Shown one piece after another: positions 1 through 64,000 of a DNA stretch of 64,000 nucleotides. The translations under genes were made by a program, and so were the position numbers. The first letter of the stretch is position 1. The number at the start of each line of letters is the position of its first letter. Source of the stretch: Eledone cirrhosa (lineage: Eukaryota); NCBI GenBank assembly GCA_964016885.1, contig OZ024755.1, positions 10,850,001 to 10,914,000 of the forward strand, in the 5' to 3' direction. The notes below the pieces were generated by a model. It did no database searches and was not told where the DNA came from. It worked only from the letters and a program-made list of their open reading frames with translations.

Positions 1-94
1 AGCTAACTGAAGCAATGTTAAAAGAGTTGTTTTATCTTGTCATTGTTTTGGTGGTACAATATACCTGGGAAAGCTGCATGAAAACATGAATTAT

Positions 95-345
95 ACCAGC
101 ACGTTGGGTCCTTGAACACGTTGCTTCAGGTCACTCAGCTGGAAGAAATTTCTTGTGCCTGCAATTAAAAAGGTCCAACTTTGTCACACACTATTCTATG
201 TCACGCAGAAACTCTGAAAACTACGTTAATGTTACACGTATCTGTGGAATGCTCAACTAATAGTATGCTAAATTCACGAGGAGGCAGTTTTGTAGTGTGT
301 AACAACTAATAAATTGGTCAGTCATCAAAATAGACGGAGGTCCAA
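95..345 (+). mobile_element. Degenerate tRNA-derived SINE body/tail (CORE-like family)
   Basis: gtccttgaac..acgttgct..cactcagctgg..ttgtcacac..ctgtggaatgctca; the same blocks recur at 8410-8660, 10170-10330 (minus) and 60740-60915; ends in a CA tract. Confidence 0.6.
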
Positions 346-854
346 TACACGTACACACACACACACAAACACGCACATACAGACACAAACATATTCATTA
401 GACTAGAGAGAAACCAACGCACACACATACATACACACACACAGCCATCAGTTTAGTTGGGGGGTCAAATACACACACACATACACATACACACATACAC
501 ACATACACACAAACACACATGCACTTGTACTCACACATAGTCATCATAGATGGAGGTCCAATACACACACGCGCCCAAAAAGACGCATATAGAGTCACAC
601 ACATAATGTGAGATATGCGTTACAAGAAACTTCCGGTGATTTGCTCCCGACATAAGAAGTTCATTAGAGCCATAGATAGACGGCTTGCTCGTGTCATTCA
701 GACGCTAGAAGCTGTCTCCACTGCGATTCACTGGATGATGGTTCACCATAATTGGTCATACATTCTATCATCAGAATCTATAGCCATATTGATGTATGTG
801 AATATGACAAATGCCTCACAAACACACATACACACACACAAACACACATATATG

Positions 855-918
<64 letters not shown>

Positions 919-979
919 TATATATATATATACATGTGTGTGTAAATGAATGTATACCTGCATACAGACGGTCAGAAGA

Positions 980-1057
<78 letters not shown>

Positions 1058-1484
1058 GCTGCAAAGGTCATGGGAATTGCTATTCCTCCGTTATTATATA
1101 ATGATTTGTACATATATATACATAATATATACATACATATATACGTGTGTCTTTTGTGTGCGTATATAAGTGTGTGTAGTAGGTGGACCCTTTTATTGGA
1201 AATAGTCTGTATTCATTGAAATCGGCAAAGATGTGACATTTCTGATAAATGTTTGTGTATTTCAACAAATACAACTTAACTATCCATCAATGCAGTCGTG
1301 TGGTGGAGTGAGACCAGATTGGTGTAAATGACGGTGGGGCGGAAATAGAGGAGAAAGATGAGGCAGTGAGAGAGAAAGAGTGTATGTGTGTGTATGTGTG
1401 TGTGTGTAAGGTGGTGTGTCCGAAAGGAAGGAGTGAAAGAGAAGGTAAAGAAAATGATGGCCTGGCGGAAATGAAGGAAAGTGA

Positions 1485-1531
1485 TGAGAGAGAGCGAACA
1501 AGAGAGAGAGAGGGGGAGCAAGAGAGAGAGT

Positions 1532-1579
<48 letters not shown>

Positions 1580-1812
1580 AAGAGAGAGAGAGGGGGAGCA
1601 AGAGAGAGAGTGAAAGAGAGAGAGAGAGAGAGAGAGAGCGAGCAAGAGAGAGAGAGAGGGGGAGCAAGAGAGAGAGTGAAAGAGAGAGAGAGAGAGAGCG
1701 AGCAAGAGAGAGAGAGGGGGAGCAAGAGAGAGAGTGAAAGAGAGAGAGAGAGAGAGAGCAAGAGAGAGAGGGGGGAGCAAGAGAGAGAGTGAAAGCGAGA
1801 GAGCGAGAGTGA
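1485..1812. repeat. (GA)n compound microsatellite with a recurring gcaagagagagagggggagcaagagagagagtgaaa unit
   Basis: Read directly; explains the LSLS/ERER ORFs at 1276-2115. Confidence 0.9.
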
Positions 1813-2204
1813 AAGGAGAAAGAAATAATATGAATAATGAAAAAGACAAAGAAACAAGAAAGAAGAGAAAGAGTTATAGATAGAAATGTTATGTGTCAGG
1901 CGCTTAATTATAATTGTAGCTCGTAAGATGGCGCTTCTTATCCAGTGACGTGTCAACATTGCACCGTATGATTTAAAGACATTAAATGACTGGTTTTGAT
2001 AAATCTCTCTCTCCCTCCCCCTCTCTCTCTCTCTATCTCTCTCCCTCTCTCTAGTTTGATTCACACTCTCCCTCTTTCGATCTACATTTGTCCTTTCTAT
2101 CAATAAACATTCCACTGTTTCATTGTCTCCGTTCTCTCTTTCTAATATTTATATATATATATATTTATATATATATACATATATACATATATCTATCCAT
2201 ATAC

Positions 2205-2242
<38 letters not shown>

Positions 2243-2312
2243 TATGTATATTATATATATTAGATATGTTATATATGTATTATACTATATATATATATAC
2301 ATATATCTATCT

Positions 2313-2357
<45 letters not shown>

Positions 2358-3053
2358 TAGACCCCCACCCACACATATAAATTTATATTATATATATATA
2401 TACATCATACATCGATTCCCCCCCCCCCACACACACACACGCGCACACACACATATATATATACACACATACATAAGCAGTGTACACTCTACTTACACAA
2501 TGGCATCGATATACATTTGTGTCTATTATATCTATTTATATTTGTGAGTGTACATAAGTATGTGTCTTTGTACACAACATACTACATTTATATACATGTC
2601 TGTGTATGTGGTCTGTCTGTCTGTCTGTGTGAGCTGCCTATTGCTATTGAAATATATATAAATGGAGTAACTAAACGAACTCCATGAATTGTCGATATCT
2701 GTCTAGACATTGTTGGCTTATCTTGTTAGCAGCGTGTAAATGGAATCGGATACAAATGATTAGATCTCTGTAGGGACGTGTGACCAGTATATTGGTGTCG
2801 TGGATAGTACCGTGGCGTTGTCCTGTTGTGGTGCCGTCATGGTGCGGTTGTGGTGCGTTAAGCTGCTCCAAGCAAGCAAGTAGAATTCTTCCTTACAGAT
2901 TCGATCGTTTCCCTCGTGAGTCATATCAATGATTTGTTGTTTCACACAGCAGCCTGCAATTTCCGGCCGTAAGTCGATAGCCAACTCTTATCTTTATACT
3001 ATACAAATGCGTATCTGTCTCTCTATAGATATAGATATAGTAATCTCTTATGA

Positions 3054-3140
<87 letters not shown>

Positions 3141-4003
3141 ATGCATATATATGTAAATATATGTATATAAAAGGAAATGTGTATTTAAATCTTTTTATTT
3201 ATAAACAATTGTATATGCATGTGTGTGTGTATATATATATATATAAATGGTGTGTGTGTGTGTGTGTGTGTGTGTGGCTGAGACCGATGAAATAGCCGAA
3301 TAGATATTTTACTCCAATACAAGAGAATGGTGCTGTTTCACAGCTGGAGGCTTTGCTACGTAATGATACAGAAATCAGTTCTTTCTGCTTTAGAAAAGAC
3401 TAAGCTATATTTATTTAATCCTTTATAGAACCATTTTACTCTTTCATGACACCATTTCTATTGAAAATCCTTCTATTTCCAATAATCAATTAGATATTTT
3501 GAGAGACTTACTAAAATGATTCATTATTTCTACACTTAGATAGGAATTCAAATTATGGTTCTCGTGAAATTTTCTCAAAAGAATTTAATTTGAACAAGAT
3601 CCCTTTGAAATAGGTGATTTTTAGTTTTTCTTTTTTTTCTTTTTGCTCTTTCATAGAAACATACCCGACTCTAGCCGGGTTAGTATCAAAAGTAGAAAAA
3701 ATGTATTTATATAATTTACGTTAACACGGGAATGATGAAATATAAATTGACCTCGATGGAATACGAACTCGAAACCTAAAATGATGTAAATAAAACCTGC
3801 TGGCACTTCCCCCGTCATTTCTGCTAATATACCGACTAAGTTTCTACTCAAATATTAACGAGATGTGATTTATGATTAACATTCTCAATATCAATTTCAT
3901 CCCGTCAGGGTGGGCTTGCAAGTATTAAAGCTAGCAGCTCTCTTGCTAAAACTGAACTATAGAAGAAAAATATATTTCAGTGGTAGACGAACTAATAGGA
4001 AGG

Positions 4004-4082
4004 TACGAACGTCGGCTGAAAATGAAAAGTTCATATGCTAACGGAATGACCAAATGAGGTTTATTTTTCAACATAGTCCCTG
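4004..4082 (+). mobile_element. Possible mariner-type transposon terminal fragment
   Basis: tacga..ggctgaaa..aaaagttcatatgctaac...ttatttttcaacatagtccc resembles recalled mariner 5' end sequences; no partner end found. Confidence 0.3.
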
Positions 4083-4369
4083 GAAAGAAGCAATGTATTA
4101 TACTTACATAGTCACTAAATGTTTAGAAGGCTTTAGTGACAATGTAAGTATAATACTTGTTCTGCCTCTATCTCTATATTTTTTATCCTAATTAGATTGT
4201 TCTCTGCAAAATATTAGATACGTGGTTTCCTATGATATTGGAGGTGTGCAAAACTCTCTGGTCTTGGATATTTAACTCTAATTCTCTCATAGAGCTATTA
4301 TAGAGCCGCATGATCGATATATATTATATATTGATCTCTTTTGATATATATATTATATATATATATATT

Positions 4370-4479
<110 letters not shown>

Positions 4480-4729
4480 ACCAGGCCTTTGCAATATATT
4501 GAGATAGTATCGTGATAATAAATTCGACATAATTTGTTAACCAACCTTGTATATATTCGTTAGCCCTTTCTTTTTTTCATTTTGTCTTCGATAATCTCAC
4601 AATGCGGTTGATGTTGACATAGACTAATCTTCTAGTATTGAAACAATGAAATACAATCTGAACTAAGACAGTTAACCTTAATTGCATCAATTTACCGAGC
4701 AGTAAATCAATGTCATTATATGACATTTG

Positions 4730-4869
4730 CCATGTTGTCAAGTATAGTTACGTCCCTTTACGGTCTGAGTTCAAATCCCGTCGAGGTTAACTTTGCCTTA
4801 CCAGGTCGATCAAATAAAGTACCAGTAATGCACTGTGTAATTGCCGGCCTTGTGCCAAAAGTAGAAATA
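4730..4869 (+). mobile_element. 5'-truncated tRNA-derived SINE (family A) with 15-bp TSD
   Basis: B-box-like ctgagttcaaatccc, body ggttaactttgcctt..gtcgat..aaataaagtaccag, tail ccttgtgccaaaagtagaaa; attatatgacatttg duplicated at 4715-4729 and 4870-4884. Confidence 0.85.
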
Positions 4870-5634
4870 ATTATATGACATTTGTTATTAAGACAAACAT
4901 TTTAAAATCCATTGCTTCCCTATTTTCCTTTGCTAATCTCATATCCTCTTCCTTATGTTGGAATATGTCAGCGATACGATGGCTAGTTTACTCATCCTCC
5001 TTAAAATAAATAGAGATCAAAGTACCCATGAGTGGTTTTTATGACCTAACGAGTTTATGGGCTGGCTTACAATAAGGTTATACACAAGCTAGATTCGTAT
5101 AGAATTCTGCCTATGTTTATAAGATTATGAAACTCATTTGCATATTGGAGTGGTAGGTGGCCCAGCATAATTTTTTTAAAAATTGTACTGGCGCTAGGTT
5201 ATTTTAGCTTCAGCAAAGGCAGGGAGATATGTAGTCTTGATAACCATTAAATAAGTCAGAAACGGTGGCATCGTCGATTACTTCCTCCTGATTTTGCTGG
5301 AGCTAGGTATGTGGCGATCATCACAGCCTTAAAATTCATAGCGAAAGGCCTTCCAAGCGTTTTTCATAAACTTCCCGCATATTATTAAATATGCAATACT
5401 TATATGTATATATGTATATATGAATGTACGTATGTGTGTGTGTTTTATCTCCGGTTTATAATTTTTTCTCTTACTTCTCTTTTTCTATCTCACTCACACA
5501 CTATCTTGCTCTCTTTCTTTGAAATTCACAGCCTACAACTATGCATGTCTAGCTGGCCTTCAATAAGCTTGCAGCACATAATCTTTTTTTCTCGTGTTTT
5601 AATGATATGGACCCACTCCATTACAGAATACCAA

Positions 5635-5708
5635 CATGAAATTAACCATCTGCCAAGTCTAGGAATCGAACACCCGACCTCATCCACACTATCCACTCAG
5701 CCACATGC
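5635..5708 (-). mobile_element. tRNA-derived SINE head fragment
   Basis: ggaatcgaacac (antisense B box) followed by ccactcagccac (antisense A-box region). Confidence 0.45.
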
Positions 5709-6098
5709 CACGCACACACATACACACACACACTCGACCTCTCTCTCTCTCTCATTCCTTCTCTTTCTTTCTTTCTTTTTCTCTCTCACTATCTATCTGT
5801 CGCCCCTATTTCGTTGTCTTATTGTTGTTTTTTAAAATGCTACGCTGCTGATTGACATAAGCTTAAACATTAAAAATAGACTGAAGGTATTTGTTAGGAG
5901 AAAGCCATTGATCAGAATGTGTGTATTTATATATTTATATGTTTGTATATTCATATATTTATATATTTAAACAGCATTGCTAATACATCCGGCTGTTGTA
6001 CATTTAGTTCGTAATATGTCTGGCACACAGCAACCAGAGAATCAACTGCAGTCTGTTTGCACCTCTTTAAAATATTAGCTTTTTCCCTCTCTCACTCT

Positions 6099-6171
<73 letters not shown>

Positions 6172-6208
6172 TATATATATAAACATACACACAAGCTCAC
6201 ACACGCGC

Positions 6209-6273
<65 letters not shown>

Positions 6274-6355
6274 ATGAATAAAATATCCAGGGTTTAATTA
6301 CATTATTTAATATATATATTTAATATATATATATTTAATTACATTATTTAATATA

Positions 6356-6458
6356 ATCCCGCCAAGGTTAACTTTGCCTTTCATCCTTACGGGGTCAATA
6401 AAATAAAGTACCAGTAATGCACTGGTTAATTGCTGGCCTTGTGCCAAAAGTAGAATCA
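6356..6458 (+). mobile_element. 5'-truncated SINE (family A) with 13-bp TSD
   Basis: gcctttcatccttacggggtcaataaaataaagtaccag core plus tail; attatttaatata at 6343-6355 and 6459-6471. Confidence 0.85.
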
Positions 6459-6479
6459 ATTATTTAATATATATATTAA

Positions 6480-7030
6480 CAATACCATACGCCACACCAA
6501 CACTACTATATGCCACACTAACACTCCCAATCATTCTATACACCACACTAACTATCCCAATTATACTATACACCACACCAACACTGCTATTTGCCACACT
6601 AACTATCCCAATTATACTATACACCACACCAACACTGCTATTTGCCACACTAACTCTCCCAATTATACTATACACCACACCAACACTGCTATTAGCCACA
6701 CTAACTCTCCCAATTATACTATACACCACATCAACACTGCTATTTGCCACACTAACACTCCCAATTATACTATACACCACATCAACACTACCAGTACTAC
6801 AATACTCTCCCAATATCATAATTCACCGCAACAATACTACCATACACCATACCAAAATCTCTAATACTATCATACACCACTATAATACTACTATATACCA
6901 CATTAATACTACCATACGCCTCACTAATACTACCATACGCCACACTAAGACTCCTAATACTATTATGTGTCACTATAACACTACTATATACCACATTAAT
7001 ACTACTATACACCACACCACTACTAGCTTA
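6480..7030. repeat. 51-bp minisatellite decaying into ~21-bp subunits
   Basis: Unit ccacaccaacactgctatttgccacactaactatcccaattatactataca; 17-aa periodicity (VVYSIIGRVSVANSSVG) in ORF 6460..6819. Confidence 0.85.
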
Positions 7031-7329
7031 CGTCACATTAACATTATCATACATCATATGCTAGTAGCCGTAATGTTAACCCATCGATTAGTTTATTTTT
7101 ATCATCGTCTGCCTTTAATCTATTTCCTATTACCTTTCCTGTAGTTATCTGATGTTCTCAGGACCTTTTCTGATTTCGTACTCAGAAGACTTCGTTTGTT
7201 TCCTCATGCACTTCAATAATTTTCTTTGAAGCATAACTAGATCAAATTGGTCCATAATCTTCGTCTAGAATTATGTAGTTTAATATAATTAGTCTGCTAA
7301 CCAAATAATCCAAGACGTCTGTGTGTGCG

Positions 7330-7400
<71 letters not shown>

Positions 7401-8289
7401 TTTTGTGTGGAAGTGAATGTGTGTTTATGTGTGTGTGTGAGATAGATAGATAGATAGATAGAGGAGAGAGAGAGAGATGGCGGTGCTTATAGTTAACATA
7501 TTTAAATGTAAATAACAACACTAATAATAAATTGATATAATCACTATGCTAAGAGTAAAAGTTAAGACATGAGTGTGCGAGTGCGAGAATATGATACAGG
7601 TATAATTATCAGTATATTTAAATATAAAAAACAAGACTAGTAATAATGATTTAATATAATCACTATACTAACTGAATAGGTCAAGATGCGTATGTGTATG
7701 TGTAGATATGTGTGAGTGTATGTGTACATATATGTGAGTTTATGTGTATATATGTGTGAGCATATTTTATATATGTACGAATTTATGTGTATATCTGTGA
7801 GTGTATGCGTATATGTATGTGAGTGTATGCGTATATATGCGTCACCTTATGATTATATGTGTGTGAGCCTATATCTATGGGTGTGTGTGTATGCGTGTGA
7901 GTGTATGTGTATGTATGTGTATGAATAGGTGTATGTGTGTGAATGTATGTGTACGTGTCTGGAGGTAGTGTATGTAAGTGTGTGTAACTGAGTTTTATAA
8001 CATTTTCAAGATATTTACATGTAAATAACATAATAGAAGTAATAAATATTTTATTTTGTTACACGGGCAAACAATTCTTAATTGGTTCCTATGTAACAGA
8101 TATCCTCTGTCTAATTCCAGTACATCATAAATGTCTGCGGAATAAAAAAAGTGTAACGTAAAACCTGTTTTCAGTCAAGTGACACGAAAAGAAAAATATA
8201 GAAAAATATTATTAAAATATGAAAATAGTACAGATATAAAATAAATCAATGTAATATGGCCATATACATGTATTCTCTCTCTCTCTCTC

Positions 8290-8338
<49 letters not shown>

Positions 8339-8409
8339 TCTCTTCCCTTCTCTCTATCTCTATTCATCTATCTATCTCTCATTCGATGTGTCTTTGTGTG
8401 AGTGTGAAG

Positions 8410-8660
8410 ATGTGTGATTTAGTGGTCATGTGTTGGTTTCTCGATCGTAAGGTTGTGTATTAGGTTCAGAGACGTGTGTCTTTGAGCAAGACATTTCATT
8501 TCACGTCGTTACAGTCCTCTCAGTTGGAAGAAAATTCGTTCTACCTGTAATTCAAAATAGGCAGTTTTGCCATACACTAGGTCACACTGAATGCTCAGTC
8601 ACTTGCATGTTAATTTCACGTGCAGATTGTACCGCTGATCAAACAACAGTAACACTTGTC
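8410..8660 (+). mobile_element. tRNA-derived CORE-like SINE
   Basis: Head tttagtggtca..tcgatcgtaaggttgtg, core gtgtctttgagcaagacatttcatttcacgtcgttacagtcctctcagttgg, tail shared with 95-345. Confidence 0.7.
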
Positions 8661-10002
8661 CTCATACTTCAAATTACACCCTATAATCCTTGTAAAATGG
8701 ATAATGTAGTCTTACAGACACAAGATACCGGATACTGACGGCTGGATCCTCATTGATCCTCTATTTACTTGGTCAAGGATGACTTAGGGTTTAATTGCTA
8801 TAGCAACAACAACTGTCATTGACCTCCGATAAATGAACACAAGAATAACAAAGCTCCTGTGCTATATACAAGGTTCTATTGATTCTAGCAGAGATTAATG
8901 ATGATAATAATGTTTTCTAATATAGGCACATGGCCAGTGATTTAGGGGCAGTAGAAAGTCTATTATATTGTTTCTGCTTATATATTTTATCAACCTTGGA
9001 AAGTTTAAAGGAAATATTGACCTCAACAGAATTTGAGCAAAGATCTGCTGTTGTTTCTTCATCGCCTTTCCCATCACGATCTCTCTTGCAACTCTCTGTG
9101 TGTCAATATATTACTTAAAAGTGGAATTGGGTAGATGAGAACTGTTTGAAAGCCCTTCAGATAGACTTTACCTATAATTTGTGACTCTGGTGACAAACTA
9201 TGCCAAGTTAATCTCCGTATGCGTTATAAATGCAAACGTGCCCCTAGAATACTCAAACACTTACACGTTTATTCACTAGTTTATCGCGAACTAACGTGTA
9301 AGTTAATCGAACAACTAAATGTTCATCTTCGAGAATGACGGAGGAGTCATTATATCAAATAAATAAATAATGCTACTAACAGAATAATGCTGGGACAATA
9401 TAAGACAATATAAAAGCAAGATAAAACCACATTAAATTTTATGAACAGCAAAATATTAAATGAATATCCGAAGTCTGATGTTTATGAGTGATGTACTTCA
9501 GGGAATTTCTACGTAATTAATAGTTGAGCGGTATTTTGTCTTTATTGCCGTTAATGCTAAAAAATGAAGACTGAAATGGTTGTGTCTGTTATATATTGAA
9601 TCATCACTGTATTGTGTTTTCTCTCATGCATCATAAATATATTCGTTTTAATGTTGATGTTGTTGTTGCTGCTGTATCAATATCTGGATTCTTTGTTATT
9701 TATTCTTTGAGTACAAAAGCGAGGTTCTGCGGTGTTTTGGCAATTTAAGTGACCTTGCGGGCTCAAGACGGAGCCCTTTATAAAAGCCCTTTAGATTTAG
9801 ACTTTATTTATAACAATTTTATTCAAACCATTCTCTTTTCTTCAACACGCTATTCAATTCCTGTTGTTCTTCAAATTTCTCAATAAACCATTTTACACCT
9901 TATTTCTTTGCTATAGCCATCTCGTCATCATGAATTATAAAAGAAGAATATATTTACCAGGGAAAATGTTGGAGCATTTTTATTCGAAAGACAGTGTGTG
10001 GT

Positions 10003-10082
<80 letters not shown>

Positions 10083-10169
10083 TGTGTTGAGCCTGCGTCG
10101 GTTCCAACGACGGGTATTCCAGTTTTGCGATCGAAATTAACGTTCTCTGCGCGAGTGTTCTACAGAGCC

Positions 10170-10330
10170 GTTTAAACATAACGTAATTCTTTAGGAATTT
10201 CAACCTGACACAGTAAGTTACCAGACTGTCCCTTTGTTGAGTGGACTGAAGCAACGAGAAATAAATCGACTTGCTCAAAAACACAACGCGTCACCGGGAG
10301 TTGATCTCACAACCATACGACCGAGAGTCG
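10170..10330 (-). mobile_element. CORE-like SINE
   Basis: tgagtggactgaagcaacgagaaat..cttgctcaaaaacacaacgcg is the reverse complement of the core at 8475-8525. Confidence 0.7.
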
Positions 10331-10664
10331 CTGTTAATATGGTGACATTGAATTTATATATACAGTGTAATGTCACTGTTGCTACTGCTACATCAGTGTC
10401 CGAGAGATTTTATTTCATCAATATTTCTTCTCTGTGTATAGAGAAGACATTTGACGTTGCGTGACAACAGATGAAACATAATGGACTGAAGTCGGAGTTC
10501 AACAACATGGATTGAATAAGAATTCCTTTAAATTCTGTCTTGGCTTCTTTTGTTTTGTTTTTAACAATATGGAAGGAAATGATAGAAGGAGCTGTCATTG
10601 CTAATTCAGATGGTAGTGAAAACTCTGGTTACACGTTCAGCCACAAAAACCAAACTTTGAAGAT

Positions 10665-10960
10665 AAAATGCAAAGTTGACTTCGGCAGATTTACAACTCA
10701 GACCACAGAAAATCGGAACAAGTACCACGAATTATTATGTCCGACTCTCTACTGCTTATTCGCCACTTCGCATAAAGGAGAAAATTAAATAAAAAACAGA
10801 ATCTGGAATGAGCGAAACCCTCACAAACTTCGAAATTGAAACGACACTTTATCAGCGTTGGAAGAATGAAAGACAAAGTTGAACGTCATTGGATTTGAAG
10901 TCAGACCGCGAAGCATTCAGCCTGAGGTTCTAATAACTCTGCCAATTCACTGTCTGACTT
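10665..10960 (-). mobile_element. Two degenerate family A SINE fragments
   Basis: gcaaagttgacttcggcagattt..aactcaga and gaatgaaagacaaagttgaacgtcattggatttgaagtcagac. Confidence 0.55.
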
Positions 10961-11839
10961 AAGATATACACGCTGCCAAAAAATTGTTTAGAAAATATAA
11001 AATAGCAATATGAAATGAAAGCTGAAAATTGTATAAGAACAGGACAACTGTTAGACTGACTAGTCTTGTTCTGTCCGTTTCATTCTTACATTTAACATAA
11101 CAGCAACTGAATCTACTGACCGCCATATTGTAAAAGCCTTTTGTTGACGACGCAACCGAGCGTTTACTAACAAGTTGTTTCTATATTTTATTAACAATAC
11201 TCATTGTTGTAAATTTAGTGTAATGAACTTTTCATTTTATAATGATTTGTAGTGTATTAGGTTTTGTGTCACGCAACACTTGGTACCCTGAGTCGTACGA
11301 TCAGTCTTGTATTTCGATTTTACGAGAACGATATCTTTTGTGGATGCTTTTTAAATATTTTATGTTTACAACCATGGTCTTAAAACCTCAATCTGAAAAT
11401 ATATTATATTTAGGCAGTGAGCTGATTCGCACTAGTACGTAGTTGTGACAAGTGTATAATTTACTCGTTAGATCAACAAATAATGACACAATTTTTCCAT
11501 TTTCCATAGTAATTTTATATCACATAGAATTAATTCAAAAGATTAAAAAAATGCAACGTTTTAAATGTTTCGGTGTTGAATTACTTATACAATATAAAAT
11601 CTCATAAATATAATTTTTGTCTTGGCTAATATTCATCATTTATTATTTTAGGTTTTTCTGCAGCTATATTCAAATATTAATGTTTGTTTTAATACATTAA
11701 TCGGAAATTCGGCCAACCCAATTTATGAATAGTTAAATATATAATAAATATATATTAGCATTTGAAACTAATAAACTAAGAAAGTCTAAAACATAACTCG
11801 AGCGTATGATATATAAAATGGAGGCTGTTGATATTATTC

Positions 11840-12030
11840 TTTAACCCCAGCTTATCCGTGATTGAACAGATACCTTGCATTCGTAAATAATTCGAATGTT
11901 ATTCATGTATAATATTTCCAAGAATACATTATCTTTGAGTCTTTCCAAGGATAGTATGGTGCTATGTGATTTGAAGTGATGTGGCTACTATTTCAAGCAT
12001 GTCGAGAGATCATAAAAGGCTCCCTCTCGA
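11840..12030 (+). mobile_element. Interspersed repeat (probable SINE tail family)
   Basis: ttaaccccag..gattgaacaga....tggctactatttc..agca; related segments at 44730-44940 (minus), 50780-50940 (minus) and 61580-61770. Confidence 0.45.
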
Positions 12031-12943
12031 TAGGTCGCAATTTCAAGTGATTATACAACGTGAAGGCGAAGAATTATCAGTATTCTTAGAACATTGGATA
12101 GTCCACCTGTTGTCTCTGAAACGAGAGATGAGGCCATAGCAACGTAACCCTTTCCGCGCATGAGGGGGGATAGAGACCAGGCGTTGACTACTGAATGCCA
12201 AATCGTCTAGAGTCGCACCACAACGACTGGCTGCAAGATTTACGGATGTTGTGTGGGTGTGTGTGTCTATATATAAATAAAGAAGAGAAAGAGAACGGAA
12301 ATATGAAGAATTCCAATACCTTTAATTATATGTGAATGAAGTATTTACAATGGATCTTAAAGCCGATCCTTTGCTAGTTTAAGTAGGTGAGAGAGAAAAG
12401 AAATTGAGATTAAAAGAGCGGGATAAAGAAAGAGAGACAAAGTGATAGTTATCTATCTACCTATCTGTCCATCTATCTATCTATATAAATAGATAGATAG
12501 ATAGATAGATATGAAAGAGAGACAGAGAGAGGGTGATGAAATGAAGTTATGGGACCAAGATAAAGACATGGAAAATAGAGAAAATTAACAAAAGAAAGAG
12601 AGGGATTGAATGTCCTTATACGGCATGTGTTTATGTGTGCGTAAGAGAGAGAGATAGAGAGAGAGAGCGTGTGTGTGTGTGTGTGTGTGTTAGGGGGTAT
12701 GATGAAAGACAAAAGTGTGATGGAGAGCAGTGGGAGAAGAAAAAGGGATGTGGAGAGCAAACGAGAAAGAATTGTAAATTAAACACACCTCAACTCTGCA
12801 AGAAAAACAATACATTTTTAATTACTATTATTTCAACACCACATTAGCATGTGTGATTTCACGTGAAGTAAATAAGTTGAGGTTTCCATATTTGCACTGA
12901 ACACATCTATACTACAACACACGCATATTGCAATATTGTATAC

Positions 12944-12976
<33 letters not shown>

Positions 12977-13018
12977 GGTGTAAGTGTGTGCGTATGTATA
13001 TATGTATACATATGTATA

Positions 13019-13071
<53 letters not shown>

Positions 13072-13187
13072 GAAAGTTAGAGTTAATAACTCATACTGAA
13101 ACCCTGTATTTAACAAGCTCAAAGTATAAATACTGAGCATTATAATAATATATGTAGTAAGACACGATTTACTGTGTTTCTTACTAC

Positions 13188-13276
<89 letters not shown>

Positions 13277-13841
13277 ATGTGTGTGTGTGTGTGTGTCTGT
13301 GTGTGTGTATGTGTGTGTGTATATATGTGTGTGTGTGTGTGTGTGTATATATGTATGTGTGTGTGTGTCAGGTTGCTCTCGAGTGCTACTGGTAACATGT
13401 AACCCAGTACTACCTGTCTCATGGTCGGGTCGTCGGCGACTAAGCCGGCAACCCCACCAAGCTTGCTTGGTGAGGAGGGTAATATTTGGACACCCTGCGG
13501 GATGAAATACAAGACCCGGCAAAGGGCGGAGTTACTCAGCAGAGTCAACGGCCATCCAAATAGTACTTTTTTTTTCACCTGGGAGTGAAGAGCCCCCTGT
13601 TGTTGTCACAACACCTTTCTAGGAGAGGGAAACTCTGGGAAAAAAACTGCGGCTTAGGAAGCATCCGATGATGTTGACCAGTTCTCCTTTTCGGGTAGTG
13701 TTTTCGATGCTCAGAGAGTGGGATTCGTCGCGTGAAGGCGTTTCCCCACTTAAAAATCTTCAAAGCACAGGCATCGCTTGTTCAAGCTCTGTTACAGGTT
13801 CGTGTGGCTGGCCGTAGCCTAAAAGTGCACCAAACTCTACG

Positions 13842-14959
13842 ATGACAGATGATAACCTTGAGGTCAATGGCAGTAAGTGCTCTGGAACTTATTGTGAAGG
13901 GGTCTGGCCCGGCAGGTGTCCCATGGCACCGCAGCGTGGGCCCGGTCGTCAACCTACAACTGCAAGGAGGTTCAAACCTCTCAATATTCGATGTTGGAAT
14001 GTAAGAACTTTACTGGATTCCCAGTCCAGTAAAACTCGCCCTGAAAGAAGATCTGCTTTGGTGTCAAGGGAACTCGATCGCTATAGCATGGACATCGTTG
14101 TTCTTTCAGAAACGAGATTGGCAGGTGAGGGTCAATTCACAGAACAGAAGGGAGGATATACTTTTTATTGGAGTGGTGGAGCAGAGGGTTGTAGGAGAGA
14201 GGCAGGGGTCGCATTTGCAGTCACGAATGGAATCGTCTCAAATCTCGAATATCTTCCTTGTGGATTCAATGATCGGATAATGTCCATGAGATGCCCTCTG
14301 ATTCAAAACCGCTTTGTGACTCTGGTTAGTGTGTACGCTCCTACTATGTGTGCTAGTGATGATGAAAAACTAAATTTCTACATGTCTTTGAGAGAGGTCA
14401 TCTATGGTATACCTTATGCAGACAAGATTGTCATCCTTGGTGATTTTAATGCACGTGTTGGTAATGACTGGGAAGCTTGGAGTGTGATGGGCAGGCATGG
14501 AGTAGGTAAGTGCAATAACAATGGACTACTTCTGTTGCAGATGTGCACTGAGATGGATCTTTCAGCAGCAATGCAAATATGGATGCATCCAAGTTCCAAG
14601 AAGTGGCACCTTATTGACTCGTTTTAACGAGAAAATGTGATATCAGGGATATCACGTTGGTTCGTGTATTGCGAGGCGCGGAATGTTGGACTGATCATCG
14701 TCTGGTGCGCGCCAAGTTTCAATTTGTTGTGAAGCCCAAAGTAAGGGGGAAGAAGGTTGCTCTTCCAAGACAACTAAACGTGGCTTGTCTGAAAATAGAG
14801 AAAGTCAGAGCTGAGCTGTTGAGGTCCCTTGAGTCCCTGAAATGTGAAAACACTTGGGAATCATTGAAGAAAACCGTCTATGATGTTAGTGCTGGAGTTT
14901 TGGGTCATAACAATAGAAAGCATAAAGACTGGTTCGATGAAAATGATCCAGTGATCTAG
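13842..14959 (+). pseudogene. RTE ORF N-terminus: AP endonuclease, frameshifted near 14625 and stopped at 14957
   Basis: Motifs WNVRTL, RPERRSALV, LSETR, GVAFAV, SVYAPT, LGDFNARVG, WMHPSSKKWHLID, then TDHRLV and DWFDEND. Confidence 0.9.
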
Positions 14960-14984
14960 ACCTTGCTTGAAGAGAAACAAAAAG

Positions 14985-15368
14985 TGGGAGATAGAAGCTC
15001 TTGAAAGAGAGACTTGGCGTGGAATGGTGAATGATGGGGTCCATAATTTTGAGGACAGACGCATAGAGCACGAGAAGATCAAACGGGATGTGCGTAAGCA
15101 ATGCCTTTGGAAACGATCGATGTCTCCATTGGATTGAAGTGCCCTGAGTGTGGAAAAATTTGCTTGAGCAAATCTGGTCTCAGGAGCCTCAGTCAAAGCC
15201 AATGTTCAAAGAGAACCATTGAACTATGATCTCCACGGTGTTGTGAGGGTTCACGGGCAACCTGATACAGGACCTCAAGCCAGGGAGATTCATAGTTGTC
15301 GTCAGTGTGTGAAGGAGTGCAAGTCTCTAGTAGGCTTGAAAAGCCATATCCGAGCGTCCCACATCTGA
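14985..15368 (+). pseudogene. RTE ORF C-terminus with two C2H2 zinc-finger-like motifs (disrupted)
   Basis: Hand translation: [65 protein letters not shown]. Confidence 0.75.
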
Positions 15369-15407
15369 ATCTGACAAGCGATTGCAATACTCTTGGAAGA
15401 GTTTGCA

Positions 15408-15476
<69 letters not shown>

Positions 15477-15493
15477 GCATGTATATATGCATA

Positions 15494-15526
<33 letters not shown>

Positions 15527-16586
15527 TATACATATCAACACACACACGCACGCACACGCACACACACACTGAAGGTGTTTTACCCCAGGAGATGATGTTT
15601 TCTTAATAGCACATTAGCGGTGTAAAAATGCGTTTTGCGTTTTTAATTCTGCTTAACAATATCTTTAGGGAAATTACTTGGGAAAATGATGTTTTCATCT
15701 AATATACTTGCTTTGTATTAACTGGTAGGTTTTTACTGCAGTTTTAGTTGCTTTTGTTTTTTATTATTCTTTCCTTTCATATAGTTCTGTATTTTTTTTT
15801 CTATTTCAATTTATACTTGTGTGTTTTGTGCATCTGTATATGTATACATATATATATGTATACACACATATATATATATATATATAATGTGTGTATTTGA
15901 TATACATATAATATCATCTAATATATGTATGTGGGGGAGGTTGTGTGAATCTGTGTGCATATTTGATTGATAGATAATCAGATGTGGTGATTGATTGATA
16001 CAGGCACTTAAGATAGACAAGAGGAATAGAGGAGTGTACTTTAAATTGAAAGTAAGATGCCATAAATTTTGAGAGGATAAAATTTCCTACACCGATTGTG
16101 AGAGATACTTCTTCCCTACCTTTGGAAGATTACGAAAAATGGGCACATAAAATTTGGTAAGGGTACAGTAACATAGAATAATGGAACATTGTTGAGGAAA
16201 GATTCCCAGTTTTTTTCTTTAAGTGTCGAATCCCATATCTATTTAATGTGATAGGGATGAAACCGTATACAAATTACATACTTGATATAAAAACATATAT
16301 CTGTGTATGTATATATATAAAGTGTGTGGTACCGAGCCGTGTCCCTATGCATGGGAAAGAGCACAGTGGGTATGAAAGAGGCTTTTTATCTTTCTTTATA
16401 TATATATAGAGTGAAAGCGGTGATTCTTTGCTTAAACTTTAATCTGTTATTTTAATAAATATATATTATTAATATATATATATATATATGTGTGTGTGTG
16501 TATGTATGTATATATATATATGTATAGTATATGTTATATACATATGTATGTATATATATATATATATGTATATGTTTATATGTTAT

Positions 16587-16664
<78 letters not shown>

Positions 16665-17279
16665 ATATATGGGTATTTTTAAAAACATATAAGTATATAT
16701 AATATTTTGTCGAATTATATTTATTTTCTCATTTATATGTTCTCAATTTTAATGTATTGCTGTTTATTTGATTTAATATGACCGTACTATGTCTTCTATT
16801 TCCGTTTAATTTTAAATATTCATCTGCTTTATTAATCAATATATCTATTTTTCCTGTTTTTATAACCCATTTAAAGTTGTATCTATTAAAATTTGTTTTC
16901 TTATCTCTTGTGGGTGTCTGGTTGTGTGTTTCTTTTTATTATCTCATTTGTTTTATTGAACAATAAGTGATATGTAGCTATAAGTTTCAAATTTTAACAA
17001 CGGTCAGGTTATGACTTTCCAATCCTGTTGAATCCATATTTCTGTACTTGGGAACCATGGAAGAAATAATATTTGAAATATTACCTTCTGGCTATAAACT
17101 TATTTAATCACGTGTAATATTCCTGATAGAGAATTAAGGAAAGAAAGGGTTCCTAAACACCTTACGCAATCGTGGGGCCACCGTCCTGACACACATTGTA
17201 ACAGGCGTTTTAAACCTGGCAGCGTCTATCCCTCTCCATGGAGGAAAAGGGAGGATGAGTCAAGGATAAATTGAGTTAG

Positions 17280-17420
17280 AAGAAGAGTCGACCCCATTAC
17301 TATATTCCGCAACAACAAAAAGAATGAAAGACAAATTTAAATTAGGGGGGATTTGCCGTGGGTCCGAATATATACCAAGGCTTTCAATCCAACACTTTAA
17401 CGTTTCTTTTCCGACTCTTC
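17280..17420 (-). mobile_element. Highly degenerate family A SINE
   Basis: gagtcgaccccattac..gaatgaaagacaaa..gggatttg. Confidence 0.4.
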
Positions 17421-17554
17421 ACCTTTTCTGAGAGTAAAGCAGACCATGTCAATATAGAATAAATAACTTTAATGCTAAGTATAAGGGGACATTCGAACAG
17501 CAAACTTCTCTCTCTCTCTCTCTATTTCTCTCTCTTTTTTTCTCTCTCTCTCTC

Positions 17555-17657
<103 letters not shown>

Positions 17658-18998
17658 CATGTGTATGTATAATCTCTCCTATTTGGTCGTTTCATGAGTT
17701 ATCTCGGTCAGTATATGAAGTTTCCAGCTGATCCTCGTTAAAACAATGTACTGCATTACAAATGTGGACACGAAGGGCTTTCTGCCGTAATTGCAATATT
17801 TGAGCCAGAGGAATATAATGTTTTATCAACATATAAGTGTAATAAATTCCATTATTCCTTATTATGAATACATCTGTATATATTTATTAATTCAATTATC
17901 TATTGTTTCACACAGTAGCCCACATGATGAGCAGCACTCTATTATATATATTATTGTGGTGTAGATTTCATTGTTAATTCATTGAGCGTGTTTGGTGTAT
18001 GTTTCCGAAGGGCGTGATAGGTTTTGCTTTATACTTAATGTGGTATGCATTAGGTAGATTAGATTGAGTTTAGATATATAGGTGATATTTGCTTGATTTC
18101 GTGGATAGTTTTGGTTTAGAGTCGATTTGTTTGTTTCAGTTAGGGCAATTAACAGTCCTGGTTATTGTAATATGTTATATATTATATTTAAGAATGGATA
18201 ACAACTGTTGGTCCTTAGGTAGAGCAGATTTAGTTTTAACACTTAAAGATCAATACACAAGCCGGTGAGATCCAATTTTACAACCGTAATTATCTCTTAA
18301 TCAACTAGGCAGATTCAATTTAAGAACCATATTACTTGCTAGGCAACAAATGTAATCCATATTTCCTCTCACTGGTTTGTATTCTATAATCAATCAGATC
18401 AATTTCATTAACGTTATAATTAGCAGCAAAACCTAATGCAATATTGTCTTAATTATTACAACCGTTCGCCGCTTAGAACCAACCATATTTTTATTCGTCA
18501 GGATCTCTCTGTGTGTCTATGTATGTGCCTGTTTTGTTATTTTCATTGTTATTGTTGCTGGTGTTGTTAGCACTAACTCAAAAGTCCTATGATCAAAGAC
18601 TTCCACGTATTTTCATTCAGACAATGTTGACCTAAGACCACATTATCAAATGTGTTTTAAGATGAAGGGAAAGAAATAACTATGTACATGTGCATAACAC
18701 TCTTAGATAGGCTGATTTTGTCAGGGACTTAATAGATTTTACATTGTCTGAATGGGCGTGTGTATGTTTATGTGTATACTTGTTTAATAAATTTGGGAAA
18801 CGATCGGCTGCAAATTGTCTCCTATGTTATATCATAGTATTATAGTTACAGAGCATAGATTTTAGGCCGTCGTGGGTCACACGAAATGTCTCTCTCCCTT
18901 AGAAATTGAATGTGTTCAGATCTGGAGAGGAATGTGGTCCAACAGGTTATGTAAATATCCAAGACATTCCGTGTGTCATGACTGTAACCAGACGACTT

Positions 18999-19054
<56 letters not shown>

Positions 19055-19074
19055 CACGTGTTTGATGGCTGGGA

Positions 19075-19190
19075 GAAAACAGTACTCAATACCGAAGTAG
19101 AGTTTAAATATTCATTTATATTAAAGGTAAAAAGTGAGTCTTCTTACACTTGAGTTTCAACTCCAGAGAAACAAGACTCACTTTTGAATA
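19075..19190 (-). mobile_element. Truncated fold-back element of the hammerhead/Penelope-like family
   Basis: gtactcaatac..gtagagt terminal motif shared with 28837 and 32290; 13-bp inverted arms aaaagtgagtctt/aagactcactttt; GAAA retained, CUGANGA lost. Confidence 0.45.
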
Positions 19191-19579
19191 TATGAATATA
19201 TATATATGTGTGTGTGTGTGTGGGTGGGTGTGTGTGTGAGTGCGTGCGTATTAAATTTGAACGAGTCAATGGTGAAAAGAAAAGGCATACGCTGTTTAAC
19301 GTTCTTTTTATTTGCATATATTTTTTTTTTGTAAAGTGCGCTATTTATAAATCTAGATATATTGGCAGCCATTAAAAACAACATATTGACATTTATTTAA
19401 TGAATTGATGTCGTTCCAAGTTTACCCTATTATATAATGTTCCACAGTGCAACCACAATTATCACAATTATCACTGATTACATCTCAGTTACCCACGCGC
19501 AGACACATACCCAACGGTACACATACACCGCAGTTATCCGTAACGACAATGTCCCTTATTATAATCTTTTGTGTCTGTT

Positions 19580-19617
<38 letters not shown>

Positions 19618-19919
19618 ATATCGTATGTATGTATGTATATCATATATATATATAATATCGTATGTACACACATTTATATTGTATATATTTATATATATAT
19701 GTACGTGTCTTTGTGCATGTATGTGAAGGATGGGGTATTATTGGGTGTGTGCCTGTGTATTTAGCAATCATTGAATGCTATTGTAAGATGGTTTGAATCG
19801 ACCTTGGTAGTAAATTGCAATCGATAGTGCAACCTAGGAGAATTCTATTATACCAGCCACTACAACAGACCATTGGGTATTGCAAATAATGGTTATCATT
19901 ATACCATTAACAGCGTACA

Positions 19920-20200
<281 letters not shown>

Positions 20201-20478
20201 ACACATCTGTGGGTGTATGTATATATATAAACGCTACAATCATCATAAATGCCATCAGCAGCGCTATTATTATCATGATCATCTGCATCATCATCATTAT
20301 CATAAGCATAATCCTCCTCATCGTCAACAATGACTAGAACAACAACAACAGCAACTACTACTACTACTACTTAGAAGCAAGCAAACAGAACTCGATCGAA
20401 GGGCAGAACTCACTGGGATGGGAGAGTTTAAATTAGAGATAGCAGTGAGAAAAAGATAGGCCATGAGAGAGGTAAAGA

Positions 20479-20605
<127 letters not shown>

Positions 20606-20764
20606 AGACACGGAACACCAGAGAGATACAATATTAGACGAGAGGTAGACCAGATTGGACAGAAAGAGAAGTTTGAGAGATGAGTTGTAGCTAGATTGAA
20701 GAAAGATATAGACATAAATATAAGGTGTATTCTTTGTATGTGTGGTATATATTAGAGAGAGAGC

Positions 20765-20807
<43 letters not shown>

Positions 20808-20898
20808 AGTGAGGGAGACATTGAAAACAAAGACAAAGACTAAAACATACACGAAATATGATGCATCACAACCAATGCATTTTGGTAGTTGTTGGCAT

Positions 20899-20932
<34 letters not shown>

Positions 20933-21266
20933 GTTACTACTACTGCTGCTGCTGCTGTTGCTGCTGCTGCTACTACTACTATTACTACTTCTACTACTGC
21001 AGACCTTTAATAATAGCAGTAATAATATGCAAATATAGATGAGCATACCAACATATATGAGTGCATGTATAAATATATATATGTGTGTATGTGTGTGTGT
21101 GTGCGCGTGTCTGTCTAGGTATATGTGCGTGTGTGGCTTAAATGTGCCTCCAGTACCAATAGGTCTGCCTAACTATATTGGTAGATCTGTGTGTATGTAT
21201 GTCAGTCTGTACTTGTAAGTGAGCCTTTCGTAAACAAATAATATATGGTACGCAATATGAAAAAAA

Positions 21267-21314
<48 letters not shown>

Positions 21315-21361
21315 GTACGTATGTATAATATGGTACGCAATATGAAAAAAAAATAATAACG

Positions 21362-21442
<81 letters not shown>

Positions 21443-21489
21443 GATATGATATATATATTTCTATATATAGATAGATATATACATAAGTA

Positions 21490-21566
<77 letters not shown>

Positions 21567-21991
21567 GCTATATATATATATATATAACATAGCAATATGA
21601 AAATAAAAAGAAAGATAGGAAATACCAAATGAAAAAACTCTAGAACCATACGCAATTTAGTAAGCTAAACTCGTATGATTTGCCATCAAGACAATTGCAA
21701 TCGATTTTCTTCTTCTAATGTAATAGTCTCTACTGGACACTATCCACATTAGTGGTCGACATTGATCTGAAATGTTATAGATCTGTTTGGTAAAAGTTCC
21801 TTCTCTGCATCCCACTTTATTGTGTGCTCCCTTCATTTCTTAGTTTTCTTTGGCCATTATCAGATTTTAGTATATATTTCTTCATTTCTTCATTTCTTGC
21901 TTTTTCTAGTATCCCTCCCTAAGTAAGTAATCATATAATAGATTTAGTTATACGATGTATTTGTTTTTACATATATACATATATATACCTT

Positions 21992-22023
<32 letters not shown>

Positions 22024-22045
22024 CATATATATGTGTGTGTATATG

Positions 22046-22076
<31 letters not shown>

Positions 22077-22093
22077 ATATGTATATATATATA

Positions 22094-22130
<37 letters not shown>

Positions 22131-23169
22131 GTTTTGTTTCCTGTTGTTTAATGTTGTTTTTTATCCCGAGTTTCCGAACCCCCGCTGTACACCATTATTT
22201 CTCTTATCAATCTGTGTACTGTAGTGCAAAAGCTGCTTCACCATTATCGAACCAATGATATATATATGTATATATATATGTGTGTGTGTGTGAGAGACCT
22301 GCATGCATTTTATGAATTCATAGACCACTAAATGCTCTTATCCACGTCAATACACACATACTCACACATACATACACATACATATACAGATATATTTATC
22401 TTACAAAAGAGAGACGCTTGCAAGTGCACACATATTGCATATAAACACATACAAACAACCAGTGTTTATATATGAATCTACCTACACGCAATAATCCACA
22501 TATTGTGACTATATAGAAATACTCATATCTAGATTCAGCCAGACGTACTCACATATACAGTCACATGACATGTGTATATAAGAAATAATATATGTATGTT
22601 CTTCAAGGCATATAGACCCACATACAATCACGCAACGCATACATTTTAGTTCGTATACATATTTACAGACATATACAGCAAGGGATGCCCTTGAAGGCGA
22701 GCAATAAAGTATCATCCTTGTATATAAATTTAGACGCATTTATACGGACACATACAAACACATCGATGGTTGAGAAAATCTTGCATGTATGTGTAACTGT
22801 GTGTGTGAGAGAATGTGTCTGTGTGTGAGAGAGATATATACACACACGCACATATATATATATATATGGAGAGAGAGAGAGAGGGGGAGAGAGAGAGAGA
22901 TAGAGATAGAGATAGAGATAGAGATAGAGAGAGAGAGAAGAATAGCGCGAGTTATTAAGAGTTTTTATAACACAAAACTGAATTATTCTATTTTGTCATA
23001 TTAGGACATTTCCCAACTCTCCCACTTTCGCTCCATTAGTACTTACAGGCTTTTTTCTATTTTCTTCCATGAATCCGGCCCATTTACCTCACGGGGTTGT
23101 CTGAGTACGGATATTTTCTTCGCGTATTATTCCTGGATAGTTGAAGACTCTTCAAGAGAGCCGTATAAA

Positions 23170-23530
23170 TTAGTCGGCAAAATGTGGGTAGAATAAAGAA
23201 TTGTGGTGCAAATCCTGAGTTAACAGGTAGATAAATTGGTAGATAAAACAGGGTGTAAAACTTTATTAAGAGGTCTGTATATAAACTATGGGTAAAATAG
23301 TGGGTGAAATAGTGGGTAAAATGATGGTTAAAGTTGTGAATGTGTCTAAAAAGAAGGGCGAAATGAAGACTAAAATTTCACATTGTTGGGTAAAATCAAA
23401 AATCCTGGGTAAAACGGTGGGTAAAATAGTAGGCAAAATCGTAAAACGTTGCAGAATGGTGTGTAAATTATTTTGAAGGGTGAAATCCAGAACCACTGAT
23501 AAAATGCTGGGTAAAATGGTTGTAATTTTA
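23170..23530. repeat. Degenerate ~12-bp periodic repeat (GGGTAAAATNNT)
   Basis: gggtaaaatagt gggtgaaatagt gggtaaaatgat; gggtaaaacggt gggtaaaatagt aggcaaaatcgt. Confidence 0.65.
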
Positions 23531-24112
23531 ACAAACAAAATGAAAATCTTATTTATTGCACAACTCAGCTAAATATATATTACCTGTTTTGCCAGTAGGC
23601 AAGTTCTTATTAGCTTAAGGGTGAGTTAAATATGATATTCATTATCAGTCGTACCGTAAAGAATTTAAATTAAAACTTCAAAGAATCATGTTGCGCAAAT
23701 TAAAAGAAAGACTGCATGCAATCGCAAACAGTGGCTTTATGCTGCTGTTTTTAACTCAATCTGATCGCAACCGAACACATGCAGACGATATGTTCATAAA
23801 GCAGAATAAAATTGGTCATAATTATTTCCCGTTGGGACGTGTAATCTAGGTTCACGATTTAAAGATTGTAAATTTAACTTCCGAATAGGGTGTCACGTTG
23901 TGTTCTTCATCGGGAAATTTTATTTCATATTGTTCCAATCCAATCAGCCGGTAGAAAGCTGTATCGGGCATGCATGTTGGTCTTCTACGAAACACTCTGT
24001 GCGATGCTTTTGCCTCGGTGATGCAAACCTATCATCAGTCAGTCATGATCAGTTCCTTTCCTCAATTATTCATCCTCCACCAAAGTAGACATATAGACAT
24101 ATATATATATAT

Positions 24113-24162
<50 letters not shown>

Positions 24163-25434
24163 GCTCATACAGGAAGCTTTTAAGGAAATGAGACGAGCAT
24201 TTTTAAAATGATGTTTTAAGCGAAATTGATAGACCATTTTATATTTTTCGTCAAAACGAATGCTATTTTTGTTTTTTCATCTATTGTCTTTAAATAAACA
24301 TTACTTGGATGTTTTCGATTGTAATTCACAAAATCAATTTTCGTCCATAAAAAATAAATTGTCATGATTATAAAACCAATTTTCTATTTTTTGTATATGT
24401 ACACGCATACATAATATGACTGGTCGTAACTGCTTATGCTCACCTCAACCACTCAAATGCGTACAAGTTCAGTGTCTTTCTCTATCAATCGTTCAATCTC
24501 TCATTTTCTTTCTTGCTTAAAAACAATTCTTGATTTTAAATAAATATCTGGATGAAGCAATTACATCGTAGAAGAGATAGTTTAGCTATTTAAAGAACAT
24601 GAAATCTGTTGAATTTGCTTTATAATCATCATTTATTTCGTGATGTCACAACGCAATTTTCGTCGCATTGTTTGCGACATAGCAATAGGCACAATTTCAT
24701 TGTTGCTATGGAATTGTCTCAGTGATTATGTTGGAGCGCAATGGCGTTGATACAATGAAATAAATGATATATCTAAAGGGAATTGAACAGTGTTTTTGCG
24801 TCCATTTATTTTAAATGGCCAAAATATATTTTCTACGATGAAATTGTTCCTATTTCAAAACGTCATTTGCAAGACAAGTACAACTCAGAGATATTAAACT
24901 AGTTTAAATAATCTTTAAAATCATATACGCTATTACTCAGTCCACAAAAAGTCTTGCATGTGTCCACTTAAAATAGTGTAACTTACAACATTGAACGTAC
25001 ATATATAGCTTTTAATATAACAGTGAATGGGTCAATGTTGGTTTCGACGAGATATGATCTAGTCCGATCAGCATAAGTGGGTGAACTTTCAACAGATATA
25101 CGTACGCTTCATAATGTAATTCTCGGAAGGTTGAGCGTGATGTGGTGACAAGGTGAGTGGAGGAATTACAATTACAGACCATCTGAAGGGTATTCAAGAA
25201 TATGTTCCACCCAGTTTCCATCACATATACACAAGTATAGACATACATTTTAGGGAGTCTAAGAGATACCAATTTTGCTCAATGTAGGAATTAATACGAA
25301 TCAATATTTCAGAGCATGATAAAATATTATATTGGAAACGCAAATGATATAAAGGCATTTACCTATTTACTTAGAGCATCCCTACTGCAGTTTCATTCAG
25401 CAAAACTCACCATTTAGTACTGTGAAAATCTCAA

Positions 25435-25484
<50 letters not shown>

Positions 25485-26074
25485 CCATCTTTATGAACGA
25501 CAAATAGCAAACGACCTATATAATATGACCGAAAAAGTTGAAGACAAGTCAAATATAAACTGATTAACTATGAAAGATTTAACTGAAGGTTTATTTACAC
25601 ATGTGTTATTGTTGCTGCTATTGTGCCAAAAGTAGAAACAATTATTATTATTATCATGGCTATTATTATTATCGTTTTTATTATAATTCTTCTTATTATT
25701 GTTACCGTTCTTCTTATTATTGATGTTATTATTATCAATACTGATAGGATTGTAGTTGTCACCTTTGTTCTCAAAATTGTTACTGTTGTTACAGTTACTG
25801 TGGTATTTACTCTGTACATACTTACTGCTAAAGTAAATATATAACTAAATAACAATAATAATGATGATGGTGATGATGGTGATGATGATGATACTAATAG
25901 TAAATATAATAGTTATAATAACAAATATATGAATAAAATAATATATGATACAAAATCATCTGAAATCAAGAAGAAATGACAGACACAAGTGTCACAGAAT
26001 ATAAATCATCTGGATATTTCTGGTTCAGTGTGTGAGCGTCAGATAAAATGTTTCGTGTGTAGTTCCTTTTCGAG

Positions 26075-26620
<546 letters not shown>

Positions 26621-27214
26621 ATATGGAAGGTGAGGTTTAAGAAACAAGAGAGCAGGTGGGGCAGACAGGGATTTATTCAAAAGATTCCACAATTTTTTTA
26701 AACCAAAACAGATTTTTAAAATCGGATTATTATTATTGTTATTATTATTATTATTTTTTTAAATTTTTATTATCATTATTATTAGTCTTATTTTAACTGC
26801 GTAGCGTCACAGCATTACCGAGCATAGCTCTGTATGCAGTGTTATTTTGTTGTTTTTTGTGCTGTTATTTCAATTGTATTGAGAGAACTTTTCGTAATAT
26901 GTGTATATGCTATTTTCTATATTTCTATATTTCTATATTTCTATATTTCTATATTTCTAAGTCCTGGGGTTTTGCTTATGTATCAGTGTCTGTGTGTGTT
27001 TTTTATCATGCCCCAAACACTTATTATTATAGGGAGTGTTTCTGTTTTCATCATCTATATTCGTATTATTTCTCTCTTCAAGTATTTATATTTGGATAAT
27101 CATTCGATTGTGGTCTTCTCGATCTCGGCACCGCAAATTATATACACATATATATAGAGAAATGATTTCGTGATTTCTACACGACTAGAAATTTCATTTA
27201 TTTGAAATCTTCAG

Positions 27215-27272
<58 letters not shown>

Positions 27273-27737
27273 ATGATGGCTGCGCGTTGCAAATGGTGGT
27301 GCATATGAAAAAGTAAGTCCTTCATCAGTGACCCTCCAACCGTCCCAGGCATTTCATCGCTTTAAGGGCCATATGCCTCAGGTTGGTGCGAACAACGGCT
27401 AAAAAAAGTCGTTGGGACACGTAAACAAAGGGGACGCCAGGGTAACAAACAAAAAGGTTTAAGCAACGGAAAGTGAGAAGAAATAGACAAGTCCCAGAAA
27501 CTCATAATTTATATATATAATTGAATAGCTTTAGATAGGAACATGCGGATTCTTAGCCTTTACATTTCTTAAGATGAAAAATTAATCCGTTAATGGGGAA
27601 ATGTTTTGTATTCTTAAGATTTTCAGGTATTTGATTCTTGTAAAAGATTCCTTAGTAAAATTATCGTCAAGGGAGCTATTTGTCAATTTAACCGAAAACC
27701 TGATCTGTATAGGAATAGTTATTTGGTTTTTCAAAGG

Positions 27738-27810
<73 letters not shown>

Positions 27811-27874
27811 TATATATATACATATATACATATATGTGCGTGTGTATGTATATGTGTGTATATATATATGTATA

Positions 27875-27914
<40 letters not shown>

Positions 27915-28591
27915 TATATATATATAATATATATATATGTATAATATACATATGTATAATATATATATATATATACATATATATATCAGTCTTTCTCTCT
28001 ATATATTAGATAGGTAGATAGGTAGGTAGCTAGATGAGTAAATAGTTTCTTAATTAAAGAGCGACCTATTAGTTTACGTCAGAATGTTGATGCTTAAAGA
28101 CATTGCAAGAAGATTAAGCGTACACATAAAATACCAAACATAACATTTTTCTTGTCTACTTATTCCCTCGAATCTCTTCTCTCCTCACATCTCACTTTCA
28201 AATGCAAAATCTACAATCTCAATTTCAAATTATAATTGTCCGTTAAAGTCTCACACAGCCTGTAATCCATTCTGTGAAAATCTTATTCACTGTATAATAT
28301 AATATAAAATAACTATTTTACTGTTTTGTTTCTGTTTCTGGGTAAACAAATGAATAATTACATTTGGTAACGCAATTTTCAAATACGAGTAGTTGCATAA
28401 TACGACAATTGTTAAAATTAATTTTACACTTATCAAGAAAGGAAACGATTTTATATTAAAGTACACGACTAAAACATTTATATATATATATATTATATTT
28501 CCCATAGGAAATCAAGTTGATACGAGTAGATTTATATGTATATATGCATACACACACACACACACGTGTATATATATATATATATACACAA

Positions 28592-28826
<235 letters not shown>

Positions 28827-28829
28827 CTA

Positions 28830-28935
28830 AAATATGTACTCAATACGTTGGTAGAGTATAGGCATCTTTATTCTATATAGAAATGACTTTTACACGTCTA
28901 AACATGTTTCAATCATTTGAAATCATCAGCGCAAC
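28830..28935 (-). mobile_element. Penelope-like terminal fragment with degenerate hammerhead core
   Basis: Minus strand CTGATGA-tttcaaatgatt-GAA-ACATGT-T, then gaataaa and tactc..tattgagtac; helices I and II pair poorly. Confidence 0.5.
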
Positions 28936-29411
28936 ATCTTGGCCATGACTTTTGACAAGAAAAGACATCACTCACCCACACTAAAGTGGGTGGGAGATCT
29001 CCCCGTCGGACGAAAAGAGATGACAGTCTGAATTTGGCCCACGGAAACTGTGGTTGGTTTTCTACACATTTGTTGTGTAGCAAGTTTCTCTAACGTGGCA
29101 ATGTTGAACAGAAGGATATAGTAAAGGACAGTTACTAAAAATATCATGAAGTCGGATTGAACTTCTTTAATACACAAGTAAATAATATCAAAAATGATCT
29201 GTGCAATATAAATGGCAAATACAAAATGGAGAACTATTAATTAAAAGATTAAAGAAAATGAAAAACATCACTGAAGTTATTAATTTAGATAGAGAAAATT
29301 AAGTTTTAAATATTTATTTGTATATTTCTTTCATGTTAAATGTACTAAAAAAATACAATAAGTTATTTCTAATTTGGTATTTTATCACACACACTCACAT
29401 AACTCCCCTCC

Positions 29412-29459
<48 letters not shown>

Positions 29460-29536
29460 CGTATGTATTATATATGTGCTTCGTAGGAAGAAATCCAGTG
29501 TTTCCAGTATATATATGTATGTATGTATGTGGTTTT

Positions 29537-29813
29537 GTCAGGGCATTCTTCTACGAGAAGGCAACTCAGGAAACTGGGATAACTCCGATATAAAATCTGC
29601 GGCTCAGTAGTTACCGATGATGTTGATCTTTTCTTCTTTTCGGGGTATAGCTACTGTCGCTCAGAGAGTGGGATTGGCTCAGTGCACAGTCTTTCCTCAC
29701 TTTAAAAAATATCTTCACGCACAAGCATTGCACGATAGAATTAATTAAAAATTATTAATAATGGCATATCGTGCAATGGCCATACTCTATAACGAGGGGG
29801 CAGCCATCATCAT
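29537..29813 (+). mobile_element. Short non-autonomous RTE derivative (part of 5' UTR fused to 3' tail)
   Basis: Aligns by eye to 13602-13778 (ctgcggct..ccgatgatgttga..gctcagagagtgggatt..gcaca.gcat.gc) and ends atactc..gag..gcagccatcat like 15387-15415. Confidence 0.75.
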
Positions 29814-30439
29814 AATGTATGTATGTATGTATGTATGTACGAGAATGTATGTGCGTGCATGAATGTGTCTTCATATATAAAATTACAAAGTTATAATCAT
29901 AGACATTTAAGGTAAATTTGCAAGATTCCAGAACACAGTTACCAAATAAAATTAAATGAAGTCTGCCGTGACACTAATTTGAAATCTGACCGGCTATAAG
30001 TGAACATCAAGTATTTAGAGTTCATCGTACGCGATAAAAATAATGAAGCTGGAAATGACTGTGTGATATATATCATCCTAGGAATCTAGAAATGAGACAT
30101 GTTAGATGTCTAATTTATACACCAATATCACGATTTAAGAAACACATGTCTAATTAGCTATACTCACATGTTAACTATAGTTAAAGCTATGGCAAATTTC
30201 ATTTATCTCGACTATGGTTGGTTTTGCTTCAAATGATTATGGTTCTTTGAATAATTTCCAACGAATCTTGCATAAATTGCTTTAGTCACTAAATACCACA
30301 GATATTCAATTATAATGTTCTCATACTTTAAAAGTTTCCTTCGTGCCTCTGTAATTAGCGTATCGGTTTTTCACTTAATTAAGAAAACAAGAACGGTGTA
30401 CAGCAGAATTGTTACACACAGACAGACACACACACACAT

Positions 30440-30562
<123 letters not shown>

Positions 30563-30651
30563 GTTAAATAAGGTACCTAATACGTTATTAGAGAAGAGGC
30601 ATATTCCTCAAGATACCATACGAAGGAAACAATTTGAGTCATGTAGAAGCC

Positions 30652-30781
<130 letters not shown>

Positions 30782-31012
30782 TAGGAGGGTCATGCTGCCA
30801 ATATATTTATATAAACAAATATCGTATATCAAGCTCGAATTTTCGAACTTACGCTAAAGAAATAAATTTATAAGATGTTGGAAAGTCAGGCGCTGAGCAT
30901 CATACATCTTCTGGTATATAGTAATAAGTTTACAAAAGCACACAATTACATGATGTTTTGTGCACTATGACATTGTTACACCGTGTCATACACCATCTTA
31001 CTCATTGCTAAT

Positions 31013-31081
<69 letters not shown>

Positions 31082-31928
31082 GGCAGATAAAGACAAAGCA
31101 AGGGAACATTACATTGCAATAATTATATATTAGTTGAACATTGATCTGGTAGCAAACGCGGCTGACGATTTAAAAATTACTCCTTCCTCGAAAGATAGAA
31201 AACGGGAAAAAATCCAGATTACTCGGGAAGGAGAATAAAGTCGCTCTAAAGTAAAAAAGAAGTCGAGGAACAAGAGATGGGAAAGCACGTGGTTTTTTTC
31301 AGTCAGCCATCTTGAAAATATATATATATATGTGTGTGTGCGTTTGTGTGTGTGTGTGTCTGTGTGTGTGTATATAAATATGTATATATATATATGAAAG
31401 ATACTTACACACACACACACACACAAATATATATATATATATATATATTTGTGTGTGTGGGTGTAAGTATCTTTCATGTAATTATCGTTCTTTGAATCAC
31501 TTTCAATGAACGTTATATATCTGCCATTAGACACTAAATACCATAGATATTCAATTATAATGCTCACATCTTTAACCGTTTCACTCGCACCTCTGTAATT
31601 AACGTTTCAGTTTTTATTAATTATATATAATTAGCTGACCATATGGATAATTCATGTTTTAATCAGAAACAACTACAAAGTATTAAAAATCAATATGACA
31701 GTTTATATGTTATCTTTATGAGTTGTATATATACTCACATACACACAGTCGTACAATCCCCTTTCTATAAAGACTTGTTACAGCGGAGGATATCATATGA
31801 AATGTTTTCGGTGCTTCTGTTAAAACCACTAAAACTTTCTTTCTATTTCTTTCGATTGCCCTCACACACACACGCGTGGGCTTTTTAATATATCTATAGG
31901 AAAAAAATCATTTGTACACGATTCCTTA

Positions 31929-31999
<71 letters not shown>

Positions 32000-32194
32000 A
32001 CACAAACGCACATACTCACAGATATTCATACACGTATGCACAGAGATACACACAGATATTCATACACGTATGCACAGAGATACACACATACACACGCACA
32101 TACATACACACACCGCAGAAATAGGTGCACTATTGTACTTCGCTGCGTGTGTGTATATAGCATGTTATTATGCAAAGAAATATATATATATATA

Positions 32195-32335
32195 TTAATA
32201 TAGAGCTTCTACAGGACTAGAACTGTTTCATTCGTGAGAAATCATCAGTTATAGTACTGTAGAAGCTCTTCTATATTAAAACATTTATACTCTGCTATGT
32301 ATTGAGTACCTTACTTACTGTGGTTACCTCCGATT
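32195..32335. mobile_element. Fold-back element with hammerhead core (Penelope-like family)
   Basis: Inverted arms gagcttctacag/ctgtagaagctc enclosing minus-strand CTGATGA-tttctcacgaat-GAAA-cagttc; tactc..tattgagtac motif downstream on plus. Confidence 0.6.
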
Positions 32336-32345
32336 CAATAACTTA

Positions 32346-32410
<65 letters not shown>

Positions 32411-32413
<3 letters not shown>

Positions 32414-33017
32414 GGCTGCCAACTCGTTTTCGAGTACAGCCACTACTTTATATTCATGTAGGAGAACCCCTACCGATGCGCTGAACGAGTGTGACATTTT
32501 AGTCCAGCCAGCGACTTGAAAACTCTGGTACAAACACTACACTTGTGACAATTATTGACACATAGTGCTGGGTCCATGGTACCATGTGACGACAAGTGCA
32601 AAGAGATCTCCAGATATAAAGCAATGCCTGTGCTGTGAAGCTTTTATAGTGAGCAAAGGCACTGCAGAAGGCCAGTCCCACTCTCTTAACCAAGATGATA
32701 TTTACCAAAAAGAAGAACAAGTCAACATCATTGGATACCATCAGGGTTGCAGGTCTTATATCAGAGTTTTCCTTCTAGAATTCTGGCCTGACAAAGGCTA
32801 AGGGGTCATCTCTCCCGGTGATTTTGGATGGCCATTGACTCTTAAGAGCTCCTTTGCCCTTTGACAGGTTTTGTTTTTAGTCCTGCAGGATGTCCAATGT
32901 CACCCTCCTCACCAAGAAACCTTGGTAGGGTTGCCAGTTTAGTCGCCAACGACCCGACCATGGGACAGGTTGTACTGGGATACATGTTACCAGTAGCACC
33001 AACTGGTGACCTGACAT
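32411..33017 (-). mobile_element. Bipartite non-autonomous RTE derivative: full 5' UTR joined to the last zinc finger and 3' tail
   Basis: 5' part aligns to 13367-13778; then HKCSVCTRVFKSLAGLKCHTRSAHR*; ends gtactcgaaaacgagttggcagccaca plus (TA)n. Confidence 0.85.
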
Positions 33018-33559
33018 AATATATATATATATATTATATATATAGTTGAATGAGGGTGTATAAGTGAGTGGTATGGTTTGTGTATGTGTAAGTGTTTCTG
33101 TGTTTTGAGTGCGTCTGGGTGTGTAAATTCTTTTGTAGATGAATATCTCAGCTGTATGCTGTTTATGCCCATGAGCATATCTGATATGCAAATTGGGCTA
33201 CTCAGCCGTTAATATGCATAAAGAAAGTATATACTTTCGGACGTTCAACAATCTGACAGGAAAATATACGTTGCTGACGATAGCTAACAAGCTTGAAACT
33301 AGTACAGCGTTCCTTTTTTGTCAGTGTTGAACAAACGAGCAACGGTGGTTGCTAGACACTGCGGCTTAATACGGGATGTTTGTTTACAAACACACCGAGC
33401 ATTATAATAAATGTTTGGTGAATCCATACGTACATATATATATGTGTGCATGTATGTATGTATATATATATACATACTACTGTACGTCTGTATACATATA
33501 TGTATGTACGTGTACATACTTATATTTATATATATATATATATATAAATTTGCTGTTCC

Positions 33560-34202
33560 CTTTACGGACTGAGTTCAAATCCCGCCGAGGTTAACTTTGC
33601 CTTTCATCCTTACGGGGTCGATAAAATAAAGTACCAGTAATACACTGGGATAATTGCTGGCCTTGTGCCAAAAGTAGAAACAATTATTACTAACAGTAGT
33701 AATTGCTAGTAGAGCGTCGGACAAGAATGCAGCATCGAGTTACTGCTCTTTACGTTCTGAGTTCAAATCTCACCGAGGTTAGCTTTGCCATTCGTCCCGG
33801 CGGTTATTAGTAGTATCTGTAGCGCGACGGACAACAAGCATTGCAGCACAGAGATATGGCCCTTTACGTTCTGAGTTCAAATCTCACTGAGGTTAACTTT
33901 GCCTTTCGTCCTTACGGTGTTGATAAAATAAAGCACCAGTAAATACTAGTAATGCACTGAGGTCGATTTAATCGACTTTCCCCTCCACCCAAAATTGTTG
34001 ACCTTGTGCTTAAAATCAAAGACCATTATATCGGTAGAGGGTCGGACGCCATTGTTTGACCCATAGAGTTACGGCCCTTGTCATTCTGAGTTCAAATCCC
34101 GCCGAGGTTATCTTTGCCTTTCATCCTTACGAGGTCGATAAAATAAAGTACCAGTAATACACTGGGATAATTGCTGGCCTTGTGCCAAAAGTAGAAACAA
34201 AT
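33560..34202 (+). mobile_element. Head-to-tail cluster of four family A SINE copies
   Basis: Four occurrences of ctgagttcaaatc..gaggtta.ctttgcc near 33570, 33757, 33871 and 34086. Confidence 0.9.
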
Positions 34203-34359
34203 ATTCTTATTATTTCGTCTACAATATCTTCATTCATTAATGATGCCCTTCTCCTTCCTATTATTGGATGTAAACCCCACATGTCATTGTTTCTTGTATT
34301 GGCCACAACGTCATACAGCCTTGTCGTCGATTATAAAATCATTCTTACTGTTGCTGCCT

Positions 34360-35244
34360 AGTATTCTGCTGCTGATGATGATGATGCTGCTGATGTTGAT
34401 GACGGTGGTGGTGGTGGTGGTGGTGGTGGTGGTGGTGGTGGTGGTGGTGGTGGTAATTGAAGTGGTGGTGGTGTTGTTGCTGCTCCTGCTGCTGCTACTG
34501 CTGAATGATGGTGATGATGATGATGATGTTGATGATGGTGGTGGTGGTGGTGATGCTTCTGCTATTGCTGCTGCTGCTACTGGTGATGATGGTGATGGTG
34601 GTGTTGGTGGTGTTGGTGGTGGTGGTGATGGTTATTATGATGACAAAAAAGATGGAGATTATCGTATGATTGTTTGCTGTTTATGTTATTGGTGTGCATT
34701 AATGAGAAATACTGGAGTTGCTGTGAAAGATTTTGAAAACTATGATGATACTTTTGATGATGATGGTGATTGTGATGATGATGATGATGGTGATGATAAT
34801 GATATTGATGGTGATGATGATGAATATCATAATTATAATAATGATTATTATGTTAATTATGGCCATGGGGAGAATGAGAATAAAGGGAAGAAAATAATTG
34901 TAAATCTGATCAAGATTATTATGAAATGTGATGGTGGTGGTTGTGGTGGTAGTGGTGGTGGTGGTGATGGTGGTTGTGATGGTGGTGGTTGTGGTGGTGG
35001 TTGTGGTGGTGTGACAGTGTTGCTTTTGGTTCTGCTGGTGTTGGTGGTGAGGGGTTTGCTTTCGTCTCCTATTATTGATACTGGTATTCAGTTGATAATG
35101 GTGGCTGTATTATGGCCAGGGAATGAAGAAGAAGAAGAAGAAGAAGAAGAAGAAGAAGAAGAAGAAGAAGAAGAAGAAGAAGAAGAAGAAGAAGAAGAAG
35201 AAGAAGAAGAAGAAGAAGAAGAAGAAGAAGAAGAAGAAGAAGAA
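34360..35244. repeat. Mosaic of trinucleotide runs (GAT, GGT, GCT) ending in a pure (GAA)n tract at ~35125-35244
   Basis: Read directly. Confidence 0.9.
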
Positions 35245-35555
35245 TGGTTTCCGATTTAGGCACACGGCCAATGATATTGGAGGAGGGGTAAATTGATTAA
35301 ATCAACTCCAATGCATTACTGGTACTTTATTATCTCAACGTAGCTATATGTCGTAAAGGCGACATCACTAATAATGATAATAATTGTTTCTATTTTTGGC
35401 ACAAGGCCAGCAATTATCTCAGCGCATTACTGGTACATAATTGTATCGACCCCGTAAGGATGAAAGGCAAAGTTAACCTCGGCGGGATTTGTACTCAGAA
35501 TAGCAAGAGCCGTAACTCTGTGTGGCAAAGCATGGTGTCCGACCCTCTACCGATG
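35245..35555 (-). mobile_element. Family A SINE tail fragment plus near-complete copy
   Basis: tttctatttttggcacaaggccagcaatt..tcgaccccgtaaggatgaaaggcaaagttaacctcggcgggatttgtactcagaa. Confidence 0.85.
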
Positions 35556-36537
35556 ATAATAATGATGACATTAATGATGATGGCAATGATGATGGTAATG
35601 ATGATAATGGTATTGACGACGTTGAGGATGATGTTGTTGTTGATGATAATGATGAGGATGATGATGATGACAATGACGATGATGTTAATTAAGGTAAAAG
35701 TCATGATACTGATGGCTATGACGATGATGATGATGATGCTGATGACTATGATGTTGATAATAATTATGTTGATGATGATAATTACGATGCTGCTGTTGAT
35801 GCTGCTGATGGGCATGATGATGGTGATGGTGATGATGATAGTGATAATGAGGAGGTGAGGGCATGAGAAATTTTACCATTTTAATCGGCACTTAACGACT
35901 GTGTGAATACTTTCACTTCAACAGATGTGCCATGTGCAGAATTAACGAGGTTAATATGTACATATACATACATAACATATATACATACATGCATGCATAT
36001 ATATATATATACATGCATATATATACATTTATATATATATGTGTGTGTGTATGTATGTATATATGTGTGTGTGTATGTATGTATATATGTGTGTGTGTAT
36101 GCATGTATATATATGTATGTATGTATATACATGCATGCATACATATATGTGTGCGTGTATGTATTTATATATGTTTGCATGTGTGATTCTGTGGAGTGGG
36201 GAAGCACGAACGCAATAGATTATTGATAAAGACTTCGATACATTATGGTAAAAGTGAATGTGGGGGTAGGTAGGGAAAGGTTAGCAATATGGCAGGAAGT
36301 TGGCTGGGTATTGGGATTTCACTGAGATGAAAGATTAAAAGTGTATAAAACATGGTAGAAGTTGGGGAGACAATATGTGTATGTATGTATGATTGTGTTG
36401 TATGTTATATGTCCGTGTATGTAGGGGTATTATATATAGATATGTGCGAGTGTGTGTGTTTCGATTGTCACGAGAATGGTTTTTAGTCACAAATATTCAT
36501 ATCTTCTACCTGTGCGTGTGTTTAATTATATACATAC

Positions 36538-36672
<135 letters not shown>

Positions 36673-36802
36673 ACGTATGTGTGTATATGTGTGTGTACGT
36701 ATACGAATTTGTATGCCTGTACCTGCATGCACCATCGCTCAAAAGACATGCTTTGCTTATTTTTCTCTTTACATTTTTCTCTCTCTTTCTCTCTCTCTCT
36801 CA

Positions 36803-36860
<58 letters not shown>

Positions 36861-37259
36861 ATGATATCCTTGGAATGTATATAATGTGTATGACAGGTCT
36901 CTATATCTTTGGTAAATGTATCATGTATATATAACAGGTCTCTATATCCTTGCATGCAAATAATACACACTTGATATCAAGGAAACTTGAATCATCCCGT
37001 CACTTTATGGCGCCATTCTTCATAACAGTAAAAACAAACAAAACAGTAACTGAACTGTTTATTCATCCATAGGCATTTATGCTTAAATACTCTACGGGAA
37101 CTCAGAAATGCCTTCCTCCCTTTCATACCAAACTGCCTGAAACTGCTCCTGTTTCTCTAACACGAAATTATATTTGTCTCTAATACGAGTTTATATTTGT
37201 CGAAATACGGTGAAGTCTTAGATTCATTAGAAAGTTGGTTAGAATGTTTTGCGGTATTT

Positions 37260-37375
37260 GATCCAGCGCTCCGCTACTCTCAGTTGAGATCCCACTGAGA
37301 TCAATATTTTCTTTTTTCCTTTCGAGGTCGATAAATAAAATACCCGTTCAATAGTAGAGTCGATTCTTTTTCTAA
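37260..37375 (+). mobile_element. Degenerate family A SINE
   Basis: cagttgagatcccactgagatcaa..cctttcgaggtcgataaataaaatacc. Confidence 0.55.
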
Positions 37376-37976
37376 TATCTCTCTCCCTCTTTTCTCTCTC
37401 TGTCTGTCTCTCTGTCTCTCTCTCTCTCTCTCTCCCTATCTGTGTGTGTGAGTAGAATATACCATATATTGAAACCAATTTTAATATAATATATTGGCAG
37501 AGATTTGTTTAACTAAAAGAGATCTTGTAGTATTCTATATACAAATATGCGTTTATTGTTTCCTGAGAAAATATATAAAGGAGAATATTTTTTTCATTAA
37601 TATTATTCGATAAGAAACCTATATTATCATCGTCAACTCATTATTATCGTGATTATCATCATCATCGTCATCACCGTTGTTGTTGTTGTGCTATTATTAT
37701 TGTTGTAATAGTTGTATATTTTTTGTAAAGGAAGGTGACAATGAAACACACTACAATTTCCTGTAGAAATACAATAACCTATATATTAGGTTGTCTACCT
37801 TTGTTTTACCTTATATTGCTATAATAGTGTATTATGCTATCTATGATATTTTATATTAATATTTTTCTCTCCTTACATGTTATAACCTTTTTATATTAAA
37901 ATGTAAATCGTTCTCAATCTTTTTTAACATCGACTTCCAAAGGATTAAATGATGTCGGTGATACCAGATTTCTCAT

Positions 37977-38008
<32 letters not shown>

Positions 38009-38274
38009 GTGTGTGTGTGTTTATGTGTGTGTGTGCGTACGCGTGTATGTGTGTGTGAGTGAGTGTGTGTGTGTATGTGCGTGTGTGTACATGTGTGTGG
38101 GTGTATGTTTGTGTATGCATGTAGGTATGTATGTATGTATTTATGTATGTATATATATATAGTATACATGTACAAATCATGTAAAGTAAAACCCCAACAG
38201 AAAACAATACATTACAATAACAGCAGTATATATTAAAATTTATATACATGTGTGTATGTTGATGTACATAATAA

Positions 38275-38316
<42 letters not shown>

Positions 38317-39166
38317 TTATATTCATGTATATATATATATATTATACCTTACATATTTAATATAGCATACGTTAAAATAATTCATGTTACCACATTTCTG
38401 ACAAAATACATCTCCCATGTGTTTCAATAACGTTTGAAATAGCGTTTTCATTATTATGCTTTTAGCTAGAATATGACTTAACAAAAGGTTCTTACATATT
38501 ATTATGATGGAAGGTTTTGATTTAAATATGAATAGCTTAAACGGGAGAATTCGTATTATAAAACCAGAGGCGGTATGAAGCGTGTTGTCAGAAGGTTTTT
38601 TACACGATAGCTATGTCACTTTTAAATCGAGGAATTGGGAGTATCGTTAGAAAATTTATTCCAGCTCTCTGTGTTCTAAGTTTTCTGTCTTCCATCGAAG
38701 TATATGACTTTCATCTTTCATCATTTCCTACAGCATAAATAAAGTAGCAGTTCAGTACTGCGGTTGATTCTTCCTCTATCTCGCTTTAACACTTTCTCAC
38801 ACTGTCTTTCCTTCTCTGTAACATATTAACTGTTAGATGAAGAGGGAACTATGCAGGTTAAGAAATTTGTTTCTAAATCATAAGGTCCCTTGGCATGACA
38901 TTTTAGACACGTGTCATTACCATAGTTTTAGGTCGCGCCAAGCCCTGTGAGTGAAGTTGGTTGAATAGAAATTGTTCAAAAGGTCACCTGATGGATACCA
39001 TTTGAAACCGGTAAAGTTATAAGTTATTCTAAACCTTAAAGACTCCAATTGCACTTTCAACTTTTTTTCACATATATATATATACACATACACATACAAA
39101 TCTCATACTTATATCACTCATCACCCTCTCCTTTCTCACTCTCTCCCACTTCCTCTCCTTCTCTAT

Positions 39167-39214
<48 letters not shown>

Positions 39215-39218
39215 ACAT

Positions 39219-39262
<44 letters not shown>

Positions 39263-39294
39263 CCACACACACACAACCACACACACACACACAT

Positions 39295-39347
<53 letters not shown>

Positions 39348-39352
39348 GATAA

Positions 39353-41079
39353 CACCGTGTAACATATTTTTTTCCCCGGTTCTAAGTGTTATTTCATGGT
39401 TTGTTATATCACATTGTTATAAAAAAAAACACTAATATTTAATCAGAAGTTTGGGTTTGTGGTCAGAAGTTTGATATTTCAAAATTTTCATTTTTGCAAG
39501 AAAAAACACATTTTTTTTAAATTTATCAGTTCATATAATTAAATCAACAGAGTATATATTTATTTTATTACACATGCTTATCAAAAGCAAACAAGTAAAA
39601 ACAAATAGCACTTATAAAGCAACTTATACACGTCAGAAATGACTGGATTTCCTGGATGTGCGGTTGTAGTCTAGGTCGCATTCCCGCACTAGCCCCCAGA
39701 TATAGTCCCCCATCATTTTTTTAATTCTAGTGGCTCTGGTACCTCCGCTCTATCTCTTTCACATCTTGGTGGATTCGTTCGCCTTGTTCTTCTGAGTAGG
39801 CGCCCATATTGTCCTTGAATTTGTCCAGGTGAGCGTCCAGCATATGGAGTTTAAGCGACATCCTGCATCCCATGACGCCAAAAGCCTTTATCAGATCCTG
39901 CACCAGTTGTTGGTAGTTTTCAGCTCTGTAGTTGCCCAGGAAGCCCTTAACAACTGCCTTGAAACAGTTCCATGCTGTTCTCTCAATCCTATTGAGCTTA
40001 TGGGGGAACTCGGTAGACTCAAACACCTTCTTTATCTGAGGTCCAACAAAAATTCCACCTTTGATTTTGGCCTCAGATAACTTGGGAAACAACTCAAGAG
40101 GGTACTTAAAAGTGGCTGATTCTTGGTTGAGAGCCTTCACAAACTGCTTCATCAACCCCAACTTAATGTGCAGTGGCGGCATGAGCACAATTCAGGAATC
40201 AACCAGTGGCTCCCACATGACGTTCCGAGTCCCAACTATAAATTCTGTTCGCTGCTCCCAGGTCTTACTTTTGTAGTCGTCAGAAGTGGCTCTGCTGTCC
40301 CAAAGGCAGAGGAAGCATTGGAATTTGATAAAGCCTCCTTGGAGTCCAAGCAGGAAATAAACCATCTTGAAGTCTCCAATGATTTCCCAATTGTACTAGT
40401 TGTATTGCAGAGCTTCCAAGAGGACTTTCACACTGTAGTAATCTTCCTTCAGGCAGACTGAATGAGTAGGGGCAGTGTCGGGAACTTGTTTCCATTGTGG
40501 AGGAGGACAGCCTTCAAACTTGTGGTGGAGCTGTCTATAAATAGCCGCCACTCCTTTGGCACAAACGGCACCCCAATAACGTCAATCAGTCCAGGCATGT
40601 CATGGCAGAAGCAGAGGCCATCCCTAAGAGTGTAAAAGCCTCAGAAAGGTTCGTGTCGACTTCTCTGACTTGTCACCTGCACTTCCTCCTTGCCCAAGTT
40701 CCACTGCTTCATCCTGAAGACGAATGCTTAAAACACAACTTACCCTTTATTCAGGGTGCGAAAATCCAGTATCAATAAATCTCTTTAATCCACTTTTTAA
40801 CAATTTTATACTTTATTGCACTTTTCTAATTTTCTTTAGGTATTACTCTTTATTTTATAATTTTAATTTAACCTGAAACATATATAAAAAAAAAATCATT
40901 TAACATAAGCAACTTAAACTTACATACAACGTAAAATCCAGCAATACAAATAATTCTAGTGAATAGCTTAGAATTTTTACAAACCCAAACTTTTAACTGT
41001 TTAATAGCACTTTTTTATCTATTTGGGACCTAATTACAAGCCAGGAACAGAGAAAAAACTTGTTTATTGTTACACGGTG
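39353..41079 (-). mobile_element. Chapaev3-like (CMC superfamily) DNA transposon, internally deleted
   Basis: 12-bp TIR caccgtgtaaca/tgttacacggtg, TAA on both flanks (39350-39352 and 41080-41082), 14-bp inverted subterminal motif (39447-39460 and 40979-40992), transposase remnant inside; superfamily assignment from recalled CAC termini and TWA TSD. Confidence 0.8.
39633..40728 (-). pseudogene. DDE transposase remnant (N-terminus missing; stops and a frameshift)
   Basis: EWRLFIDSS..LKAVLLHNGN, WEIIGDFKMV..LLGLQGG..CFLCLWDSRA, PPLHIKLGLMKQFVKAL, MSLKLHML..H, SEEQGERIHQD. Confidence 0.85.
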
Positions 41080-41107
41080 TAATCTGAATTTTTCGAATAT
41101 TAATAAT

Positions 41108-41294
41108 TGTTTCTACTTTTGGCACAAGGTCAGCAATTACCCAGTACATTACTGGTACTTTATTTTATCGACCCCGTAAGGATGAAAGCCAAAGTTAACC
41201 CCGGCGGAATTTGAACTCAGATCATAAAGGGACGTAACTCCATACTTCAAAGCATTGTGTCCGACTCTCTATCGATACTGCCAACCCACCGCCC
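41108..41294 (-). mobile_element. Full-length family A SINE with 17-bp TSD
   Basis: Head through tail present; tttcgaatattaataat at 41091-41107 and 41295-41311. Confidence 0.9.
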
Positions 41295-41380
41295 TTTCGA
41301 ATATTAATAATAACATTCGATTCGTTTGCAATTATGCAAACAAGCCTCTCTCTCTATATATATATAAAAATATATATATA

Positions 41381-41471
<91 letters not shown>

Positions 41472-41841
41472 GTGTGTGTGTGTGTATTGAAATTTCTGTA
41501 GAAAATAGAAAAGGTCATAGAAGTGAAGAGTATATAATTTTTTTTGCTTTTCTTGATGAGACTTTCCAAGTATTTAGCCATGTTTTATATTGCCTCGTCT
41601 GACGAACGAATGAAGACGTTTCTTTCGTATTCGCCTCATTCGGAAAATCTCTGGTAATGAGGTAATTATATTGTATTGATTTTTATACATTATATATATA
41701 TATATGTGTGTAGAAGTTCTATTTAAACTGTTGGGATACAACAAGCAAATATTTTTATAACTCATATAAAGCACTCAACAAATTATTGGAGTAAAAATAC
41801 GATATATTAACAAATGGAAACTATATTTATAAAACCATATT

Positions 41842-41906
41842 TATTTCATTATACATATTTCAGGGACACCAAGTTAAATTATGGTGTGCTTTCATCAGAT
41901 AAAATA
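41842..41906 (-). ncRNA. Type I hammerhead ribozyme (minus-strand arm)
   Basis: tattttat-CTGATGA-aagcacacca..tggtgtccct-GAA-ATATGTAT-A-atgaaata; helix II has one more mismatch than the plus copy. Confidence 0.65.
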
Positions 41907-42007
41907 TAATATAGATCAGTTTTATAAATAAATATTGACTATCCAACAGAAATGGTCGCATTCTTTAAGGGTATGTCAATATTTATTTATAAAACTAATC
42001 TATATTA

Positions 42008-42072
42008 TATTTTATCTGATGAAAGCACACCATAATTTAACTTGGTGTCCTTGAAATATGTATAATGAAATA
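42008..42072 (+). ncRNA. Type I hammerhead ribozyme
   Basis: Helix I tattttat/atgaaata (8 bp), CUGAUGA 42016-42022, helix II aagcacacca/tggtgtcctt (9 of 10 pairs), GAAA 42053-42056, self-complementary helix III AUAUGUAU, predicted cleavage after AUA at 42064. Confidence 0.8.
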
Positions 42073-42117
42073 AATATGGTTTTATAAATATAGTTTCCAT
42101 TTGTTAATATATCGTAT

Positions 42118-42230
<113 letters not shown>

Positions 42231-42619
42231 ATAGAGAAAGAGAGAAAGTGGGAGAGAGTGAGTGAGACAGGAGGAAGGGAGATGTATGATATAAGTATGA
42301 GATCTGTATTAGTTTCACTCGGTTTCATTGCGATAATCATTTCAGATATACTTACGACTCTCATCCTTCAATGTCACTCTCACCACTGTCAATATTGATG
42401 GTTTTCTCTTTAATAATCATTCACTTTAGAAACCTCCGTTTCATTGGTTTGCACCTTACTATTGCTACACTCTCTATTCAACTACTTTTTATAGCGTTCA
42501 TCGCATTAAGATCTTTGTTTTTCCATTTCTTTACTTTATTTTCTCTATTTTCGTATATTTTTTGTTTTCCTTTGTATGTCCTTGTGAATTGATTGTGGTT
42601 TACGATCACTTTCATACAA

Positions 42620-44015
<1,396 letters not shown>

Positions 44016-44296
44016 ATGAAGCTGCTGCTTATTGTCAAAGGTAAAAAGATCAATATACCTCTATAAAGCAGGTAAATGATATAAAAATATATCCAACATG
44101 TGCTCACTCTACTTTTCTTCCTGCCTATAATCTGTTGGTAATACATAGCTATCTTTCGCATTTATCAAACTCTGTATATTCATCTATCTATCACTCAATC
44201 TATTTATCATTATATCTAACTATCATTCTATCTATCTATCTGCATACCTGCCTGTTTGTCTGAATGCCACCAGAGGAAATAATTTTGAAAAAATGC

Positions 44297-44570
44297 TTCT
44301 ATATTTTTGGCACAAGGCCAGCAATTTGAAGAGAGTGAGAAAATCGAATGAACCGAGACCAGTTCGTTACTGCTACTTTATTTATTGATCCCGTAAGGAT
44401 GCAAAGCAAAGCAAACATCGGCGGAATTTGAATTCAGAATGTAAAGGGTCATAACTATATGGTGTAAAGAGTGTTGTCCGAGATTCTCCCGATACACCCA
44501 GCTTACCGCCCTATACTTGATTCTACTTTTGGCACAGAATCAACAATTTGAAAAGACGGGGAAATTCATT
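44297..44570 (-). mobile_element. Family A SINE plus adjacent tail fragment
   Basis: tttggcacaaggccagcaatttg..cccgtaaggatg..ggcggaatttgaattcagaa..agcttaccgccct. Confidence 0.8.
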
Positions 44571-45234
44571 TATTAATTCATATTTTAATCTGTCAATTAA
44601 TTTATCTATCTATCAGTTCATTTGTTAACCTATCAATCTATCACTCAATCTTTCTATCGGTATATCAATCTATCCAGACATCTAACTCCTCAATCAGCTA
44701 TCTATCCCACCATCCATTTAACTATCAGTGAAATCCCTGATTACCCGACCTGCTAAAATTAGCAGCTAAATATCCCTCCCTCAAAATCACGCTCTTCCAT
44801 ATAGCATCCTATTTTTTAGTTTTGTTATTCAGGATAATGTAATCCTAGATACATTATACGGAAAACAAAGACTTATGAACAAAAACAGGTTTCAACATCG
44901 ATAATCATTGTTCAATCAGGGTTGACCTGGAGTTAAACAATAACAATATTAATAACAACAACAACAACAAGACAACGAAAATGTCTTGACCCCAGTAAAT
45001 TAACTTACGAAACACTGACCCTTCTTTCAGTAGGCCAACTCTCTTTTCACATGAACGGTTGCAATTCTGAATAGACAGAAAAATATTCATATATTTTTTT
45101 CTCTCTCTGCTTATAAGTTTTTTAATGCATTGCACCAAAACGTTCTACTGAATAGGAGCTCATTCAAAGAAATCATGAATACGGCATTTCTAAAAGGTCC
45201 CTTTATCTCATTCTCTCTCTCTCTATATATATAT

Positions 45235-45306
<72 letters not shown>

Positions 45307-46195
45307 ATATATGGGTCTATCTGCCTCTCTATATCTATCTTTTTCTCTCTGTCTGCCTAGCTGTCTCTTTATGTTTTTCTCTCTCTGTTGCATATCTGAC
45401 CCCCCCCCCCTCTCTCCCCATCCTTCTCTCTCTTACACACACACACACACATTTTCTATAATTATCAATTGTTTGTTTTTCGGGCATGGTTGATACACCC
45501 TTTTAATATGCTAAAATAGTATCGATATAACAATAGATGTATCGATAAAAGCTTTATACGCCATAGTATGGATCGATAGTATGGATCGATATCTCGCCCG
45601 AAAAAAATAAAATAAAATAAAAAAAATAAACTGAAAACATCACGTGACATGTAGATAGACATGTAGGGGAATTTACATATTGCATATATTGCTTATTTAT
45701 CAATCAGTTTGTGGATGTGATTGTGCGCGGCAATTGCTCAGCAAGTCATACTGGTATATACGTCTAGGAGATATTCGGTTCTCATCTTTGTCTATATTGA
45801 ACCAATATCGCCTCCATTAGTTCTTTTTAGAAGGGTGTCGCCGTAGGTTTTCCTCTGCCTAGTCGCTATGATGAAGGAATCTGTATGGTGGCATATCTAA
45901 AAGGATATAGTATAAGAATCTTCTTCGGCTAAGAACTCACAAACCACTTCAAGTTCTCTTTACTATCTTATCGTAGCATAAATATTAATTTAATCATTCA
46001 TATTGACAACATTTGTAAGGTATTAAATGACTTAGAAAATCTATTTTATCTTTTGAATTTGCTATATATATATATAAATGTGTGAGTGTGGACGCGTGTG
46101 TGTGTGTGTGTATTATTATTATATATTCTGATTAATATGATAAAAATATAGAATATTAGATACTGAGTACTTTTTCCTAGTGACGCCAAATTCAA

Positions 46196-46244
<49 letters not shown>

Positions 46245-46246
<2 letters not shown>

Positions 46247-46352
46247 GTAAATTTTGATCAAGTTTAAAAATAGTAGACTTGACGTCCATGCCTGGAATAT
46301 TCCAGGCATGGACGTCAAGTCTACTATTTTTAAACTTGATCAAAATTTACCA
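46245..46352. repeat. Perfect 108-bp spacerless palindrome
   Basis: Centre ggaat|attcc at 46298/46299; the ORF track gives the same peptide start on both strands. Confidence 0.95.
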
Positions 46353-48078
46353 TTATCTATATTTTGTTTAATTTTCCCCAAAAAGAACAAATCTCTCAAT
46401 AATAATCATAATCATTTTTTTTTTTTATTTAATTTTCCTAACTAATTTCTGTATATAAATATCTGTTAACATCGTTGTGGCAGTCTCTGTAATATATTTG
46501 TTATTATATTAGTTGTTGTAAATTTATTTTACATTCGTTCTAACGAAAAAAATGAAAATACGTCATTTGAAATGTCATTAGAATCCTACTTGAAGGGAAA
46601 ATAAAATTAAAATCAATTAGAAGAATTAAATTATCAACGAATATTAATAACAAGTCAACATATTGGAGAGAAAAAAGACTTAGAGAGAAAATTGTTAATA
46701 TTAGAGATGGTGTTGTTGGTGATGATGGTTGTGGTGGAGAGGTAAGTATGGATGTGGTTATTTTTGTGGTGGAGGGTTAGATGTGATGGGGGTGAAAGTG
46801 GGGGTATTGGTGGTGGGGAAGTATGTATCTATTGATGCTGATGGTGTGTGTGGGGAATGGAGTACAATAATTAATGGATGTTGTAGGAAATAGGAGGTAC
46901 AAATAGATTGAGAGATATTTAGATAGATAGATGATAGATAGATGATAGATAGACATTCACACAAAAAACATACGTATACATATATTTATGTACGTGTGCA
47001 TGTACGAGAGAGAGGGAGAGAGAGAGAGAGAAAGATTATATAACCGGTGCCGTATATCTTCTGTCTCTATTTGTGAATGTGTGTGTATACTTTGTATGTA
47101 TATGGATAAGCATAATTACGTGTATATACATGTCTATATACGTGTCTATATACATGTGTATATTTTCTTTTCATTAAAACGTGAACATTTATTGCGCTTA
47201 TCAGTTTCTGAAGACTTATATATATTAAACAATTTACATGTTTGCGTATGGATATGAAAGGTATAAGGTGGGGAGGAAGGTGGATGAAGTGATGTTGATG
47301 TACTTCCATATGTGGAAATGCAGGTGTGTGTGCATACATATGCGTGTATGTATGAGTTTTAGTGAATAAACTAACAACAAATCGAGGTATATATATATAT
47401 ATATATATGCATGTTTTTCCCAATGAACATGTGTTTGAGGGTGCACATGTGTTTAAGAATGCGCTTGTGTCTATGTATGCCTTTGTTGGCTAATAAACTG
47501 ACGACAAAAAAAGCATGTACATGTGTGAGTTTAAGAATGTGTATCTGTATAAAGATTCGTCTATTTCAGAATGCGTATGAAAAAGAGGATACCCCTGCGT
47601 GTAAGTGTGTGGTTTAAGGGAGGGAGGTTGTGTCTTGTTTGTGCCTGGTCTGGCAGTGATGAGAAAGAAAATATTTTGGCAAAGTTTTAGGCAACTTCTA
47701 TTCTTAGACGGAGATTTTAATGAAAGGAAACGAGCGAGACAAGAAAGAAAGCCGATTCTAATAATATAGATTATACTTTAAATTTTCGAACCTATAAAAC
47801 AAATATTTAAAGACACAAACAAGGAGGCAAACAAACAAACAAACATGACAAGAGATGGGAAATTTATTTTTCAAATTCCAATAAAGAAAAGGTGAATGAA
47901 TTGTTTATCGTTGGACGAAATTGGGTCCAAAGTATATAAGACGGTTGATTACATCAATGTATAAAAGATTATACTGATTATAATCGCAGATTGTATAAGT
48001 CAAAGTTTATTATATTTTCTCAGCGAAGCAAACGAAGCATATTCACTTATCAAGTTGGTTAGTGTAGAATACGGACAG

Positions 48079-48111
<33 letters not shown>

Positions 48112-48270
48112 AAAGACAGTAACTCTGCACTGATTATGTTGTGTCAACAACGAATCTATCCATCTATGGGTCTTTAACTCCTCTTGGAGTCGTTTGAGGT
48201 GTGGAGCCTTATGACATAGAGCGTGCCTTGGAATCTTACACCTGGTGGTGTATGTATATATATATATATG

Positions 48271-48325
<55 letters not shown>

Positions 48326-48786
48326 TTATCCACGCCTCGCTGATCCTATTTTAGAATAAGTATTTATCTCCAGCATTTATATGCTGTTAATATTAAAATA
48401 AACTACGACTAAAACTGTTGTAAGTGTCGCTGACATCGTTGATAAAGACTAGAGCCTGTGTAGCCTTCATTCCTTCACACATTGTCTGGAAGCTATTCAA
48501 AGGCTGCTAGCTGACCTCAGCGACTAGACCTCATCATGTACACTGCCTGAAGATAGATACATCACTACGCCTGCAGCGGATATTAATACACGAACTAATG
48601 ACCTTCCTTTAGTCAAGCATTTCTCTTCAAACATAGAAAGCGTGATGCATGTATGTATGTGGGTGTCTATATATCTATGCGCGTGTGTAAATGTGTGCGT
48701 GTATATACTGAATCAATTTTCTACGTATATTCATGTACGTCAGCACATTTTTCTTTTGCATTATACATATCCTATATATATATATA

Positions 48787-48861
48787 CAGCGTGTTCCCAA
48801 AAATGTATACATACTTTTATTAGAATAGTGTTGCAGTATGTATACATATTTTGAGGACATC

Positions 48862-48864
<3 letters not shown>
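48787..48864. mobile_element. Tc1/mariner-type MITE
   Basis: TA-cagcgtgttcccaaaaatgtatacatact ... agtatgtatacatattttgaggacatcctg-TA; imperfect ~30-bp TIRs. Confidence 0.7.
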
Positions 48865-48905
<41 letters not shown>

Positions 48906-49255
48906 GCATGTATATATAGGTTTTTCTATTTCTATATATTTATGTATGTGTATTTGCTGTGTGTGTGTGTGGCGCCTTCTGAACCTCTGAATAATTAACT
49001 CGTGGCGACGACCTAATAGTGTCGTACTAATAGTGTGGTAGTATTAATATAGGATAAATTAATGGATCTCCCTGGAATTTCATCCATTCTGATGTTGTTG
49101 TCGTCTTTCTCATGTCATGTCGGTTGTCGGTTGATTTTGATATTGTTGTTGTTGTTGTTATTGAAATTGATGTTGTGGTTATTTTTGAGATGGAATTTTC
49201 CTTTGGTTTCATTTAATTTGGTTAATGTCACTATGCAATAATAATTTATTTTTAT

Positions 49256-49436
49256 TTAGGCGTGAAATTCCTCTGCATGAAGTTGTCTCCATAAATCGTT
49301 ATAACCAATGAGCAATGCTTCATCAATCTGTTGAGTCTCATAAGTTGAACCGGCAACCTTTAGCTCATCTCCCTCGCTATCCTCCAGGATAATACATTCA
49401 CAATTCTGTCCACAGGTACCATGACATATCAACCAC
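49256..49436 (-). CDS. Candidate terminal exon of an unidentified gene
   Basis: Acceptor ..aaccctcag|G, 59 open codons (WLICHGTCGQNCECII...EEFHA*), non-repetitive, AATAAA at the stop; no recognised homology. Confidence 0.35.
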
Positions 49437-49659
49437 CTGAGGGTTTGTAATTTAGATGAATAGAACAATCGAATGAAATAATTTTATAACAATTCCTTGC
49501 TTAATTCGTGCTGCTACCGATAGTCAATACATATATCGATCGATGGATTCAACCAACAACAACCCAGACCTCAGTTGCTTACCGAGTGTAATGGAACTCA
49601 TTACAGTTGCTTACCGAGTGTCATGGTCTTTTCATCGCTGATACTATGTACCAGTAGCA

Positions 49660-49785
49660 ACTCCTGGAAGAAAGAGCAGCGTGAAAGAGTGTGTTTTGTT
49701 CGAGGATATAACGCATCCACCGGTCCAGGAATCGAACTTACAACCTCATGATTGTGAATTCAGATCTCTAACAATTAAGCCACTA
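49660..49785 (-). mobile_element. CORE-like SINE 5' half
   Basis: gagcagcgtgaaa..tgttcgaggatataacgca..ggaatcgaacttacaacctcatgattgtga. Confidence 0.6.
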
Positions 49786-50630
49786 CATAGATATTTACAT
49801 ACATACATACAAACAAACACAATTACCCACATGCATACGCACACACACACACAGTACCTGTTTAGGCTTGTAAAATGTTAAGACTTATACACTTCCAACT
49901 CCAATAAAAAATATACCCGGGACAAATCTTGAGTTGAGCTGAGACTACGAAAAAGACACTCGTGTAAGATGTAAAGAGTTGTTTTTTTTAACCAAAACAC
50001 AAAACTCTCGATGGACCAATGTGAGAACCTCTATTAAGTTATGTGCCAAAGACGTGTTTACTAACGAGAACGTTATTTATTCTTTTAATTTTTTCTACAT
50101 TCTTGAATATTTTCAATCATAGACATATAAATATGGTATGGAATGGTTTAAATATATATTTTAGTGAACCTATCCAAATTCTTGAGTATTTTCAGAAATA
50201 TTTGGTTAAATTATAAGTGTTAAAGAAATCATCCTAATCAACTGTTCCAAACCATGCATTAATAACTACGAAGAGCTTTTATGCTGTCAAAATTATTTTC
50301 GCTAATTTACCAATTACCCATCAATCCACTGACTACACTCTTCAGTTCCTTTGCTTGTCAAAACGTTTTTGCTTTTATTACTATTTAATGTTTAATATTT
50401 CGCGCGTAAATTTATCATTTCATAATCAAGGATTATTAAAGGAATGATTTTGAACACGCACCAAACATACCCATATGAACACATCCCATATGAACACATG
50501 CATACACCTATGCACACCTGTGTGTGTGTGTGTCTGAGTGTGTGTGTGTGAATTGACAGATGCATACACCTATGCATGCATCTGTCAATTCACACACACA
50601 GACTTAGACACACACAGACATATACATACA

Positions 50631-50662
<32 letters not shown>

Positions 50663-50959
50663 GATATATATATATATACCATATATTTATATATGGGAGT
50701 CGATAAAGCGTTAGATAAGATATTGGCTCATAGCTTTTGCGATCTGAGTTCGAATCCAGTTGTGGCCCACTTTCTCTTACTGGTTTGATAAAGAAATATT
50801 GTCCTGAGAAATAGCAAACTAATAGCATTCTATTCCCGACCTAACATCTTAAAAAAGATAGGCAATACTATGTCTGAGAATAGATGGGGTAGTCGTAGAA
50901 GGAACACCCTTGTGTTCAATCAGGAGCTAAACAGGAACAATAACTTCCCATCTATTTAC

Positions 50960-51047
50960 GTTACTGTTGGCGGTCCATATACCAGGAAAATTATGTCTTG
51001 TGCAGTTGAGCCTATCCTCTTCAAGCTCGAAAATATACGATTTATTC
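50960..51047 (-). CDS. Candidate internal exon
   Basis: Strong acceptor atctatccttattttcag|G, donor AC|gtaaat; phase-compatible with the exon at 49256-49436. Confidence 0.3.
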
Positions 51048-51939
51048 CTGAAAATAAGGATAGATAGTGAGGGAAAGAAACGACTCATTACGTGACTGGT
51101 AGTTTGATGCCTTGGTCACGGTAGGACTTCAACTCAGAACGGAACGCAGAGAAGACGAACGAAACATCTACAATACCGTCTTCCATTACTCCTAACACCT
51201 CTGTCAATTTGTCGTCTATCAAGGAATTTCTCTCCGAAGCTGTATCTGGGAAGGGTTAAATGTCTTCTTGGAACTCACGTAGACAGGCTTAATTAGATTT
51301 AAAAGCTACTTGAAAGATAAAATGTTGTAGAGTGTTATGCCATTGTCTAAGATTGACTCAATTAGACAAAAAACGTTTTGCTAAATAGCAAAATGGAGTG
51401 ATGCTAGCTGTTTTACCCATGATGAAGTAGAAGGAAATAGAATTAAATTTATTTTAATAAAAGCAAATGGAACGCCCGCGGTAAAAGATGAACCGATGGT
51501 TCCATGAACTAAGTTGTTGAATATTTAAAAACCTATAAAAAACGAAGAAGAAGAAACGGTGGTGGTGGTGGTGGTGGTGATGGTTGCTGCTGCTGCTACT
51601 GCTTTTGTTCTGCTTGGCAATATGCGATGACAATGCTCTTCAGATAAATGAGAACAACAAAACCTCTTTGAAAGATATCTTTGTTAGTTAAACGTGAATA
51701 AAAATAATATTATTGTCGAAGTTCTCCATTGCTGTTGAGAATTCTTTCAATATTATTTATTTTATTTAAATATGAATTGAAATAATTAGAATTAGAGAAA
51801 AACCGCAGCACTTAGCCATTGCTATCACTGCTACTTTTGCAGCTGTACCTCAGAACAAGCTACTTCCATAGCTTCGCTATTCAAAGTCCAATCGAAGCAT
51901 TCGTTTTCTTTTTATGAACTATGCTTGACTTTCCATGTG

Positions 51940-52140
51940 GATGCAGGCATGGCTGAGCGATTAAAAAACTTGCTTTACAATCATGAGGTTTTGGGTTCGA
52001 TCCCACTCTGTGGTACCTTGAGAAAGTGTCTTTGGATAATTTATAGATCACGATCCAACGTGAGGGTTTCTATGTGTTTGTTTGACCTGGTAGAAATAGC
52101 AGTCAACATTCCCTCAAACCATACACTACAGAAAATGGAA
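51940..52140 (+). mobile_element. tRNA-derived SINE head/core plus tail
   Basis: ggcatggctgagcgattaa..ggttttgggttcgatcccact..accttgagaaagtgtctt. Confidence 0.6.
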
Positions 52141-52159
52141 GAACAGGTTAGATAATAAT

Positions 52160-52365
52160 TGTTTCTAATTTTGACATAAGGCCAGTAATGTGTAGGGTCG
52201 GAGAAGTCGATTAAATCGACCCCAATGCGTTACTGGTACTTTATTTTATCTACCCCCGTAACGATGAAAAGCAGTACTTATATTAGCAGGATTTGAACTC
52301 AGAACGTAAAGAGACGTAACTATATGCCACAAAGCATGCTATCCGACGCTCAACCGAATCAGCCC
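52160..52365 (-). mobile_element. Family A SINE
   Basis: aagtcgattaaatcgacccca..ctggtactttattttatc..ggatttgaactcagaacgtaaag. Confidence 0.8.
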
Positions 52366-52889
52366 TAACAAATTATATAATGATTTAATATGCACCTTAA
52401 AAAATGGCTGGAAATGTTTTAATCGTGTTTTGCTAGATCTTTCGTTGTCCTGCTGTATTTGTCATGTCACATGTAGACGTAAGTATGACTGAATGGTTAA
52501 GACACAACTACGTGGAACCTTGGGCAAATATCTTTACCACAGTCTGAGGTTGACCCGAGATTTATGAATGAAATTCAGTACACGGAATCTGTTTGGAAAA
52601 CCGCCTGATAAAATGTACCTGTAATACAAATGTTTGTTATTGTTGCTGTCATTGTTGTTGAAGACTATGATTGTGTTTTGTTGTTGATGATGATGATGAT
52701 GGTGGTGGTGGTGATGTTGTGGATGATGATCTGGATGATGTTGTTGATGAAGTGCATGTGACAATGTTATAGTTGTTAATGAAGTTGTTATTGTTGGTGT
52801 TGTCGTTGATGTTATTGTTGCTATTGTTGTTGTTATTGTCGTTGCATTAGTTAACGTTGGAGAAGTTTTTGATGTAGTTATTGTCGTTA

Positions 52890-55235
52890 TATTTTTTGCT
52901 GTAGTTGATGCTGTTATTGATATTATTGTTGTTGTTATTGATGGAGTTGTTATTGTCCTTATACCTGTTGTTGTTGTTGTTGTCATTGATGGAGTTGTTA
53001 TTGTCGTTATACCTGTTGTTGATGGAGTTGTTATTGTCCTTATACCTGTTGTTGATGGAGTTGTTATTGTCGTTATACCTGTTGTTGATGGAGTTGTTAT
53101 TGTCCTTATACCTGTTATTGATGGAGTTGTTATTGTCGTTATACCTGTTGTTGATGGAGTTGTTATTGTCCTTATACCTGTTGTTGTTGTTGTTGTCATT
53201 GATGGAGTTGTTATTGTCGTTATACCTGTTGTTGATGGAGTTGTTATTGTCCTTATACCTGTTGTTGATGGAGTTGTTATTGTCGTTATACCTGTTGTTG
53301 ATGGAGTTGTTATTGTCGTTATACCTGTTGTTGATGGAGTTGTTATTGTCGTTATACCTGTTATTGATGGAGTTGTTATTGTCCTTATACCTGTTATTGA
53401 TGGAGTTGTTATTGTCGTTATACCTGTTGTTGATGGAGTTGTTATTGTCCTTATACCTGTTGTTGTTGTTGTTGTCATTGATGGAGTTGTTATTGTCCTT
53501 ATACCTGTTGTTGATGGAGTTGTTATTGTCCTTATACCTGTTGTTGATGGAGTTGTTATTGTCGTTATACCTGTTGTTGATGGAGTTGTTATTGTCGTTA
53601 TACCTGTTGTTGATGGAGTTGTTATTGTCCTTATACCTGTTATTGATGGAGTTGTTATTGTCGTTATACCTGTTGTTGATGGAGTTGTTATTGTCCTTAT
53701 ACCTGTTGTTGTTGTTGTTGTCATTGATGGAGTTGTTATTGTCCTTATACCTGTTGTTGATGGAGTTGTTATTGTCCTTATACCTGTTGTTGATGGAGTT
53801 GTTATTGTCGTTATACCTGTTGTTGATGGAGTTGTTATTGTCGTTATACCTGTTGTTGATGGAGTTGTTATTGTCCTTATACCTGTTATTGATGGAGTTG
53901 TTATTGTCCTTATACCTGTTATTGATGGAGTTGTTATTGTCGTTATACCTGTTGTTGATGGAGTTGTTATTGTCCTTATACCTGTTATTGATGGAGTTGT
54001 TATTGTCGTTATACCTGTTGTTGATGGAGTTGTTATTGTCCTTATACCTGTTGTTGTTGTTGTTGTCATTGATGGAGTTGTTATTGTCGTTATACCTGTT
54101 GTTGATGGAGTTGTTATTGTCCTTATACCTGTTGTTGATGGAGTTGTTATTGTCGTTATACCTGTTGTTGATGGAGTTGTTATTGTCCTTATACCTGTTA
54201 TTGATGGAGTTGTTATTGTCCTTATACCTGTTATTGATGGAGTTGTTATTGTCGTTATACCTGTTGTTGATGGAGTTGTTATTGTCCTTATACCTGTTGT
54301 TGTTGTTGTTGTCATTGATGGAGTTGTTATTGTCGTTATACCTGTTGTTGATGGAGTTGTTATTGTCCTTATACCTGTTGTTGATGGAGTTGTTATTGTC
54401 GTTATACCTGTTGTTGATGGAGTTGTTATTGTCCTTATACCTGTTATTGATGGAGTTGTTATTGTCCTTATACCTGTTATTGATGGAGTTGTTATTGTCG
54501 TTATACCTGTTGTTGATGGAGTTGTTATTGTCGTTATACCTGTTGTTGATGGAGTTGTTATTGTCGTTATACCTGTTGTTGATGGAGTTGTTATTGTCTT
54601 TATACCTGTTGTTGATGGAGTTGTTATTGTCGTTATACCTGTTGTTGATGGAGTTGTTATTGTCGTTATACCTGTTGTTGATGGAGTTGTTATTGTCGTT
54701 ATACCTGTTGTTGATGGAGTTGTTTTTGTCGTTATACCTGTTGTTGATGGAGTTGTTATTGTCGTTATACCTGTTGTTGATGGAGTTGTTATTGTCGTTA
54801 TACCTGTTGTTGATGGAGTTGTTTTTGTCGTTATACCTGTTGTTGATGGAGTTGTTATTGTCGTTATACCTGTTGTTGATGGAGTTGTTATTGTCGTTAT
54901 ACCTGTTGTTGATGGAGTTGTTTTTGTCGTTATACCTGTTGTTGATGGAGTTGTTATTGTCGTTATACCTGTTGTTGATGGAGTTGTTTTTGTCGTTATA
55001 CCTGTTGTTGATGGAGTTGTTATTGTCGTTATACCTGTTGTTGATGGAGTTGTTATTGTCGTTATACCTGTTGTTGATGGAGTTGTTTTTGTCGTTATTC
55101 CTGTTGTTGTTGTTGTTATTGATGGAGTTGTTATTGTCCTTATACCTGTTGTTGTTGATGGTTGTTTTGTTTGTCGTTATATCTGTTGTTCTTGTTGTTA
55201 TTGTCCTTATACTTGTTGTTGTTGTTATTGATGAT
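52890..55235. repeat. 33-bp VNTR (gatggagttgttattgtc[c/g]ttatacctgtt[g/a]tt) with 48-bp variant units
   Basis: 11-aa periodicity in three long ORFs (ITTPSTTGITT, NNNSINNRYND, LLLMELLLSLY). Confidence 0.95.
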
Positions 55236-55782
55236 GTTAAATCTATTTCACCGTGACTGTCTTTCATTTCCTGTTGGTCGTTTCAACAAAACTAACATTG
55301 TTTTTATATTAAAATACAAGTTTATTTTTTCTCTTTTCTTTTCCAAAATGTCATTGTTTAAGCATTTCATTTACATTGTTATATTTTTTGCTTTCATTTA
55401 ATGATTTCGTAACATATATTTCTGTATCATTATTATCATTATCATAAGTAGTAGTATTGGTAGTGATAGTGGCGCTGGTGGTGGTGGTGTCAGTGGTGGT
55501 GTTTTTGCTGCTGTTGTTGTTGCTGTCGTCTCTGTGGACATAAGAAACTTATTTTATATTTTCCTTAATATTTATGTCACTGATGGTGATTAGAAAGTGG
55601 TCTTTCACGCAATATTTATGTGGTTGCATGTGTGTTTGCGTGCGCGCGCGCGCGTGTGTGTGTATGTGTGTGTGTGTGTGATTATGTGAGCATATGTGTG
55701 GGTGGTTGTGTGAGAATATATCTGTATATGCATGTATGTTTCTTTCTCTGTTTGTGTATACGTTTTTGTATGCGTTTCTATC

Positions 55783-55825
<43 letters not shown>

Positions 55826-56144
55826 GTGTGTGTGCGTGTGTTTAGTTGTCTATCTGTGTTCTATGTTAGATTGATGATTAACCCGATATTACATGAAAAA
55901 CAAGAATGAAACAATTACAACAAAGCAACAACAACAAAAAATATGTTGCAACAATACAACAACAATGGCTACTAATTCATGCGACAATTCAGCCACTAAC
56001 AGACGTCAAAGACAGTTTTAGAGATCAAAGATGACCAAAAAGTTGTTCAAATATTCCGGTGATAATATATTCACAACAAACCTGCATATAGTTCAATATA
56101 CGCCTATGAGAGTTTAAGTGTGTGTGTCTTTCTATGAGACTGTC

Positions 56145-56254
<110 letters not shown>

Positions 56255-56330
56255 AAACACCATAGATACTCACTAAGCGTTTCTCTCTTTGGCAGATAAC
56301 GAAATATAATCAGATTATATGTCTGTATAC

Positions 56331-56376
<46 letters not shown>

Positions 56377-56475
56377 GATTTAGTGTTCATATTTATTATA
56401 TATATATATTTACATTTACCTATCTACCTACCTACCTATCTACATATATACATGCATACATACATACATATATAT

Positions 56476-56585
<110 letters not shown>

Positions 56586-56752
56586 CTGTGTGTGTATATA
56601 CATATTAATTACTTTTCTCCCGGTTTGTAAAAATCAAACGCATGTATTTAGCTATTTCTCTCTCTCACCTTCTCACTCTTTATTTCTCCCTCCATATATA
56701 TATATATATATATATGGAAGGAGAAATAAATATATATATATATACACTTAAC

Positions 56753-57010
56753 GAACGGGGGATAATATACATAGTACTAAGAACCAAACACAGTATACTA
56801 TTGTGTTTAAGCTGAGCGGATGTAATGGGCTGTCTCTTGGGTTTCCACAACGTGTTGTCGCTTCATGAGACAGACAGAAAATAATCTGTTGATGATTATG
56901 TGACGATATTATTGTTGCTGTTGTTTTTGATGAGTTAGTTGATGTTGTTGTTCTTCTTGTTGACTGACCAACTGAGAGCACATAGCAGGAAAATCTGCAG
57001 CAGTAGAACA
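56753..57010 (-). other. Candidate exon (258 nt, one open frame ending in a hydrophobic stretch)
   Basis: Acceptor atcatctatctttctcatccag|, weak donor C|gttaag. Confidence 0.25.
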
Positions 57011-57059
57011 CTGGATGAGAAAGATAGATGATTAAATATCTATTGTTTATTAGTCAAGG

Positions 57060-57705
57060 GGAAAAGGTGGTAGATTGGCAAAATTGGTGGAGCATTGGAT
57101 AATGAAATTGCTTAAATCTTGCTTTTTAAATTCTTTAGTTCAATTCCACCCAAGCTTAATTTGCTTTTAGCTCTTCCGGTTTCGAAAACATCAAGTGCCA
57201 CTCAAGTACTATGATTTAATCAAACTTGACCTTCCACAAATTGACTGGCTAGTGCCTAAACTAAGAATAATATAGAGGGCGGTGTATTGGCAGTATCGAT
57301 AGAGCGACGGACAACATGCTTTACAGCATAGAATCACGTCCCTTTACGTTCTGAGTTCAGATCCCGTCGAAGCTAGCTTTTTACCTTTCATCGTTACGGT
57401 GTCGATAAAATAAAGTACCAGTAACATACTTTCCCCTACCGTTCAAATTGCTACCCTTGTGCCAAAAGCAGAAATAATAATATAACATTCAAGGGGAATT
57501 GGTAGAGCATCGGCAACAATACTTTGCAACATTTCTTCCGTCTCTTAGTATGTCGTTCTAAGTTCAAATCCCATCGAGGTCACATTTGCCATTTATCTTC
57601 GTGCTGTCGATAAAATAAAGTAACAATGGAAATTTAGGGTCGATACAATTGATTTACCCTCACCAAAGTATTGCTAGTATCGTATGGAAATTTAGAAACC
57701 AGCAT
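57060..57705 (+). mobile_element. Head-to-tail trio of family A SINEs of differing divergence
   Basis: Three head/B-box/core units starting near 57065, 57276 and 57492. Confidence 0.8.
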
Positions 57706-57891
57706 TTGTTATTCAACACATTCACGTTAAGCTTTTGATTTCAATAGAGACTCACGACGGTGAAAATTGTAATTATTAATAGCTGTTGTTGTTATAATCA
57801 AATTGACTATTTGTACCGAGTATTCTGTTTCGTATATACTGACATAAGCATACACATGCATATATACATACATATATGTATATATATATAT

Positions 57892-57926
<35 letters not shown>

Positions 57927-57935
57927 GTGTATGTT

Positions 57936-57983
<48 letters not shown>

Positions 57984-58159
57984 CATATATATATACATAT
58001 ATATATATATGTATTTACATATATACGAGTATATATGTATACGTATATATATATATATATATTTACATATATACGAGTATATATGTACACGTATATATAT
58101 ATATATGTATTTACACATATATATATATATGTATATGTATATATATATATATGTATATA

Positions 58160-58236
<77 letters not shown>

Positions 58237-58489
58237 GTATGTATATATATAAAGAAAGTGAAAGAGAGAGACAGGCAGACGATAGAGAAGGAAATGAATG
58301 TCATATAATAGTTACAAAACAAACAAATGAATTCTTATATTCTTATTATAGTATATCAGCTTTAAGAAGCTGTAATATTTAAGTGGATATACATTTTTTT
58401 GTTACAAGGTCTATATAGTTATTCATTCTATTAAATTTCTATGATTATATTCTTATATTGTTTACATTCATGTTTAATAAAATATTGCA

Positions 58490-58622
<133 letters not shown>

Positions 58623-58731
58623 TAATCGACTAACGCACGGTGATTCCCTATAATACCTGCACTATGATGACTGAAAGCAATATATATATATAAATACAAT
58701 CAATAACTTGTTCATTTTTCTTTTTTACTGC

Positions 58732-58772
<41 letters not shown>

Positions 58773-59177
58773 AGATATATATATATCTTATATATATATA
58801 TATATGAGAGAGAAAAATCAAATATGTTCATATACGCATGTATCTGTTTATTGGCGTATGTATATATATATATATTATATATCTTCCACTACACATAAAG
58901 ACTTTTAGATATTCATATCTATGTAGGAGTATATATGTGTGTATATGTGTGTTATATGTATAGGTGCGTGTCATTCTTTTGTTTGGATTCTTCTCTTTAA
59001 GGCGTATACTAAACGCCCTTCTCTGCTTTTCAAGTCTCTGTACTTATTCCATTATCCATTCATATTTTCATCTCTTCTGTGGCTCGTTTAAATAATTCAG
59101 CTCTCGCTATTAGTTTTCGATATTGATATGTGTTTATGCATATAGATAGATGCACACACATGCATACCCATATGCAG

Positions 59178-59242
<65 letters not shown>

Positions 59243-59362
59243 CACGCACATATAATATATATATACATACACAAAGCTACATTATCTACATATATCTATA
59301 TTATATTACTATAATGTCAATATATATATATATGTATGTATATGTATATATATATATATATA

Positions 59363-59500
59363 CAATGATATTAAATAAATGGAAATTATATTTATAAAAC
59401 CATATTAAATATAGTTTCCATTTATTTAATATCATTGAATATTATACTCCAGAAAAGTGTCGAGTGCTCTGAATCAGTTATAAACATTTATATTTGTTGA
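59363..59500 (+). mobile_element. Truncated fold-back copy of the hammerhead element (ribozyme lost)
   Basis: ~32-bp arms caatgatattaaataaatggaaa../..tttccatttatttaatatcattg followed by tactccagaaaagtgtcgagtgc..tcagttataaa. Confidence 0.7.
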
Positions 59501-59836
59501 ATTACCAATATCTCTTCCGCTTATACATATATATATATATAAACCAATGAAATTACTTCTCGAAAAACCTGGCATTTCGAGCCACTTTTTCCATATAAAA
59601 CAAGTAACATTCAGAGACCAACCAGATGTGAGAAAAACCACAGACCCTCCATCTCAACTCACCTTTTGAAAAGCAGAAGAACTGCGAAACCGGTAAAGGA
59701 ACCAAATAAATATATATATTTTTTAAAAAAATAAGACTCCAGTTGCATTTTCGATTTCATCTCTTTTTCTTTATATATATATATATATATATATACAATA
59801 TTAAATAAATGGAAACTATATCTATAAAACCATATT

Positions 59837-59902
59837 TATTTCATTATATATATTTCAGGGATAACATATTAACAATATGCTATGCCTTCCTCAGACAAAA
59901 TA
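59837..59902 (-). ncRNA. Type I hammerhead ribozyme (minus-strand arm)
   Basis: Mirror of 59960-60025 with one substitution in helix II. Confidence 0.75.
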
Positions 59903-59959
59903 CAATATAAACAGTTATATAAATGTCGAATCTATTTATCTATAAAACTGTTTATATTG

Positions 59960-60025
59960 TATTTTGTCTGAGGAAGGTATAGCATATTGTTAATATGTTA
60001 TCCCTGAAATATATATAATGAAATA
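59960..60025 (+). ncRNA. Type I hammerhead ribozyme
   Basis: Helix I tattttgt/atgaaata, CUGAGGA 59968-59974, helix II aggtatagcatatt/aatatgttatccct (13 of 14 pairs), GAAA 60006-60009, palindromic helix III AUAUAUAU, predicted cleavage after 60017. Confidence 0.8.
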
Positions 60026-60153
60026 AATATGGTTTTATAGATATAGTTTCCATTTATTTAATATTGTAAATATACTCCAAATATTTGTCGAGTGCTTTTA
60101 TATCAGTTATAAATATTTACTAGTTGTAACACAACAATTTTAAATATAACTTT

Positions 60154-60257
<104 letters not shown>

Positions 60258-60619
60258 TTGTGTGTATACATATATAGAGATGGTTGCATATGTTTGTATC
60301 TATAAGTTCGAATATATATACATACATTGCACAATATATGAATTACGTTTTATAGATATCTATACATTTATGTGATGTGAACAAAGGACACAAATGAAAG
60401 GAGGAATGTGGCTAGAAATTGTAGAAATGTTACTGAAATTGTAAAACTGTAGAGCGCAGCTGAGGTTTACTGTAGGGTGCAGCTGAGGTTTAATGTCCAT
60501 CCAAAGGTGCGGAGTTTCCCCAATCACATCTCTATTTATTTTTCGCCCCCTTTCTCCCACTGCTTGTAAATACTTACCTTCAGTTACTGGGTGCAATATA
60601 GACGAGTGATAGAGAAGTT

Positions 60620-60915
60620 CGTTTCGCAATCATTTTGTCTGGAGGTATAGTGTCACTTAACCTAGGATCAACCTATGTCTTGTTAGTAAAAATGGTTAGA
60701 CGGAACTTTTTTTTAAGACCGTCGAATATACTCTAACTCTAATTCAATGAGGCCAGCCTCGTCACACAATGTTTTACTTTGAATCTCCCCGAGATTTAAG
60801 TTAAGTGTGAACGTGTCTGTGGAATTTTCAATAACTTTACACGTTAATTTCATCGGTAGGCTGTTGCGTTGATTGAACAACTAAAATATTTATCGCCGAA
60901 ACTGGCGAACGTCCA
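60620..60915 (+). mobile_element. Degenerate SINE tail segments
   Basis: gttagacggaac..cgtcg and tcgtcacac..gtgtctgtggaa..cacgttaatttca..gattgaacaactaaaa, as at 9125-9350 and 180-345. Confidence 0.5.
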
Positions 60916-61801
60916 TTTCAAATATATCTGATGTTCCATTGCAACATTTATTATACTAGACTCTTTAAAACATTTCGTGGCAGAAGTATTTAATTGGTGA
61001 CAAATAGGAAGCATAGAAACCTAAATAGAATATTGTGTGTGCATATGATTTTGTGTGTGTGACTGTCTGTTTGTGTATGTGTGTATCTGTGTGTGCATAT
61101 GTATGCGTGTGCATGTGTGTGTGCTAAATATAAATAGTTCTGACAGAAATATATAATTTGACATATGAATTCGCCAACGGCATACTAACGTAGCTTAAAC
61201 TTAGAATATTTTCAAGGTTACATTTGAAAGAGTGATTTGTAGGAAATCATTGTTTAACATGAATATGTCACCCTCTGGTACTAACCGTAATATTTGCAAA
61301 CATACGCCTTGAGAACTCTGCTATTTCGAGGTTTTTGTTATATATATATAAACAAATCTCTTTATTAACATTCATATAGGAAGTGATGAAAACAATGAAA
61401 GCTCGTTAACTCTTCTATAGAAATATTGTAAATATAACTTCATGGAATACAAGTTAAAATCATCGATCCTCCATCGGTTTCGACGATAAGGATTTAGTTT
61501 TGTGATCTACTGGAATTCATGCTAGTGATAGACTAAAGACTGCCTTTATGTAAATGGTTATGTAAATATTTGACGTTCGTTATCTCCAGGTAAACCCTAA
61601 CTGAGAATACCTGAGATCAAATGCTTTTCATCCGTACGATCTTGTCTTTTGTTTATCAGACATAGTGTATCTAATACAAAATCTATCGGATAAGCCCTTC
61701 CTCTTTTTTTGTGACGGTGGAAACACGAGGGTTGTTATTTCTAGCTTCTAGTGACCACATTGCAGTTCTTAAGAAAATATTTGTAGCTTAATATAATTTA
61801 C

Positions 61802-61870
61802 AGCCCAGGAATCGAACCTACCACATTATGATTCTAAGGTCAACATCGTTACCACTCGGCCACGTGCCTC
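61802..61870 (-). mobile_element. tRNA-derived SINE head
   Basis: ggaatcgaacctaccac..ttaccactcggccacgtgcc (antisense B and A boxes); does not form a clean cloverleaf. Confidence 0.5.
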
Positions 61871-63290
61871 CAAAGAGTACTATAAGCCCAACTACCAAAA
61901 ACCACCAACTACTAATGGCAACCTTAATACTATCAAAATCATTATCATCACCAGCGTTGCTACTTCCATTACTACTACGGCTACTGTCACAAGTTATTAT
62001 CAATAACTTTGTCCTCCATTATCACCTCAAAATGCTAATATTACACATTATCAACTTAAACTGCCACAGTTGTAAAACTAACTATTATTTCTGCCATGAG
62101 TTATCAAAAAAAAATTCCTTTCATCTAAGTATTTTCTTTTGGTTGTGTTTTAACGCTATTGTATTGTGTTTTTCAGTGTTTCTTTATATCGAATTCATGC
62201 ATTTTACTGGGCTTTATTGTATATTGTTGTATTTTATTGTATTATATTTTGTTTTAGTATTTTATGGTATTTTATGATTTTTTTTTTTTTTTAAATTGTA
62301 TTCTGTTCATGTGAGAGTGAGTGACTGTGGCCGAAAAGAAAAGGTGTTCTAACTAGCATTTCAAACACTAGCACATTAATTCATACTCATACATATTCTA
62401 CACTCAAACACATATGCACACATACACTTGCAGACACCCCAGCTCCCACCCCCCCCACTGAACCATTCTTTCATTCGCGTGTGCTCATACACACTGACAC
62501 ATATATACATATGTGTGAATGTATATATATATACCTTTTTATGAATTTTTTTTATTATATTACATTTGGAACTATTTCCCCGCCTTCCACGCACTCTGTT
62601 TTCATGTTTGATTAATCGAAGGATAGATTTTATTTTTATTTCTGGTGCCAGAATAACCCCTACTATCACCTACGTTACCATCATCTATGAGACCAATCGC
62701 AGTAGTCACTACCATTACCGAAGTCGTCATCATCACCAAGATAACATAAACCCATCATAAATACAACCACTAGCATCACCAAAATTGCCACCATAACCCA
62801 CTAACACGACGGAGCTCCTATAACAGCAAAGAGTGTTGTGGGCCTAAGGCAGGCCATATATAACGATGGTGTTCCTATGACTCCATTATAAGGCAAGTTT
62901 CATAAGCCGAGGATGCAAAGGAATTTTCCCCCTCTATTTTCTTTCTTCGTTTCCTTGAAATGTAAATTCGTGAGTCAATTGCGCCTCTATTAAAAGAAAC
63001 TCTTACAATTAACGAGGAAAATGTCACATTAAATGGGCAATTTTCATCGTCAGCAACGATTCGATCAATCCAATTTTTATTATTATCTATCATCCCTTCT
63101 CTCTCACACACTCACTCTCTCTCACACACACTCTCTCTCTCTCTCTCTCTCACTCACTCTTTATCTATCTATCTATCTTTCTTTCGCTCTCTTTATATAA
63201 TATATTTAATAGTTATTTCCTTTATATGTAATTATCTACATGATTTGAAAATTTAATATCTGCTCTATTAAATATATTTTATATTATTAC

Positions 63291-63396
<106 letters not shown>

Positions 63397-64000
63397 GTTT
63401 TTGTTGTTTTGTTGTCTTTCCAGTTTTATATTCGCTTTTCCGCCTTTGCTGTTGTTGTTGGTGGTAATAGAGTGGTTTAGTTGTATTTACTTTTGTTATC
63501 GTTGGGGTTGCTGCTTTTGCTGTTGTTGTTAATGATGGTGGTGAGTGATGATAATGGTGGTGGCGGTGGTGGTTGTTTCGTTGCTTCTTTTATTGGTTTT
63601 TGTTCCCTTTTCTGTTGTTGTGTATGTTATTTTGTGCTGCTAATATCATTTTTGTTGTTGTTTCGTATAATGGGTGTAAGTGGTAAGTAGGGGCCAGCTT
63701 AAAAATTAGGGTTTCATTGTTGTGGATAAGATGGTGACAGCTTATTAATTTCTGATGTCCAAATCAATTTCGAACATGAATTTAACGAACTGGTACACTC
63801 CTTAAAAGAAATAAGTTGATTATTAACTATACGAATTTGGGTCGGAATGGCGATGATGATGATGATCATCATCATGATCATGATCATGATGATTGTGCTA
63901 TGGGGGAAGAGGTAGTAATGTTGGTGGTGATGGTGATGGTGGTGCTCTGGTTGTACTTGAGCTGTTGTTATATTTATTGTTGTTGCTGCTATAGTAATGA

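Follow-up and report, generated by a model that had tools for sequence, protein, structure and literature searches.

The 409-base palindromic repeat at 41709-42117 (hereafter element A), which bears a hammerhead-ribozyme motif on each strand, belongs to an abundant palindromic repeat family without ORFs, which is likely a non-autonomous derivative of a Penelope-like retrotransposon (PLE), probably from the Hydra clade. By its anatomy, it is likely a PLE reduced to a pseudo-LTR (pLTR), an inverted copy of that pLTR and a one-sided tail, and its palindrome is best explained by PLE-type replication. An earlier note on this DNA had presented the element as a single special locus. That view was not sustained, as two more copies lie in the window (the whole stretch of 64 kb that was analyzed) and many in four sequencing runs.

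Anatomy of the element

The features of element A, in order along the window, are as follows.

41691-41705, no strand assigned: (TA)n microsatellite at the tail end, from its sequence the likely insertion target
41709-41796, minus strand: one-sided tail of 88 nt that extends the long arm only, with no partner on the other side
41770-41792, minus strand: tail stem-loop motif (ACTC, stem-loop, 2 nt, GAGT, GCT), kept in copies A, B and C and 57 nt past the cut in A
41797-41939, minus strand: long arm, pLTR-like, 143 bp by arm alignment
41835-41914, minus strand: type I hammerhead motif (CUGAUGA 41898-41892, GAAA 41861-41858, predicted cut 41850/41849)
41940-41974, no strand assigned: centre or spacer of 35 bp, which continues the stem imperfectly
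41975-42117, plus strand: short arm, the inverted copy, 143 bp, ending at a TA-rich site 50-53 nt past the predicted cut
42000-42079, plus strand: type I hammerhead motif (CUGAUGA 42016-42022, GAAA 42053-42056, predicted cut 42064/42065 in standard numbering)
42118-42227, no strand assigned: (TA)n microsatellite at the short-arm end, from sequence

Recomputing the alignment reproduced the 143-bp arms and 35-bp spacer described earlier, with 141 of 143 arm positions identical (2 mismatches). Arms and spacer together occupy 41797-42117, and 41709-41796 is an unpaired extension of the left arm. Both ends of the element adjoin (TA)n. Inspection of its ORFs revealed no reverse transcriptase or endonuclease frame, and so element A lacks the telomerase-like RT and GIY-YIG domain by which autonomous PLEs are recognized. 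An inverted terminal copy beside a pLTR-like repeat, together with a one-sided tail, is the arrangement of non-autonomous PLE derivatives, and it was found in all three window copies. The head-to-tail tandem units of non-LTR retrozymes, each with its own hammerhead, are not present in element A.

An abundant repeat family

Two additional copies were found by BLAST within the window.

59793-60153, opposite orientation to A: copy B, with short arm, 9-nt centre (59925-59933), long arm and tail
59952-60032, plus strand, and 59830-59910, minus strand: hammerhead motifs of copy B, whose helix II differs from that of A
59360-59520, no strand assigned: copy C, both arms beginning downstream of the cut site, with the tail and no ribozyme

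These make three copies in 64 kb with the common layout (TA)n, short arm, centre, long arm, tail, (TA)n. Aligned with each other, the two arms of copy B show 128 matches, a single mismatch and 4 internal gap columns, and A and B arms share about 110-111 matches over 135-138 positions. The tail of A recurs in copy B (71 matches in 93 columns) and in copy C (57 of 93). Copy C, which begins 7-9 nt past the cut site, consists of no more than the outer parts and the tail; it may stem from cleaved RNA or from a deletion of the centre. Among the 22 variable columns of the A and B arms, 19 group by element and none by arm type.

Four of the 16 listed runs (X1, X5, X6 and X14; the small-share runs X7-X13 were set aside) were aligned to the long arm and centre. 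Long-arm matches amounted to 6377 contigs in X1, 57 in X5, 23 in X6 and 29438 of 12.5 million raw reads in X14, a reduced-representation library whose read count gives no copy number. Among the opposite-strand joints listed for X14, the A-type centre accounts for 738 of 847 reads and four other centres for the remaining 109; moreover, diverged spacer versions follow the arm in X5 and X6, which carry other organism codes. At the short-arm end, the loose ends in the reads are (TA)n. The dependence of the inversion on raw reads, raised in the earlier note, was settled at the family level: X14 reads cross the inverted junction and the spacer, so that the inversion is not in general an assembly artefact, the left flank of element A itself being without depth, as reads were cut at repeats over 41600-41717. 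Overall, the family centre is largely fixed, its ends are conserved and the inversion is real. The two differences between the arms of A are common family alleles (41863 in 1756 of 2254 plus-strand reads, 41917 in about a third), and therefore they fit inheritance of the whole palindrome, or the use of two templates, as well as they fit a rebuilding of one arm.

Two other interpretations of these data were considered and set aside. Random 5' truncation at each insertion was dropped, as the centre is mostly fixed in reads. A fall in contig depth near the cut (X5, 4287 at 41834-41846 vs 551 at 41860-41872) is only a lead to cleavage, because helix II divergence breaks alignments, depth gives no copy number, and the minor joints 41826/41858 and 41916/41876 fall on both sides of the cut.

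The hammerhead motifs and their conservation

Both motifs of element A point outward, each with an 8-bp helix I that resumes after a bulge for another 7 pairs, a long helix II and a helix III of 8 self-complementary nt, which on the plus strand is AUAUGUAU at 42056-42063. A hammerhead descriptor (helix I at least 5, helix II at least 1, helix III at least 3) matched four times in the 64-kb window, always within this repeat family, where 100 shuffles gave 0.01 matches on average, and the four matches possess the type I core, i.e., CUGANGA, GAAA, UH and three helices in type I order. A complete type I hammerhead had been claimed for each strand. The motifs are confirmed, far above chance, with two features that the note does not mention: an A.C mismatch at the second helix II pair of the minus-strand motif of A and a first helix II pair that is A-U in all four motifs instead of the usual G-C. 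The G10.1-C11.1 pair after an unpaired base, typical of PLE minimal hammerheads, is accordingly not found. A search of the window against Rfam returned no match at the gathering threshold and no hammerhead family among 11 weak matches, and a covariance model built from the four motifs recovered no other member there.

As a monomer, helix III comprises only two A-U pairs, and the hammerhead fold lies 4.5-6.4 kcal/mol above the minimum free energy in all four motifs. Such a weak predicted monomer fold is as expected for dimer-type motifs. In the predicted dimer, 8 of 8 helix III positions pair in both A and B, as in the palindromic helix III of PLE minimal hammerheads, with a predicted self-duplex of only -2.2 and -3.2 kcal/mol. 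The proposed link to Penelope-associated, dimer-type hammerheads is supported by this palindromic helix III and by passages of PMC4209133, PMC6765202 and the PMC8557442 supplement.

None of the 19 variants listed within 41835-41914 falls on a core base. Nine lie in loops or in the bulge and ten at paired positions, where seven keep or restore the pair and three break it relative to the reference; among the latter, the one at 41867 is matched by a listed change at its partner, 41886. When the A and B motifs are combined, 99% of 104 cells pair vs 36-54% in slid controls, and three helix II pairs change on both sides between the two elements; the covariation score, drawn from only two independent elements, was reached by 7 of 500 shuffles. 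In addition, loose-end sequences in the reads reveal subfamilies in which helix II has other stems and the free position 7 other bases. Conservation of the ribozyme structure points to selection on an RNA intermediate, as far as sequence comparison can indicate. The hammerhead is likely kept by selection in source copies, and we infer that the inversion produced the second ribozyme incidentally.

Elsewhere in the window, three 23-nt CUGANGA...GAAA motifs with similar spacing were noticed on the minus strand (27192-27214, 28907-28929 and 32226-32248), the one at 32226 lying within an inverted repeat (32185-32289) and having a GUC triplet. They are likely decayed hammerheads of another repeat family.

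A probable affinity to the Hydra clade

Element A combines (TA)n insertion with a hammerhead near the 3' end, the pair of traits that characterizes the Hydra clade; the protein criteria of the clade (RWK, DKT, CxCX5C, no CCHH) concern a product that element A does not encode. The Hydra-clade PLEs Penelope-13_HM, Hydra-2_Amil and Hydra-1_Obim (PMC8557442) resemble A in their (TA)n target and in a type I hammerhead placed shortly before the TA-rich end. A stem-loop motif after that end is a further likeness, as is the second hammerhead of Penelope-13_HM, where an inverted copy has an identical hammerhead on the other strand (PMC8557442 supplement). According to the corresponding portions of the same supplement, counted or compared by eye, (TA)n is listed for 26 of 27 Hydra PLE families, three Hydra consensus sequences end about 36-47 nt past the cut at a TA-rich site, and four of six new Hydra-clade consensus sequences have GCYC, stem-loop, bulge, GRGC, ACT after the TA-rich site or at the very start, one of them imperfectly. 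The Hydra-clade hammerhead rows given there also show an extra facing pair.

At the level of sequence, A has only a structural motif in common with Hydra ends, with no homology to a listed member shown in the portion compared, and A differs from the members described there in its longer helices I and II, its AU-only helix III and its want of an ORF. Four short family motifs were absent from the searched part of the PMC8557442 supplement, and pattern scans of metagenome (two scans), viral and prokaryote collections gave 0 matches and no autonomous partner. A pattern for the tail motif, drawn after both sets had been seen, matched four times in the window, three of these in the family, vs 0.25 in shuffles. 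Taken together, the target, the ribozyme position and the tail stem-loop point, somewhat better than evenly, to a Hydra-type partner.

Tail hairpins were rejected as statistical evidence, with folding z values of -0.04 (A) and -2.1 (B) and no two-sided changes. Hydra-1_Obim, the one octopus Hydra element in the part of the list available, is not supported as the partner, its ribozyme and 3' end being by eye unlike those of the family.

Two other loci of the window may be mentioned here. At 33266-33312 (plus strand) lies a separate compact type I hammerhead, with a 6-bp helix I, a 4-bp helix II flanked by U/U and a palindromic ACUAGU helix III. It was the only match of a stricter descriptor (0 of 200 shuffles), and its pattern is like that of Hydra-clade rows in the consulted PMC8557442 supplement. 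The segment 19050-19210 (minus strand) is (TA)n-flanked and contains a 13-bp inverted repeat, a decayed hammerhead-like half and the tail stem-loop motif; by eye it is near the Hydra-2_Amil tail as given there, and it is likely the 3' remnant of another Hydra-type element.

Comparison with known systems

The layout of element A has close parallels among PLE ends. An inverted 5'-truncated copy often accompanies PLE insertions, together with a tail of 30-40 bp on one end (PMC8557442); the tail of A has 88 nt. In Pen2a_Av from Adineta, the inverted pLTR is adjacent to the direct one and 37 bp shorter, with a 31-bp tail on one end (PMC3846280). Head-to-head is the commonest pLTR form, and that work ascribes it to self-priming at palindromes in the junction, offering no more than a hypothesis on how inverted pLTRs arise. 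As described for Pen2a_Av and in fig. 2 of PMC8557442, the ends of EN+ PLEs and element A thus have in common a head-to-head inverted pair in which one copy is shorter by about 35-37 bp at the junction, a tail confined to one end and an AT-rich target. Unlike them, A has no ORF and no second direct pLTR, the pair being the whole unit and present in high copy.

The dual minimal hammerheads of Schistosoma (PMC4209133) lie 100-700 bp apart on opposite strands, with 118 bp between the cores in A, and share with A the palindromic helix III and the U-rich 5' side; in contrast to A, they have G10.1-C11.1 and a short helix I. One sentence of the relevant passage describes them as truncated PLEs, and no fixed-centre family is mentioned in it. 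Animal non-LTR retrozymes (PMC7229834; bioRxiv 10.64898/2026.07.22.740005) are likewise ORF-less, with a type I hammerhead, and are proposed to be pLTR-derived and PLE-mobilised. Nevertheless, retrozymes are head-to-tail tandems that can dimerise in cis and yield circles, which the head-to-head, dispersed A cannot do. In the sections available, published ORF-less PLE derivatives are tandem retrozymes (bioRxiv 10.64898/2026.07.22.740005, PMC7229834, PMC6765202).

A likely mechanism and its alternatives

Judging from the anatomy and the PLE papers, an RNA most likely starts at or near the centre and extends over one arm as well as the tail. A PLE protein supplied from elsewhere would bind the tail, nick (TA)n and reverse-transcribe this RNA. 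The centre stem would then let the cDNA end fold back, or serve as the joint between two cDNAs, each primed on one of the nicked strands; the second arm would thereby be rebuilt up to the internal TA-rich site, leaving a tail on one side only. The hammerhead would work in dimeric form or with the aid of a protein, and only on centre-started RNA. According to PMC11167929, both strands of AT-rich DNA are cut and extended by purified Poseidon protein, which starts at two RNA sites bounding the tail; the Poseidon hammerhead cuts only with protein and is dispensable for insertion in vitro. Minimal hammerheads of Schistosoma cleave poorly, only as dimers (PMC4209133), and 8 of 9 predicted Xenopus hammerhead dimers did not cleave, as stated in a section of a preprint (bioRxiv 10.64898/2026.07.22.740005). 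The microsatellites and the SINE of the window suggest an octopus as host. Recently active Penelope families are on record in octopus genomes (PMC13282606, PMC8967140).

The same PLE origin would also be compatible with copying of the whole palindrome from palindromic masters, the RT unwinding the hairpin and gene conversion evening the arms, and we regard this as a reasonable possibility, short of the favoured one. The fixed, conserved centre agrees with it, and the occurrence of A's two arm differences as common family alleles slightly favours it; yet no variable column of the 22 groups by arm type, and a 143-bp hairpin RNA would be a poor template with no need of a working ribozyme, the core of which is nevertheless conserved.

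More speculatively, the family could be a "foldback retrozyme", a PLE parasite without genes that rebuilds itself: at every insertion, reverse transcription of its centre-started RNA would make a palindrome, which silences its own ribozyme in read-through RNA, with short copies such as C recording cleavage in vivo; we offer this reading tentatively, and consider it rather improbable in its full form.

A foldback or MITE-type DNA transposon that captured a hammerhead within its terminal inverted repeats is improbable. The long inverted arms, the TA at the ends, the absence of an ORF and the high copy number are what such an element would have, and a structure-based annotator could class A so. 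MITEs and foldback elements are defined by inverted repeats at both termini and a target duplication, whereas each of the three copies in the window has a conserved tail beyond one of its arms, any duplication being unreadable in (TA)n; moreover, DNA transposition leaves unexplained why ribozyme core and pairing are conserved while the loops vary.

Read-through RNA

The whole of element A is predicted to fold as one hairpin of -221 to -226 kcal/mol, in line with the duplex that the earlier note had foreseen for read-through RNA. The note had further proposed a choice between self-cleavage and duplex formation in such RNA, the antisense arm being made first. We moved the transcript start along the element and predicted helix probabilities at equilibrium, for the monomer only. 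Helix I reached 0.31 (plus strand) and 0.60 (minus strand) only for starts from the inner end of the arm to about 10 nt beyond the spacer; it was at most 0.07 from the 20-nt start, and helices I and II fell to 0.00 from at least 60 nt into the antisense arm. The 0.00 probability of both helices in read-through RNA makes the proposed choice unlikely, and the opposite strandedness of the motifs precludes a dimer within one transcript. The prediction is that both ribozymes are locked in the long hairpin in read-through RNA, where the duplex is a plausible, putative Dicer/ADAR substrate.

A host-selected RNA switch at this locus, with read-through RNA either cleaving itself or becoming a Dicer/ADAR substrate, is on these grounds highly improbable: both motifs are nearly intact and the predicted duplex is very stable, but the predicted ribozyme helices vanish in read-through RNA, and the layout is common to a large repeat family in which nothing marks copy A as special. 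Finally, an assembly artefact or chance motif is extremely improbable, for in spite of the uncovered flank of A's locus in the four runs and its AT-rich surroundings, the arms differ at two sites, a second, diverged palindromic copy is present, raw reads of the family cross the centre and 0.01 matches are expected per window by chance.

Novelty and meaning

PLE remnants with hammerhead pairs on opposite strands have been published before and each ingredient is known, so that a single locus of this kind is unsurprising. No high-copy, ORF-less family whose whole unit is an inverted pair of fixed centre came to light in the literature searched, most subscription papers and Repbase/Dfam lying outside that search, and the supplement and deposited repeat library of the octopus study PMC13282606 may already contain the family under another label.

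A minimal many-copy unit of 0.4 kb, consisting of inverted pair, ribozyme and tail, defines a cis-acting minimum and offers junction statistics. The role of the hammerhead in endonuclease-bearing PLEs is called unclear in PMC8557442. Were the family indeed a foldback retrozyme, a tally of junctions over thousands of copies would test whether PLE hammerheads cut during transposition, as well as the origin of inverted pLTRs and tails; the family would also supply 140-bp dsRNA on a large scale to a host that probably edits its RNA heavily. Long perfect hairpins would arise wherever the many copies are read through, and misclassification of the family as MITEs by repeat annotators is to be expected.

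Other features of the window

A broken LINE fragment occupies 13818-15205 (plus strand), and its first frame matches Exo_endo_phos (E 2e-7). The 154-aa frame at 39727-40191 (minus strand) has no Pfam match and looks like what we take to be a DNA-transposon remnant. A SINE-like repeat at 41096-41279, presumably akin to octopus SINEs, has more than 10 copies in the window, among them those at 4732, 6355, 33557-34214, 35370, 44358, 52155 and 57278. Units of about 24 nt are repeated in tandem over 52534-55282, in a long array that is open in several frames, and an old imperfect inverted repeat at 24558-24846, with 65% identity over about 300 bp, is possibly a decayed MITE.
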